A stretch of DNA of 64,000 bases from Mantamonas sphyraenae STR306. Taxonomy: Eukaryota > Protista > CRuMs. Location: contig JAPMXV010000070.1 of the NCBI GenBank assembly GCA_026936335.1, positions 1-64,000 on the forward strand. The letters are read 5' to 3'. Below, piece after piece: positions 1-64,000 of the stretch. Below the pieces are notes generated by a model. It did not search any database. It had not been told where the DNA came from and worked only from the letters and a program-made list of their open reading frames with translations. Both the position numbers and the translations under genes were made by a program. Numbering within the stretch: the stretch's first letter is position 1; each line of letters opens with the position of its first letter.

Positions 1-166
1 CTAACCCTAACCCTAACCCTAACCCTAACCCTAACCCTAACCCTAACCCTAACCCTAACCCTAACCCTAACCCTAACCCTAACCCTAACCCTAACCCTAA
101 CCCTAACCCTAACCCTAACCCTAACCCTAACCCTAACCCTAACCCTAACCCTAATTCTAACCCCAA
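1..166. repeat. Telomere, (CCCTAA)n = TTAGGG type, left chromosome end
   Basis: CTAA plus 25 perfect CCCTAA units to 154, then degenerate TTCTAA and CCCCAA before unique sequence. Confidence 0.99.
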
Positions 167-435
167 ATGGGATGATGTTCTGTTATATATGATGAGTCCG
201 GTCTATGTTGTGTGAGTTGTGCTTGTGTCTGGTGGCGGGGTGGCTGAGTTGTGTGGTGACATGGGGCGGTGGGCAATGGGTGGGAGTGAAAATGTTGCTG
301 GTGAGTTGCCGTCGTCCTGCAACGCCACGCAGTCAGCACTGCCCTTCCGCCTTCAACCAAATTATCACCAACACCCACAACTCCCTCCACCTGTCCAACA
401 CAATCCACATACACTCCAGCACCACCACCACCATC

Positions 436-3400
436 ATGGACAAAGACTACTCAAGCACTCCGAAGCAACAACACACATCCAACACCTACCCAGCGTGCGT
501 TCTGCATTTCACTCCGTTTTCAGACTGCCCGCTTCTCCCGCTTCAATGCCTCCTCCATGCCTCCGTCGCTTCCCTGCACTCCTCCCCTGCATCTCCACTT
601 TCCCATCACCACCGCTGCTGCCTTCTCCGCTGTTCTCCGATCCCCTCTCCCCTGTCACTCCCCTCTCCGTTGCCAGTTTCCCGGTCTGCCAATCTCCTCC
701 CGTTTTCCCTCTTTGCTCGTTCCAGCCTCCCTTCACCCCCGCTTCTGCCCTGACGGCGTCAATTCCGTCTTCCGCTCACCGTTTCCACCCCGCCCGTCCC
801 CTTCCCCGTCTCCCCACAGCTACGCGTACATGGTCGCTCCCATGGCTGCCCAGCCATTTCCGAACATGCTGCCCGTCTCTGGCGTACAAAACCCGTACCA
901 GCACCCACAACCACCCATCATCTGGGTGCCTGTCAACACCTACCCGCAGCAAAACCACGCATATGCTCATCAGGGCCATCCATACTACGCCTACCCTCCT
1001 CCGCCGCCTCCGCAGCCGCGACAAACTGCCCAGGTGCACTTCGCTCAGCCTCCGTCGCACCCTCCGCCTGCTCAACCCACCACAAACCACAACCGCGTCC
1101 CCAAACGCGTCAGCCCTGCCTTTGTCGGCATCACACAGACCACATCCACCACCACATCGTCGTTCTCCTCCCTCCAGACCACACGGCAGACTGGAGACAG
1201 CGACGACAACGACGCAGACCAGGACATGCACACACATGACACCGGCGACGTGGAGGACCTGATGTTCCTGAACTTTGGCCACCTTGAACCACGGTCGCCC
1301 TCCAGCAACTCAGAGTGGATAACCGCCTCATGGATAGAGGCGTACGAAGAAGACGATTTGGCAAACGACGCAACCCAGCAGCCCGTGGTCGACGAGTTGG
1401 AAACTGGGGGTTCATTCAGCTTCGCAGACACTGGCGATGCCATGGATGAGGAGTACATGCCGCAAGACGACAGCGACGACGAAACAGACGACATAGAGCA
1501 GGAGGACACGGACGATTGGCAGCCGAGACGCACACGTAGAGGCCATAGACGACGCAGAGGCAACGCCAGCCGACGTACTGGTCCACAAACGATGAAAGGC
1601 AGCGGACAGCGCAGGCGAAAAGTCACGGCTGGAAGTGGCACAGAGACAGGAACATCGAGCACACGGGCAAGGAGGGCCAGGAACGGAGACACCGACGCAC
1701 GGAAGAAAGCAGGCGTGGACAAGACGAACAAGTTGCCAGATGGTGTTGTGCGCAAAGGGTGGACAGCGGGAATCAGCGACGAGCGCAGCCGCAGCAACAA
1801 GAAGGAGCACGTGGCACTCCTGAACCACATGCACACCCTGGCCAACGAGCATCCCATCGACAACATCCTCGACCTCATGTCCCTGCAGGCGCGCGTTGTG
1901 GTCTGCCATGGCACCTTGACCATGCTGGTCCGACAGATCCTGCTCGCTCTGTACAACATTCCCCTCTCCCAGGGCGACATGGCCTTCTGTCTCATCCTTC
2001 TGGGCCATGACGTGGATCAACAGGCGTGCAGTGATGCCATCAAGAACGCTGGTCTGGCCATGGGTGTGACAAAGGCTGGGTTGAAGGTGTGCTGGCTGGA
2101 GGAGCCACACGACCACGGCGACCCCAACTACGCCCTCCTCCACCTACTCATGACAGAGATGGACACTCTCGGCGACAGAACCCATGCCACCACCTGGAAG
2201 GAGCACAAGCAGACCCAACTGTGGCTGCAGGGAGCACGACGCCCTGCTGACAACGACAGCGACCCACACTGGACACAATGCGATTACGACCACCACCTCA
2301 CCACCACCAAGGTGGAACAGTGGGAACCAGAGTCTATGCGCAATGGTTGGGCAGCACATAGAACAACCGACGAGCGTGGCAGCTGCACGGCGCGGGAGTT
2401 CCAGACGCTCATGGCACACATGAAGGCACGCGCAGCCAAGCACCCTCGCCATCAGCACACACACGAGCACCAGGCACTGCGTGAGCTGATCAACAACGGC
2501 AACCTGATGTCTCTGGTGCGACACATCATCCTGGCGCTGGGCAACGTTGGCGTGCCGCCTGTCGACCTGGCCTTCTTTGTCCGCCTCCTCAGGCCACAAC
2601 TTACCTACAAGAAGGTTCAACAGGCCATCAGCCTCAACCTCACCCGCGGTGTCACCTCCCTCTCCCTCAAGATCGCCTGGCTCGACAACCCCAAACCCAG
2701 CGACGCCACACTGCACACCCTCCTCCACACCCTCATCGACCGCATCACACCGCACATCACCACCAGACCCACCACCACCGACGCCGTCAACGCCATCGAT
2801 ATCACCGAGCTCGTTCTGCCCGAGCCCACAGAGGAGGAGAAGATGGCCGTGGAGGATGGACTGCCAGATGGCGTTGTGCGCAGTGGCTGGACGTCCTGGC
2901 GCAAGAGCGAGCGCACCCACAGCAACAAGAAGGAGCACGTGGCACTCCTGAACCACATGCACACCCTGGCCAATGAGCATCCCATCGACGACATCCCAGA
3001 TCTCATGACCCTGCAGGCGCGTGTTGTGGTCTGCCATGGCACCCTGAACACGCTTGTCCGACAGATTCAGCTCGCTCTGGGCAACATTTCCCTCTCCCAG
3101 GGAGACATGGCATTCTGCCTCACCCTTCTCGGCCGAGACATGGATCGACATGCGTGCATCGTTGCCATCACCAAGGCTGGTCTGGCCATGGGTGTGACAA
3201 AGGCCGGGTTGAAGGTATGCTGGCTGGAGGAGCCACACGACCACGGCGACCCCAACTACGCTCTCCTCAACCTGCTCATGACCGAGATGGACACTTTCGG
3301 CGACAGACCCCATCCCACCACCTGGAAGGAGCACAAACAGACCCAGCTGTGGCTGCAGGAAGCACGACGCCCTGCTGACAACGAAAGCGACCCGCACTGG

Positions 3401-4012
3401 ACACAATGCGACTACGACAACCATCTCACCACAACCAAGGTGGACAAGTGGCACCCTGAGTCAGTGCGCAATAGCTGGAGCACACACCTGCACAACGACG
3501 AACGAGGCAGCTGCACGGCACGGGAGTTCCAGACGCTGCTGGCACACATGAAGGCACGCGCAGCCAAGCACCCTCGCCATCAGCACGCACACGAGCTCCA
3601 GGAACTGCGTGAGCTGATCAACAACGGCAGCCTGAAGTCCCTGGTCCGACACATCATCCTGGCGTTGGGCAACGTTGGCGTGCCGCCTGTCGACTTGGCC
3701 TTCTTTGTCCGTCTCCTCAGACCACGTCTCACCTACCAGCAGGTTCAAGGTGCCATCAGCGCCACCCTCACCCGCGGCGTCACCTCCCTCTCCCTCAAGA
3801 TCACCTGGCTCGACAAACCCAAACCCAGCGACGCCACACTGCACACCCTCCTCCACACCCTCATCGACTGCATCACACCCCACATCACCACCCGACCCAC
3901 CACCGTCGCACTCGTCAACGCCTACCCCATCCCCTCCTTCACCCTCCCCAAGCGCAAAGACCTTTCCTCCTCCTCCTCCTCCTCCTCCTCCAAACGCCAT
4001 CGCCTCGAATGA
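436..4012 (+). CDS. Subtelomeric repeat-module protein, copy 1 (exons 436-494, 820-4012; ~1083 aa; modules ABAB)
   Basis: ATG in CACCATCATG context. Phase-2 intron 495-819 (GTGCGT...CTGAC...CCCCACAG) joins MDKDYSS...TYPA in frame to YAYMVAPM of the 1151-aa ORF. The same intron is conserved in copy 2. Ends [21 protein letters not shown]. Confidence 0.85.
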
Positions 4013-4046
4013 ACCACCCTTTCATTCTCACACCCTCCTCACTCAT

Positions 4047-4210
4047 TCACCTCCCCATCCACTCCACCACACTCTCCATCACCTCATCCGGGAGTGTCAC
4101 CCACCCTTCCGACCCTCCCTTCTCCACATACGCCTCCATCCCACCACACCCAAACATCGCCTCCCCCTCTTCCCCATTCATCACCAACCCCGTCTCTTTA
4201 GCCTCGTCCC
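4047..4210 (-). pseudogene. Relic 3' end of an ankyrin-type gene with F-box/SOCS-like tail, paralogous to 17186-18142
   Basis: LVMNGEEGEAMFGCGGMEAYVEKGGSEGWVTLPDEVMESVVEW vs LVMNAEEREVMFECGGMEGYVEERGWEGWVTLPDEVMERVVGW at ~17200-17335; nucleotide similarity is also visible. Confidence 0.8.
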
Positions 4211-4314
4211 CCTGTGCACCCCACCCATCATTCAACCACAGTATCGCCAACACCCACAACACCCTCCACTAGTCCAACACAATCCACATACACTCCAGCA
4301 CCATCACCACCATC

Positions 4315-7300
4315 ATGGACAAGGACCACTTAAGCAATCCGAAGCAACAACACACATCCAACACCTACCCAGCGTGCGTTCTGCCTTCCACTCCGTTTTC
4401 TGGCTGCCCGCTGCTCCCGCTTCCATGCCTCCTCCATGCCTCTGTCGCTCCTGCACTCCTCCCCCGCATCTCCACTTCCCCATCACCACCGCCGCTGCCA
4501 CCTCCGCTCTTCTCCGAACCCCTCTCCCCTGTCACTGCCCTCCCCGTTGCCAGTTTCCCGGTCTGCCAATCTCCTCCGTTTCCCCTCTCTGCTCGTTCCA
4601 GCCTCCCTTCGTCCCGCTTCTGCTCTAACGGCGTCCATGCCGTCTTCCGCTCACCGTTCCTACCCCACCATGCCCCTGCCCGTCTCCCCACAGCTACGCG
4701 TACATGGTCCCTCCCATGGCTGCCCAGCCGTTTCCGAACATGCTGCCCGTTTCTGGCGTACAAAACCCGTACCAGCATCCACAACCACCCATCATCTGGG
4801 TCCCTGTCAACACCTACTCTCAGCAGCACCACGCATATGCTCATCAGGGCCACCCATACTACGCCTACCCTCCTCCGCCGCCTCCTCAGCCGCGACAAAC
4901 CGCCCAGATGCACTTCGCTCAGGCTCCGTTCCACCCTCCGTCCGCTCAACCCGCCACAAACCACAACCGCGTTCCCAAACGTGTCAGTCCTGCCTTTGTC
5001 GATATCACACGGACCACATCCACCACCACATCGTCGTCCTCCTCCCACCAGGCCACACGGCGGACTGGAGACAGCGACGACGACGACGCAGACCAGGACA
5101 CACACACACATGACACCAGCGACGTGGAAGACCTGATGTTCCTGAACTTTGGCCACCGTGAACCACGGTCAACCTCCAGCAACTCAGAGTGGATGACCAG
5201 CTCAGGGATGGAGGCGTACGAAGAAGACGGCGAGGCAAACGACGCAACCCAGCAGCACGTGGACGACGAGGTGGAAACTCAGGGCACACTCAGCTTTGCG
5301 TACACTGATGATGCCATGGATGAGGAGTACATGCCGCAAGGTGACAGCGACGACGACACAGACGACATTGAACAAGAGGACGCGGACGAATGGCAGCCGA
5401 GACGCACAAGAGGAGGCCACACGCGACGATGCAGGTGCCACACCAGCCGACGCACCGGTCCACAAAAGATGAAAGGCAGCGGACAGGGCTGGCGCAGGGT
5501 CACGGCTGGCAGTGGCACAGAGACAGGAACGTCGAGCTCACGGGCAAGGAGGGCCAAGAACGGAGACACCGGCGCACGGAAGAAAGCAGGCGTGAAGTTG
5601 CCAGATGGCGTTGTGCGCAAAGGATGGTCGCGGAACTGGCGCAGTGACGAGCGCAGCCACAGAAACAAGAAGGAACACACGGTACTGCTGAAACACATGC
5701 ACACTCTGGCCAGCGAGTATCCCATAGACAACGTCCCCGACCTCATGACCCTGCAGGCGCGTGTTGTGGTCTGCCATGGCACCCTGTTGACGCTGGTCCG
5801 ACAGATTCAGCTCTCTCTGGGCAACATTCCCCTCTCCCAGGGCGACATGGCCTTCTGCCTCACCCTTCTCGGCCGTGACATGGATCAACGTGTGTGCGGT
5901 GTAACCATCCTCAACGCTGGTCTGGCCACGGGTGTGACAAAGTCTGGGTTGAAGGTGTGTTGGTTGGAGGAGCCACACAACCATGGCGACCCCAACTACG
6001 CCCTCCTCCACCTTCTCATGACAGAGATGGACAGTCTCGGCAGCAGGACCTATCCCACCACCTGGAAGGAGCACAAGGAGACCCAGCTGTGGCTGCAGAA
6101 AGCACGACGCCCTGCTGACAACGACAGCGACCCACACTGGACACAATGCGACTACGACCACCATCTCACCACTACCGAGTTGGACAAGTGGCATCCCGAG
6201 CCTGCGCGAAGTGGCTGGGCATCGCACACTACCAACGACGAACGTGGCAGCTGCACGGCGCGGGAGTTCCAGACCCTGCTGGCACACATGAAGGCACGCG
6301 CAGCCAAGCACCCTCGCCATCAGCACACACACGAGCACCAGGCACTGCGTGAGCTGATCAACAACGGCGACCTGCTCTCCCTGCTGCGACACATCATCCT
6401 GGCGCTGGGCAACGTTGGCATGCCCCCTGTCGACTTGGCCTTCTTTGTCCGCCTCCTGAGGCCACACATCACCTACAAGCAGGTGAAAAGCGCCATCAGT
6501 TCCACCCTCAGCCGCGTTGTCACCTCCCTCTCCCTCAAGATCGCCTGGCTCGACAACCCCAAACCCAGCGACGCCACACTGCACACCCTCCTCCACACCC
6601 TCATCGACCGCATCACACCCCACATCTCCACCCGCCCCACCACCATCGATGCCGTGATCACCCTCGACATCCCCGAGATTATTCTCCCTGAGCCCACAGG
6701 GGAGGAGATGATGGCCGAGGAGGATGGACCGCCAGATGGAGTTGTGCGCAGTGGCTGGACATTCTGGCGCAAGAGCGAGCGCATGCACAGCAACAAGAAG
6801 GAGCACACGGCACTGCTGAACCACATGCACACCCTGGTCAACGAGCATCCCATCGACGACATCTCCGACCACATGAACCTGCAGGCGCGTGTTGTGGTCT
6901 GCCATGGCACCGTGACCACACTCGTCCGACAGATTCAGCTCGCTCTGGGCAACATTCCCCTCTCCCAGGGCGACATGGCCTTCTGCCTCACCCTTCTCGG
7001 CCGTGACATGGATCAACATGCGTGCAGCGTTGCCATTCTCAACGCTGGTCTGGCCATGGGTGTGACAAAGGCTGGGTTGAAGGTGTGCTGGCTGCTGAGG
7101 AGCCACACGACCACGGCGACCCCAACTACGCCCTCCTCCACCTGCTCATGACAGAGATGGACCGTCTCGGCGACAGGCCCCATCCCACCACCTGGAAGCA
7201 GCACGAGCAGACCCAGCTGTCGCTGCAGAAAGCACGACGCCCTGCTGACAACGACAGCGACCCACACTGGACTCAATGCGACTACGACCATCACCTTGCC

Positions 7301-7894
7301 ACCACCACGGTGGAAAAGTGGGAACCAGAGTCTGTGCGCAGTGGCTGGAGCAAGTCCCGGGGTGACGCGACCGACGAGCGTGGCAGCTGCACGGCGCGGG
7401 AGTTCCAGACGCTGCTGGCACACATGAAGGCACGCGCAGCCAAGTACCCACGCCATCAGCATGCACACGAGCACCATGCACTGCATGAGCTGATCCGCAA
7501 CGGCAGCAAGCTGTCCCTGGTGCGACACACCATCCTTGCGCTGGGCAATGTTGGCGTGCCGCCTGTCGACCTGGCCGTCTTTGTACGCCTCCTCAGGCCA
7601 CGCCTCACCTACCAGCAGGTTTCCAACGCCATCAGCAACACCCTCAATCGTGGTGTTACCTCTCTCTCCCTCAAGATCGCCTGGCTCGACAAACCCACCG
7701 ACGCCACACTGCACACCCTCCTCCACACCCTCATCGACCGCATCACACCCCACATCACCACACGCCCTACCACAGTCGCACTGGTCAACGCCTACCCCAT
7801 CCCCTCCTTCACCCTCCCCAAGCGCAAAGACCCTTCCTCTTCCTCCTCCTCCTCCTCCTCCCCCTCTTCCTCCAAACGCCAACGCCTGGAGTAA
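4315..7894 (+). pseudogene. Subtelomeric repeat-module protein, copy 2 (exons 4315-4373, 4694-7894; ABAB) with a 2-nt frameshift at 7095-7096
   Basis: Intron 4374-4693 matches copy 1. The family sequence TGCTGGCTG-GAGGAGCC reads TGCTGGCTG-CT-GAGGAGCC here, splitting the gene into ORFs 4704-7151 and 7022-7894. It could be an intact gene with an assembly error. Confidence 0.75.
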
Positions 7895-8244
7895 CACTCA
7901 CCCCTATCACACGCACCTTTGTCCTCAGTGGCGTGTGCGAAATTCCACTCACCCTCACCTGCCCAACCAACGTTTCCAACAACAACTTCTCACCATTCAC
8001 AGCAACACCAGTTCCCCCTTCCGCTCATACCATCCCTACCCCGTGTAAGTAACCTCCCATGTTTCGCATCTCCGGTTCCGTCAACCGTCCTTTGCACACA
8101 CTTGTCGCTCCATCCGCCTTCAAAGGTCCCTCTTTGCGCCCAACCGTCCACGCTATGCTGACCATCCTCCAACCTTCACGCACATGCATCATTACACGCC
8201 CACCCCAACCTATCACCTATCGTGTTCCACTCAGTTTCGGTCCA

Positions 8245-10065
8245 ATGAACCTGCAACGAGGCTACATTCCTCAGCAATATCTTTCCCCACCCGGCTACGC
8301 ATATCCACAGAACTCCATGCAGTCCTTTGTGTGGGTTCCTGTTCTGTTACACTATCCGAACCGCCTTCACACATCCAACACCACTCCTCCCCCGCCGCCT
8401 CCGCCTGCTGCGCCCAGCAACGTATCTAGCCATTCCTCCGAACACGAGCCTGGAACGCTTTATGTGGACACCACACAACCCGCAAGGCGCTTCTACCGCT
8501 TCCACGACACCGATTGGATGACTCAGGATGACGTGCTCCGGTATGTCGAGGCGAGCGACGAGGCCTGGGCTCAGCCCGTCTCGCAAGACCACACAGCCAC
8601 GACCACAACCTCAACAACCACCATAGATGGGGATTCCGTACCTGGGGACAATAGCGATGACGACACAGACGACATGGAGCAGGAGAACATGGATGAACAG
8701 TCGCTGCCCAAACGAATCAGTCGCCGCACACGACAGAGGGGCCGCAGCGGATGTCGCTCTGGGACACAAAGCAGCACATGGAATGGAAAGCACGGGCACA
8801 GGGTCACGGCTGGCAGTGGCACCGAGACAGGAACGTCGAGCACACGGGCAAGGAGGGCCAAGAACGGAAACAACGGTGCAAGGAAGAAACCAGGCGTCAA
8901 CAAGAAGAACAAGTTGCCAGATGGCGTTGTGCGCAAAGGGTGGACATGGGGGTACAGTGACGAGCGCAGCCACAGAAACAAGAAGGAGCACACGGCACTG
9001 CTGAACCACATGCACACCCTGGCCAACGAGCATCCCATCGACAACATCCCCGACCTCATGACCCTGCAGGCGCGTGTTATGGTCTGCCATGGCACTACGA
9101 CCACGCTTGTCCGACAGATTCTGCTCGCTCTGGGCAACATTCCCCTTTCCCAGGGCGACATGGCCCTCTGTCTCACCCTCCTCGGCCGTGCAATGGATCA
9201 ACAGGCGTGCAGCAGTGTCATCCGCGACGCTGGTCTGGCCATTGGTGTGACAAAGGCTGGGTTGAAGGTGTGCTGGCTGGAGGAGCCACACGACCACGGC
9301 GACCCCAACTACGCCCTCCTCCACCTCCTCATGACAGAGATGGACACTCTCGGCAGCAGAGTCCATCCCACCACCTGGAAGGAGCACAAGCAGACCCAGC
9401 TGAGGCTGCAGGAAGCACGACGCCCTGCTGACAACGACAGCGACCCATACTGGACACAATATGACTACGACCACCACCTCAACACCACCGAGGTGGAAAA
9501 GTGGCACCCTGAGACTGTGCGCAGTGGCTGGGCATCGCACTCTCCCAGCGACGAACGTGGCAGCTGCACGGCGCGGGAGTTCCAGACGCTGCTGGCACAC
9601 ATGAAGGCACGCGCAGCCAAGCACCCTCGCCATATCCACACACACGAGCACCATGCACTGCGTGAGCTGATCAACAACGGCAGCCTGCAGTCCCTGCTGC
9701 GACACATCATCCTGGCGCTGGGCAACGTTGGCGTGCCGCCTGTCGACCTGGCCTTCTTTGTCCGCCTCCTCAGGCCACGTCTCACCTACCAACAGGTGCA
9801 AAGTGCCATCGGCCTCATCCTCACCCGCGGCGTCACCTCCCTCTCCCTCAAGATCGCCTGGCTCGACAAACCCCAACCCAGCGACGCCACGCTGCACACC
9901 CTCCTGCACACCCTCATCGACCGCATCACACCCCACATCACCACCCGTCCCACTACCACCGCACTCGTCAACGTCTACCCCATCCCCTCCTTCACCCTCC
10001 CCAAGCGCAAACACCCTTCCTCCTCCTCCTCCTCCTCCTCCTCCAAACGCCAACGCCTTGAATGA
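8245..10065 (+). CDS. Subtelomeric repeat-module protein, copy 3 (single AB unit, diverged N-terminus; ~606 aa from first ATG)
   Basis: Part of ORF 8059-10065. Upstream phase-2 intron 8045-8234 (GTAAGT...GCTGAC...ACTCAG) lies at the position equivalent to copies 1 and 2. Shares WVPV, W(M/I)T, DDxDDxEQE, VTAGSGTETGTSS and the KRQRLE tail. Confidence 0.8.
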   Translation: MNLQRGYIPQQYLSPPGYAYPQNSMQSFVWVPVLLHYPNRLHTSNTTPPPPPPPAAPSNVSSHSSEHEPGTLYVDTTQPARRFYRFHDTDWMTQDDVLRYVEASDEAWAQPVSQDHTATTTTSTTTIDGDSVPGDNSDDDTDDMEQENMDEQSLPKRISRRTRQRGRSGCRSGTQSSTWNGKHGHRVTAGSGTETGTSSTRARRAKNGNNGARKKPGVNKKNKLPDGVVRKGWTWGYSDERSHRNKKEHTALLNHMHTLANEHPIDNIPDLMTLQARVMVCHGTTTTLVRQILLALGNIPLSQGDMALCLTLLGRAMDQQACSSVIRDAGLAIGVTKAGLKVCWLEEPHDHGDPNYALLHLLMTEMDTLGSRVHPTTWKEHKQTQLRLQEARRPADNDSDPYWTQYDYDHHLNTTEVEKWHPETVRSGWASHSPSDERGSCTAREFQTLLAHMKARAAKHPRHIHTHEHHALRELINNGSLQSLLRHIILALGNVGVPPVDLAFFVRLLRPRLTYQQVQSAIGLILTRGVTSLSLKIAWLDKPQPSDATLHTLLHTLIDRITPHITTRPTTTALVNVYPIPSFTLPKRKHPSSSSSSSSSKRQRLE

Positions 10066-10310
10066 AGTCCATTGCCGCTTACTATCCAAACTCTCCTCCC
10101 AAGCGTTTTTGAATGCTCCTCCGTCAGACAGTGCCGACAAGGTCCACTTGCAGCATTCTCCACTCTGTTCAAGACGCTCTCAAATGCAATCAACCTTGTT
10201 GTCGTCGTTGTTGTTGTTTGTTGTTGTTGGTTGTGTGGGGAGGAGTCTCAACCTCCCCGGGTTCGTCCTTTGCGATTCATTCTCAATCCCTGTACACTCT
10301 CTCTTCAGCC

Positions 10311-11834
10311 TCATCCACGCAGTGACTGGATCACTGCCTGCAGATCTCCCTCACATGCTTCCAGTGCGTCCACACATGCCTTTCGATCCGTCAGACCCAC
10401 CAGCGCAAGTGTCGCCAGCTCGCTCTCCCACTCCTTCTCAGAGTCCATCTCAGACTCAGATTCGCTCTCAGACGAAGAAGAGCTGCTGCTTCCGCTGCTC
10501 TCATCCTCCTCCTCCTCATCCTCCTCATCCTCCTCATCCTCCACCTCTTCCTCCACTGCCACAATCTGGCATCGGAATCGTTGTCCAAACTTCTTCCCTT
10601 CCCCATCTGCCATCCTCCAGAACCCGCTGTAGCTTCCAGCTGCCTCAGGTGCTTCCATCTCCACACTCACGTCCACCTCCTCTCCTGCCTCAGCCACCAC
10701 ATCCACAGGCACAGCCTCGCTTGCTCCCATTGCGTCTCCGTTCTTCTTGCTCACAAACACCACCTGCGCTCCCGCAGGCCATGCTTCTTCGCTCTCGTTC
10801 CGCAGACGCCACGTCTTTGTAAACTTGTGTCCACACTGCACCCGAGCATCCGTCCCATAGCTCACATGGCTCACAAACCGAGCCTTGTGTCGACTCTGTC
10901 CTCGTTCCCCATGTCGTCCACCGTGATGATGTCCGTGATGATGTCCGTGATGGCGATGCAGATGGCAACCTCGATGACCACCACGATGACCACCACGATG
11001 ACCACCGCGATGACCACCACCACGGCGTCCATGGCCATGACATTCATGCTGCTCCTCCTCCTGTTCCTGTTCCTGCTCCTGCTGCTTCGCTTCATACGTC
11101 AGCAGTTCTCCAGCCTCCAACTTGTCCATCCGAGCCATGGCAATCTTGTCCAGCACATGTCCAGGCACTTTGCGTCGTGGCATGTGTCGAAGCACACGCT
11201 CCACATCCACAGCTTCCAGCTTTCCCAGCCGTTCCTGCACGCTCTCTGAAAGGTCTCCTGCTCCAACCACAGCCGCTTCCTCCTCCACTTCCTCCTCCAC
11301 TTCCTTTCCCATCTTCTTGCTCTTCACACCGCCCTTCTTTGTGCGTGTCTTGCTCGTCGTCTTCTGCTTCTTTGTGGTCTTGCCACTCTTCTTGCTGCTG
11401 CTGCTGCTTGGCATCATCGACTCCTCGGCTGCCTTGGCTGCTCGTCGTGCTGCAACTCGTGTCATCAGTTTCACCCGCAGAACCCCAGGCTCACGCCCGC
11501 TCTGCTTGCTCTGCATCACACACAGTTCCACCGCGTGTCCCAGCTCCTTCTCGCTGCTCACACGCACCCAGTCTCCGTCTTCGTCTGCGTACGACATCAC
11601 CATTCGGCTCATCCTCTCCTCCTTCTTCCCAAACACTTCTGCAATCTGCTGCACCAGTCCATCCAGTCCTCCTTCCTCGCACAGCCTCTCGCTCCACACC
11701 CCGAAGCGCCGTGTCTCCGCTCCCACAGTTGCCTTTACAGACACCATGGTCTTCACGTCGCTGTTGCTGCTGCTGCTGCTGTTCTTTGTCATCGTCGTCT
11801 CGTTGGTGTTGTTTCCACTCTTGCTCATCGTCAT
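10311..11834 (-). CDS. NBR1-like selective autophagy receptor (PB1 - His/Gly-rich - FW - UBA)
   Basis: PB1 (VKATVGAETRRF...SYADEDGDWVRVSSEKEL), FW/NBR1 domain (ARFVSHV...FTKTWRLRN...WP...GSYSGFWRM...FGQRF), C-terminal UBA (LALVGLTDRKACVDALEACEGDLQAVI). Confidence 0.88.
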   Translation of the reverse strand: MTMSKSGNNTNETTMTKNSSSSSNSDVKTMVSVKATVGAETRRFGVWSERLCEEGGLDGLVQQIAEVFGKKEERMSRMVMSYADEDGDWVRVSSEKELGHAVELCVMQSKQSGREPGVLRVKLMTRVAARRAAKAAEESMMPSSSSSKKSGKTTKKQKTTSKTRTKKGGVKSKKMGKEVEEEVEEEAAVVGAGDLSESVQERLGKLEAVDVERVLRHMPRRKVPGHVLDKIAMARMDKLEAGELLTYEAKQQEQEQEQEEEQHECHGHGRRGGGHRGGHRGGHRGGHRGCHLHRHHGHHHGHHHGGRHGERGQSRHKARFVSHVSYGTDARVQCGHKFTKTWRLRNESEEAWPAGAQVVFVSKKNGDAMGASEAVPVDVVAEAGEEVDVSVEMEAPEAAGSYSGFWRMADGEGKKFGQRFRCQIVAVEEEVEDEEDEEDEEEEDESSGSSSSSSSESESESEMDSEKEWESELATLALVGLTDRKACVDALEACEGDLQAVIQSLRG

Positions 11835-12445
11835 CGAGTTGCTTTTTTGGTTGTTTTTGGGTTTGCTTGATTTCGTTTCGTTTGCTTGCTTTCGCTATCA
11901 CTTGTTTCTCACTTTCACTTGCGCTGCTGTCTGTATTCGCAGTCGTTGTGTTGTATCGTTACTCGTCCTCTTGGGTTATCCGAGTGTGTGTTTTTGTGAT
12001 GATAAGTTGGGTGAGTGTGCGTGAGTGCGCCTTTTGAACCCCACTTGCCCTGTGTTCCGAGTTCCGAGTTCTGCACCCGACCACCGTTCCGAGTTTCCCC
12101 ACCACTCTTCCGCGAAAATACCACACATCAGCCACCCACCAACACACGCATTCCCACCCGTTTCCCCATCGCACCACTGATCTGTCCACCACGTGCACCA
12201 CCAAAATTGCAAGCAAGCACACATGCCGCGCTGGAACCACATCACGCCCCCGATCTTGGGGAGGCACACCACCACCACCCTTTGCATCACAATGCTTGCT
12301 TGCTCTCTTGCTCTGACCTGCTCTTCACATGCAAAAGCCAAACTCCGAGTCTCCGTTCCTGGTGTTGGTCGCGGAGCTGGTTCATTACATCTGGAGATGT
12401 TGACTGTATTCTGCAAACTCGACCTCCATAGACAAGATCCGATTG

Positions 12446-12517
12446 GCCTCGGTAGCTTAGGGGTAGAGCATTGCACTCGTAATGCAAAGGTCATGGGTTC
12501 AATTCCCATCCGAGGCT
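12446..12517 (+). tRNA. tRNA-Thr(CGT)
   Basis: Acceptor GCCTCGG/CCGAGGC, anticodon arm TTGCA-CTCGTAA-TGCAA, T arm ATGGG-TTCAATT-CCCAT; 72 nt, no intron. Confidence 0.96.
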
Positions 12518-12520
12518 TAA

Positions 12521-12529
12521 TTTTTTTTT
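12521..12529 (+). terminator. Pol III oligo(T) terminator
   Basis: T9 run 3 nt after the tRNA 3' end. Confidence 0.85.
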
Positions 12530-12684
12530 GTTTTTCTCTTGCCATAGAACCCAACAAGGTCACCACCACCTCCTCACCACAATGCACCCAAGCCCCACTC
12601 CCACCCCTCCCACCATGCCCATGCTTCGCAGCAGCATTTTGCCTACGTGGTCCGCTCCCGCTGCACCCCTCCCTCCGGTCCAAC

Positions 12685-15600
12685 ATGACCGACTCCACCC
12701 TCCGCGATCTATTCGACACCTGCGACGCGGATGGCAACGGCACCATCAGCCTCGATGAGCTGGTCGAGGTCTTCTCCTTCCTAGGCAAGGACCTCGACGC
12801 TGACGAAATCACTCTCCTTGCAGACTGCTTCAACCTCGACCCCACACGCCCCACCGACGAGCTCACGTTTGACCAGTTTGCGCTCGGCATGGCTGACTTT
12901 ATCTACGCAGACTTGGACGCAGACTTTTCCACCCTTGCCGCCGCAGGCGCCTCGTCCTCCTCCGAATCCTCCGCCCCTCCCGCCGACACGCCCACTCCGC
13001 ACGCGCGCCAGGTACGTACACGAGTGCTCCGCAACCCCGCCCGTCCCCCCTTCCCCTATTGTCAGTCTGCTCCCAACACAGTACTGACGCCTCGCACTGT
13101 GCACACCGCCCACAGCGAGCACGAAAGCGCTCAAAGTCAGACGCCATCCGCCGAGCGTCCATGGCCGTCAACCCGCAGCAGGCCCTCGAGGCCCTGCTCA
13201 TGGAGGAGGCAGACACCCTGTTTGCGCTGTACGACACAAATGGCGACGGCCACATCAGCATGGAGGAGCTCATTGCTTCCATGGTGGAGCTCGGAGGCGA
13301 GCAGGACACCGACAAGCTGCGTGAGCTCATGGCCTCCCTGGATAAGGACCACGACGGCCAAATCGACTTTGATGAGTTCAAACATGGCATGATTACATAC
13401 ATCGCACGCAGTGGCCTTGGTGCGATCCTCGGAAGCACGCTGGCGGACGCGCAGTCGGGCGACGACTCGGTGGACACAGAGCACACATTGGATGCACACG
13501 GCTTCTCACGCAGCCCCACCGCGGACGTGGATCTGTCACGCGAAGTGGCCGGCCTGTGCGCTCTGCATGCAGAGCTGTTGGCCGCAGGCGAGCATGCACA
13601 GGTGTTGGCCCATCTGGGCCCCACCTTTCTGGACGAACTGAACGAGTGGCTGACCGACGGCCAGACGCTCGACGCCTCGTCTCTGCACGCCTTTGTGCAG
13701 CACCGCACGTCTGCATTTGACCCCGGCCGCCTGCGTCCGGCCGCCTTTGCCGCAGGTCCCGCTGCCGATCTAGCCCTGCAGCAGCAGCAGGAGCTGCAGC
13801 AAATGTTCATCATGATGGACCTGGAGTGCCGTGGTGAGATTGATGCCGAGACACGCAGGGCAATGGTGGACCTGCCCGTGCAAGACGACGCCGCCCCGCT
13901 CGACTTTTACGCCTGGACTGTCACCATGGCCGAGGCGTATGCCGAGTCTGGTGCGCCCTCCATGTTTTCGCTGCTGACGCACGCGGGTGTGGAGCGACTG
14001 GAGCGCAGTCTAAGCGAGGAGGGCCTTGCAGAGCTGCGGGCTGCGGTCGCGGCCAACGAAGAGCAAGTGCGCACACTGCAGGCGCAGCTGGCCGCAGAAA
14101 AGGCAGACAAGGATGCACGCGTTCGCCAATTGGAGGACCAGCTGCGTGCAGCCATGGAGCAGGCTGACGCAGCGCGAGCGCAAGCCGAGGAGCGTGCGAT
14201 GGAGCAAGCGGAGGAACTGGCCCGCCGCGTGGAGATGCTCATGGAGACAAACGACAGGTTGCTGGCTGAAAAGGCCGAAGAGGAAGAGTCGGCGCTGGAG
14301 ACACGTAGCGAATCGCTTGCACGGCAGGTTGTGCTGACCATGCGCAAGAAGAAAGTTGCCAAGCTGGAAGCGCAGACTGAGGCCATGGAAGCCCAAATGA
14401 GCGAGATGCGCGGCAAGCTGGCGGCCATGGAGGAGGCCCAGCGCGATGCTGCCGAAATCGAAGCCCAAAAGGAGGCGCTGGAGGAGCGTGTGCGTGCCAT
14501 GGAGGCTGCTGCGGCCGAACGCGAGCAACTGGAGAAGCGCATCACGCGTACGATGGACAGCGACATGCGCGCCGACCTGCAAGCCGCCTTGCGCGAGATG
14601 GAAGCGGAGCAAGATGGATGGACAGACAGGCCCATGACCTACCAGGAGCTCAAGCTGCTCGGCAACCGCCACCTCAAGACTGTCTGCAAGCTGCTCCACC
14701 TCTCTCGCAAGGGCAACCACATGGAGCTTGTTGAACGCCTCCATGCGCGCCAAGTACACCTCCATGACATGCCAACCGAGGCCCTTGCCTCCATGCTACG
14801 CAAGCAAGGCGAGACCGTCCCAGACGAGCGGACTGCCGTCCTGCGCCTCATCAGCCCCAGCGAGGCCCACGTGCAGCTTGACGATGTTGACGACGATGAA
14901 GACGACGATGAAGACGAGGAAGAAGACGACGATGAAGTCGAGCCTGAGCCCGAGCCCGAGCCCGAGCCTGAGTCTGAACCCGAGCCAACTTCCGAGCCAA
15001 CCCCCGAACCCGAACCCGAACCCGAACCCGAACCCGAACCCGAGTCCGAAACCACTCCCGCCACCCCCGAACCCACCCCTGAACCCACCCCTGAACCCAC
15101 CCCCGAAATCCTCCTTGAATCCAACCCCGAACCAACAACCAACACCTCCTCCACCACCACCACCTCCTCCTCCTCCTCATCCTCCTCCTCAGAAGACTCC
15201 AACGAAGGCCTGGAAGTAGAAATCATCGACACGGTGACGTACAAGGACGTCAAAAACCCGTACACCCTCTACTGCATCCACGTGGTCCACAACGGCTCCA
15301 TGTGGGAGGTCTTCCGCCCCTACACCATGTTTGCCGAGCTCCACGACGCACTGAGCAAACGCTTCCCCGTCGACATGAAGCAGATCGTGCTGCCCAAGTA
15401 CAGCAAGTGGTGGTGGAGCAAGACCCCGGCCCCGGAGGAGATCCTCCAGCGCCAGGACGCCCTCAACGCCTACCTCGCCGCTCTTGTCTCCCACCCGTTC
15501 CTCGCCGCCGACCAGAGCCTGCTCCTCTTTCTCACACGAGCCCACAAGCCTCCAGCCGCCATGATCGAGAACCCTGTGCGCCGCGGCTTCCTCACCAAGG

Positions 15601-15949
15601 AAGGCCACCAGTGGAAGGGTTGGCGAAAGCGCTTCATGGTTGTCACCCGAGACACAGTGTATTATGTAAGTGCCCACACACCACCTGCCCACCCTCCCCA
15701 CTCTCCCCGTCTCACACCCGTTCCCCGCCCGTGTTCCAGTACGAGAACGAAAACTCCTCCCAACCCCGCGGCGCAATTGCCCTTGACGGCGCTCACATCA
15801 AACTCGGCTACAAGAAGCAAGCCAACTCCTTTGTTCTGTGCGAAGCCAGCGGCAAGGAGTACCCCATCTACGCCGACGACGCCGCCGACATGCTCGAGTG
15901 GACAAATCTCCTCGGCGACTTGATCCACCAGGCCTCCAAGAGGAGGTGA
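12685..15949 (+). CDS. Multidomain EF-hand / coiled-coil / SAP / PX / PH protein (introns 13012-13115, 15666-15739)
   Basis: EF loops [36 protein letters not shown]; SAP-like [23 protein letters not shown]; PX (YTLYCIHV...[17 protein letters not shown]...LPK...RQDALNAYL); PH ([22 protein letters not shown]...EWTNLL). Both introns are phase 0 and restore the frame. Confidence 0.85.
14939..15135 (+). repeat. Coding (Pro-Glu)n / PEPT minisatellite
   Basis: CCCGAG/CCCGAA hexamers and CCCGAACCCACC 12-mers. Confidence 0.85.
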
Positions 15950-15967
15950 CCCCGAATGCACACCTCT

Positions 15968-17129
15968 TTACTCCTCCGCCTCGTTGCTGCTCTCCCGCGC
16001 CCTTCCCTCCTCCACACGCTCCATCACGCGCTCCACAATGCCCACAAACTTGCGCTGGCCCACGCTCGGCCCGCCCTCTCCCTCCTCGTCCAGATAGCCT
16101 TCTCCACGGTCGCACGCCTTGCCCATTTGCGGGTCCAGCGGCAGGTTGCCCAGCAGTTCCAGCTCCAGATCTTCGCACATCCGCTTGGCTCCCCCTTGGC
16201 CGCGGAAAAACACTTCCGTTTCCGTGCCGCAATTGCTGCACACAAACCCGCTCATGTTTTCCACCACGCCCAACACAGGCACAGACACCTTGTTACAGAA
16301 GCTCACCATCTTGCGCACGTCCTGCACACTCACCTGCTGCGGCGTCGTCACAAGCACTGCCCCGGCCACGTTTGCCTCCTCCAGGTACTTCACCACGCTA
16401 ATGTGTTCGTCAGACGTCCCTGGCGGCGTGTCCACAATCAGATAGTCCAGTTCGCCCCACGTCACCTCACTCAGAAACTGCCGGATCAGGCTGTTCTTCT
16501 TGTCGCCCCTCCAGATCACCGCCTCGTCGTTCTTCACCACAAATCCCACTGATATCAGCGCCAGATCCCCGTCGTACACGGGCTCCATCCCTTCCGACGT
16601 CTGATGGATGCTCTCCCCACCCATCCCAAACATGTGTGGCACGCTCGGCCCGCAAATGTCCAGGTCCAGAAGCCCCACCGCCAGCTCTTCACGCTCGCTC
16701 AAACTGCGAGCCAGCTGTGCGCTGAACGAGCTCTTGCCCACTCCACCCTTGCCCGACAGCACCAGCACAATGTTCTTCACCCCCTGCAGCCGCTCTCCGA
16801 TCAGTTTAATATCTGCCACCGGAAAAATGGCTCCCCTGCGTCAGGACGGAATCCCCCTTTCTCCACGCACCACGTATCAACCTCCACTCCTCCTCCTCTG
16901 CCTGCACACTCACATGGGTCTGGTCCCTTGGGTGCGCTTGCGCAGATGCTCTGGTTCGGACAACCCTGGCACGCGTCCGCCTTTCCGGCTTCCTCCGACG
17001 CCGTTCCGGGGCAATCTGCACCCTCGCCACACGTCACCCCTCAACCATGTCAGTGCCCTGTCCGCCGTCATACCCCACCATTCCTTCCAACCTACGCTCG
17101 TTGGCATTGTCTGGCACTTCCGTTTCCAT
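15968..17129 (-). CDS. NBP35: Cytosolic Fe-S assembly P-loop NTPase Nbp35/NUBP1 (introns 17016-17095, 16813-16913)
   Basis: Spliced N-terminus [15 protein letters not shown]...[11 protein letters not shown] (4-Cys motif specific to Nbp35), [39 protein letters not shown]. Confidence 0.93.
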
Positions 17130-17185
17130 TCTCCTCGTCTCCAAAACTTGGCTCCCCACTCGCACCCACAGCGCCCCATCTCTCG

Positions 17186-18142
17186 TCACAAACACTCACG
17201 CAACCACCCCACCACCCTCTCCATCACCTCATCTGGCAGGGTCACCCACCCCTCCCACCCTCTCTCCTCCACATACCCCTCCATCCCCCCGCACTCAAAC
17301 ATCACCTCCCTCTCCTCCGCATTCATCACCAACGCCACCTCCACCCGTGCATCCACCACCTGTGGCAGCATGCAATGCAAGCGAGGTGTCCATGGCACAA
17401 AGCGCACCCCGCACAGGCTCTCCCATCGCCCCTCGTTCTCTCGGAACCACCTCCACATCCTTTCCGGCCCTTCCTGCCACGCGACACACAACGACTTGCA
17501 CCCCTCCTTGTCCCTACGCAGCACAGGCGTTCCGTGCGCCACCGCAGGCACCTTGGATCCCAGCAACAACAGCAGCAGCACCATCGACGTCAGCCCTTGT
17601 GTCCTCGCCTCCCTGCACCCAACGTGCACATCTGCGCCCGCATCCACAAGCGTCAGCACAATCTGCAAGTCCTGCTGCACGATCGCACTGTATTCGTGCA
17701 GCGTCCACACATGGTCTGGGTGGAGTCCCGCGTCCAGAAACCTTCTCAGCCCCTGCACATCCCCTGTCTGACAAGCACGCCTCATCTCCAGTGCTCGCTT
17801 CCTGTTTGCCTTGAGACACCACCCGATCCGTGCCGCCTGTGCATCGCCCACGCTCGAACCGTCCACCAGGACGTCCAGCAGATTCGGATTCTCCTCCACC
17901 GCCTCCGCCAGCGCCAACCCGCCCTCCTCGCCAATATCGTTGTCATCCAGGTCCACAGATACCAACGAAGACGACTTTGCCATCGCTTGCGCCAGCATTA
18001 CAGCCTGCTCCGTCTCAATCTCGCAAGAAATCAGCATCAAGTGCCACAGGCGCGACCCGGGCGCCACAATCCTCGTGCACACGCGTTCCAACTCCTCTGG
18101 ATCCGCCCCCACAGGCACCCCGGTGAGGTTGAGGTCCGTCAT
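17186..18142 (-). CDS. LRR + ankyrin-like protein with C-terminal F-box/SOCS-like tail
   Basis: RI-like LRR (LVSVDLDDNDIGEEGGLALAEAV), ankyrin-like ACQTGDVQGLRRFLDAG and IVLTLVDAGADVH, tail WTPRLHCMLP...LPDEVMERVVGWL. Start codon uncertain. Confidence 0.65.
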   Translation of the reverse strand: MTDLNLTGVPVGADPEELERVCTRIVAPGSRLWHLMLISCEIETEQAVMLAQAMAKSSSLVSVDLDDNDIGEEGGLALAEAVEENPNLLDVLVDGSSVGDAQAARIGWCLKANRKRALEMRRACQTGDVQGLRRFLDAGLHPDHVWTLHEYSAIVQQDLQIVLTLVDAGADVHVGCREARTQGLTSMVLLLLLLGSKVPAVAHGTPVLRRDKEGCKSLCVAWQEGPERMWRWFRENEGRWESLCGVRFVPWTPRLHCMLPQVVDARVEVALVMNAEEREVMFECGGMEGYVEERGWEGWVTLPDEVMERVVGWLRECL

Positions 18143-18173
18143 CACAAAAAGAAAGTGAGCCCCCGCGGCCGAC

Positions 18174-19410
18174 TCAAAAAGTGTTTGTTGGCGGTCGCAA
18201 ACTCCCTTCTTCCGCGTCGCACTCGGTGATGCAGTACCCACAGTTCAAATACCGCTGTGACACTTCATAGTGCATCCCGTCTCCATGCTCGGGTCCCAGC
18301 ACCGGGAACGGCCACATGAGCACCCGGTTTCCCAGCATAAACTGCAGGTTGCCCAGCACGCCGTAGTCCCACGGATGTTCAAACGACACGCTTGCCCGCC
18401 GTGCCTTGAACCGGTGTCGTTCAAAGTCGTAGTACTCGATCGTCGTTGTGTTGCTCCACAGCAGCATCGTCTGCCAGCTGAAAAGACCCCCCACTCCCAG
18501 CAGCGTCGGCACCAACACCGCGTACACAATCGACATGATCACCGTCCCGCTTACGTCCATCGATCGATCGCGCACCATGTAGCTCCGCGGCGTCTGTGCC
18601 ATGTTGATGAATCCCAGAAACGCGTAGCAAAGCGAGTAAATCCCTGCCAGCATGGTGTACAGAAGAAACAGGTAAAAATACTTGTGGTTGTGGTAGCCTA
18701 CGCATTGGTTCACCCACGGACAGTGATGGTCCATCTTCAGCACGCATCTGTGCCCCGTCCGCCCCGGTGTGAGATCCTGCGCGCCAACCACAAACCATCC
18801 TCCCCTCCCACGCGCTCCTCGCCTCCCTCCCCCCCCAACCTGCTCCCATTCTCACGTCACGTACGCGTTGCACCACCTGCAATGGTGCGCCCTCGGCGGC
18901 TTGTACCGTTCGCACTTGTTGCACATCGCTGCTGTGCGTGTCTCCCCGTTCTGCAGCACCTCTTCCATCTGCTCCGGAAACTAAGCGCCCCGCCCACGTC
19001 GTCCTGTGTCAGTCTCCTCTCCCCTTTCTCACCCCGCTCCCACCCAGCACTCCCCCAAGCCCCATTCTCAACCCCCCACCCCCCCTTCCCCACCCACCCA
19101 CTCTCCCCCCTCCTTCTTCCCCCACCGCCTCCCCGAAACCCACATAGTCAAGTGGCACTGTGCCCGGCCCCGTGCTGCACGCCTTGTAGTAGCACACAGC
19201 CACCATCGCCGACAAATACGTAAACACAATGGCATTCAACAGCCCCAATGAGGTGCCCCAGTGCGGCCGCATAAGAACCCACATCGTCCCGCCCCATGAC
19301 GACAGAATCAGGTAGCACACAAACCACTGCAGTCCGTTCATCGAAACCATCCCATGAATCAACCACTGCACCAGCGAGCGGTCATCCGTCCCAGGGACCC
19401 TGGAATACAT
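18174..19410 (-). CDS. DHHC palmitoyltransferase (introns 18981-19143, 18748-18864)
   Basis: Spliced [38 protein letters not shown]-terminal TM pair, NTTTIE motif. Confidence 0.93.
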
Positions 19411-19450
19411 TGCGTGGGCGCGCCGACGCCCACGCCACACAACCCCAAAC

Positions 19451-21141
19451 ATGTCCCTGCTCGTGCTCCTCTCACCCATCCTCCAGTGGATCCTCACCGT
19501 GCTCACATGGCTGAGTGCAGTGCAAACAGTAGGGCTGTCTGTGGGCTGGTTGCTCTTTGTGGCCTCAAGATGGTGGCGCGTCATGCGCAAGGGTCCCAGC
19601 GCCACCCGACCCCTCGTCCGCTCCGCTGCAGACGCCGCCAAGGCCTCCCCAAACGCCTCCGTCACCGTCATTATGCCATGCAAGGGCGTTCACACCCATA
19701 GCAAGCGCAACTGGCACTCCCTCATTGCCGCTCGATACACAGGCCACGTCGACTTTGTTTTCGTCGTCGAAAGCGAACACGACGCCGCATACACCCCGTT
19801 GCACGAGCTGCAGACAGAGGTCCACGAACGCGACTTTCCCTTTGGTACCCGCTCGTGCCAGGTCCTCGTTGCCGGCCTAGCCACCACCACCACCCAGAAG
19901 ATTACAAACCTGCTCCGTGGCCTCGACGCCGTCGATGACTCGGTCGACTACGTCATGTTTGCCGACGACGACATTGCCTTTTACCCAGACACCATTGCCG
20001 ACTCGGTCCGCGAAATTGAGAGCGATGCAAACGTACGTTTTGCCGCCCCGTGTTTCTCTCCAGCCAGAAAATGCGCAATGGCGCCTTGCCACGTCTCCCT
20101 GCCCCGCCTGCTGCCCCCACCTTTCCATCGCCTCCATCGCCTCACATCCTCCATACCCTCCCCTTCACCTTGCGTGGGGCACAGATCTTTTGTGTCACCG
20201 GTGCTCCTCTCGACCTCCCACAGCCTGGCAGCGGCTTTGGCAACCACGCCCACGCCTTCTTCCGCATGATCATCCTCCTGGGCTTCCTCAACGACCGTGT
20301 CCAGTTTGTCTGGGGTGGATGCAGCATGGTCCGCCGCAATGACCTGCTCACACAGACCATCCTCGACGAGGAAGGCCACGAGCAGACCCTCCTTGATTTG
20401 TGGCGACACGGCGGCTACAGCGACGACTGCATCACAGGCGCCTTTGCCCTCGAGGCCAAGCGTGCCATTGCCACCACCGCCACACATGTGTTTCCCTCCA
20501 TGCTCGACCGCTCTCGCACCCTCTGGCAGTATGTCAACTTTCTCCATCGCCAAATGTTTGTCCTCGATACCTACAGCTTTGCCTATCACCGTTTCTACCA
20601 GCACGTGCAGCTCGCCATCAACGTCGTCGCAAACTTTTGCCTCGCCGTCGGCCTGCCCATCGGCTTTGTCGAGGGTGTTCACACAGCCACCCAGCTCTCC
20701 GACCCGGTCGCCGTCGCAAACTTCCAGCCCCTCAACTGGGCTGCTCTCTCCTGCCTCGCCGGCTGCCTCCTTCTTGTCACTGTTCAACAACTCCTTCTCG
20801 CCACTCTCGTCCGCATGAGCAACCACCTCCTCGCAAACACCGCGCGCGACCCCATCTCCCACGGCTGCCGCCCCTGGTACATGCTTCCCACCCTCTGGCT
20901 TCACGCCATCACTACCTTTTCCTCCGCCGTCTATGTCATCTTTGCCGACACCACAAACTGGGCCGGCATCATCTACCACAAGCGCAACGGCAGGGTCGTA
21001 AAAATCGACCGCAACGCTCTTGCTGCCACCACATCCTCTACGTCCTCTTCCACCACCTCCACCACCACCTCCACCACCACCACCACCACCTCCTCCTCCT
21101 CCCCCCTGTCTGTGCAAACTAAGCGTGAAAAGAGCGAGTAG
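19451..21141 (+). CDS. Membrane GT-A glycosyltransferase, GT21/ceramide-glucosyltransferase-like (intron 20033-20184)
   Basis: N-terminal TM, VTVIMPCKG, FVVESEHDAAY, QKITNLL, FADDD, WGGC, GGYSDD, FLHRQMFVLDTY, C-terminal TMs. Confidence 0.8.
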
Positions 21142-21174
21142 AACCAAAAACTATTCCCAACCTTCATTCACTCC

Positions 21175-22269
21175 TCAAATCGTCCCAGTCACTGCATGTG
21201 GCTTGCGCGTCCCATCCCCTCCATGCTCCTCGTAGCGTTTCTTCAACACCGACACCCGGTGCAACACGCCGTACGGGTTGTAGATCCCCTTGCCCACAAG
21301 CAGCACAATGAACGTCATGCCCAGGTTCAGCACACCTCCCATCGCACCCAACAGGTCCGACGACGTGTACGGCGTGTACGTGATCTGCTGCGAGTACACA
21401 AACGAGCGAGGCAGGATGTAGAGCTCCCCGAACCCGTAGTTCAAGTTTTCGTGCTGCGCACGCAGCGTCGAGTTCGAGCTGTACCTGCGATTCACTGTGC
21501 TCTGTCGTCCCTCAAAGATGACGTCGTGCAGTGTGGTGTTCGGGTCCGCCCCCCATCCGGGGTCCACCTGCGTGTAGTTCAACACCACGTCGTAGTGGAT
21601 CACCGTCACTCCCGTCGCCATGGGTGCCAACACCTGGATGTCCCGTGGGATCTTGCCCCCGTTGGCCTCTCGGTTAAACAGTCCCGTAAACACCACGTCT
21701 GCCGAGAACAGGCCCGTGTTGATCGCGTTGTAGTTCACTCTCCAGATCACTTGAATCGCCTGCCCGTCCTTCAGGTCGTACTTGGCTGGAAACAACAGGC
21801 AATTGCGCAAAGGCACCTCCAGCGACAATTGATTGATGTGGATGTCGTCTGGATGCAGCACAAAGTCACTCAGACAGTTTCTGGCCTTTCCAGGCGACGC
21901 GTCCAACATCCCTCCTTCCAGGATTTTGCACGAAACTGGCTGCAGCGTGTCAAAGAACGGACACACGAAAAAGCCCGGCACGGGCAACGTATTGTTCTGC
22001 GGCTTCAGCAGCTCCTCCTTCAGCGCAAACGAACTCGTGGTCTTTGGGTACTGGATCCCAAAGTACGTCGCCAAAAACGCCATCAAGCACAGCAGCAAAA
22101 TCAGACGCACCATCGTCTCCGGACGCGTCACAACGTCCCGCGCCCACTCCTTCAGCTCCTCCATCGTCGGCTTTTCATATCGTGCCGTCTCATAGTACGT
22201 CACGGCCAGGTCCAAGTTCCCGCCTGCCACAGAGGCCGATCGGCTTGCGCGGTGGTCCTGGTCAGCCAT
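21175..22269 (-). CDS. Two-TM membrane protein with large N-glycosylated loop, ENaC/DEG-like topology
   Basis: TM1 (VRLILLLCLMAFLATYFGI), post-TM1 LPVPGFFVCP, several NxT/S sites, TM2 YTSSDLLGAMGGVLNLGMTFIVLLVG. Confidence 0.6.
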   Translation of the reverse strand: MADQDHRASRSASVAGGNLDLAVTYYETARYEKPTMEELKEWARDVVTRPETMVRLILLLCLMAFLATYFGIQYPKTTSSFALKEELLKPQNNTLPVPGFFVCPFFDTLQPVSCKILEGGMLDASPGKARNCLSDFVLHPDDIHINQLSLEVPLRNCLLFPAKYDLKDGQAIQVIWRVNYNAINTGLFSADVVFTGLFNREANGGKIPRDIQVLAPMATGVTVIHYDVVLNYTQVDPGWGADPNTTLHDVIFEGRQSTVNRRYSSNSTLRAQHENLNYGFGELYILPRSFVYSQQITYTPYTSSDLLGAMGGVLNLGMTFIVLLVGKGIYNPYGVLHRVSVLKKRYEEHGGDGTRKPHAVTGTI

Positions 22270-22378
22270 GGGAATTCTCTTGGGCGCCTCTGCGACGCCA
22301 CCGCGCTTGCAACCACACCTCCCACCCCACCCACAACCCCTTTGCAAGCATGCCAACAAACAGGAATTTGTTCAACCC

Positions 22379-25300
22379 TCACACCGCACCTTCTGCATCC
22401 GTCGACCCACGATGCCTTGCCGACACCAAGCTTTCAAACAGATCATCATCGTCCTCATCCTCATCCTCTCCCGCTCCCGCTCCCGCTCCCTCTCCCTCTC
22501 TCGCTCCCATTCCCGCCGCCGCCCCACCCGAATCTCCATGCCTCGCCGACACCAAATCCGCAAACAAATCATCCGCCTCCTCCTCCTCCGCATCCTCCTC
22601 CACAACCTCCTTCTTCTCAGCTCCAGCCTTCCCTTTCCCCGTCCCTTTCCCTGTCCCTTGCTCCCTCCCATGCCTCGCAGACACAAGATCTTCAAACAAC
22701 CCGTCCTCCTCCTCCTCCTTCGCCTCTGCCGGCACCTCCACCTCCCTGTACACCCCATCCTCCAGCCGTACATCCTGCACCTCTCCCCACGGATCCTGTT
22801 CACCACGAAGCGGCCTATAGTGCTCCTCCTCCATCCCCAGCGTCTGCTTCGCCCGCGTCAACAGCCTCTCTGCAGCCGCCCGGTTCCTGTGGCTCTTGCC
22901 CATCCACCTGTATCCATAACACCCGCACGCCGCCAAGCCCACAATCACAATCAGCGCAATCAGCCATCCCGACCCTTCTTCTTCCCCAGGCGGCACCTCG
23001 GGAGAATGAGGAACCACAGGCCCGTTGTTGTTTGCGTTCGGGTCGTTCGGTGTCACGGGCGTCGGCGCTGGCGTCGGCAGCGTGTGCGGATCCGGATTCG
23101 GCACAACCGTAGGCTTGGCCACAGGCGTCGGCGACGGTGTGTGCCCTGGGCATGCCACCATCTGCGGCTCCCGCAACTTTGCAACGCCGTTGATGCACGT
23201 GTCTCCCGCAATGCGTCGGTATCCACGCGACACCTTGTACTGCACGTCGCACTTTGCAGGCACCGCGTTCATCTTGGCTGCTTCCTCCTTGTTGGTCACC
23301 TCGCACGGCCCGTTTGCACTCTTGCGCTCGTAGTACACGTCGCACTCAAAGTCCGCCTCTTCGCACTCGCACGACGAAATGCGCACCGGCCACTCCTGGT
23401 TCTTCTCCACATAGCACTCTGCGGCTCTCTTTCGCCGCTGGTATGTGATCTGATGGCCCAGCAGGCACTTGCCATTCAGCGTGTTTGCAGGCGTCCAAAA
23501 CTCAAAGTCGTCTTTCCCGCACGCCCGCTCAAAGTAGTTCGTAAAATCCAGCATCAGCACAACCGTCTTTCGTGTCTGTGTGTCTGTTCCGTACACCAGA
23601 AACTTTCGAATGCGCGAGCTCTCCTCGATCACAACGTTCTGCACACGCAGCGGCGACGACACACTAAACGTCGCGTTCTGGAACGTCTTGCCCAGGTCCA
23701 TCGAGAACCACAGCACGTTTGTCTCCCGTGTGTTTTCCGCCAACACCACAATCGCTCCGTGGTTGCCAAACTCGTACGTGTGCGATCCCTGCCGGATTTC
23801 CACCCAGTTCAGACCGGCGTCCCGCGACATGTACACGTTTGTTTCAGACAGCTCCGCAGTGTCTCCAAGCGTCTGCCCTACGTTTCCCTGCGCCAGAATC
23901 AGACCAGTGGCTGTCGGGCTGCTGTACATCGGCACCGTCGACCCGAAGCCCGGCCGCGCCAGCACGTGCAGATTCAGCGAGCATCCTTCGCACGCCACAT
24001 CCTTTCCTGCCGCGTCCACTGTCGGCGCAATCAGCTTGCTCCACGTCGCCCCTTTGTTGAAGGTCACCATAGTCACCAGCTCCACCGACTGCGAATCGGG
24101 GGCGTCCTCAAAGTTGTTCACTACGTTCGCAAAGTAGATCCCTTCAAGGCCCTTGTGCTTGTGAAAGTCGCACTTTTGCGTCTCCGGCGCACAGAACACG
24201 TGCTCCAGCGATTGTGTGTACCTGTCGCCCCGCCGATTGCTCAGATACACCGTGCTGAACACCTTGTTCTTCGGATCCTGGTTGATCGCCAAAAACACGC
24301 TGCCTTCAGACACGTCCAGCACCCAGTACTCCTTGTAGATCAGCGGCGCATCCAGCAACGCCGCCCTGAATCCCAGCATAGGGTTGTTGCTCACCAGCAG
24401 CTGCAGCGTCATGTCCTCCTTCACCTGCGTCACCATGCTGTAGAACGGCGGGTACACGTGGCTTTCCGTCGCGTGCTCGTACTCCACCTTCTTCAGCGTC
24501 CCGTCCGTCAGCAGCAGCACCTCTTTGCGCTTGTCCAGCGTCCCACATTGGTACTTGTCCACGTTGTACGGGAATCGCGTCACCAGCACCTCTGCGGGGC
24601 CTGTTGCCCACGCAACATCCTCCACCCGCTCGCTCATCAGCGTGAACTTCTTTCCAAAGTCCTCGCTCAGGTACACCTTGTAGCAGCAGCCCCAGTTGTT
24701 CGGCAAAGCGCACTCGTACTTTGCTGCCAGCACATACGCCGCACGGTACGGGTGCAAAAGCAACCTGTCGATGCCCATCTTCTGCGGCAGCTCCGCGTAT
24801 GTCGTCCCGCTATCCACTGTCGACCAGTGCGTGTCTCCCACTCCGACAAAGATCAGGTGATTCGGCGTCGACTTGGACCCCACAACAAGCTTTACGCCGC
24901 CCTTCGCGTTGAACACCGTCTGCTCAACAAAGTTCCGGCCCCAGTCGTACGACCGATACACACGGTGTTCCTTTGTCAAGATAAACACCGTCTGCCCAGT
25001 GTCTCCCACATAGTGCACGTACGAGATGGCTCCCTCGATGCCCGTAAACTGCGCCGCACCCGCGTTTTCCACCCCGCAACCCCCGTCTGCGTGTCAGCTT
25101 CCCATTTACCCTCTCCTCCCCCCGCTCCCTCCACTCAATCCCAAGCCCACCCGCACCTTCTCTCCGTCCCACCTCATGCCCCTCACTCCTTCCCGCCCGT
25201 TCCCCCGCCCCACTCCCTGCCTCTCCTCCTCCAATCCCTCCGTTGCCTCCCTCTTCAAAGAAATGACCGCCACTCAAACGTACCACGTGTTTGACAATCC

Positions 25301-25421
25301 GCTGCTCATTCGCCCCATCCGTAGCCGATACAAGTGCTGTTCCCGTTGTCGCCTCCGTTTGCAACGCGACCAGCTGTCCCACCATCAACATGATCACCAC
25401 CACACTCGTGCGCATCATCAT
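22379..25421 (-). CDS. Vps10/sortilin-family sorting receptor (intron 25049-25283)
   Basis: Signal peptide, BNR/Asp-box repeats (YRSYDWGRNF, YLSEDFGKKF, YMSRDAGLNW, WFSMDLGKTF), 10CC module (CLLG...YQRRK...CECEEADFEC...GYRRIAGDTC), single TM, acidic tail. Confidence 0.92.
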
Positions 25422-25494
25422 GGCAATTCTCGTTGGACTGGACGTCCCACCGCTCCTCCTGCCCCCCCGTACCCAACCTCCCCACCCACCCATC

Positions 25495-27030
25495 ATGACA
25501 CGCACCCCCAACATCGTCTTTCTCAACACATTCTTCATCACCATTGCCACCGTCCTAGGCACAGGCATCCTCGCCCTTCCCGTCAAACTCTCCCGCAGCG
25601 GCTTTGCTCCCTACCTCGCCACCTACGCCCTATGCCTCGTCATGCAAACTGCCCTCCTCTACTTTATGACCGAACTCCTCCAGCGTTCCCGTGCTCTCCT
25701 CCTCGAGCGCCACGGCCGCTTTGCCGGAATGCACCCCCTCCAAGACGTCTCCGACTCGGTTCATGCACCTCAACCCGAAACTGGCATGGCCGACGACGAC
25801 GACGACGACGACAGTGACGCTGACGACGACGTCGACATCGGCCACCACCGACACCCATCCACTCCCGACGACTCTCCCTCCTCGCCCGCCACCTCCTCTA
25901 TCCTCCCGTCTGCCAGCGACGAGGAAGTCGACGCCATCCTTGCCACAGTCGGCAAGGCTGCACAAGGCGAGCTCGACCATGGACCCGACCTCCACGCCAT
26001 GGGCAAGATGTTTCTGCCCCGCGCCCTCCGCTGGATCTTTGACGCCGCCGTCCTCCTCCACTTTGTCACCATCATGATTTCCTACGGCCTGGCAGGCTCC
26101 GAGGCCTACGGCCAGCTCTTTGACGTCGACTACCGCTCCCTCATCACCCCGTTTGTCGTCCTCCTCTCTCTCATCGTCATCTTTGGCTCTCGCCAGCTCG
26201 CCGTCTTTGTCAGCGCTCTCACATTTGCCAAAGGCAGCCTCCTCATCGTCATGGTCCTCATCACAGGGTACGTTTCCACCCTCAGCGACGTCCACCCCGT
26301 TGACGACTGGATGCAAGTCGGCCAGCCCTTCCTCATGGGCACTGTCGCCCTTGGCGGCGCCGTCAACCTCATGCCCGTCGCCTTCCGCAGCGTCGTCCAC
26401 AACAGCCGCGACATTGCCCGCTTCCGCACTGCTGTCGTCGCTGCCCTTGCCGCCGTGTTTGTCCTCAACGTCCTCTGGTGCCTCTTCATTCTCGAGATTG
26501 TGCCCCAGGGTCTCCTCGACGCCGCTGCCTCGCGTGGCGAGATCGCCACGGTTCCGCTCATTGCCGTCATCCGCTCCCAATTCCCTGCCCAGGCCTGGGT
26601 CGGCATCTGCGTCGATGTTTTTATTATGCTCAGCATCACCGTCAGCTTCGTCACCATTGGCATGGGCCTTGTCCACGTGCTCGACGGCTACGCTTCCGAA
26701 CTCCACGCCCTGCGCCTCTTTCGCACGAGGCCCCGCTGGCTGCCCCGCGCCCTTGTCTACACCTCGGCCTTTGGCACTGTCTATGTCTTTGCCATTGCCA
26801 ACCCGCGTTCTTTCCTCCTCGTCATGGAGTTTCTCACATCCATTGCCCTCAACCTCGAAGGCGGCCTCTTCATCACCCTCATGGTCGCCCGATCCCGCTC
26901 CATCGTCCCCGGTGACATGGCCTGCTCCCTTCCCCCCTGGATGTACCGCGCCCGCTGGTTTGTGGGTGCCTACTTTGTCTCTGCCGTCATCTACGGCGCC
27001 GTCCGCGGCGGCGGCGTTGCCGTCGGCTGA
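25495..27030 (+). CDS. Amino-acid permease (HAAAP/Trp-Tyr permease-like, APC superfamily)
   Basis: TM1 IATVLGTGILALPVKLSRSGF, ~11 hydrophobic segments, acidic loop after TM2. Confidence 0.82.
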   Translation: MTRTPNIVFLNTFFITIATVLGTGILALPVKLSRSGFAPYLATYALCLVMQTALLYFMTELLQRSRALLLERHGRFAGMHPLQDVSDSVHAPQPETGMADDDDDDDSDADDDVDIGHHRHPSTPDDSPSSPATSSILPSASDEEVDAILATVGKAAQGELDHGPDLHAMGKMFLPRALRWIFDAAVLLHFVTIMISYGLAGSEAYGQLFDVDYRSLITPFVVLLSLIVIFGSRQLAVFVSALTFAKGSLLIVMVLITGYVSTLSDVHPVDDWMQVGQPFLMGTVALGGAVNLMPVAFRSVVHNSRDIARFRTAVVAALAAVFVLNVLWCLFILEIVPQGLLDAAASRGEIATVPLIAVIRSQFPAQAWVGICVDVFIMLSITVSFVTIGMGLVHVLDGYASELHALRLFRTRPRWLPRALVYTSAFGTVYVFAIANPRSFLLVMEFLTSIALNLEGGLFITLMVARSRSIVPGDMACSLPPWMYRARWFVGAYFVSAVIYGAVRGGGVAVG

Positions 27031-27078
27031 AACCTCACCACGTAACAATCACCACACATCCTTCATTTCCCGGTGCCC

Positions 27079-30000
27079 TCACGAAAGCATCCCGCCCTCA
27101 ATCCACTCCCGGTACGTGCTCGTCCTGATAAACTTTGCAAAAACCACCTTCACCAGATACGTCAGCACCTCCTCCTTGGCTGCTCGGAACAGATCTTTCG
27201 GCGCCTCGTTCCCAGCGCTCTCATACCGCCGCACCACCTCCACACGCGTCACGCTGTCCACTTCCACGGGGTCGAACGCGCTCATGCTCACAAACCGATC
27301 CACAATGCTCTTTGCCTTGAACCCTCGCTTCGTCGCGTTCTCCTCCCGTTCATAGTCTTCGATCGCTGCGAAAAAGTTGATCCACGCCGCCTCAAAGTTC
27401 GACTCCACGTATGCCTCAAATGTCGGCCTCAGCTGAGGGCGCTTCAGAATCCTCTTCACTGCCACCTCCTCGGGGCTCTTCTTCTTCTTCTTCTTCTTCT
27501 TTGCGCTCTTGTCCACCGTGTCCACTACGACCACCTCCTTCTCCACCTCAACCTCCACCTCAACCTCCACCTGCTCCTGCTCCTTCTCCTTCTCTGCTTC
27601 CTCCTCCTCATTCACATCTCCTGCCACTCCGCTCAGGTCCACCTCCACCTCCTCTTTCCCTGCCTGCTCCACTTCCTCCACTTCCACCTCTGGCCGCATC
27701 CACGCTCCCACCAAATCATCCACATCCCGCGCCTCAAACCCACCCTCTTCCTCTTCCACCTCGTCCTCCTCCACCTCCACCTCCACCTCCACCTCCGCTT
27801 CCTTTTCCCTCTTCACCTCCACCTCCACTTCCACCTCCCTTTCCCTCTTCACCTCCACCTTCTCCCTCTCCGCCGCAACAACGCCACCTCCTCCATCCAT
27901 CCCCTCCATCGGCCCCACATCCACTCCACCCCCACCAGCTACATCCACAATCACCCCCAGTGCATCCACGGCCATGGCCAGACCATCTGCGACCACATCC
28001 ACCTCCTCCATGTCCACCAGCGTCACTGCACCACTCGAACGACTGCTTCCAATCGCCAGCTCCTCCTCCTGGTCCGCCAACACAAGCATCAGCACCTGCA
28101 TCAGCGTGCGCATCGGCTCTTCTGTCGACGACCCGTGGTTCTCCATAGCCAGTTTGATCAGCGCCTGGAAATCGTCCACATACCGCCACGACTCCCCTTG
28201 TACAAGCAGCACCGCCGCAATCTGCAGCACATACCCGCGGTACTGCTTCGGTCCCGTCCGCAGCATGTTGGTCAGGAACATCGCCGTGTTGCCCACATGC
28301 ACGGGGAAAAACTCGGCCACAAGCACCCCGCACAGGTCTTCCAGGAACGTCTCCGCTTCCTCGTACCCTCCACGCGCAAACCGCTGCAGCAGCTCGTCCA
28401 CGTCTTCATACCCAAAGTGCAACAGCAGGCCCGACAGCTCGCTCACCACGCTCGAGATGTACATCTCCTCCACCATGTCCCCCACCTCTGTCAGCGTCCG
28501 TCCGCTGCCCAAGCTCACCTCGCTCTGGTCCACACTGCTTGCCACCGCCTCTCGCGCCAGCACAGCGTGCAGCATCCACGGCAACACCGCCATCACCTGC
28601 AAAAGCACACGTGCAGGCGATGCGTCCACAATGTCGTCGTTCAGCACTCGGCACGTGCGACCGAGCAGCGCAAGCGCCTCCAGCTCCGTCCCCTCGATTG
28701 CCATCCCTTGCACCACCCACGGCAGCATTCCTTCAAACGCAGGACGCCACTCGCTGCAGTATGCCCACAGACGCCGCGCAGACTCCACCTCACGTGCATC
28801 CTCGCTCTCGTCAAACCGCAACGCTGCGCCGCTGTTCAGGTACGCCACAAATCCGTCGTCGTTTAGCATTGTCAGCGCCATACGCACCGCCTGCTGGTAC
28901 ACCTGGCTCCAACGCTTCCCGTCGCACCGCAGCAACGCGCACACACTCCAAAACAGGATCGGGTATTTCACCAGCTTGCCCTTGTTGCGCAGGTGCACAA
29001 TCACCGCGTGCATCGTCCGCAGCTGCGACTGCACACGTGCGTACAACAGCTTCTCTTGCTCCTTCTCCCGCTCGCTCAGACGTCCCTCCTCCACCTTGAG
29101 CAAACTGTGCACACTCTCCTGCACAGCACCCACAAACGCCACCAGCGCACGCCGGTTCACAGGGTACAAGTGCGACCTGTAAATCTGCGATCCCTTGATG
29201 CTCATCGCCGCGTCGCTGCACCCGATGCTCCATCGCAGAGCCTCCGCGCTCATCAGAGACACGCTCTGAGGCGACGCAACCTCAAGGTACCGCTGGATGT
29301 CCCGCAGCATGTCGTCAAACAGTATCTTCTTCCCGTACCACGGCGAGCAAAACGTCGCGTCGTCCACCTCCACACGCCCTTCCGGATCGTCCCCCATTTC
29401 CAGAAACACAAGCTCAAACTTCGGCTGCGCTCCCATCATAAAGATCTGCCGGAACGCCTTGTACTGCCGGTCCGTCTCTGGGTGCGCTTCCAGTGTTCCT
29501 GCTCGCGTCACAAGCGCAAAGATCGCGTGGTTGAACAGCTTCCGCACCCCGCGGTTCAGGTTGCTCTCGTCTCCCAGTCCGCGCAGGTGCAGGAAACAGT
29601 AGTTGAACACCGTGTGGATATGTCCAAGCAACGGCGAAAAGTCCTCTGCAATCAGTGTCGTCAGCATCGTCACAATTGCCTCCGACTCGTTGTCAATCAG
29701 CTCCGTCATCGTCGCACGCGGCCCTTCCTCTGCCCCACCTTCCTCCGTCGCCTCTTCTCCATCCGCACCCGCCTCCTCATCCTCCACATCCTTCTCCTTG
29801 CCCTTGCCCTTGCGCTTCGCCGCTCGCTCTGCCTCCTTCTTTTCCCGCTTCTCTCGCTTCGCACGCTCCTTCTCCTCCTTCGCCTTTGCCTTTGCCGCCT
29901 TTGCTTTTTCCTTTTCCCGCTCCTTTTTCTCCTTTGCGTACGCCTTTCGCTCTTTGCTCGTCATCTTTGCCAGTTCCTCCTCCGTCTTTTCCTCTTTGTC

Positions 30001-33000
30001 TTCTTCCTCCTCCTCGTCCTCTTCACCTTCCTCACCTTCAGCCTCTTCCTCTTCTTCCTCATCTTCCTCTTCCTCTTCCTCCTCCTCGTCTCCCGCCTGC
30101 CCTGGTACCTCTGCGCCTCTGTCTCCATACCTCTTCAGCATCTCCTCTTCCAGCTCCTTCCTTCGCTCAAAACTAAGCTGTTCCACCAGCGTGCTCACCA
30201 CTCCCTGCGGGTGCAATCGGTACAGCGCAATCACAATCTGCGAGCTAAACTCCTCGTTGTCTGCCACCTCCACGCTCGAGTCCACAATGAAACTCATGAT
30301 CACCTTTAGGTTTGCGGGCGCACCCAGCCCACCACGCACCGCCGGCTCCGCGTGGCCCAGCTGCTCCCACACCATCAACAGCTCCGCTGGGATCCGTTGC
30401 ATCTCCTCTTGGATCTGCAGCGACATGTGGAAAGTCTGCTGCAAAAAGTCGTGCGGTCCCTCAAACTTGCGCATCGCCTTGGGTGGACGCGGAAGCGTAG
30501 GTTTGGCCAGCAGCGACACGTTGCCGCCCCATGCCGCAAGTGCCTTCAGCACGTTCACCTTTGTCTCCCCGGGAATCTCGTGGATCTGCGTAAACGCCTC
30601 GGCAAACACTTGCTCCGTAAAGATCGCACACCGGCTCGCTGTCAACTGAGCCACACGCACCAACGACGTCTGGATGGTGCCCAGTCCCGCCAGAAACGAC
30701 GCACGCGCGCCATAAAACTCAATCTCAAATTCGTCGTCGTCCAGGTTGGCCCTGTCCATCGCCGCCGCCTTGCTCGCGTCCGCGTATCCGCAGAACGACG
30801 TCGACAGCCGGTACAGCAGGTCAAACGCACGCACACGCGTACGCATGTCCGAAAACGACAGATACAGCGTTGCAAGCAGCAGCAGCGACCCCGCGTGCGC
30901 CTGGCTCGTCATCGTAAACTCCTGTTGCAACCGTCGCTCCTCCGCCGTCTCCAACTCAGCGCCGCTTCCGCTTGCCCGTCCAATGTCCCGATGGTACCTC
31001 GCCAGATCAGTTGCGTTTCCTGTGCTTGGCGGCACCAGTTCGCTCTGAGCACACAAAAACTGGTCGCAGATCGCGTTGAAAAACATCGGCGCACTCGAGT
31101 CGTCCGTCGTGTAGCTGTACGCAATGTACGACGGCAGCAGCTCCTCATAGTTGAACGCAAGCAGCGACGACAGCACCTGCCCTCCCGCTGCCTCCACCTG
31201 CACGAACCAACTCAGCTCCTGCGTCGTGAATTCCTTGCCGTCCTCCCACAGGCCGCCGGCCTTCATCAGCTTCTCCACAGCACTCATCGCCGTCTCCTTC
31301 ATCAGCTCCACTCGTCGTTCGTACGCCTCACGCACAGCCGCCTGCTCTCCCTTCTTGTGCTTGCTCACCACCTGCTTCTCGTGCCGCTTCTGCTCCCGGA
31401 TCCACCGCACCTCGCTCTCCTCGCCCACGCCGGTAAACACCTCTTCAAATTCCACCAGCGAGCGCAGCATGTCCATGTCCCAGTGCTGCAGGATCGGCGT
31501 GCACGGCAGCAGCTTGATACGCAACGGGCCCCGGTTCCACAGGTCCACGTTTGGCTCAATCGCTTCGTCCAGCACCAAATAAATCAGCTGCGACAGCTCC
31601 AGTACGTACGTTTCATCAAAGCTCACCTGAAGTTTCTTGGAACCCATGGTGCCGTTCTGCCACAGCAGTTCGTAGCTATCCTGCACAATGCCGCACAGCT
31701 GCGCCAGCGCACTCTCGCCGTACTCGCCTCCAAGCACCTCTTCAAACTCGGGGATTCCCGCACACGCCACCAGCAGGCCCAGCACTCCTCGCCGAAGCTC
31801 TCGCTTCATCCCGTGCTCTCCTCGCTCCTTCTTTTCTTTCTTGCTCGCCGGCTCCTGCGTCAGGTACCCGTACACATGTTGCACCATCGCCGCGCTCACG
31901 CTCGCGTGGCTGCAGCACAGTGCCTTGTGCACCATTTCCACAACCCACTCCCACGGGTGCTCCGACCACGCCACAAACAGATCAAAGATCCCCGTCAGCA
32001 CCAGTGGCTCCTTCTGCTTGCCCTTCTTCTTGCTCTTCTTGCTCTTCTTGCCCTTGGTGCCGCTGCTCTCCTGCCCTTCCTCCTCTTCCTTGGCTCCGCT
32101 CAGGTCACCGCAGCTCATCAACATCGTCAGATACAATTGCATGCGCGCCACCATGTCTGTGCGCACCTTGCCCTCACGCACCCCCTTCTGGTCCGCCGGA
32201 TCCACCACCTTTTCGCTCATCACCTGCACCTTCTTCAGAAGCGACTCTTGCAGAAGCCCGATCGTCTCGTGACAGTCCGCCTTCACCAACGCGTGTCCGA
32301 TCTCTGCGAGGTAGAACGGATACAGTTCACGATACTCCATGTCCTCTGCCACATCTTCCAGACTCGGTGGCGTCGCCTCGGTGCTCAGGTCCACCAAGTG
32401 CTCCAGGAATCCAGCCTCGTACACAGCCGCCATCTGCCGGCCCCTGCCCGAAATTGTGTCGCGCTCTCGCTCAATCGTGTCCCAAACCCTGTCGTACGCA
32501 CTCGTCACAACCGCTCCTCGTCCACTGCTGCTGCTGCTGCTGCTTGCGCCGTATCCGTCTTTGTCCAGAGCACTTGTCATTTGCCTGTGCAGCGTGCGTG
32601 TCACGCGCAGAAAGTGCGTCGCTTGGTCGCGTACCGCTTCGTTTGTGTCGCACATCATCTCCAGTCCCACCGCCTCCCACACCTGGAACTCTTCCTCCTC
32701 CACAAACACGTACGCCTGGATGCGCTCCTTGTCGTCTCGCGTCATCTCCAGCTTCACATAGTCGTGCCACATGTGCACAAAGTTGCATGCGTGACGCACC
32801 ACATTCAGCACCTCGTCTGCTCCGCGCCACCCGTCGTATTGCATCAGCTCTACAAACCCGCGCATCACCGCCGGACGCAGCTCCGGATGCTTCACCACAA
32901 CCTGCTGCAGCAGATGCAGCGCCTGCGTGCCCAGAGTCTTGTCTCGCAGCGCCACCAGCTTGCCCACAAACAGAGTGTCCGAATTGCTGAACGACCCCAG

Positions 33001-36000
33001 CCACGAGTCGTCCAGTTGTTTCACAACCATCACCGCACGCAAGGCCTCCTTGTACGCGTTTGACCACGCGTTGCGGTTCGGTGCGTCCAGGTACGGCTCG
33101 TTCTTGTACGAGCTCCATGCAAGCTGCTCGTTCGAGCGCGACCCACGCAGCCCTGCGTACCGTTCACACAGCTGCAACGTACCACGCAGGTACCCTTCAA
33201 ACTGGTCCCGCAGCTCCGCCATTTGCTGCGAAAAGTTTGCATCGTTCTCTGCACACCACGCGTGCGCCGCCCACTCGCTCTTGGCCACCAGCATCATACG
33301 CAGTGCACGCATGCCCACAATGTGGTACTCTGCCGTCGGCTCCTTGGTGTTCAACAGCACAGGGAACGTCTTTTCCATCACAAACTCCAGCGAGTGCGCA
33401 GCCATCTGCAGCACCAGGTACGTCACCGCCTCCACAGACTCTTGCATGTCCGGCATCGGCTTCTTCTTGGGAAACAGGCTCTCGTTGAAGCTCTTCAGCC
33501 TGTCCCGGATCTTCTTTTGCGACCCAATCATCACGTGAGAGTACACCGTCGGATCTTGCAGCGGCACAGCCTCCACGCCGTTGCCGTCGCCATCCTCTCC
33601 GTCTGCGCCTCCGTCTGCGCCCGCAGACGACGATGTGCCTACCGTCATCCCAGACATCATCGAAATTCCAGAGTCCACCGTGCCCGTGCTGTCCACGCTC
33701 CCCGACCGCTCTCGCCCTCCTTCTGCCAAGTCCTCGTGCCTGTCGGGTGACCACAGCTCGGGGTCCACGTACGCATACGACCCACGCATCACGTACAGCA
33801 GACACGACAGGCAGTGGTTCTTCTTGTGCGGCACGTCCAGATGCTTCAGAATGCGCTTGTTCATGAAGCTCATCATGTTCTTCTCCACAAACTGCTCTGT
33901 TGAGCGCGACACAAGCGTCGCCATCAGCTTCAGTGACGGTGCCTTCAGCTCGCGCGTCTTGCTCCAGCTTTCTGCACGCTTGTACAGCACCGAGCACGCC
34001 TCAAAGTACTCCTCGTGCTTGCTCACGTCCACTTGCTTGAACTGGTGGATCAGACACTCGATTTCCAGCAGCGTGCTCGTCACATTCTTGGATCCCAACA
34101 GCCCGCTGATTTCCAGGTGCAGATCCACGAGCTTGCGAAGTGTCTTGTCGTCTGCGTTCTCCAAAACCAGCATGCGCATCGAACGCAGGTACCCGTCCAC
34201 CGTCACGTTCGTATACTTTTCCTTAAAGGCAGACGCCGGCAGCAGCTCCGTAAACACGTCCACGAGAAACGGCAGCCTGTGGTTGCTCACGTACGCGATG
34301 AACGCTGCCCACTGCTCCACATACTGCTCGCGGATGCGATGGTACGCAGCTGCATTCATCTCCGACGGCTTCTCGTCCTTGCAGATCTCAAACGACAGGA
34401 ACACCATGCTCTTCAGAAGCGAGTCGCTCAGATCGTCCCCTTCGTACTGGCGCATCACTTGCACCAACAGATCACTGATCATGAGGTTCACCAGCAGTTC
34501 TGTGATATCAAACGTCCTGTTTGTCTGCTCTGCGTCGATGCGCTCGTTCATGTAGTGGTCAAACGTAAAATCGTGCATGCTCTTCTTCAGCTCCTTCTTC
34601 CGCTCGGGCGCTGTCAGCTTGTACCGCGCGTACGTCTCTGAAAACGCAGGCAACCAGTGGATCAGTGCGTCCACCAGCAGATCCAGCACCTCGGGCCGCG
34701 CCGCACTGCGGAACAGCTTCAGGTCGTCCTTGTACCACTGCGTGTTGCGCGGAAAGCCAAGAAACAGATCCAGTTCGTACTGCTCCTCCGGATCCACGCT
34801 GTCCTTGCCTTTGCCCTTGCCCTTCTTGCTCTTGCTCTTCTTGGCCTTGCCTTTGCCCTTGCCCTTGCCACCGCCGTTCGCAAACGGGCCCTCTGCAATC
34901 TTTTCCTCAATCGCAAACGCCAGGTCGTCCTGCACAATGCGCAACAGCGACGTCACAATGTCCATCGCATTCATCTCCGACGCTGTCTTTTCCGCGTAAA
35001 ACTCCTCCCTTTCCTTCAGCTCCGCTTCCATCAGCGCCAGCAGCTCCGCCCCGTTCGACGCACCCACCAAGTCCTCCTCTTCGTCCTGTTCCTCCTCGCC
35101 CGTCTGATCCAGTCCCAGTAGCGATGATGTGGCTGCAGACAACTTTGGTTGCATCTGTTCCCTCTCCCTAGCCAGCGCTGCCTCGGCCTCTTCCAATTCC
35201 CGCTGCCTCGCCAACGCTGCTTCTTGCGCCTCCTTTTCGCGCTTCAGCCGCCGTGCCTCTCGTTGTGCCTCCCTCTGTGCTTCCTTGCGTCGCCTTCGCT
35301 CTTCTTCAAGCGCTTCTGCTTCCGCCAGAGCAGCCTGAGCCTCGGCCACCGCACGTGCCGCCTCGTCATCCCCGACTTCCTCTTCCGGCAGCCCTTCCAG
35401 GCCGCCCCGTCCAGGCGCAGGGATGTCAAACGACCCTGAGCTCTCTCCTCTCTTGGGCGACGGCGGTCCATGTCCGTTTGCGTTGCCTCCCTTCCTGTGA
35501 CGACGCTTGCGTCGCGAACCTTTGCCATCCTCGCTTCCCACGCTCGTCGTCGACGACCTGCACGCGCCGAACATTGCCCACCCACGCCGTGTCAGCTGTT
35601 CTGCCCATGTTTCCCACCCCCTCCACACATCCTCCCGATCCCTCTTTCCTCCCGCCTCGCCATGGCACACGCGTGCGTGCCTTGCTTCCTCCCGCACACG
35701 CAGCAACAATACCGCGCCGGGCCCCGCGAAATGACAACGGACAAAAAAACGTCGCCGAAATGCGCAGGCCGACTTTTCCCACGTCTCCCGCTCTCACCGC
35801 CGCTCACTCATTGGCACTTTGCCCTCTCCCCATCCCCATCCCGTCCTCTATCTCCTTTGTTTCCCCCCGTCCCACCATTGCGCTCACAAACTCACCCGCC
35901 CACAGACTTGGCCGTGTTGCTGGCCACCGAGTACCCCACAGAGTCGGCGTCGTCTTCCTCCGCTGCACCGCCACCGGAGTAGCCAAGATTCTGCATAAGC

Positions 36001-36221
36001 GCCCCTGCTGTGATGGCAGAGCGTCCCCGCAGCGACGGCACGCGAGGCCCCACCGCATTGTCTTGCGCTGTGCTCTTTGTCGATGTCACTTTCTGCCCCT
36101 CGCGTCCGCCTCGGCTCGGCGCCGCCCCAGCGGCTCCCTGGTCCACAAAGTCAAACCCATCTCCGGTCTCAGACTGTGTAAAGCCAAACTCGGCCATCAA
36201 GGCCTCCTCTTCGTCCGACAT
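27079..36221 (-). CDS. Furry/Tao3/Mor2-family scaffold with C-terminal RGS domain (~2930 aa; intron 35558-35895)
   Basis: Furry-like blocks LYKRAESWSK...LMATLVSRS, SLFPKKK...LQMAAHSLEFVM...IVGMRAL, ALRWSIGCS...SQIYR, FWSVCALL, WRPAFEGM. RGS: RILKRPQLRPTFEAYVESNFEAAWINFFAAIEDY...AKSIVDRFV...LFRAAKEEVLTYL...FAKFIRTSTY. Phase-2 intron links the MSDEEE exon. Confidence 0.85.
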
Positions 36222-36319
36222 TTGGATGATGTTGGCCAGCACGGCGCCCGCAGCCCCAACCCTCGTCCCCAACCCTCGCTCGCCCCTCTCCTCCGCTGCA
36301 TCCACACACGCCCTCCCAG

Positions 36320-38059
36320 ATGAGCGCAGGTCAGGTCAAACCCACCTTCCGCGAGGACTTTATTGTCATCTCAGAGTTCAGCGAGCAGGAGGGTCCCATC
36401 CCGCTTCTCGTCATTCCCGAGGGTGCCGAGGGCAATTACGACCTCCACCGCTTTGTTCTTCGCTGCATGGCCCAGGACTACCAGTCGCAATCAAAGACAG
36501 AGCCTGGTCTGGCTGCTGCAGACACACAGGTCGTCCTCTGTGAACAAACCGAGGGCGCCTTTGCTTACGTGCGTCCACCTAGGTTTCTCGCTCCCGCAGA
36601 CCCTTTTCCTCTCCGCCATCCCGTCCCTCGCCCACATGCTCCCCCGTTCCACCACTGACACAACCCCCTTCCCCATCCCGTGGCTGTTAACCCGTCCTCC
36701 CAACTGGTCTTGTACCGAAATCCTCCTCCCTCTTTCTCTCTCGCTCCTCGCACCTCCACACAGGTCCACCATCTCACCCTGCACGACGTCTTTGCACGTG
36801 GATACGTGCGCCCCGTTTGCATGGCTCTCATCACCAGCGACGCCTCGAAGATCATGATCAGTTTCGACAGCATCCTCGAAGAGTTCAGCGCCATCTCCGA
36901 CGCCCTCAAACGCGGCAACCGTGAACGCTTCACCGCAGACCTCGACGCACGCAAGGAAGACCTCCAGCGTTGCAAGGAGTTTATGGAAAGCAAGCAGCAC
37001 GACGAGGAATTGGCCCAGGTATGTCCGTCGCAACCCAAACAACACCCACACGCTTCTCTTTTGTGCCCTTGCGTTCCTCCGCCCTTGTGTTTATCCAGCC
37101 CCACTGACCGCCATGCGCGCCACGCCGCCTGCTTGCCACCTGCACCACTCTGCAATGGTTGTCACTCGCCACTCCAGTCGGCCCCATTTACCCCAGACAT
37201 GCTCCAACGCATCATGGAGGACATTGAAAACATGAAGACCCGCATCGCTCTCTCCGAAGAAGGGTATACCGTACAGGAAATCCGCGAGTACCTGATGAAC
37301 CTCAACGAGATCTCTGACGACGACGACGACGACGACGCTGTCGCCAGCCAGAGCCCACAGCAGCAGGCTCAGGCGGCGCCTCAGCAGCAGTACACGTCGA
37401 TCAGCGAAGGCCTCGCCCAGTACGAGGCACAGCGAGCCGGCACAGACTCGCCCGCCCCGGAACAGCAGGTTCACTTGCCACAGGTGCACGACAGTACTGT
37501 CGAATCTGACCTCGGCACCAGCTGGCGCGATACCCCCGAGTACAAGCTCGCCTCGACCCCCACCGCCGCCTCCACCTTGACAGGCTCCTCCCTCGCCAGC
37601 AAGAGCATGCCCCGCTTCCAAACAAACCTCACGGGCTTCCTCAGCAACACCTTTGCCCAGGAGCTCACAGACACCCTCAAGCAAGAGAACTACCAAGAGA
37701 TGGTCGATCTGTTTTCTCGCCTCCAAAAGCAGGGCAACAACTTTGACAAGGTCCTCCGCACCATGCTCGAACTCTGCGGCAGTGATACCTACCACACTGC
37801 CGTCAACAGGCTCGTCGAACTCCAGCATCACTTTCGCAAACCCACCCTCGCTCTCAAGCTCGAAACAGAGGACTGCGCCCTCCTCTCGCCCCCCACCTCG
37901 GTACTCACCATTGGCAACACCGTCGTCACGAACTATGCCGTCGGTACAGAATCTCTCTTTGAGGTGCCCGAGGTTTCCTCTTCCAAGGCCCTGGGGTTCC
38001 GCCGATTCATGTCCGAAAACGCAGACATGGTCATCGGCGCTTCTTCCTCCTCCTCCTCC

Positions 38060-38091
<32 letters not shown>

Positions 38092-39157
38092 GTCTTCCTC
38101 CTCTCCTGTGTCGGAAACCGCTTCGCCCATGTCTGCCGCCGACAACTTTGTCGATGCCCCGGAGGACTTTTCCCTGGGCGACCAACACGATCAGGATGGT
38201 TTTGTGCCGCCCCATGGTTACGACTACCTGCCAAAGTTTGACCAGCAGCGCAACATGGACCTGCCCATCGATTTCTTCGCCAATCAGCTCTGGGATCCCG
38301 AGCACGTCACCGGGCGCAACGTCCTCAATCTCCGCTCACGCCTGTGGTTCACCAAACACCTCATCTTCTCCCTGCTGAAAGGAAGACCCGTGATTGTGCT
38401 CGGCCAGGCCAAGAACGAGGAGCAGATTCGCGGCGTAATCAACGCCCTCTCCATCTTTGTGCCAGGCACGATGAAGCCTGGCGTTGTCGTGCGCTGGAAA
38501 GAGGACGCCCTCTCCCTCACAGACCTCGCTTCCATCAAGCTCGTGGGAATGTGCAAGTCGGTGGGCGTCAGCAGCACTGTGGAGCGCTATGTCAGCTTGT
38601 ATGACTTTGAAGGCGACGTCCTGCGCGCGCCCCCGTACGCCGACGGCTTCCTGGTGGAAGATCTGGTGGCCAGTAAGCAGACCTGGCCCGACGAGGACAC
38701 CTACCTCGCCCATGTGCATAGCTGCTACCTGGAGATGGCGACCCTCGCCTCGCTGTACTACCACCGATGTTTCGTCGGCCTCACCCCCATGTGGACAACC
38801 TCGGAGCGTGTCGAGATGCGTGCTCTTTACGGCGAGATGGGTGACCTGCTGGATGGCATGGAGGACGAAGTCAGCTTTGGCAAGAACGTGCCTGTGCCCT
38901 CTGTGCGCGAGAACGGTGTCGCTGTCCTCACCGAGCTTGGCATCGAGGGCGCCAACGACATCGAGATTATAGAGTACCTCGCCAGCCTTGTCCGAGACCA
39001 GCAGCAAGCTGCCTTTGTCAACGGCCACGCTGGCAGTGCATACCACAGCCTCGGCGCGACTGCCGCCTTTGAACTTACCGACGAAACAGACAGCGCTCCT
39101 GAGTTGCGCCTGGACACTCACAAGACCATGCTCTTTCGCAACATGCGCAGTGGATGA
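36320..39157 (+). CDS. SMCR8: SMCR8-like DENN/longin (folliculin-family) protein (introns 36569-36763, 37019-37177)
   Basis: DFIVISEFSEQEGPIPL, FVLRCMAQDYQ, spliced [43 protein letters not shown]. Confidence 0.85.
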
Positions 39158-39376
39158 CAGCACGGCTGCAGCTGCAGACTGTGAGGCAGCGTCGAGAAAG
39201 AGAATCGACGCGTGGGCCTGCGGAAGAATGCATGCCCATTCACAAGTTGCCATTGACATCTCCCGGCTTCTCCATCCCCACACTCCCGTCACTCATGCGC
39301 ACACCGTTCATGCTAGTCCACATCTCATCACGCACCCGTGGGTCGGCACAAGCAAACAAGTGCCACCTCCCCTCCA

Positions 39377-41517
39377 ATGAGCAGCGGGGGTGAGGGCGGC
39401 TCGTCGCGCCAATGGCATTTGTTTGACCTCACATTCAACCTGAGTGCATACAGCGACGATTTTTTCCGAAACAACGACTTTAACGGGGCAGACGATGGTG
39501 TGCGGATGGTGTTTTCTCCGCGGGAGGAGCAATCAGGCTTCTCTGCGCTGATCCACACCGTGAAGAAGGGCTTGAATCTGGAGCAGGACACGTGGGCGCT
39601 GGGCAGATGCTTCCGTGCCCTCGAGTATCAGATGGAAGAGGGCGCCGTGTTTTCAAAGAGTTTGGACCAACTGTGTTTGGCACACGGCAACCTGCACAGG
39701 CTCCACACCCTCGTATTTAACAACCACGAAAGCTGCGAGCAGATATGGGACTATGTGACAAAGGTGCGTCCATGCGATGTGTAGCTGTCACGAGGCGGTG
39801 CTTGTGCCGCACACGCCTTGCTGGACCCGCTGGCTTGTTCCTTGTGCGATTTCCGCAACACAGGGGGCGTCCCTTTGCACACGGCGCCCACATGGAAACT
39901 GACACCGGTAGGGTTTGTACCACCACCGGCACATCCCAGGTTGGCTCGTTCTTGTTGGGCAAATTGATCGAGGTAGCGGAGGAGGGCAGCAAGGCGCAAC
40001 GACGGGACAAAGTGCTTGCCTGCGAGGTGATCACACAGCTGCTGGAGTTCCACGAGGGCTACTTTCGTGCGGACAAGTATCGAGACAAGCTGGCCATCAC
40101 GCGGGCGACTCTCATTGCCTCTGTCCTGGAGGTGCTGGAGGACCAGGTCAACGACGGCGTGCTCAACTACTACTCCGAGTATGCGTTGGGCACGTACCAC
40201 GAACAGCTGCAAACCCTGAAATCCCTGGGCATGGATGCACAGGTGAGCCACGACATCGCCACGTACATGGACATTGTTCGGCAGCAGCTCAAGAACAATT
40301 TTGTGCGCGACTTGAGCAAGCTGTACGACGAACACGACGCAAACGCAAGCCGCATCGCAAACGCCCTTGCCGAGTCGGGCCTCCATTTGGGCGTCCCGGG
40401 CGTCCAATTGCTGTCCTTTGCCGACCAGCTACCGCTCGAGGCCGATGTGGCAGAAGACGAGACAAACCACATTGCCCAAACGGGCTCGTCCAGCCACGAC
40501 AACCAGACGGGGGAGGACCACAAAGGCGGCGACAGCGGCTCTGAAGAGCAGCCGCTGACTCTGCTGGACGACGAAACAATGGATCGCTTCTTGGAGCTGT
40601 TCCGCAGCGAGTTTTACCAAAGCAGCGAAAACACACACCTGTTGTTTGGCAACTACAGCTACTACGACAAACTGGCCGTGTTCAACGAAAGGCTCATTCG
40701 TTTGGCCGAGTATGACGGCACGGGATCCAACGTACGCATGCTGCTTGAACAGATGCGGCCCGTGCTGGACCAATGTCTGGGCGATCTCACCTGGGCTGTG
40801 GGCGAGGTGGAGAAGCAGTGCATGCGCGCGGGTATGGCCACAGCCTCTATGCGCCTGACCATTGCCGCAAACATCGGCTCGGCATTGTGGAAAGACGTCC
40901 CCGAGTCGTTTCCGTACGACGTCCACGTCAACAAGGACCAGGGCGCCGACCGGATGCAGGAAATCACTGTCGAGTCCCTCGATGAATTCATGGCACTGCG
41001 TGTTCAGGTCCTCTCCAAGATTGTCGGCTTTCCGTCGTCATTTCCGGCCGCCCTACCAAACCTGTGGATCCCGCTGGCCTCTCGCCGCTCCAAGAAGCAG
41101 CTCATGCGCACACAGAGCGGCAGGTTAATCAGCAAAAAGAGCATGGAGGAAGAACTGCGCATGCAGATTCTGGCTGCCCAGCAGATGCAGCGAGAAGGGC
41201 TGGATGTCGCCGAGACTGAGTCGGGCTTTGGCGGTGGTGACGGCGACAGCAAAGCCCTTGCTGATTCTCTAAAGGACATCCAAGCAGCACAGGAGCAATT
41301 GGTCATGCTCACCGACGAGGAGCAGCAGTATGAAGCCATGGCCAAGCACGATGTGCTGTGGGTAGCGGATGAGCGCCAGTGGTTCATGGTCGCCATTCAG
41401 TACAACGAGTTTCTGCAAGTGCTGCAAGGTCTGCAGAAAAACCTGTGCGAAATCCACCAGAAGCTGTTTGGGCTGCGCCAACAGATCGAAGCGTCGGTTG
41501 ACGGGAGTGACAGCGAA

Positions 41518-41553
<36 letters not shown>

Positions 41554-41595
41554 GAGGACGGTGGACCCAGTGGAAATGCACGGAACGCTTCATGA
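39377..41595 (+). CDS. Uncharacterised ~680-aa helical protein with C-terminal coiled coil (intron 39764-39939)
   Basis: Two ORFs joined in phase 0 by GTGCGT...ACTGAC...CCCAG; coding-like composition; no family recognised. Confidence 0.75.
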
Positions 41596-42873
41596 CAATC
41601 CATTTGTGGTACTTGGGGCACTCGATGAAGAAGAGCGGACGTGGCTGGGTGTCGTCAGCAGCAGCAACGCGTCGCTGGGTGCTGTGAGCAGCGTGAGGAA
41701 ATCCTCGGTTGTCTCGACCTGCACCCAATCCGACGGTTCCTCCAGCCGCGCCTCAGCTGGGTGCAAGTCCTCCACAAGGGCGGTGAGATCGGACAGGAGC
41801 AAGAGGTGGTCGAGGAGATCCCCTGTGGGTGTGGCTGCGACAAGCTCGCCGACGCGCGCCTGCTTTTCTTGCAGCCGCGACGACGTCTCTTCAAATGGCA
41901 GAACGTGACTGTGCATCAGTGCATGGAGTCTTTGCTTGGTCTGTGCGTGGATGTCGTCCACCCAAGCGTGTAGCGCATGAATGTGCTCCTCAACCGTGGA
42001 CGCCGCTGCGGCGCTCGAACGACGCATGCGCGGCACACGATCACTGTATGCCTCGCGCAACCGATTGACTGCGTTCTGTTGCTCGCAAAGGATCCTCTGC
42101 GTGTCTTCTATCTGTGCTTGTGCTTGCTCCACGCTCCAGTCGGTCAGCGGGCCAAAGTCGTGCCCTTTGTGGTCCGCCAGCAGCAGACAGTCGCTGCACA
42201 CCACCTGCGTGCATTCGACACACACAAAGTCTTTGTCTTTGCTGTGCTCGACACACACGCGACGTCTGTATGCGGCCATCTCCATGCCGCTGTGGTCGGA
42301 AGAGTTTTTCAGTGCCAACGGCAGCATTCGGTGGACATCGACGTAGCAGCGTCCACACAAAGCTAACCTGCATGCGTTGCAATACCTCTCTGCGTCGCCA
42401 AAGCCACACTGGTTTGCACAGGGCACGGAGGAGGGCGCGCCAACCTCGTCCAGCGTGTCTTCTCCCTCGCCAGCCGTGGTCTCTTCCTCCTCCTGGTGTG
42501 ACATCGAAAGCACCAAGGACCACACATCCTCGCTGGACTGGTTGTGTACATCCTGACGCAACAGGGACGACAGCTTGGGCTTGGCCGATTTGGCAAGCGC
42601 TGCTTCCTGCTCGGCCACCTTGGCCTGCGCTGCTCGCTCTTCCTCAAGCCGCACACGGATGCGAGCCAAGGACACATCAAACCGAGGCAGCCCCTGCAGG
42701 CCGTGCATGCCCAGGGTGTGCTTGGTTTTGCACGTTGGGCAGTAGAGCGCGCGGGATGCGTTCACGAGCAGCTGCAAGCAGCCGTCACAAAACACGTGGC
42801 CACAGGACAACTCGCGTGCATCAACCAAACTCTCTTCGAGAGAGGTGAAGCACGTGGCACACGCCAACGCCAT
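41590..42873 (-). CDS. TRIM/RBCC-like E3 ligase (RING, two B-boxes, coiled coil)
   Basis: CATC...LSCGHVFCDGC...CPTC; CANQC...YCNACRLALCGRCYVDVH; CVEH...VCVECTQVVCSDCLLLADHKGH; helical tail. Confidence 0.88.
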   Translation of the reverse strand: MALACATCFTSLEESLVDARELSCGHVFCDGCLQLLVNASRALYCPTCKTKHTLGMHGLQGLPRFDVSLARIRVRLEEERAAQAKVAEQEAALAKSAKPKLSSLLRQDVHNQSSEDVWSLVLSMSHQEEEETTAGEGEDTLDEVGAPSSVPCANQCGFGDAERYCNACRLALCGRCYVDVHRMLPLALKNSSDHSGMEMAAYRRRVCVEHSKDKDFVCVECTQVVCSDCLLLADHKGHDFGPLTDWSVEQAQAQIEDTQRILCEQQNAVNRLREAYSDRVPRMRRSSAAAASTVEEHIHALHAWVDDIHAQTKQRLHALMHSHVLPFEETSSRLQEKQARVGELVAATPTGDLLDHLLLLSDLTALVEDLHPAEARLEEPSDWVQVETTEDFLTLLTAPSDALLLLTTPSHVRSSSSSAPSTTNGLS

Positions 42874-42933
42874 GTTTCGAACGGTTGGTGGCGACTGCGC
42901 AGGCCCACCCACCCAACCACAAACCACACCCAA

Positions 42934-43647
42934 ATGAGCAGCAGCAAGGAAGAAGAGAAATCGTCCCGCTACACCCTGGACACCGGTGACATCAGCGATG
43001 AGCTGGAGAAGCAATACCCCGACGCGGCCGCGCTCCTGAAGCCCATGGAGGGACAAGGTGTCAAGCACTTTGACATCTATCTCATGCTGTGCAAACGCCT
43101 CGGCCTCACCGTGTACGGCGACATCTACGAGCAGTTCTCCACATGTGTGGTCGACGAGACGTGGAGCCTGAAGAAGACGCAGCTGCTCAAGTCGAGTGCC
43201 AAACAACGCATCCTCAAGGTGGTTCAGTCGATCCTCGACCATGACAAAGCCATGAGGAAGCTTGAGGAGCTGTTTGAGGCCGGAGAAAAGGCCTCCAGCG
43301 AGAGCACCGACAAGCTCATCTTCTCCTCGGAGGACTTGGAAGCGGCATACGGCGAGTTTCCCGTAATCGCCCAGCTGCTCGAGCCCCTTGTTGGCTGCTC
43401 CTTCAACGAGATCACCCACTTTCTCATCAAAAAGTGGGAGCTTCCCACCTTCTGCGACATGCAGAACGACTGGGAGGGCCAGGTGGTCACCAGTGACAGC
43501 GTGTTCCGCATGAACCAGACCTCGTTCGGCCTGCGCAGCGCCTGCCGTACAAATTTCCTGAAGAAGCTTGACGCCATGAACGAAACCTACAAGGCTCGTG
43601 TCTCCCTGGAGATCCCGGCCAACGCTTTCTTCAAGAAGCAGCAATAA
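42934..43647 (+). CDS. Uncharacterised 237-aa protein with two-fold internal repeat, possibly tandem SAM-like
   Basis: ATG after C/A-rich leader; the halves align (ELEKQYPDAAALLKPMEG...LKSSAKQRILK / DLEAAYGEFPVIAQLLEPLVG...LRSACRTNFLK). Confidence 0.7.
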   Translation: MSSSKEEEKSSRYTLDTGDISDELEKQYPDAAALLKPMEGQGVKHFDIYLMLCKRLGLTVYGDIYEQFSTCVVDETWSLKKTQLLKSSAKQRILKVVQSILDHDKAMRKLEELFEAGEKASSESTDKLIFSSEDLEAAYGEFPVIAQLLEPLVGCSFNEITHFLIKKWELPTFCDMQNDWEGQVVTSDSVFRMNQTSFGLRSACRTNFLKKLDAMNETYKARVSLEIPANAFFKKQQ

Positions 43648-43794
43648 TCGTGAGATGCACGGACCTGTCGAACTTTGCCTGCAGGCGAGCACGAACGCCC
43701 GCAGACTGCAGAAGCGCAAACAGAACAAAAGTCAAAACCCCGCGGCTCCTTTTTGCCAAAAAAGCCCTCCGCGGCCGCCACCAACCGCTCCCCC

Positions 43795-45231
43795 ATGCGC
43801 CCCCCGTCTCTTGCTGTCGGGTTTGCAATCACTGCAATCCTGTTGATCGTCAACCATGTGCAACCGTGGCATGCGCGCCGCCTGTACGCCACCCTGCGGT
43901 CGCAAGGAGCCAGCGTCCATGTCAACGAAGGATTCCAAATACGCGTCGTGCAATACCGCAAGGGCCACACAGACCTGCGCCAAATCAGCAACAGCACCGT
44001 GCCCGTCCTCATCCGGGGCTACACTCAGGCCGAAATCAGCAGCTGGCCTGCATGGGAACGCTGGCAGGACCCCGAACACTGGGCGAAGCGGCTCCCGCAG
44101 CTCCTGAACGCCCGCGTATCCAACACCAGCACATTCTACGTGGCCAAGTCCAAGCAGGCAAGTACAGGAGACAGCCAACTTAGTGTTGGGCGACGCGATG
44201 TCCACGTGGACACCTCTGTGGCCAGCGCGGTGGCCATGGACCGGACGCACGAGCTCAAAACCTATTTCTACTGGTCTCGCGGCATCAATGACACTGGACG
44301 CACGGTGCGAAGCGACGTCGACGACGTCCATGCCCGCCTGTGGATGGGCGACTCCACCACAGCCAACGTGTGGTTCACAAACTACGGCGTCACCACTCCG
44401 GCGCATCTCGACCGCAACCTCAACTTTGTCGTCCAGATGACTGGCAGCAAGCGCTGGTGGGTGTGGCCCCCGGCTCAAATCAGCTTCCTCCACCTCTTCC
44501 CATCCCTCCATGTCCACTTTCAACAGAGCCAGGTGCCGTTTGGCAGCAGCCTCAACGCAACCACGTACTCCCTGGTGCACAATGCCCAGGCCACACAATT
44601 TGATGTCCATCCAGGCGATCTCCTCTTTATGCCCGCCTACTGGATGCACCGTGTGCAGAGTCTCCACCACCACGCCATCAGCCTGAGCGTTATAGCCGAC
44701 TCCCCGCAACAAGACGCTTGCGCACAAGCCTTCAACGCCCCGCTGCCCTTCCAGTCCCACTGGAGCATGCAACAACGCACCGTTTCAGCACGCGTGTACG
44801 CACGCATCCTCCTCCACGAGCTGCTGGCCGTACTTCCGTACCCAAACCCGGCGTCGGTGGACGCACATAGCCTGGGGTTCCTCCAGGGCATCCGCACCCC
44901 CCACGAGTTTGTTTCAGTCCTCCTCGCCTCCCGTTTCTCACCTCTCGCGCCCCATCTGCTGAGTCGCCCCGACGACGTTGCATACGCCGTCACTCGCACC
45001 CGCTGCTTCGAACAGAGTCGCGTCAGCGATGCCACACGCGACTACTGGCGCAGCCACATACGCAAACACGTCGTGCAACCTCTCCTGGCCTCCAACGTTG
45101 CCCAACGTGGCTTTGTCGACTTTTGCCTTGCCGACCATCTCGAGCAGATCGGCGCCTGGGCGCTCGGCCCCACCAATGCCATCCACTTTCTGCGCATGTG
45201 TTTCATGAACGCCTTTGGCGAGGACCAATAG
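43795..45231 (+). CDS. JmjC/cupin_8 2-oxoglutarate-Fe(II) oxygenase with N-terminal signal/anchor
   Basis: NVWF...TTPAHLDRNLNFVVQMTGSKRW...HPGDLLFMPAYWMHRV (HxD...H); hydrophobic N-terminus. Confidence 0.88.
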   Translation: MRPPSLAVGFAITAILLIVNHVQPWHARRLYATLRSQGASVHVNEGFQIRVVQYRKGHTDLRQISNSTVPVLIRGYTQAEISSWPAWERWQDPEHWAKRLPQLLNARVSNTSTFYVAKSKQASTGDSQLSVGRRDVHVDTSVASAVAMDRTHELKTYFYWSRGINDTGRTVRSDVDDVHARLWMGDSTTANVWFTNYGVTTPAHLDRNLNFVVQMTGSKRWWVWPPAQISFLHLFPSLHVHFQQSQVPFGSSLNATTYSLVHNAQATQFDVHPGDLLFMPAYWMHRVQSLHHHAISLSVIADSPQQDACAQAFNAPLPFQSHWSMQQRTVSARVYARILLHELLAVLPYPNPASVDAHSLGFLQGIRTPHEFVSVLLASRFSPLAPHLLSRPDDVAYAVTRTRCFEQSRVSDATRDYWRSHIRKHVVQPLLASNVAQRGFVDFCLADHLEQIGAWALGPTNAIHFLRMCFMNAFGEDQ

Positions 45232-45315
45232 GCCAATAGGCCAAGCAAAGGTGGGACAGAACCCACCATCCACCCCCTAGCTCGCCCAAAATAATTAAAC
45301 AGTATTTCCGACCCC

Positions 45316-45897
45316 ATGGAAGCACTCGCCAACGAGGACGTCCAGGCAAAGATCCAGCGCTACGAGGCCTTCCTCAACGACACCCTCAAGGAGGAGCTGC
45401 GCTTGGTCATGCTCGAGCGGGACCAGGTCTCGGAACGCCTGAGCGCTTAGTACGCACACACACACACAAACACACACACGCCTGACCAGCAACCGACTCA
45501 CACTCAGCATGCGCTCCCTCCCGTCTCCCTCTCTCTCTCGATCTCTCTCTCTCTTCACAGTTCTGAGCTCAAGGCCGTGCTCGACACACTGCGTCGGAAC
45601 AAAGAGGCCGGCGTCTCTGAGCTGAAAACCATGGTGGACATCGGATCGGGTGTGTACATGCAAGCCAAGGCTGAACAGTGCGACCAAGTGTTTGTGGACG
45701 TGGGCTTGGGCTTCCACGTCGCCATGGACTACGACGAGGCTGACGAAGCCTGCGATAGAATGCAGGCCCACCTCCTCGACCAGCTCGAAGCCCTCAGCAC
45801 ACGCGCCAACCAGCAGCGTGCCAGGATACGACTTGTCCTCGAAGCCGTCGATGAGCTCCTTCGCAGCGATGCAGATGACGGCAAGCGGCGACGATGA
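45316..45897 (+). CDS. UXT: Alpha-type prefoldin-like protein UXT (intron 45450-45560)
   Basis: KIQRYEAFLNDTLKEEL; LKTMVDIGSGVYMQAK...VFVDVGLGFHVAM. Splicing converts TA|G to TA|T. Confidence 0.85.
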
Positions 45898-46076
45898 CCC
45901 CCGGTCTCCAATCCCCTCTCCAGCACTATGAAATTCACTGTATTCCACCCCCACACTCTCTGTCACATTCCGATACTCCGCGTTCAATGGCCCCGTTCTC
46001 TCTTGCACCTTGTCTCCTTGCAAATGCACCAAGCAAGCGCCGCGTGGCCCAAGCCGATTGGAACCGAACAGCCCCC

Positions 46077-49000
46077 ATGTCCACCACCACCGGACTGCCT
46101 TCGGTGCGCAAGGTCTCGTCGGTCAACATGGCCTTTATCTACCGCAAAGGGTACGTGGGGTCTCTCTGCCCGCACACTGTCCGCCTCCGTCTCCCGGTTT
46201 TCCTTCCGCTGACGCCGACGTTGCCCCCCACAGCCAAGCCGACACACTGCGCACCCCGAAACGCAACCCGCTGGTCAACAAACGCAACTACGCGTGGACC
46301 AAGTCCGAAGCATACGGCGACGTGCAGGTAAGCAATGCGTCCGGTCTTATCCGCCCCTCTCTGCGTTCTGGGGGGGCCCTCGGAAGAACGCCAGAAGTTG
46401 CCCGGTGGGATGGGGAAGCTTGTCCGAACTTTTTTTGCCCAAACCGCAACCCCCGACTCACGGCGCGGGTCGGCCGACCATGCCATCCACACAGAGAGAA
46501 CTGGAAGACTATTGGGAGTCCCAGGTGCACGACAAGTCGCTGCAGGAACTCGGTAGCCGCAATCTCAAGAAGCTGATCCGCAGCAAATCCGTCCCGGAAG
46601 CTTGGCGCAGGCGCATCTGGCTCCACGTCACAGGTGCTGTCCACCTCCTCGAGGAAAACCCTCATATGTACACCGATGCCATTGCGGCCACCTTTGGAGA
46701 CACGTACGTCACCATGCGCCCGCAAAAGGGCCCCTTTCCCCACACCGCAAATCCCTCTCGTTCGTCGCGCGTGGACTGTGTTTTTCGCCAACCCACCCCT
46801 GACGCAATCCTCACGCATCGTCCGCAACACGAACACACACACACACACACATCTCCACAGTGTCCCTCGACAGGTCATCAACGTCCCAGACTTTGGCTGC
46901 AAGGCCGATCTGGGCGCAAGTCTGCCGGCCAACATGACGGTCCACCGTTCGCCGTCGCTCGTCTCCTTGGCCAGCATGCGCTCCAACAGCATGCTCGGCG
47001 ACGTAGACCTGGACAAGGTGCTCAACAAGGCCGAAGCTGCCGCCCAATCTTCCTCCACCAAGACGACAGCCCACGCTTTGCGCAGCGAGGACCGCAGCGT
47101 CATGTCTCCGGCGTCCGGATTCTCCAAGTTTAAGCAATCGCGCAGCAATATGAACAGCATTGTGGACGAAAGTGACCTGGACGGCGTCGACGATGCGCAT
47201 GACAACAGCAGCAGCAGTGCTGGACAGGCCCAGAAAGTGGGCAACATCACAATCAAACCCCTGGACGACCAGGGCCAACACCTGCTCCCGACGGGCACAG
47301 AGGGTGAGGAGGACGAAGAAGACGCGTCCACCCTCGTCACCGATGAGGACGCTGCACACACCCACGAGGACCACCAGGACATCGACACAGACACAGACAC
47401 GGTGGCCACAGACGCAGAATACCATGATTCAGAGTCCAACGTGCCCGAGGCCGAGGTTTCTGACAGCTGGGTTGTCGTCGACGCCAGAGATATCATCATG
47501 CACACGCGTTCCCAACAGGGCGACGACGCAGAGGACACAGACACGGACACGTCAGCGTCGGTAGGAAGCGGCGGCGGCAGGCCTTCCATCGATCGTCCGC
47601 GCCTTGGCGACATCCCCACCATGGTGCGCCGGTCGTCCATCGACCTCACAGGCATCAACAGGCGGCGCATGAGCATGGAGGGCAAGCGGCCCGCAGGCGG
47701 CGGCGGCACCCTCACCAGCAGCAGCAGCAGCAACAGCCTGGCCTCCTTCGGACGCAATGACAGCGCACAGCTTGCGCGTGAGCGCTCCATCTCCGTCATG
47801 GAGTATTTTGAGAAGGAGGATGTGCTCCACCAGCAGGACCAGCCCTTCCTCTTCCTCTCCAGCAAGGGCATTGCCGCTGCACACAGACTGCTCGTTGTGT
47901 TTGCCCACGAAAACACAGAGGTCTCCTACTGTCCTGTGTTGCCCTACCTTGTCGGCTTCCTCCTCATCTACCTCGACGAGCCCGAGGTGTATGCCGTCCT
48001 GGACTGCCTGTACAAGGGCAAGCCCCTCAGTGGTGAGGACCAATGCCCGTACCTGCACACCACCGAGCAGGAGACAGCCGTGTTTGTGGAAACCTTTGTC
48101 GACCTGGTCAAGCTGCGCGTGTCGCGCGTGTACAAGCACGTCCACAACGACGAATCGGACATTCACCTGGACGAGTTTGCCGTCGAGTGGTTCACCCGGT
48201 TCTTCCTAGGCTCCATGCCGTTTGAGTGTGTCATGCACATCATGGACTGCTACCTCAACGAGGGCACCAAGATCCTCTACCGCATCTCCCTTGCCCTCCT
48301 CAAGGAATTCAAGAACGACCTTCTCGCTTGCAACGACTACCACAGCTTCCGTGTCACCCTCACTGAACTGTGCCACGACATGACCATCGAGCGCCTGCAA
48401 GACGTCCTCAAAACTGCCTTTGGCATCTATTTGTCTCGTGCACACGTCGACAAGCGCGACAAGAAGAACTGGGGCAACATTGCCGAAATCACTGCGCGGC
48501 TGGACACCCTGACCACAGTCGGCCATTCGGGCAACGGCGTCTACCGCAGACCACACCTCGACTGCAAGAGCAAGGTGTTTGACGAATACCTGCAGTTTGA
48601 GATGCTGTGGACGTGGCTGCCTGCAAAGATGGCCATCCGCGACGGGCGCAGGCTGTTCTGCACATCCGAGGATGGATACAGTCTGACGATGCTGTTTGAA
48701 AAGTGCAAGGGCAGTGGTGCGAACCTGCTTCTGGTGCGTACCATGGACCACCACGTGTTTGGCGCCTATACCAACATGTGCTGGCAGCTCTACAACCAAT
48801 TCAAGTACTACGGCAACGGAGAATGCTTCATTTTCACCATGGCGCAGCCACACCCGGACAACCGCCACCGCATGTTGTACACGCCCAAGAAGTACGAATG
48901 GTGTGGCGACAACCAGGATCGCTGCTTCATGATGAGCACCCGCGACTCGCTCATGATCGGCGGCAGTCGTACAGCCATTTACCTGGACAAGAATCTGGAG

Positions 49001-49111
49001 AACGGCAGCACGTACCAGTGTGCCACCTTCAACTCGCCCAAGTTGGTGTCGACAAAGAGCTCTGACTTTGTGGTCAAGAATATCGAGGTGTGGGGGTTTG
49101 CCAGTTCGTGA
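46077..49111 (+). CDS. TBC + TLDc protein, TBC1D24/Skywalker-like (introns 46151-46233, 46328-46494, 46704-46860)
   Basis: LKKLIRSKSVPEAWRRRIW; LSSKGIAAAHRLL...SYCPVLPYLVGFLL; IMDCYLNEGTKILYRISLALL; TLDc LFCTSEDGYSL...VFGAY...YYGNGECFIF...CATFNSPKL...IEVWGF. Confidence 0.88.
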
Positions 49112-49257
49112 GTGCGCGAGTGTGTGTGTTGTTTTCCACAAACGCAAATGCAACCAAGATTGTGGCACCGCAACGGGCGTGTGTGTGCTGTGTGTGTGCT
49201 GTGTGTGTGCTGTGTGTGCACCTACTCCCGCACCCAACGAACCAACAGAACCACTCC

Positions 49258-50106
49258 ATGTCCTCTTCCTCCTCCTCTTCCTCATCCAGCAACACGTTGG
49301 ACGTGTCGTTGGAAGACGGGGAGTTGTCCAAGTCGCTCGCGTACTCGTACGAAACTCTGGCAGAGGCGGTGGAGGAAGAGTTTGCTGAGGAGCTTGCCGC
49401 GCTTGGGCCAGAGAACAACGGAGGGCAGCTGAGCGTCAAGTACATGCAGTGTCTGCTGGCAAAGCGGGATGCACTGGAGGATCAGATTGCAGGCGTCATG
49501 GCGATGTTGGAAAGCAACGGCAACCCCGGCCTGGACGGCCCGCTGATCGATAGCCAGGGCTTCCCTCGCGACGACATTGACGTGCTGACCGTGCGCACAG
49601 GACGCAACGCGGTGGCCATGCTCAACACAGACCACAAGCGATTGACACAGGAAATCGAACAGCAAATGTATGCGCTTCACGCACAGGAGGCGGCCAAGGA
49701 GCAGTCTGAGGAAGGGTCGGAAGCGGAAGCGGAAGCGGAAGTCGCACAGAGGGACGAGATGGTGGAGGAGGTGACTGTGGAAGAGGAAGAGGGCAACGAC
49801 AATGCATTGAGTGTGGAGCACAAAGACACGCCGGCATGTGCGCGTGTGGAAACCGTGGCAGATGGGTCTCCAGCAGCAAGCGCGGGTCTGCAGGCAGGAG
49901 ACGCCGTCCTGCGGTTTGGTCAGGTGGACGCCAGTGTACAGTCGCAATCAGTGATGCCTGCCATTGCCAGGGAGGTGCAGAGTCACGAGAACCGGGAGGT
50001 GGAGGTGCTGGTGCGCAGGACTGACGGCCAGGTGCTGCAGCTGCAGCTGCGTCCCAGGAGATGGAGCGGACGGGGTACGTTGGGATGTTACATTGTGCCA
50101 GAATGA
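49258..50106 (+). CDS. PSMD9: 26S proteasome assembly chaperone Nas2/PSMD9 (p27), PDZ
   Basis: PLIDSQGFPRDDIDVLTVRTGR, VADGSPAASAGLQAGD, LRPRRWSGRGTLGC. Confidence 0.92.
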   Translation: MSSSSSSSSSSNTLDVSLEDGELSKSLAYSYETLAEAVEEEFAEELAALGPENNGGQLSVKYMQCLLAKRDALEDQIAGVMAMLESNGNPGLDGPLIDSQGFPRDDIDVLTVRTGRNAVAMLNTDHKRLTQEIEQQMYALHAQEAAKEQSEEGSEAEAEAEVAQRDEMVEEVTVEEEEGNDNALSVEHKDTPACARVETVADGSPAASAGLQAGDAVLRFGQVDASVQSQSVMPAIAREVQSHENREVEVLVRRTDGQVLQLQLRPRRWSGRGTLGCYIVPE

Positions 50107-50156
50107 GGGTTTGTTGAGCCCCCCCCCCCCAGGAAGACAGCGTCCACAGGTGGCCA

Positions 50157-51123
50157 TCATTCGGCGTTGTCGCCCTTCTCCTCTTTCAAACCAGCGTCCA
50201 TGGTCCACACTTGCCGAGCGATGTACAGATTGACAGCAAGCTGAATGAAACCACACATAACAAACTGGAACGGAGCAGCAGTGATGACAAAGTAGATGGA
50301 GTTGAAAGCCGAGCCGATAAGCCAGGAGGCAAGCAGCGAGTGCGACAACCCAATGGTGCTGTTGTTGACGTGGTTGCGGTACGCTTGGGGCACGCCCAGC
50401 ACACTCTCCAGGCCCAATGCCACCAACCCCAGACCCTCGATGTACCACCGTTGTGGCAGAAAGAGCAGCGAGAGGAGCGAATTGAAGATGACCAGCGCAC
50501 AGAAGTACACCACTGCAGACGACGCAGGGGCGGGACACACACACAGAGTGAGGGGATACATGACGCGCCGCGGTGTGGACGATGTGAAGCGGCGCATGGC
50601 AAGGTTTCTGTGTCAGCAGCAAAGCGTGGAGGACGGCGGAGAAACACTGTGAGGCGGCAGTTGAAAACGCACGATAGCTGATGTAGTCGTCCCAGGCCCA
50701 AAAGAACTGCCAATTCCAGTCTGTGGGAGGTGAGCAACGGTGCACGCATGCGTGTCAGCTTGTGTTGCAAAATGAAAAGGAGCTGTGCGCTTTGTCTGAG
50801 CCCCAATGGTGACGCAGTTGTCAAAACACACCAAAGATGCTGCGCTTCCGTCGCAGCTCGTCGCGCTTGCTGTCGCAGATGGCATGAAGGATGACCAGTT
50901 GGGTGATGATCATGAGTAGGGACTGCAGGAGCAGCGTCGAGTCAAACGGCTTGCCGAACCAGAAGAACACGCGCAACACGTTGCAGTTGAGCAAGATGAA
51001 CGACACCCACGGCGAATAGCCCTGCGCCCTGTTATTCATCAGCTCCCTATACTGTGGCACAAACCCGGCCGATGGGCCAATGGCAATCACCACGTCGAGC
51101 ACAAACTGCACCAGTGTGGCCAT
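50157..51123 (-). CDS. PQ-loop membrane protein, PQLC1/SLC66A2/Any1-like (introns 50721-50831, 50513-50672)
   Basis: GFVPQY...LRVFFWFGKPFDSTLLLQSLLMI; FFWAWDDY; LESVLGVPQAYRN...APFQFVMCG. Confidence 0.88.
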
Positions 51124-51230
51124 GCCGGCGGAACAAGCAAAGGAAAGAACCTGTGGCCCAGAAACCCAAAACTGAAATGGTTTGCCGCGCGCATCCCTTG
51201 CACTGCACTTCATTCCATTCTCTCTTCACT

Positions 51231-53467
51231 TCACTTCTTCTCATCGCCCTCTTGGCCCACCGTGCGGTCAAGCAGATCGCGGATGGCGTGCAGACTGCTG
51301 GCAATGTTCTCCAGGAACTTGGAGGTGTCGCGGCCGTACGAGGTGATGTTGAAGAGCATCTCGTTGTCGCGTTGTCCGTAGCCCACACCGTAGCCATCGG
51401 CCACAACAGGTCCAAAGCCACCGCCTTCGATGGCGTCACTGACGAGCGTGCTCGTGGACAGGATGTTGTGGTTGATCTTGGCGTATCCAGGGTCGGTGAA
51501 CAGCGCTGGCAGCTCACCGTCCATGTCGCCAGCCAGGTTCTTGAGGGCAAACAGGTGCCTGTCGAATCCCTTGCCCATGGAGCACGCCAGTTTGTTGTCC
51601 TCGTGCGCCTTGACTGCAGTGCGCAGCAGCTTCACGCGGTTCACATCCGTCTCGCTGCTGTTGTTCATGGCCAGCGTAAATGCCACACTCTCGGGTGTGC
51701 AGGGGCGAATGGTTTCCGTGCGGCCACGGCGGAAGGCAGCCGTGCTGGCACTCTCGTAGGTGGCGCAAGCCTGTCCCCACTGGTTGCGGTAGGCCAGCTG
51801 AATGGCCAGCTGCACAATGCCATCGGGCGACACCTTGGCCGACTTGAGTGCTTTCTTGCCAAAGTCGTCAAAGAACATGGTCTGGAAGTCCAGCGAGTCG
51901 ATTTGTGCGCCGATGCGAGCCGCGGCGCTGTCGATGGCTTTCTTGTCGTCGCTGCTCAGTTCCCACTGCAGCTGGTTGACCTCTGCCTGCTCGGGTGCCA
52001 CTGCACTTGCGTTGGGCACCGTGCTCATGGCCACCGTGTCGGCGTAGATCTCGTTGACCATGCGCAGCACGCAGACGCCGTCGCCCCAGGAGTGCTCAAA
52101 GTTGACTGCGGTCTTGCCGCGGCTGTCCACAATCATGTTGAAGCTCTTGTCGAACCAGCGGTTGGCCGGTGTGCCATGCAGGAACTGGCACGACGCCTCG
52201 GTCAGGGTTTCGTAGGCCACGTCGTCCAGCGAGAGGACAAACAGGGCGTCGTCCACAGCCTTGAGCGAGGCTGCGTTTGTGCTGTTGCCCTCCAGGCGTG
52301 CGCGTGCAGACGCCCACGTGTCACGTTGATCGGTCGTCAACACTCCCACAGCCGGTCCACGTGCCTGCTTGCTGGCGTGATCCTTGATGGCTGCCAGGGA
52401 CGAGGCAATGATATCCGGGTGGCGCGGCTGGCCGTTTTCAATCACACGCAGCGTGTACACATGGTTGTTTGCCATCACGGCAATCGTGTCTGCGTCCGGG
52501 TTGCGGTGCATCACGTCCTTGCCCTGTTGCGGCAGACGAGTGGTGCCAAACAGGCGTTCGTGCTGGCTCATGTCCAGCGGATACACCTGGTTTGCATATG
52601 CGTACAGCAGCGGCAACGGAAGCCACTGTCCCTGCACGGGTGCCTTCAACGGCAACATCGACGCAGCCTTGAGAGCAAGCGAGCCGTAAAAGTCGTCCGT
52701 CTTGGGGGCCGGGAAGCTCTCGGGCGACAGCGTGCCATTCTTGATGGCCAGGGCCATGTGGGCGGCAGAATGCACCAACGCTGCCGCACGCACAGCCTGC
52801 TTCTCCATTTCGCCACCGCGCGGGTCGTCGTTCAGCTGCAGGAACGGGTTAACGTTGATCGGCAGCGGCGAACGATCCGAAAAGTACCTGCGAGGGGCGA
52901 ACGACGGCACAGGTTGGGGCAGAGAGAGGGTGGGCAACACACACAAACACCCAGGCACAGAGACACAGTTGTGTGTGGAGTGGGAGTGCACATGCATGGA
53001 CACGGGTAGAAATGGAAACACGGGGGGGGGGGGGGGGATGATGGTGTGAGGTGGTGTGTCGCAAAAGCCCTCCGAAAACCTGCGCGCAGGGGCCGCCTGG
53101 ACAGGCAAGCACCTTGAGGCATGACGTACATGTGGTCCCAGAACGGGTTGATGAAGGAGTTTTGCGGGTCTGCGTTGTCGCGTGCAATGAGCTCCTGCTG
53201 CAGACGGTTGGCAACGCCTGTTTCGACAAAGGCGGCAGCGGCGGCTTTGGTGGCCGCGTGTTCAGCCTCGCTCTGGATGGCCGACACGCTGCGAAGATAC
53301 TTCTTCAGCGAGTCGTCCACCTCGGGGATGGGCAGACGCTGCAGATGCTCCTGGAAAAACGTGGACGGCACCGCCGACACGGTGGTGATGCCCGCCCGGG
53401 AGCCGACAACAGCTGCCGTCATCACAGCACTCGGGCTGCGCTTGGCCATGCCACTTCGCGAAAACAT
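51231..53467 (-). CDS. CPT2: Carnitine O-palmitoyltransferase 2-like acyltransferase (intron 52888-53129)
   Basis: FQEHLQRLPIP, YPLDMSQ, NRWFDKSF, NFEHSWGDG, TYESASTAAFRRGRTETIR, MGKGFDRHLFAL, LSTSTL, GGFGPVVADGYGVGY; presequence-like N-terminus. Confidence 0.92.
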
Positions 53468-53653
53468 CCTTGAGTGTGGGTAGCAAACGGTAACCTGCAG
53501 GGTTGGGGAGAATGGCCACACACCACAAAGCGCGCAACGGGTCAGCGGGTGATCGTGTGATCGTGTGATGCATGCATGCATTGCATGGAGATGACGCAGC
53601 AGAACCACTACAAACGAACACGAAAGGGGTTTGGGATGCGCCAGCCTGCGCAA

Positions 53654-53655
<2 letters not shown>

Positions 53656-53689
<34 letters not shown>

Positions 53690-53701
53690 TCACTCACTCA
53701 C
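53656..53701. repeat. (CA)n + (CACT)n microsatellite in the CPT2/FKBP divergent interval
   Basis: Direct reading; similar CA/GT tracts at 45455, 46833, 49179 and 55822. Confidence 0.9.
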
Positions 53702-53714
53702 TTGCACTCACGGA

Positions 53715-54269
53715 ATGGGTCGAAGGAAAAAGAAGGATGTAGGAATGACAGTGTCCAACGTAACGCCCGTCAACGCGCCGAGCCACAACATGGCCATGCC
53801 GGGCGACACCGTCCATGTCGCGTTTACGCTGTGGGCACGCAGTAGTGCAGACGACACATGGGTTGAGGTCGAACAGCAAGACGACGTCGAGTTTACCTTT
53901 GCCAATGGCGAGGTTGTGCGCTGCCTGGACGAGGCCGTCAGCCGAGCGGTGAGTGCGGACACGAGCGAGTGCACGGCTCTTCCTCCCATCCCCCAGCCTC
54001 GCTCACACACAAGCGTCGCCATTCGCATCCCCTCCTTCTTCCTACGTTGGTTACAGCCATACGGTGGCTCCTGTACAGTTGAAAGCAACCCATCGCACGC
54101 CTGGGGCGACCACGGCAACGACGTCGTTCCCGGTGGCTCCTTTGTCAAGTTTGACCTGAAACTTCTGCCCAAATCCACCGAGGATGAAACCAGCCGTGGC
54201 GGCCAATCTGCTGAAAGCCAGGCAACCAGCAGCTCCAGCAGCAGCAGCAGCAGTTCCGAATCCAAATGA
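53715..54269 (+). CDS. Divergent FKBP-type PPIase (probable in-frame intron 53949-54056)
   Basis: PGDTVHVAF, VEFTFANGEVVRCLDEAV, PSHAWG, VVPGGSFVKFDLKLL. Confidence 0.75.
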   Translation: MGRRKKKDVGMTVSNVTPVNAPSHNMAMPGDTVHVAFTLWARSSADDTWVEVEQQDDVEFTFANGEVVRCLDEAVSRAVSADTSECTALPPIPQPRSHTSVAIRIPSFFLRWLQPYGGSCTVESNPSHAWGDHGNDVVPGGSFVKFDLKLLPKSTEDETSRGGQSAESQATSSSSSSSSSSESK

Positions 54270-54494
54270 ATAGCTCGATCCAACTCCCCTTCCCCTCCGT
54301 TCCGACGCCAATTCACCCTTCCCCCCCTTCCCTCCCTCCCAACTGCGGTTCCATCCGCTGCCGCCGTCTTGTTGGCCTCAGTCCATCCGGCCATGCGCAG
54401 AGGCAGGCACAGCATCCCTTGGCCGTCCAAACCCCTTCCTCTTCCCCACACACGCACCCTTCCTCCTCATCAAAATTCATTCGCACATCCAAAC

Positions 54495-56459
54495 ATGAGG
54501 GAGGCGATGTACTCAGCTGGTCAATACCAGAAAATCCGCAAGCGCAAGCAGGAGGAAGATGCACGCAAGGCGGGCTGGCACAACTCGGACGACGAGGATG
54601 AGGACGACTTTTTCGACGAAGTGGATGTTGCAGGCGATCTGGCCAATGTCCAGGACTCCCTGCTCAAGGGTAAGTGCAATTGTGACCCATCCATGACTCC
54701 TCTGCATGCACTCGATCTCGCAACGGACTGCGTGAAGAGCCAGGCGCATTCTCCTCGCTGACCCCACCCGTCACCTGTCCTGCGCCCCGCAGACGAGGCA
54801 GTCGAAGATCGACCCGTCATCACAGAGGTCTTTCGCACCATCTACAAGAGCTTGGCCTTTCGTAGGCTCATTGTCATTGTCATTGTCCTCAATGCTGTGC
54901 TGGTGGGTCTGCAAACGGATCCCACGCTCAGCAAGGACCTTGCCGCAGAGTTTGACGTGATCGACTGGGTCATCCTCGGCATCTTTACCATGGAAATTGT
55001 GTTTAAACTGGGCGGCAAGTACCCTTACGTACGTGTGTGTCCATCCTCCCAACCCCTGCAAGCCCACGCCCGCAGCTCCTGCAAAACGGGTCGAAAGCGC
55101 GGCCTTTGTTTTCCCCTCTCGCCTCTCGCCGATTTTCTCTGACACCTCTGCAAACACACGCCCCCCTTTGCACCGCACCGTCCCGATCCTCCTCCCTCGC
55201 TGCAGTTCTACCGCTACTTCTTCTCCTTTGGCAACGTGTTTGACTTTGTCGTGGTCTTTGTGGGCTACTTCAACACGGGTCACGACGAGTTTGTGACGAT
55301 CCTGCGTACGGCCCGTCTTTTGCGAATCCTCAAGCTCTTCCAAGCCATGCCCGTCCTACAGCTGCTCACAGCCACTCTGCTCAAGAGTTTGCGCTCAATG
55401 GTGTCTGTCCTCACTCTGCTGGGCATCCAGTTCTACATCTATGGCGTCCTGGGCGTCTTTCTCTTTCGGGACAACGACCCTGTCCACTTCTCCGACCTGG
55501 GCATTTCCCTCCTCACCCTTTTCCGCTGCCTGACCCTCGAAGACTGGACCGACGTCATGTACATCAACATGTACGGCTGCAAGAACTACGGCTATGCGAA
55601 CAACCCGCACCGCTGCACACACTCTGATGCCCAGAACGCAGCCTCGGTCGTCTTCTTTGTCACCTTTATCCTGCTCGGCACCTACGTCATGCTCAACCTC
55701 TTTGTGTCTGCCATCATCACAAACTTCATGGAGGCCGAGGCAGAGATCCTTGAGCAGTACCTCGAGAAGAAGGAGGCCAAGGAGGCCAAGGACATGGATT
55801 CTCGCTTCAAGTACGTTTGTTGTGTGTGTGTGTGTGTGTGCCTGTCTGCTGTGCCCTTTGGCCACGCGGCTCCCGTCATGCTCCCAGCGTGAGCAGGTGG
55901 TCAGGCTCTCATTTCCCCTTTCCTTCCCTCCCCTCCGCATTCCCAGGCAACAGCACTAACCCACCAAACCCGCGTGTACAGTGAAATGACCAAAGCCATT
56001 GTGGGCAGCGTCAAGAGCACAAAGGATTCTGTGCGAGCAGCCACGTTTGGGCGCTCCAAATCCAAGTTCAGGACCGCCGCACGCGTGGCGGGCAAACTTG
56101 GAGGACGCGCACGCAGCGATGCAGACGCCGCCGACTCCAGCCCGCCCCTCAGCACAGAGGCCTCTCTGGACGACGAAGGTACCACCAGCACCAGCACTCG
56201 ATCCCGCAGTACGCTCTCCGCTTCCACATTCCAGCGGCCTGACGCAGAGCCTGAAGCGGCTGCAGACGACGCCGCCAGTGACGCTTCAGCCTCGCCCACT
56301 ATCCGTGGCCGACGCCAGCGTGGCAGGCGGCAGCGAGGCCTGCGCGCACCCGAGAGCGACGATGAGGAGGACGACGATGCCCGTTCCAGCACTCCCACAT
56401 TTGTCCTCAACCCGCCCCCAGAGGCAGATGAAGTCCATCGCAAGAATCGCGAAGAATGA
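54495..56459 (+). CDS. Single-domain (6-TM) voltage-gated Na/Ca-type channel (introns 54670-54792, 55029-55205, 55811-55981)
   Basis: S1-S3 (IVLNAVLVGLQT; IFTMEIVFK; GNVFDFVVV), S4 ILRTARLLRILKL, pore TLFRCLTLEDWTDVMY, S6 MLNLFVSAI. All three introns restore the frame. Confidence 0.9.
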
Positions 56460-56527
56460 CACTGCGAATGAACACGTGATTGATTGTGTTGATTGATGAT
56501 TGATTCTCCCTTCGCACTGCTCAATCC

Positions 56528-59500
56528 TCAACGCTTCTTCTTGGACGACCGCGAACTCTTGCTCTTGCGCAGGCCCCTGCCGCTACCACTGCCGCTGCCA
56601 CTGCCCTCGTTCATAGCCATAGCCATGGCTTGCGACGTTTTCCCAAACATGACCATGTGGTTTGCGCCTGGGATGTGGAAGCGCTGGTTCGCCAGGGCCA
56701 TGTACGCGTACGGATCACGCACTTGCATGACATGGGGCGCAGGAAACATCCGCCGACTCTCGGGCGTCGGTGGCGGATAGCGCATTTGTTGCTGCCGAGC
56801 ACGCATCTGTGCCTCCTGAGCACGACGCATGGCTGCCTGTTCGTGTGCTTCGCGCCTGTGCACCTCCTTCAGATCCTCCTCCGTGCGCAGATCCGGCACA
56901 AACCAGTCCAGATCGCCATCTTCGTCTGCATGTCCGCCACTGCCCTTTCCTTGCCCTTCCTCCTTGCGTGCGCTGGCCTTGTCGTTCTTCTGCTGAGCCT
57001 TTTCCTCCTCCTCCGCCAGTTTCTGCTCCACAATCCGCTTCTTGCGTTCCCGCTCGCGTGTGCTGCTCACAGAGCTGCTCTTGCGCAGTCGTCGGCCCGT
57101 CATCGGATCGTACGCAGATGCACGCGAGCTTGTGCCTGTCTTTGGACGGCGCATCGACGCCGATGACGACGCCGACGACGACGACGAAGCACGACTGCTG
57201 CGACTCGGACGCACACGGTCGCCACGGCTGCTCATGGATCGTCGTGGCGACCCTCCGCTGCTGCTGCTGTGGCCCCTGTGCATCAAGCCCTGTTGCTGGT
57301 GTTCGTCCAAGTCCCTTGCGTTCACCAGGTTGCCCTTCATCGTCGACCCACTGCGACCCGTCGTGGTACGCCCAAACGACGTGCCCTTCATCATGCTCCT
57401 GCTCTCTTGCATCGGTGCACTCGTCGGCGGGGTGTACACAAACGCCTGTCCTGCACGCGACACAGGGCGCACCCAACGTCCCTGGCCCTGTCCGCCAGCC
57501 TGACCCGGTGCCGTACGCGGCCGCCTGGCTTGCATCGACGACGACGAGGACGAAGGTGAGGACGACGACGGCATGGTGCCCCCCATCATCATCAATCCTC
57601 CCTGTTGCGTCTGTCCCTGTCGCGATGCCATCGGAGGAGCACGCACCACCGGTGCCTGGTATGCAAAGTCCGTGCCCTGAACCTGTGCATAGATGCCCGG
57701 CTTGCTCTTTGTCTTTTTCGGCGGCCGCGGTGCGTCCTTACCCTCCATCATCGAATGCCGGTACTGTTGTGCCTCGTGCAGCATGCCCCACCGTGCACTG
57801 CTCGGCGTCTCGTCCAGTTCCTTGTCCAGACGCCGTTCCGCTGCACTTTCCATTGGCAATCCACCGCTCGCAGACGCAGACGCAGACGCAGAGTTGACCG
57901 ACACACGCACCGCACCCGGCGAATCCCTACTGCCGTCCTTCCCACGCTTGTCCGACCCCGACCCCGACCCCGCCGACGACGACGCAAACTCACGCTCCAT
58001 GGCACGTGCCCTGCGCTTTTGCTGATGTTTCAAATGCTCCATCTGTCTTCTGTGCTCCTCCTCCAACGCCAGTCGTTGCGCTTGCTGCGCCGCCTGCTGC
58101 TGTCTTTGCCGCTGCAGTTTGCTGTGCTGCTGCTGCATGGCACGCGTGGTGGCAAACATGTCCTGCTGTCCGCTTGCGTGTTGTTGCTGCTGCTGCTGAT
58201 GCTGATGCTGCTGATGCTGCTGATGAGGATGATGGCGTCGCGGCGGACGTCCAGGTCCTGCTGCTCCGTTGCCATGCATGGGTCCAAACATGTGTTGCAT
58301 GGCCTGCAACTGTGCCTGTTGCTGCTGGTGCTGCTGGTGCATCATCATCAACTGCCGTGCGTGCTGCTCCTGGAGTCGCTTTTGCTGCTCCAAGTGCTCA
58401 GTTTCCACCTGCTTCCGCACCGTGTCGTTTGTCTGCGACATGAACTCGTAGTCGTCTTCCAGCTGCATCGCCTGCTGCTTGTGAGACACACGCACCTCTT
58501 GCCCGTCCTGCTTGCGGTGCGGTCGCATCCTCGGCATCCCAGGCACATAGTACAGATACTGCATTTGTGTCGGCGTCATCGGCTCCCCTGCGTTGCGCTT
58601 GGCCCGTGCCTTTTCCGCCATGGCCATCTGATACGCCTGAAACTGACGGGTCCGTTCCGCACGTGCTCGCTTGTCCAATCCACTTTCGTCCAGGGCAGAC
58701 GTGTCCAGCTCGCCGTCGCCCTGTTCGTCCTCTTCATCGTCATCGCCCTCCCTGGCCTGCTGCTCACGTCTTGCCGACGCCGCTGCCTTGCGTCGATCCC
58801 GTGCTTCTTTGGCCATTTTCATCTCAATCACACGTTCCGCCGCTGCCTGCTCCTCTGCCTCCTTCTCCGGCGACAGATCCGCTTCTTCCTCCTCCTCCCC
58901 GTCCTCGTCCTGGCCGTCCTTCCCTTGCTCGCCTTGGCCACCCTCTGCCCCATCCTTGCCTTGCGCCTTGTCTGTGGCCGCTTCATCTCCGCTCGCCTGC
59001 TCCTTCTTCTCCTCCTGCTCCTCTTCGTCGTACTCGGGTGCAGCGGCCTGTGTAAACTGGGCCGCCAGCGACAGCAGGAGGTCGTGGTAGATGTCTTCAC
59101 GGAACACAGCCTTGCGTTTGCGCGAGCCCACTGGCATGTAGTAGCGCACTGCCGTCTTGGCCTTGCCCTTTTTGCCGGCGTTCCCTGCAGTGGCTTCGCT
59201 CTTGCCCGTGTCATCCACGCCGGCTACGGTGGCCTCACCGGGCGCCAGAAGCGACGCTGCGTTGCCAAAGATGGTGGACTGTCGATAGGATTGGACCTTG
59301 CTCTCGTCCATGTCGTGGAACACCAGCTCGTCCAGGTCGCGAAAGATGCGTGCAAAGTAGTCTGCACGCCGCTCGGCATACTTGTACTCCACGTCCACGC
59401 GTGATTTGTCCGACAGCACACTCTTGAGAATGTCCACCACTTCCTCGCGCTTCTTCTGAACCGACTTGATCTGCTTCACGCGCGACTTGGAGCCCATCTC

Positions 59501-62500
59501 GCGCACCTTCATGGCCATGTCCAGCGGCGTGTGTCCACGGCGATTCGCCTCCTGAGGCGCAGACTGCATGTCCACCAGCATGCGCACCACCTCCACCGCC
59601 GCACTGGCCATTTGGTCCACCTCGGCGTCCGTCAGCTTCTTGCCCTGGAAGGGCATCAGTTGTGAGAACACGGCAAAGTGCAACGGCGTGTTGCCGGCCA
59701 CGTCCTTGCCAAACACATTGGCTCCGAACGAGAGCATCAGATTGACCAATTCCACGTGTCCGTGTTTGCATGCCACATGCAAAGGCGACATGCCTTGGCT
59801 GTCCACCATTGTGCAATCGGCCCCGACGTCCAGCAGGAACGAGGCAATGTTCCAGTACATAAACTCGCATGCAATGTGCAGCATGGTCTTGCCGTCCTCT
59901 GTGGCCCGGTTGATGTCCACCTGCATGTTGGTCACCAGAAACTTGAGGATGCGAAAGTGGCCCATTTCGCACGCACGCATCGCCGGTGTCAACCCGTCCA
60001 AATCGGGACAGTCTGCGTCGCATGGTTTGCTCAGCAACAGTTGCACCGTGTCAAAGTTGCCTGCCGAACACGCGTTGTGCAGCGGAGACAGCAGCTTGCG
60101 ATCCCACACGTTCAGCTTGGCGCCGGCCTCCACCAGATGCACCACGCTCTGTGCACAGTCGTAGTACGTGGCAAAATGCAACGCAGAGACGCCATCCCGG
60201 TTGACTGTGTTTGGATTGCTGCCTGCGCCGAGCAGCAGCCGCACGCAATCGTGGTGGTTCGGATACTGGGCGCTCTTCATCAGCGCCGTTTCGCCCTCCA
60301 GCGTGTGTGCGTCCACGTCGATGCCAATCTCCAGCAGGAATTCCAACACTTCGTACCGGCCAAATCGTGCTGCGGTGTGCAACGGCGACAGGCCCTCGTG
60401 CGAGCCCATGTCCATGTCCGCACCGGCCACCTGCAGCAGCTCGGCACACGCGCGGGACGACACAAAGTGCATCGGCGTGTAGCCGTGCACATTGGTCAGT
60501 GCGTTGTGGTCCACGTCACGCTCCAGCAGCATGGCAATGCACTCGGGCGACGCTCCCTGGGCGGCAAAGTGCAGCGGTTGGGCTCCCCACAATGTGTCGA
60601 CTGCGTGCGGGTTTGCACCGCGCGACAGCAGCAACCGCACGATTTCGTGGAAGCCACCAAAGCAAGCCCAACACAGAGGCGTGGTTGCGTTGCTGTCCAC
60701 ACTGTCCACCTCCACTTTGTAGTCCAGCATGGCACGCACCACCTTGTACGCGCCGTGGAAACAGGCCCAGTGCAACAGAGGCCATCCGTACATCACCGGG
60801 TTCAACTCCGCCCCGGGGTCGTCGTCCATCATGTCCTGCAGGATGCGCTTGAACGTCACTGCGTCGTTGGCCCGGGTGGCTGCATACAGACCCATTGGAT
60901 CTGGTCGGCGTTCGCTGAAGCCACGCACAAGGAACTTGGTGGCCAGCATGGAGCTCATGAAGCGCAGGAACGAGCCTTTGGTGTGGTAGATGCGCTTCTT
61001 CTTGCGCTCCACCACCTTGGCCGGTCGCCTGCGCACTGCCACCTGCCGGTGTTCTTGCACGTCGTCGTTGCGCTGGTACAGCTTCGACGACGGGTCCAGC
61101 ACCTTGCGACTGTCCAAGTACACAGCAATCTCTTCCAGGCCTGCGTTTGTGGCATATTCGCTTGCACTCTGCCCTGCTTCGTCGCTGGCATACACGTCCG
61201 CCCCTTTCTCCAGCAGCAGCTGGACACACTCCATGTGACCCGCCTGTGCCGCGAGCATCAGTGGCGTCCGTTCCTTTTCGGCGCTGTTCACAGCCGCCCC
61301 GCCCATGTTGATCAGATCTGCGAGCACGTCGTGCAGGCCCGTGGCAGCCGCAATGTGCACAGGACGCATCCCGTTGCTGTCCACAATGTTGACGTTGGCG
61401 CCGGCCTGCACCAGAAGCCGCACGATCCCCGATGTTTTGGCAAGGTGCAACGGCGACCACTGCTCAAATGTCGTCACTGTGTCCACCAGAAGCGGCCGGT
61501 GTGAATCCGAAATCACATCTTGCAGGATCTTCAGATGCCGCGGCGCCTCTGTGTCTTCCTCGGGGGGCACTGTCTTGCTGTCGTTTCCATCCTTGCCACT
61601 GCTGGCAGACGCAGCCTCCACGTACTTGGAGGCTGTGGCCAGCTGCTTGCGGCGTTGGCGCTCTTGACGCTCGGCCTCCTCGCTTTTGCGTTCCTTGAGC
61701 CGCAGCTTCTCGGCCAGAGCCGCGCGCAGCTCCTGACGCATCTTTTCCGCATCCTCGCCACGATAGGCATGTGGCAAGGTGAAATTGCCCGGAGCCACGC
61801 GTATGGTGCAGTTGGGCGGGTCCACGGTGGGAATGGAGCGTTGCCAGGCAGCGGGCACCATGCCCATGGTCGTTGTGGCCTTGCGCAGCGACGCCTTGCT
61901 CATGGCCGCCAATACCAGCTTGACACATTCTTGGTTGCACGACGAGACGGCAAAGTGCAGCGCCATCTTGCCTTGCTTGTTCACAAGAAACGGGATGGCT
62001 TCGTAGTCCAGCAACAGATCCACCTTGGCCGCCTTGCCCTTGGCGCACACCATCATCAATGGCGTGTCCACTGGCACAATCTCCTGCACGACTTCATGGC
62101 CTTCCACGGGTGCTCCAGCGTCCAACAGAGCTTGGATGATGGCCGTCTCGTTGTCGCGACGCCGGGCGTGCTCGTGCAACGCCGTGCGACCTGCCGTGTC
62201 GATTGCAGTCAGCCAGCCAAAATCCGCTGCCACCTCGGCCAGCTGCTCGCCACAGCGCACATCCTTCACCAGATGCAGCGGTGTTTTTGTTGGCCTGCCC
62301 GTTGCGCGTTTGAACGCATCCAACTCTTTGAACGAGTACTGGATCAGCTCCGCCAGAATGGCCGAGTTGCCCAGTTGTGCCGCGATATGCACTGGCGTCA
62401 TCCCATCTTTGTCTGTCAACGCCGTCATGGCATCATGTTTCAACAACAGTTTGACGTAATCCAGGCTCTGAACACGCACGGCCATGTGCAGCGCCGTGTC

Positions 62501-64000
62501 CTCTGCCGCGTTGCGCAGCGACAGATCAGCCTTGGGCTCGTGTTTCAACAGTGCTTCCAGCAACGGCACGTCCTGCAGCGTCGCCAGCCGCTCTCGCTCG
62601 TCTTCCTCCTTTCTTGCCTCCTCGCGCTCTTCCAGCTCCAGTTTGCGTTCCAACGACATGGGTTCGTCTTCCTTGTTGCTGCTGCTGCTGCTGCTGCCTT
62701 CATCCTTGTCTTTGTCCGTTTCTTCATCCTTTTGCGGATTGTTGTCCTTGTCCTTGCCCTTGCCGTCCTTGCCGTCCTTGCTGTCCTTGCTGTCCTTGCC
62801 GTCCTTTTCCTTCTCCTTGCCCTTTTGGTCTCCGACCTCCTTTTCCTCGTTCTTCTCGTTCTCCCTCTCCTCTTCCTTGGGCGGCAGTTCCTTTGGCGAC
62901 TTGTACTGTTCGATGAGATGCATGATGGGCGTGTTGCCATCGTCGTCGCGGGCATTGATGTCCGCGCCCAGGCGCAACAAGAGTCGGGCCACGGCCGATT
63001 CACTGGCACAATGCAGCGGAGTCCACTTTTCAAACTTGGTCGGTTCACCGTTGACGTCCATCGTTGCCGTGGCTGCTGTCAGCTTGGGATACTCCCACAT
63101 GCGGTCTTTCGGCAATTCCCAAGTGTGTACATCCTCAACGGTGCGACCAGAGGCGTTGCTCGCACCGCTGCTGCTGCTGCTGCTGCCTCCTTCTGGCGAC
63201 GAGGTGCGCGTATGAGACGAGTCGCTGGACGTGGTTCGACCTGAGCGGCTGTGTGCCATGCCAGCGTCCTCTGCGTCGCCATTGGTCTCCTTGGCTTCGC
63301 TTTCCTTGCTCAGCAACAGGCGCTTTGCCGCGTTGAGTGCGGTGCCGTAGGCAATCTTGGCTGGTTCCGACTCCCAATCCGTCAGAACCATCTTGCACCA
63401 CTCTTCGCTGGTAGCGGCGGCGTGATGCAACAGCGTCCATCCGTTTTCGTCTTCACTGACCAGGTCGGCTCCGGCCATGGCCAGCAAGCGAAAGATGTCA
63501 CGGTCTTGGTTGATCTGTGCGATGCGGATGGGTGTGTGGTTGCGCGGATCGCGCACGTCCAGCTCAAGTCCAGGGACCTCCAGCAGGGACTTGACGCACC
63601 GGTAGGCGCCGTGCGACACGGCCTCGTGCAACAGAGACACACTGTAGAGGGTCATGTTGGGGTCCAGGTCATGGTCCACCAGATACTTTTCCATCTCGTC
63701 GTGCTCATCCTTGTCAAAAATCTGCAAAAACACGCGAAAGTGCTCCTCCAACGCCTCTTGCTTGGCATGCGTTTCTTCCTGTTCCTTTTTCATGCTCTCA
63801 ATGTCCAGCGAGGCGGCAGACACGGCCAGCAAGCGCAACGCCTTGAGTTGCACGCGGAACTGGCCGTCGACAACGGGGCCCACGACCTTGTGGAACACCA
63901 CCGTGCCGTCTTTCTTCAGCCGTTGGTTCTCCTGCTTGGCCAGCTTCAACTTGCGCCATTGCTTCTTGGCAATGATTTTGCGCCGTTCCAGATCGTCTGC
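56528..64000 (-). CDS. Giant ankyrin-repeat protein (>2490 aa, 5'-truncated by window end) with long low-complexity C-terminus
   Basis: Roughly 30 ankyrin-like motifs (TPLH/TALH...GADxN); frame stays open from 63949 to 64000; Gln/Ser-rich tail. Confidence 0.9.
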   Translation of the reverse strand, partial: ADDLERRKIIAKKQWRKLKLAKQENQRLKKDGTVVFHKVVGPVVDGQFRVQLKALRLLAVSAASLDIESMKKEQEETHAKQEALEEHFRVFLQIFDKDEHDEMEKYLVDHDLDPNMTLYSVSLLHEAVSHGAYRCVKSLLEVPGLELDVRDPRNHTPIRIAQINQDRDIFRLLAMAGADLVSEDENGWTLLHHAAATSEEWCKMVLTDWESEPAKIAYGTALNAAKRLLLSKESEAKETNGDAEDAGMAHSRSGRTTSSDSSHTRTSSPEGGSSSSSSGASNASGRTVEDVHTWELPKDRMWEYPKLTAATATMDVNGEPTKFEKWTPLHCASESAVARLLLRLGADINARDDDGNTPIMHLIEQYKSPKELPPKEEERENEKNEEKEVGDQKGKEKEKDGKDSKDSKDGKDGKGKDKDNNPQKDEETDKDKDEGSSSSSSNKEDEPMSLERKLELEEREEARKEEDERERLATLQDVPLLEALLKHEPKADLSLRNAAEDTALHMAVRVQSLDYVKLLLKHDAMTALTDKDGMTPVHIAAQLGNSAILAELIQYSFKELDAFKRATGRPTKTPLHLVKDVRCGEQLAEVAADFGWLTAIDTAGRTALHEHARRRDNETAIIQALLDAGAPVEGHEVVQEIVPVDTPLMMVCAKGKAAKVDLLLDYEAIPFLVNKQGKMALHFAVSSCNQECVKLVLAAMSKASLRKATTTMGMVPAAWQRSIPTVDPPNCTIRVAPGNFTLPHAYRGEDAEKMRQELRAALAEKLRLKERKSEEAERQERQRRKQLATASKYVEAASASSGKDGNDSKTVPPEEDTEAPRHLKILQDVISDSHRPLLVDTVTTFEQWSPLHLAKTSGIVRLLVQAGANVNIVDSNGMRPVHIAAATGLHDVLADLINMGGAAVNSAEKERTPLMLAAQAGHMECVQLLLEKGADVYASDEAGQSASEYATNAGLEEIAVYLDSRKVLDPSSKLYQRNDDVQEHRQVAVRRRPAKVVERKKKRIYHTKGSFLRFMSSMLATKFLVRGFSERRPDPMGLYAATRANDAVTFKRILQDMMDDDPGAELNPVMYGWPLLHWACFHGAYKVVRAMLDYKVEVDSVDSNATTPLCWACFGGFHEIVRLLLSRGANPHAVDTLWGAQPLHFAAQGASPECIAMLLERDVDHNALTNVHGYTPMHFVSSRACAELLQVAGADMDMGSHEGLSPLHTAARFGRYEVLEFLLEIGIDVDAHTLEGETALMKSAQYPNHHDCVRLLLGAGSNPNTVNRDGVSALHFATYYDCAQSVVHLVEAGAKLNVWDRKLLSPLHNACSAGNFDTVQLLLSKPCDADCPDLDGLTPAMRACEMGHFRILKFLVTNMQVDINRATEDGKTMLHIACEFMYWNIASFLLDVGADCTMVDSQGMSPLHVACKHGHVELVNLMLSFGANVFGKDVAGNTPLHFAVFSQLMPFQGKKLTDAEVDQMASAAVEVVRMLVDMQSAPQEANRRGHTPLDMAMKVREMGSKSRVKQIKSVQKKREEVVDILKSVLSDKSRVDVEYKYAERRADYFARIFRDLDELVFHDMDESKVQSYRQSTIFGNAASLLAPGEATVAGVDDTGKSEATAGNAGKKGKAKTAVRYYMPVGSRKRKAVFREDIYHDLLLSLAAQFTQAAAPEYDEEEQEEKKEQASGDEAATDKAQGKDGAEGGQGEQGKDGQDEDGEEEEEADLSPEKEAEEQAAAERVIEMKMAKEARDRRKAAASARREQQAREGDDDEEDEQGDGELDTSALDESGLDKRARAERTRQFQAYQMAMAEKARAKRNAGEPMTPTQMQYLYYVPGMPRMRPHRKQDGQEVRVSHKQQAMQLEDDYEFMSQTNDTVRKQVETEHLEQQKRLQEQHARQLMMMHQQHQQQQAQLQAMQHMFGPMHGNGAAGPGRPPRRHHPHQQHQQHQHQQQQQQHASGQQDMFATTRAMQQQHSKLQRQRQQQAAQQAQRLALEEEHRRQMEHLKHQQKRRARAMEREFASSSAGSGSGSDKRGKDGSRDSPGAVRVSVNSASASASASGGLPMESAAERRLDKELDETPSSARWGMLHEAQQYRHSMMEGKDAPRPPKKTKSKPGIYAQVQGTDFAYQAPVVRAPPMASRQGQTQQGGLMMMGGTMPSSSSPSSSSSSMQARRPRTAPGQAGGQGQGRWVRPVSRAGQAFVYTPPTSAPMQESRSMMKGTSFGRTTTGRSGSTMKGNLVNARDLDEHQQQGLMHRGHSSSSGGSPRRSMSSRGDRVRPSRSSRASSSSSASSSASMRRPKTGTSSRASAYDPMTGRRLRKSSSVSSTRERERKKRIVEQKLAEEEEKAQQKNDKASARKEEGQGKGSGGHADEDGDLDWFVPDLRTEEDLKEVHRREAHEQAAMRRAQEAQMRARQQQMRYPPPTPESRRMFPAPHVMQVRDPYAYMALANQRFHIPGANHMVMFGKTSQAMAMAMNEGSGSGSGSGRGLRKSKSSRSSKKKR

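Follow-up and report, generated by a model that had tools for sequence, protein, structure and literature searches.

The arrays of KRAB zinc-finger proteins and of PRDM9 combine a near-constant scaffold with positive selection at a few ligand-contacting helix positions, and their repeats are shuffled by recombination into arrays that are each unique. Fungal NLR proteins (HNWD/STAND) carry WD40, ANK or TPR repeats in which a small number of binding-face positions are under positive selection and which are exchanged between paralogues. TALE, PPR and C2H2 arrays are built from tandem repeats of 28-35 amino acids with 1-3 specificity residues each. At chromosome ends, the textbook examples of diversification are parasite surface antigens, and the TLO (telomere-associated, Med2-like) genes of Candida albicans are paralogues located at most chromosome ends and code for nuclear regulators that carry a Med2 domain.

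Here we describe a gene family found in the first 64,000 nucleotides of contig JAPMXV010000070.1 of the protist Mantamonas sphyraenae STR306 (this whole stretch is referred to as the window). The original prediction, made on these letters, had proposed an undescribed subtelomeric family of modular proteins whose modules differ at three hypervariable patches. The results presented below extend the analysis to the whole genome, and the family appears to be a repertoire of diversified recognition proteins of the organism's own making, probably nuclear.

Results

Three tandem modular genes follow a true telomere

The window opens with a (CTAACC)n tract, the complement of TTAGGG, for which Tandem Repeats Finder gave a period of 6, 27.2 copies and 97% matches, so that the subtelomeric location proposed for the genes is literally true. 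Contigs C1 and C2 carry the same repeat at both ends, as does C3 at its start, and genome-wide matches to it number 1,212 in forward and 1,108 in reverse orientation. Inward from the telomere lie three tandem genes with ten modules of about 190 amino acids (Table 1).

Self-blastn of positions 1-12500 showed that the unit comprising gene 1 and its upstream region is repeated at 4231-7861 with 88.4% DNA identity. The gene 1 product has a Pro/Tyr/Gln-rich start followed by an acidic stretch, an Arg/Lys-rich stretch, the modules A-B-A-B, a poly-Ser tract and a KRHRLE end. A 5' intron is proposed for this gene from its GTGAGT and AG signals, the AG lying 10 nt before the ATG with the same spacing as in gene 3. 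Gene 2 (modules starting at 5598, 6192, 6731 and 7322) carries a 2-nt CT insertion near 7095-7096, revealed by DNA alignment with three intact A modules, that splits its second A module (6731-7321); it is either a pseudogene or the product of an assembly error. Gene 3 has a different N-terminal region, followed by a basic stretch, one A-B pair, poly-Ser and a KRQRLE end, and its homology to genes 1 and 2 extends from 8621 to 10066, one base past the stop codon.

For gene 3, one contig of the public run X3 joins position 8044 exactly to 8235 with GT..AG ends, and the depth of this run is 25 within the intron and 134-157 beside it; no public run on record as RNA contains the stretch. The long open reading frames of the window overstate the proteins, given the 190-nt intron that precedes the likely start of gene 3 and the likely start of gene 1 at ATG 830.

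Table 1. Position of the features identified in the window.
Feature	Position	Strand	Basis or detail
Telomere repeat (CTAACC)27	1..163		Tandem Repeats Finder; true chromosome end
Putative 5' intron, gene 1	301-819	+	GTGAGT at 301, AG at 818-819
Repeat unit 1 (upstream region and gene 1)	352..3991	+	Self-blastn of window 1-12500
Gene 1, likely coding sequence, 1,060 aa	830..4012	+	Likely start ATG 830; ORF list, translated ends, charge profile
Module A, gene 1, first position	1733..2323	+	Full-length HMM match
Module B core, gene 1, first position (linker to 2860)	2324..2791	+	Full-length HMM match
Module A, gene 1, second position	2861..3451	+	HMM match
Module B core, gene 1, second position	3452..3919	+	HMM match
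Gene 2 (A-B-A-B), frameshifted	4704..7894	+	Two overlapping ORFs, 4704-7151 and 7022-7894
Intron in 5' region of gene 3, GTAAGT...CAG, 190 nt	8045..8234	+	Contig of public run X3
Gene 3, likely coding sequence, 606 aa	8245..10065	+	ORF 8059-10065; first ATG past the intron is 8245
Module A, gene 3	8914..9504	+	HV1 8944-8961, HV2 9094-9102, HV3 9202-9228
Module B, gene 3 (structure modelled)	9505..9972	+	HV1 9532-9549, HV2 9682-9690, HV3 9790-9816

Variation concentrates in three patches shared by both module types

All ten modules were recovered in the predicted ABAB, ABAB and AB order, the second set being interrupted by the frameshift of gene 2. Cross-matching of the A and B HMMs gave 50-67 bits over about 135 residues with 31-37% identity, and by this sequence comparison the two types are homologous. 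Modules span 156-197 amino acids, with about 8-10 variable residues in the three patches. Entropy calculated over 49 unique A and 53 B modules peaked after an invariant Trp (HV1), before LVR/LLR (HV2) and at two residue pairs around A-I (HV3), coinciding with the patches delimited in the window; one further high-entropy column, four residues upstream, lay beyond them. No patch combination recurred (49/49 A and 53/53 B distinct), in agreement with what had been seen among the initial ten modules. When aligned jointly, A and B have 9 of their 12 most variable columns in common (hypergeometric p=4e-10), corroborating the proposed homology of the patches between both types. Conserved hydrophobic residues occupy columns 96, 100, 104 and 107-110, in alternation with the variable columns 98, 101/102 and 105/106 at helical periodicity, a pattern that suggests exposure of the variable residues.

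Two descriptions had to be qualified. The framework, considered nearly invariant, is highly conserved but not invariant outside the window, and of the 52 A modules 33 contain the exact GVTK.GLKVCWL motif, while the long B motif occurs in 21 of 53 B modules. In turn, HV1 of the A modules is truly hypervariable at only one or two positions, and part of the patch is a fixed difference by module position, first-position A modules reading T-x-G-x-S-D and second-position ones T-x-W-R-K-S.

The modules match no described family and are predicted to be helical

The proposal of an undescribed family was examined with several searches. Pfam yielded no family match for the whole proteins or for 68 separate modules, and allowing E values up to 10 brought up no winged-helix family; sequence and profile searches of the PDB gave no match; no homologue was found among 5.8 billion protein clusters, among 1.84 billion representatives searched exhaustively with a profile, or in a metagenome scan, and a literature search returned no description. 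The family thus remains undescribed by all these searches. Membership in a described winged-helix family received no support by sequence or profile, both the Pfam and the PDB searches being empty. TALE, PPR and C2H2 zinc-finger membership was ruled out by the lack of a Pfam match, the length of the modules and their number of variable residues, and the initial comparison with these arrays holds for design only.

Structure prediction for the B module (pLDDT 63.6, pTM 0.66) gave three helices at pLDDT 70-82 and a low-confidence part, residues 108-124, corresponding to the putative wing, while the model of an AB unit (pLDDT 46) showed helices followed by a hairpin at 108-121. Exhaustive structure comparison with VIA-align returned a best Z of 5.1, where values under 8 may mean only a common arrangement, with winged-helix domains in most of the top 50 rows, aligned over residues ~57-125; Foldseek found nothing in PDB, BFVD or ESM Atlas. 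In these models, which are of low to medium confidence, the module is helical, with a weakly winged-helix-like core on whose third helix HV3 would occupy the exposed side. The most variable HV3 column is Pro or Gly in 25 of the 53 B modules, which fits a helix start better than a helix middle. The winged-helix resemblance lies below the level that the tool itself regards as meaningful, and this counts against the explanation we prefer.

The ligand would most likely be a nucleic acid, with DNA favoured: the acidic stretch, the basic stretches and the basic B modules (pI 10.4, net charge +7) fit a nuclear nucleic-acid binder better than the alternative, unlikely but deserving serious attention, in which the same evolution would have served to recognise proteins or other non-nucleic-acid ligands. 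The modules would then be units of innate immunity, self/non-self or anti-parasite recognition directed, for example, against viral or transposon proteins, with the hypervariable repeats of fungal NLRs as nearest comparison. Diversifying selection on exposed patches says nothing on the kind of ligand, no DNA-binding family is significantly matched and cullin WHB domains appear among the weak structural matches, winged-helix folds being known to mediate protein contacts as well; however, Pfam detected no NACHT, TIR, death-fold or other signalling domain. The A modules are acidic (pI 6.2, net charge -6), which is in line with a protein ligand, is odd for DNA binding and counts against nucleic-acid reading.

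Family genes sit at nearly every chromosome end

Collection of the family throughout the genome and its mapping relative to telomeres had been suggested as a check of the original prediction. A search of the 25-Mb genome, assembled in 78 telomere-to-telomere-like contigs, gave 107 scored matches among 406 candidates with the AB unit and 131 among 211 candidates with the N-terminal region, only one of them with an in-frame stop. The family has at least 131 genes, which occupy more than 50 contig ends on the left side (+ strand) and likewise more than 50 on the right (- strand). All of them read away from the telomere; an end usually carries one to three, beginning about 0.8 kb inward. Almost all chromosome ends in the small genome of this protist carry family genes.

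Such a fixed distance and orientation, together with the tandem repetition of the whole unit including its upstream region, could also be read as a selfish telomere-associated repeat, like yeast Y' or fungal telomere-linked helicase elements, with an ORF kept for its own spread or for telomere maintenance. We regard this as very unlikely, since Pfam identified no helicase, reverse transcriptase, transposase or nuclease domain, homology among the units stops at the stop codon with different 3' flanks (self-blastn), and site-specific positive selection on a conserved scaffold would be unexpected for a mere spreading unit.

Copies are recombination mosaics whose patches diversify under selection

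The copies of the family are recombination mosaics. The four-gamete test gave a minimum number of recombination events (Rm) of at least 42 in A and at least 23 in B, identical runs between copies are longer than in column-permuted data, and the same HV3 patch is found on first-position and second-position A backgrounds. Furthermore, the A module of gene 3, at the C70 end, is DNA-identical to an A module of locus L002 on contig C22.

Selection was analysed on 94 modules that are independent of the window: 46 A and 48 B modules drawn from 29 other loci, of which 28 lie at contig ends. The patches were applied to them as originally defined on the window. Patch piN was 0.41 in A and 0.46 in B, compared with 0.07 and 0.06 elsewhere in the modules, and in 10,000 draws of random columns it was never attained. 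With a background piS of 0.17 (A) and 0.14 (B), the piN(HV)/piS ratio was 2.39 (1.69-3.13) in A and 3.23 (2.48-4.09) in B, supporting beyond the window the proposed diversifying selection at the three A/B-homologous patches, while framework piN/piS was 0.41-0.43, indicating purifying selection. Relative to piS of the flanking ±3 codons, patch piN was 2.5 (1.5-4.9) in A and 2.0 (1.4-3.2) in B. The excess is not accounted for by locally elevated mutation, because flank piS is not raised in A (0.16 vs 0.17 far away) and only modestly in B (0.20 vs 0.135). Parsimony counts on the tree gave non-synonymous rates 2-6 times the global synonymous rate for the strongest columns (A 12, 63, 64, 98, 102, 105 and 106; B 11, 15-17, 63, 64, 102 and 106), with Poisson p from ~1e-3 to 1e-20. 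These statistics come from our own counting methods applied to a heavily recombining family, and the modules covered, about 105 of perhaps 800, were the best matches to one query. Diversifying selection on a putative binding surface is well supported by these results.

The least likely alternative, that the patches are unconstrained loops or sites of local or templated mutation without adaptive specificity, their contrast with the framework being a by-product of concerted evolution via gene conversion, would profit from the rampant recombination, the raised piS within patch codons (0.31 vs 0.14-0.17) and a possible bias of counting methods where codons differ at several positions, but patch piN exceeds the synonymous diversity next to the patches, with both intervals lying above 1, which neutral sites cannot do, hypervariability falls on the same columns in A as in B despite ~33% identity, conversion tracts would homogenise the patches too unless opposed by selection, and the 10-kb array contains no reverse transcriptase or template repeat.

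Discussion

Three features that characterise a subtelomeric variant family were found here: copies beside telomere repeats on many chromosomes, mosaic copies arising via ectopic recombination or gene conversion, and diversifying selection at defined sites. On balance, we consider it probable that this is a lineage-restricted orphan multigene family with diversified recognition patches, shuffled at chromosome ends. Its proteins start with a disordered part that is acidic and rich in Pro/Tyr/Gln, continue with an Arg/Lys-rich stretch and between one and several A-B pairs, and end in a basic tail, a layout that suggests a nuclear regulator. A and B are ancient paralogues of one domain, each module presenting about 8-10 exposed residues on a conserved hydrophobic scaffold, in patches predicted to lie on the arm after the invariant Trp, at the start of one helix and on one face of a later helix. 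Because the patches diverge under selection, their most likely role is to contact a ligand as one surface, which would give each module a different binding specificity. New variants would arise by point mutation; ectopic recombination and gene conversion among the ends shuffle them, which would homogenise the scaffold while selection keeps the patches different.

If DNA is the ligand, the basic B modules would read it through HV3, carried by the third ('recognition') helix, and have the acidic A modules as partners. That the family acts like fast-evolving sequence-specific nuclear factors, comparable by analogy to KRAB or PRDM9 arrays, is a possibility to which we give somewhat less than an even chance. 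Bolder, and doubtful at present, is the proposal that the modules are a new class of re-targetable DNA-reading domains, with a wHTH-like core and the patch residues as a recognition code, diversified at the 150-odd ends to track rapidly changing genomic targets such as transposons, which would represent an independent invention of the role of vertebrate KRAB zinc fingers.

Should the preferred explanation, a family with diversified recognition patches, be correct, evolution would have used a new protein scaffold to generate many binding specificities, and chromosome ends would clearly have served as the nursery of an intracellular, probably nuclear recognition family. The 25-Mb genome would then provide several hundred naturally occurring variants of a single near-constant framework, making the family well suited to dissecting which residues determine specificity, and the family would allow study of how a rarely sampled unicellular eukaryote keeps up with rapidly changing targets, for example transposons or viruses. 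Even with a mundane ligand, genes placed at a constant distance from nearly all telomeres, and in constant orientation, make a useful marker for the dynamics of subtelomeres.

Comparison with known systems

With var, VSG and Pneumocystis MSG genes the family shares telomere-proximal arrays, ectopic recombination, mosaic genes and diversifying selection; those, however, encode parasite surface proteins, whereas here no signal peptide or membrane segment was seen by inspection and the layout points to the nucleus. The organism itself shows no sign of parasitism in these data. As in winged helix-turn-helix domains, the predicted order may be three helices and then a hairpin, and the most variable patch would lie on the outer side of the third helix, but Z reaches at most 5.1, sequence and profile similarity is absent and additional helices precede and follow the core. 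Fungal NLR repeats resemble them in their highly similar units, few selected positions, exchange between paralogues and inferred recognition role, and differ in fold, in possessing NACHT or NB-ARC domains and in location, which is subtelomeric here. TLO is also a paralogous gene family at most chromosome ends, with a nuclear role that is predicted here as well, although TLO proteins contain a Med2 domain and lack hypervariable patches, while the present family has no Med2 match, far more copies (at least 131) and modular repeats. Finally, compared with KRAB and PRDM9 arrays, fold and size are unrelated (~190-aa helical modules instead of 28-aa fingers), each protein contains 2-4 and occasionally more modules, KRAB and SET domains are absent and the location is universally subtelomeric, but both have in common a scaffold with selected positions, shuffled repeats and unique combinations, in what is here likely a nuclear-regulator context.

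Organization of the array at the chromosome end

The window starts at a real chromosome end, since it opens with CTAACC repeats (the complement of TTAGGG), and three tandem genes encoding modular proteins follow, which bears out their description as subtelomeric. These proteins are built from two types of ~190-amino-acid module, A and B, arranged as A-B pairs (AB units), and HMMs derived from the window's own modules placed all ten (ABAB, ABAB, AB) at the positions originally reported. Both types are homologous to each other, each HMM detecting the other type with 50-67 bits over ~135 positions at an identity of 31-37%. Gene 3 enters the homology shared by the repeat units at 8621, and in all copies of the window array homology stops at or just before the stop codon.

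Features of the window discussed in the text
Feature	Position	Strand	Details
Telomere repeat	1-163		27 copies of CTAACC
Gene 1	557-4012	+	ORF; modules A-B-A-B
Gene 2	4704-7151 plus 7022-7894	+	modules A-B-A-B, split by frameshift
Gene 3	8059-10065	+	ORF; modules A-B
A modules	starts 1733, 2861, 5598, 6731, 8914	+	HMMs from the window's own modules
B modules	starts 2324, 3452, 6192, 7322, 9505	+	HMMs from the window's own modules
Repeat units	352-3991 vs 4231-7861		88% DNA identity
5' intron of gene 3	8045-8234	+	190 nt; GTAAGT...CAG ends
NBR1-like gene	10311-11834	-	PB1 and NBR1 Ig-like domains
tRNA-Thr(CGU)	12445-12518	+	
TBC/TLDc protein	46634-49111	+	skywalker/TBC1D24-like

Alignment with three intact A modules located the gene 2 frameshift in its second A module, as a 2-nt CT duplication or insertion at 7095-7096, which may reflect a real pseudogene or a long-read error. 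Among the public sequencing runs (X1 to X4), one contig of X1 is short of one base at 7095.

For gene 3, one X3 contig passes exactly from 8044 to 8235, with GT..AG ends, and the depth of this run is 25 inside the interval versus 134-157 beside it. We read this interval as a spliced 5' intron and hence as a sign of gene 3 transcription, in a run that is not on record as RNA. Runs X1, X2 and X4 contain the unspliced form, in contrast to X3, which therefore behaves like RNA even though it is listed as 'DNA?'. The ATG at 8059 that opens the long ORF falls within the intron, and the likely start is the ATG at 8245, 10 nt past the acceptor. Gene 1 has GTGAGT at 301 and AG at 818-819, 10 nt ahead of an ATG at 830, and these motifs suggest, by inference only, a similar 5' layout of intron and then start codon. 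Over the modules, the depth of the four runs (all contigs), none of which is on record as RNA, mirrors copy number only.

The array at this end is only ~10 kb long. An NBR1-like autophagy receptor is the first ordinary gene past it, and a tRNA gene comes next. The + strand also shows a strong and sustained excess of C over G across positions 1-38000 (GC skew -0.2 to -0.4), which runs across genes of either orientation.

The modular family is a near-universal subtelomeric element

The assembly comprises 25.06 Mb in 78 contigs. Among contigs with matches listed, telomere repeats stand at both ends of contigs C1 and C2 and at the start of C3. Over the whole genome, repeat matches number 1,212 forward and 1,108 reverse, in keeping with many more telomeric ends. 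Contigs average ~320 kb, which amounts to unusually many very small chromosomes for a 25-Mb genome.

The gene 3 AB unit used as a query gave at least 107 scored matches among 406 candidates, with 81-92% identity, and the gene 1 N-terminal region gave at least 131 among 211, only one scored match having an in-frame stop. Among the matches listed, those on the + strand lie within ~12 kb of contig starts and those on the - strand near contig ends, with one exception, and together they cover more than 50 left and more than 50 right ends; the first gene usually begins 0.8-0.9 kb from the contig end. This pattern of strand and position makes the family a near-universal subtelomeric element whose genes read away from the telomere. 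The one departure from it lies on contig C29 (~79.8-97.7 kb), where convergent copies contain open frames of 2,172 and 3,224 amino acids. This is the sole clearly internal cluster, and its long frames imply many AB units; a mis-join, an old rearrangement or a group of giant members could account for it.

The family has no described relatives

Pfam searches with four ORFs and 68 separate modules, and single-sequence and profile searches of PDB sequences, returned no homologue. Neither did a word-indexed search of 5.8 billion clusters with gene 3 residues 280-668, nor an ESM Atlas feature search with A and B each. When 1.84 billion representatives were searched exhaustively with one profile built from A and B together, there were 0 matches at E<=0.001; a JGI metagenome scan confirmed 0 of 45 pattern matches, and the literature search found no such family and no 78-chromosome protist. 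These blanks agree with the original prediction that no known family is involved and show that the modular family is undescribed; its absence from close relatives does not follow, because the organism seems very poorly sampled in protein databases, the conserved TBC/TLDc neighbour having as its best match among the 5.8 billion clusters a EukProt entry at 30% identity.

A reading as surface antigens was rejected because, by inspection only, the proteins have no signal peptide or membrane segment, and a reading as a transposon because enzyme domains are lacking and the homology does not continue past the stop codon. TALE, PPR or C2H2 membership was discarded for want of a model match and because the module size is wrong.

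Variation concentrates at three patches shared by both module types

The window and 29 other loci supplied 52 A modules (49 unique) and 53 B modules, in which we examined the three patches proposed as hypervariable: HV1, which follows a Trp; HV2, which precedes LVR/LLR; and HV3, two residue pairs around AI. Shannon entropy was near zero in most columns, with peaks at columns 12, 15, 63-64, 98, 101-102 and 105-106 in A and at 10-17, 62-64, 98, 101-102 and 106 in B. When A and B are aligned jointly, they share 9 of their 12 most variable columns (p=4e-10), in line with the proposed homology of the patches, and the patch combinations are all distinct (49/49 A, 53/53 B), so that the claim that no two modules share one extends well past the window. 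Two points had to be qualified. The near-invariance of the frameworks holds for most columns but loosens outside the window, exact framework motifs being retained by 33 of the 52 A modules and 21 of the 53 B modules, and part of the HV1 variability in A comes from a difference that is fixed between first- and second-position modules.

Diversifying selection acts on a recombining family

Copies of the family recombine extensively. By the four-gamete test, the minimum number of events is 42 for A (591-nt alignment) and 23 for B (453-nt alignment), pairwise identity runs exceed column-permuted lengths, and identical HV3 patches occur on differing backgrounds, first- and second-position A types included. 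The gene 3 A module (8914-9504) is identical in DNA to that of a locus on contig C22 (L002, ~223.7 kb); the B modules next to them match exactly over 51 codons and diverge from there on, a pattern that points to a recent exchange between chromosomes. Other pairwise distances are star-like, with most pairs 40-80 nucleotides apart, and patch codons, 7.5-10% of sites, hold 24-37% of the differences.

Circularity was avoided by taking the patches as defined on the window and measuring them only on other loci (46 A, 48 B). With home-made counting methods applied to a recombining family, patch piN was 0.41 in A and 0.46 in B, compared with 0.07 and 0.06 elsewhere, and background piS was 0.17 and 0.14, giving piN(patch)/piS(background) ratios of 2.39 (1.69-3.13) and 3.23 (2.48-4.09), as the original prediction of excess diversity anticipated. 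Against piS of the flanking ±3 codons, the ratios were 2.5 (1.5-4.9) and 2.0 (1.4-3.2); the framework ratio was 0.41-0.43, and 0/10,000 random column sets reached patch piN. A mutation hotspot or templated hypermutation was rejected, because flanking codons in A have no more synonymous diversity than distant ones (0.16 versus 0.17), and those in B have only modestly more (0.20 versus 0.135). A parsimony count on a nucleotide tree agreed with these tree-free results, the main columns having non-synonymous rates 2-6 times the global synonymous rate (Poisson p ~1e-3 to 1e-22). Site-specific diversifying selection thus acts on matching positions in both module types, which are ancient paralogues.

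Predicted fold and candidate ligand

AlphaFold2 gave a poor model of the AB unit from a paralogues-only alignment (pLDDT 46); a B module, given an alignment of A and B modules as input, reached pLDDT 63.6 and pTM 0.66, with six predicted helices (23-38, 46-58, 61-72, 79-89, 95-107 and 127-144) and an uncertain segment, 108-124, which the AB-unit model had shown as a hairpin. Foldseek searches of PDB, BFVD and ESM Atlas, re-examined matches included, found nothing significant. The best Z of an exhaustive VIA-align search was only 5.1, which by the tool's guidance may reflect just a common arrangement, and at these low Z values (<=5.1) the top 50 rows were mostly winged-helix domains aligned over residues ~57-125 (Rrf2, CRP, GntR, ORC, cullin WHB, SAMD1, histone H1, forkhead, MarR, PadR, Fur and Stn1).

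On the B model, HV2 would lie where the first helix of the three-helix core begins and HV3 at residues 96, 99, 100, 103 and 104 of the third. In A and B alike, variable and conserved hydrophobic columns of the HV3 region alternate with the period of a helix, which is direct sequence evidence that the variable ones would form an exposed face. The most variable B column often holds Pro or Gly, which is more in keeping with the opening turn of a helix than with its middle and advises caution about the B model. The B modules are basic, with a pI of 10.4, whereas the A modules have a pI of 6.2 and are mildly acidic. The proteins run from a Pro/Tyr/Gln-rich start through a strongly acidic and an Arg/Lys-rich stretch to the modules, poly-Ser and a KR(H/Q)RLE end, a composition that would be expected of a nuclear regulator.

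The original observation is confirmed and strengthened genome-wide, as an undescribed family present at nearly all chromosome ends. We infer that binding specificity would reside in the patches, that DNA would be the ligand and that the modular proteins would be nuclear. Such a design has precedents in zinc-finger arrays, fungal NLR repeats and subtelomeric antigen families; what is new is the scaffold and its setting.

Follow-up and report, generated by a model that had tools for sequence, protein, structure and literature searches.

Subtelomeric proteins of Mantamonas sphyraenae built from tandem modules with hypervariable patches

A gene family next to the telomeres

The DNA analysed here, referred to as the window, is the whole stretch of 64,000 nucleotides at positions 1 to 64,000 of contig JAPMXV010000070.1 of Mantamonas sphyraenae STR306 (assembly GCA_026936335.1). 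The assembly comprises 25,061,354 bases in 78 contigs, the longest of 751,365 bases, with a GC content of about 59%. A telomere repeat, (CCCTAA)n, can be read directly at positions 1 to 155, the left end of the contig, and TTAGGG telomeres have been reported for this assembly (PMC10492846). About 0.7 kb inward from the telomere begins the first of three related gene copies on the forward strand. Copy 1 lies in an open reading frame at 557 to 4012, and its putative coding sequence of about 1,060 residues runs from an in-frame Met (MVAPMAAQ...) at 830 to a stop codon at 4012. The start Met of copy 2 (4704 to 7894) is homologous to this residue. Copy 2, with modules in the order ABAB, is interrupted by a frameshift in its third module near 7085 to 7151, and its halves occupy open reading frames in different frames (4704 to 7151 and 7022 to 7894). 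Copy 3 (8059 to 10065) is shorter and holds a single pair of modules. For a neighbouring gene, an exact-product look-up returned no record.

The protein encoded by copy 1 begins with a low-complexity region rich in Pro, Gln and Tyr (833 to 1132; these residues make up 42-46% of the total), followed by a Ser/Thr-rich and then acidic, Asp/Glu-rich region (1133 to 1522; 20-32% Asp plus Glu per 50-residue block) and by basic Arg/Lys tracts that resemble nuclear localisation signals (1523 to 1732; 20-28% Lys plus Arg per block, with runs of three to four Arg and an ARKK motif). HMM segmentation of the remainder gives four modules in the order A-B-A-B, namely A1 (149 residues, 1733 to 2179), B1 (150 residues, 2321 to 2770), A2 (2861 to 3307) and B2 (3449 to 3898). 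A linker of 47 residues with Trp, His and Cys joins A1 to B1 (2180 to 2320) and is nearly invariant across 108 AB units. The tail (3947 to 4009) reads KRK, poly-Ser, KRHR and is bipartite NLS-like by pattern only. An initial annotation of this DNA had drawn attention to the N-terminal composition, the acidic region and the basic tracts; all of these are present, and the tail can be added to them.

Modules A1 and B1 share 36% identity over 146 residues (E 1e-18), from which it follows that A and B represent a single domain in two paralogous forms. The A core quoted in the initial annotation is present, and its homology to the B core is borne out by this alignment. Within each module type the paralogues are 80-85% identical to one another. 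The order ABAB is kept in nearly all of 56 reading frames, with an occasional ABABAB or longer array.

The family is present at nearly every Mantamonas sphyraenae chromosome end. A search of the genome with the B module as query returned 735 candidates; of the 150 that were scored, nearly all read inward from a position 2-8 kb away from the end of a contig. Similarly, the N-terminal region, which occurs once per gene, gave 202 candidates; 150 of them were scored, and nearly all of these sit no more than a few kb from a contig end and read inward. Since this region marks each gene once, the 202 candidates indicate about 200 genes. At roughly 3.5 kb per copy, the family would make up an estimated 3% or so of a genome of 25 Mb. 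In the literature consulted, nothing was found linking Mantamonas to a subtelomeric gene family.

Searches for relatives and the predicted fold

Neither the whole protein nor its single modules had a significant match in Pfam, NCBIfam or PHROGs. No helix-turn-helix (HTH) or winged-helix family was recognised by sequence in these collections or in a profile search of the PDB, where the best match was a designed coiled coil at E 0.28. A word-indexed search of 5.8 billion proteins found no relative, a profile search of 1.84 billion protein representatives produced 0 matches, and scans of metagenome and viral contigs found no relative either. ESM Atlas searches by features and by shape also returned nothing. 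A transposon origin was considered and rejected, the protein being without a reverse transcriptase, transposase or nuclease domain. A surface antigen was likewise rejected, since neither a signal peptide nor a membrane segment occurs in the sequence as read. In the genome paper repeats were masked before gene prediction and were mostly left unclassified (PMC10492846), which would put the family among the unclassified repeats; this masking probably explains its absence from protein databases.

The core under study lies in module B1. The translation of 2498 to 2692 on the forward strand reads SLVRHIILAL, GNVGV, PPVDLAFFVRLLRP, QLTYKKVQQAISLNLTRG, then VTSLSLKIAWLD, exactly as the initial annotation had quoted it. 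An AF2 model of B1, built from an alignment of 56 B and 55 A modules, has a pLDDT of 59 and places helices at residues 24-40, 47-59, 62-73, 80-90, 96-108, 113-119 and 128-147. The middle three form the predicted core, consisting of H1 (residues 62-73, 2504 to 2539), H2 (residues 80-90, 2558 to 2590), which is nearly invariant among modules, and H3, which together with its variable residues spans residues 93-108 (2597 to 2644). The conserved segment that follows (GVTSLSLKIAWLD, 2648 to 2686) is a candidate beta-hairpin wing, and in either module type its hydropathy has a beta-like periodicity of 150 degrees, although AF2 draws it in both models as a low-confidence short helix with no strands. 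Gly or Pro occupies position 101, half-way along helix 3, in 45% of B modules, so that the helix may be shorter, later-starting or kinked.

The same helix pattern recurs in both modules of a second AF2 model, that of an AB unit (108 units aligned; pLDDT 45), where the arrangement of the modules relative to one another carries no confidence (pTM 0.26). ESMFold2, run on A plus linker against B, gave a pLDDT below 50 and an ipSAE of 0.00, which speaks neither for nor against packing. Core pLDDT in the AF2 models, whose alignments contain paralogues only, is 45-72. Of the three-helix HTH on which the initial annotation had made its reading depend, both low-confidence models predict the three helices.

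Structure searches with these models gave low scores and a coherent class of matches. Foldseek against the PDB, run with a low-confidence model, reached a best E of 0.46. An exhaustive VIA structure search returned Z of 4-5.8 (best values 5.2 and 5.8), lower than what the tool gives as common for models made of helices. Winged-helix domains aligned on residues ~59-125 filled about 30 of the top 50 rows with the B model, including CRP (2.9 A over 75 residues) and Fur (2.0 A over 57), and further MCM-WH, SarA/SarR/SarX, NsrR, GntR, PadR, MecI, ORC/Cdc6, cullin WHB, the WHD of Apaf-1, CED-4 and ZAR1, and Stn1. With the AB model, winged-helix or other HTH DNA-binding domains, aligned on residues 44-111 of A or 59-122 of B, took up about 40 places in the top 50. 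Among them were ArgR/AhrC (1.4-1.6 A over 46-49 residues, 22-25% identity), Hop2, a MarR-like protein, Crp/Fnr, Fur/Zur/PerR, MecI/BlaI, sigma-54 RpoN, histone H1, Lrp/AsnC, TFIIE, RPC62, Stn1, MCM and ORC. When superposed on H1-H2-H3, 44-75 residues of the low-confidence models fitted with rmsd values of 1.4-3 A. The structural check proposed in the initial annotation gave HTH-type matches with VIA, together with low scores and no forkhead (FOX) chain among the top rows.

Support for an HTH/winged-helix-like core from these models is weak yet consistent, and a generic three-helix fold of this kind appears slightly better than an even bet. It is also conceivable, if unlikely, that the modules adopt a new helical fold unrelated to HTH and that low-confidence models of an orphan domain drift to a common three-helix arrangement. 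The pLDDT of 45-59 (below 50 with ESMFold2), the low Z scores, the Foldseek and Atlas searches without finds and the reliance on alignments of close paralogues would fit such an artefact. However, the class of matches is coherent over two AF2 runs and both modules, at 1.4-2.5 A over 44-57 residues, and the helix boundaries are reproducible between the AF2 models.

The more specific proposal in the initial annotation, a resemblance to forkhead domains seen by eye, did not rise above chance by sequence. It had drawn on a similar hydrophobic spacing, and an AIS..L / W.LD motif does recall forkhead H3 and strand S3. The general order H1-H2-H3 and a conserved segment after H3 are likewise common to the modules and to the forkhead and linker-histone H15 domains, and the globular domain of histone H1 is a weak fold match (Z 4.9, 2.1 A over 51 residues). 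However, the forkhead profile PF00250 was unmatched in the whole protein and in 111 modules at E<=10, as was every other winged-helix family, and neither the linker histone H15 nor the HARE-HTH family named as candidates occurred among the weak Pfam matches of these modules. A six-frame search of the genome with PF00250 gave no match, and control genomes likewise gave none. No FOX chain stood among the rows listed by Foldseek and the two VIA searches with the low-confidence models. In forkhead proteins the connection between H2 and H3 is about five residues longer than in the Mantamonas modules. The conserved base-contacting Asn and His are also missing from the modules, where the equivalent positions are hypervariable. 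From the unmatched profile, the missing FOX structures and the variable contact positions together, it was concluded that the modules do not belong to the forkhead family, and a divergent FOX member is hardly credible. What stands of the original winged-helix proposal is three predicted helices that superpose on H1-H2-H3 of many winged-helix domains; the forkhead link falls away.

Hypervariable patches on a constant scaffold

When 110 A and 110 B modules were compared, the high-entropy columns fell into three patches. HV1 is a variable loop at residues 11-16 of B1 (2351 to 2368), after an invariant Gly-Trp, with an entropy of 1.9-3.1 bits and a pLDDT below 50. HV2 consists of the first two residues of H1 (2504 to 2509), of which residue 63 reaches 3.0 bits. 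HV3 occupies residues 97, 100, 101, 104 and 105 in either module type, with the addition of 94 in A and of 93 and 98 in B; the variable codons of B1 are 93, 97, 98, 100, 101, 104 and 105. These are tandem modules whose variable residues stand at fixed positions, and the columns of A and B coincide.

Entropy in HV3 has a periodicity of 90 degrees in both A and B, which places the variable sites on one helix face, as the initial annotation had suggested. V99, A102, I103 and L107 of the same helix are conserved, hydrophobic and buried. In the models, the HV3 residues would lie on the exposed face of the predicted third helix, at the position of a recognition helix. One of the variants cited in the annotation, VSNAISNTLN, is indeed found in the last B module of copy 2. 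The accompanying suggestion that HV3 sits at about the QN/RH positions of forkhead domains agrees with its place on the predicted helix 3; the residues there are hypervariable, however, and the conserved ones hydrophobic.

Among 108 modules of each type, the HV3 combination was distinct in 92 for A and in 98 for B. The variable patches vary almost independently of one another, coupling inside a module being no more than mild (z 3-4), and no covariation between the variable patches of A and B within a unit, sought as a sign of an A-B interface, was detected (z 1.1). In the scaffold piN/piS is 0.39-0.40, and at the variable columns, which were picked for their variability, it is about 1.0 and not above 1. 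The piN of 0.36 at these columns is two to three times the scaffold piS (0.13-0.17). This contrast fits diversifying selection or local hypermutation, with the proviso that the choice of columns favours it. To our knowledge, the contrast between scaffold and patches is among the sharpest in an intracellular protein.

These data also bear on whether the copies are decaying subtelomeric repeats with functionless reading frames. About a quarter of the scored copies are truncated or frameshifted, copy 2 among them, and the family would fall within the unclassified repeats that were masked before gene calling. Nevertheless, by manual count some three in four scored copies retain open reading frames of at least 1,000 residues, the scaffold piN/piS is 0.4, and the sites that vary are few, periodic and common to A and B, all of which makes decay very improbable.

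Telomere-adjacent families are known from several other eukaryotes, including genes for nuclear proteins (TLO/Med2 in Candida albicans, subtelomeric DUX4 in humans) and the contingency families var, VSG and MSG; the Mantamonas family resembles them in having one or more copies at nearly every chromosome end. Their proteins are unrelated to those described here, and the diversity of the Mantamonas family lies in point-like patches and not across whole domains. By analogy with these families, subtelomeric exchange is a likely driver of its diversity. The scaffold could be held constant by purifying selection together with exchange between chromosome ends; the six or seven residues on the predicted exposed face of helix 3, the first residues of helix 1 and the loop after Gly-Trp differ in nearly every module.

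What the modules may recognise

The two module types differ in charge. B modules have a mean pI of 10.5 and a net charge of +7.6, with +4.3 in the core; A modules are mildly acidic (mean pI 6.3), mainly because of their C-terminal helix. HV3 residues in B are 82% polar and 65% Arg, Lys, Asn, Gln or His, and Glu occurs there in only 3 of 770 instances (1 of 660 in A). Such a composition would be expected where a surface faces a polyanion. A third (33%) of the HV3 residues in A are hydrophobic. Many winged-helix domains bind proteins and not nucleic acid, and acidic A modules with a partly hydrophobic HV3 fit protein binding as well as DNA binding.

It may be, then, that the modules are variable protein-recognition domains, winged-helix-like or not, and make up a repertoire for recognition inside the cell (self/non-self, immunity or mating-type-like) that owes its diversity to subtelomeric recombination. 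This is a minority possibility that deserves weight. Near-unique HV combinations on a fixed scaffold recall immune and incompatibility receptors with their hypervariable repeats, the fold matches include cullin WHB, Stn1 and the winged-helix domains of Apaf-1, CED-4, ZAR1 and Dark, and the acidity and hydrophobic HV3 share of the A modules would suit protein partners. On the other hand, the domain scans of the protein found no NTPase, death-fold, TIR or other signalling domain. The strongly basic B modules and the near exclusion of Glu from HV3 also argue against this explanation, and the rest of the protein resembles a nuclear protein of transcription-factor type.

The preferred explanation is that of a nuclear recognition protein in which low-complexity, acidic and basic NLS-like regions precede four predicted all-alpha modules of about 150 residues, A and B being anciently separated paralogues of a single orphan domain. 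At the centre of each module, the helices at about 62-73, 80-90 and 96-108 and the conserved beta-like segment after them would most likely form an HTH/winged-helix-like core, not of the forkhead type. We infer that the hypervariable patches form the specificity surface and that the protein acts in the nucleus. For the basic B modules the ligand would most likely be nucleic acid, read through helix 3. Taken as a whole, with a variable helix 3 and nucleic-acid binding included, this proposal is plausible at somewhat short of even chances. Each protein could then hold four differently specified readers, and the genome some 800.

Comparison with known DNA-binding proteins helps to set this proposal in context. 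The predicted H1-H2-H3 superposes at 1.4-3 A over 46-75 residues on the N-domain of ArgR/AhrC and on MarR/SarA, Fur, CRP and MecI/BlaI, and in these bacterial and archaeal winged-helix regulators the helix equivalent to the one that carries the Mantamonas variable residues is the recognition helix. MarR/SarA proteins are of a similar size to the modules (~150 residues, with extra N- and C-terminal helices), and the tandem paralogous A and B halves recall two-domain SarA homologues. The differences are considerable, however. There is no relation between these regulators and the modules at the sequence level, and the Mantamonas protein is eukaryotic and nuclear-type, has at least four modules per chain and has no modelled wing. 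Furthermore, its putative contact face is hypervariable and its family numbers about 200 paralogues.

A second likeness is to TALE proteins, C2H2 zinc-finger arrays (KRAB-ZFPs), PPR and PUF proteins, which share with the Mantamonas family tandem modules on a near-invariant scaffold, variation at a few fixed positions on one helix face, and a large, fast-diversifying set of paralogues. Their modules are 30-35 residues long, compared with 150 residues and usually four modules per protein in Mantamonas, and the fold class differs. The initial annotation had gone further in this direction. A previously unseen class of modular, re-programmable nucleic-acid readers, in which about six residues of helix 3 would set the target of each of some 800 different modules at the telomeres of a deep-branching eukaryote, perhaps serving genome defence or gene regulation, is speculative and rather improbable, and any residue-to-base code would belong to this part of the proposal.

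The family is notable even without DNA binding, as proteins with no detectable relatives which have probably been hidden from annotation through repeat masking, and it bears on the organisation of chromosome ends in CRuMs genomes. If the modules are winged-helix-like readers with specificity in helix 3, they would offer a new natural scaffold for programmable recognition. Were this true, Mantamonas sphyraenae would be an unusual free-living protist with hundreds of differently specified nuclear proteins encoded at its telomeres.

Copy 2 and the neighbouring genes

Copy 2 of the family (window 4704-7894, forward strand) is interrupted by a frameshift within its third module (window 7022-7151), where two overlapping frames, 4704-7151 and 7022-7894, recover the ABAB order of modules when they are joined. 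Between 10311 and 63949 the window carries neighbouring genes of ordinary eukaryotic type, intron-free for the most part, which encode an NBR1-like protein (PB1 and N_BRCA1_IG), an EF-hand/PX protein, a Furry-like protein with an RGS domain, a RING and B-box protein, a JmjC/cupin protein, a TBC and TLDc protein, and an ankyrin-repeat protein of 2,473 aa.

Family copies at contig ends and in internal arrays

Family copies are also present at the right end of another contig of the assembly, C22 (227600-232200), which was compared with window 1100-5600. The N-terminal region of the C22 copies is 100% identical to that of window copy 1, and the second gene at this end has a score equal to that of window copy 2. 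Either the two ends were duplicated or exchanged as subtelomeres very recently, or they are allelic haplotigs of the diploid M. sphyraenae. On C29, the longest contig of the assembly, two convergent family arrays are internal (74000-103700; loci L029 and L030), located ~76-103 kb from the contig end. Their ORFs reach 3,224 aa, with module numbers well above the usual (e.g., aBABABAABAB), and the pair could have come about by the trapping of two chromosome ends, by inverted duplication or by a join made during assembly.

Module linker, fold and hypervariable codons

The 47-aa linker from module A to module B, found in copy 1 at window 2180-2320 and 3308-3448, is near-invariant among the 108 units compared. 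Trp, His, Cys and Asp are abundant in it, with motifs such as HWTQCDYDHH. It may have a structure of its own or bind metal instead of serving as a passive linker. The initial annotation had likened the module core to a forkhead/winged-helix fold; a six-frame search of the M. sphyraenae genome with the Pfam Forkhead profile gave no match; since the control genomes of that search likewise gave none, this does not establish that the Forkhead family is absent.

Among the window modules, synonymous diversity (piS) is also raised at hypervariable codons, at 0.36-0.37 compared to 0.13-0.17 in the scaffold, and this elevation may be a sign of local hypermutation at these codons or of several nucleotides being replaced together, and not just of selection on single substitutions.
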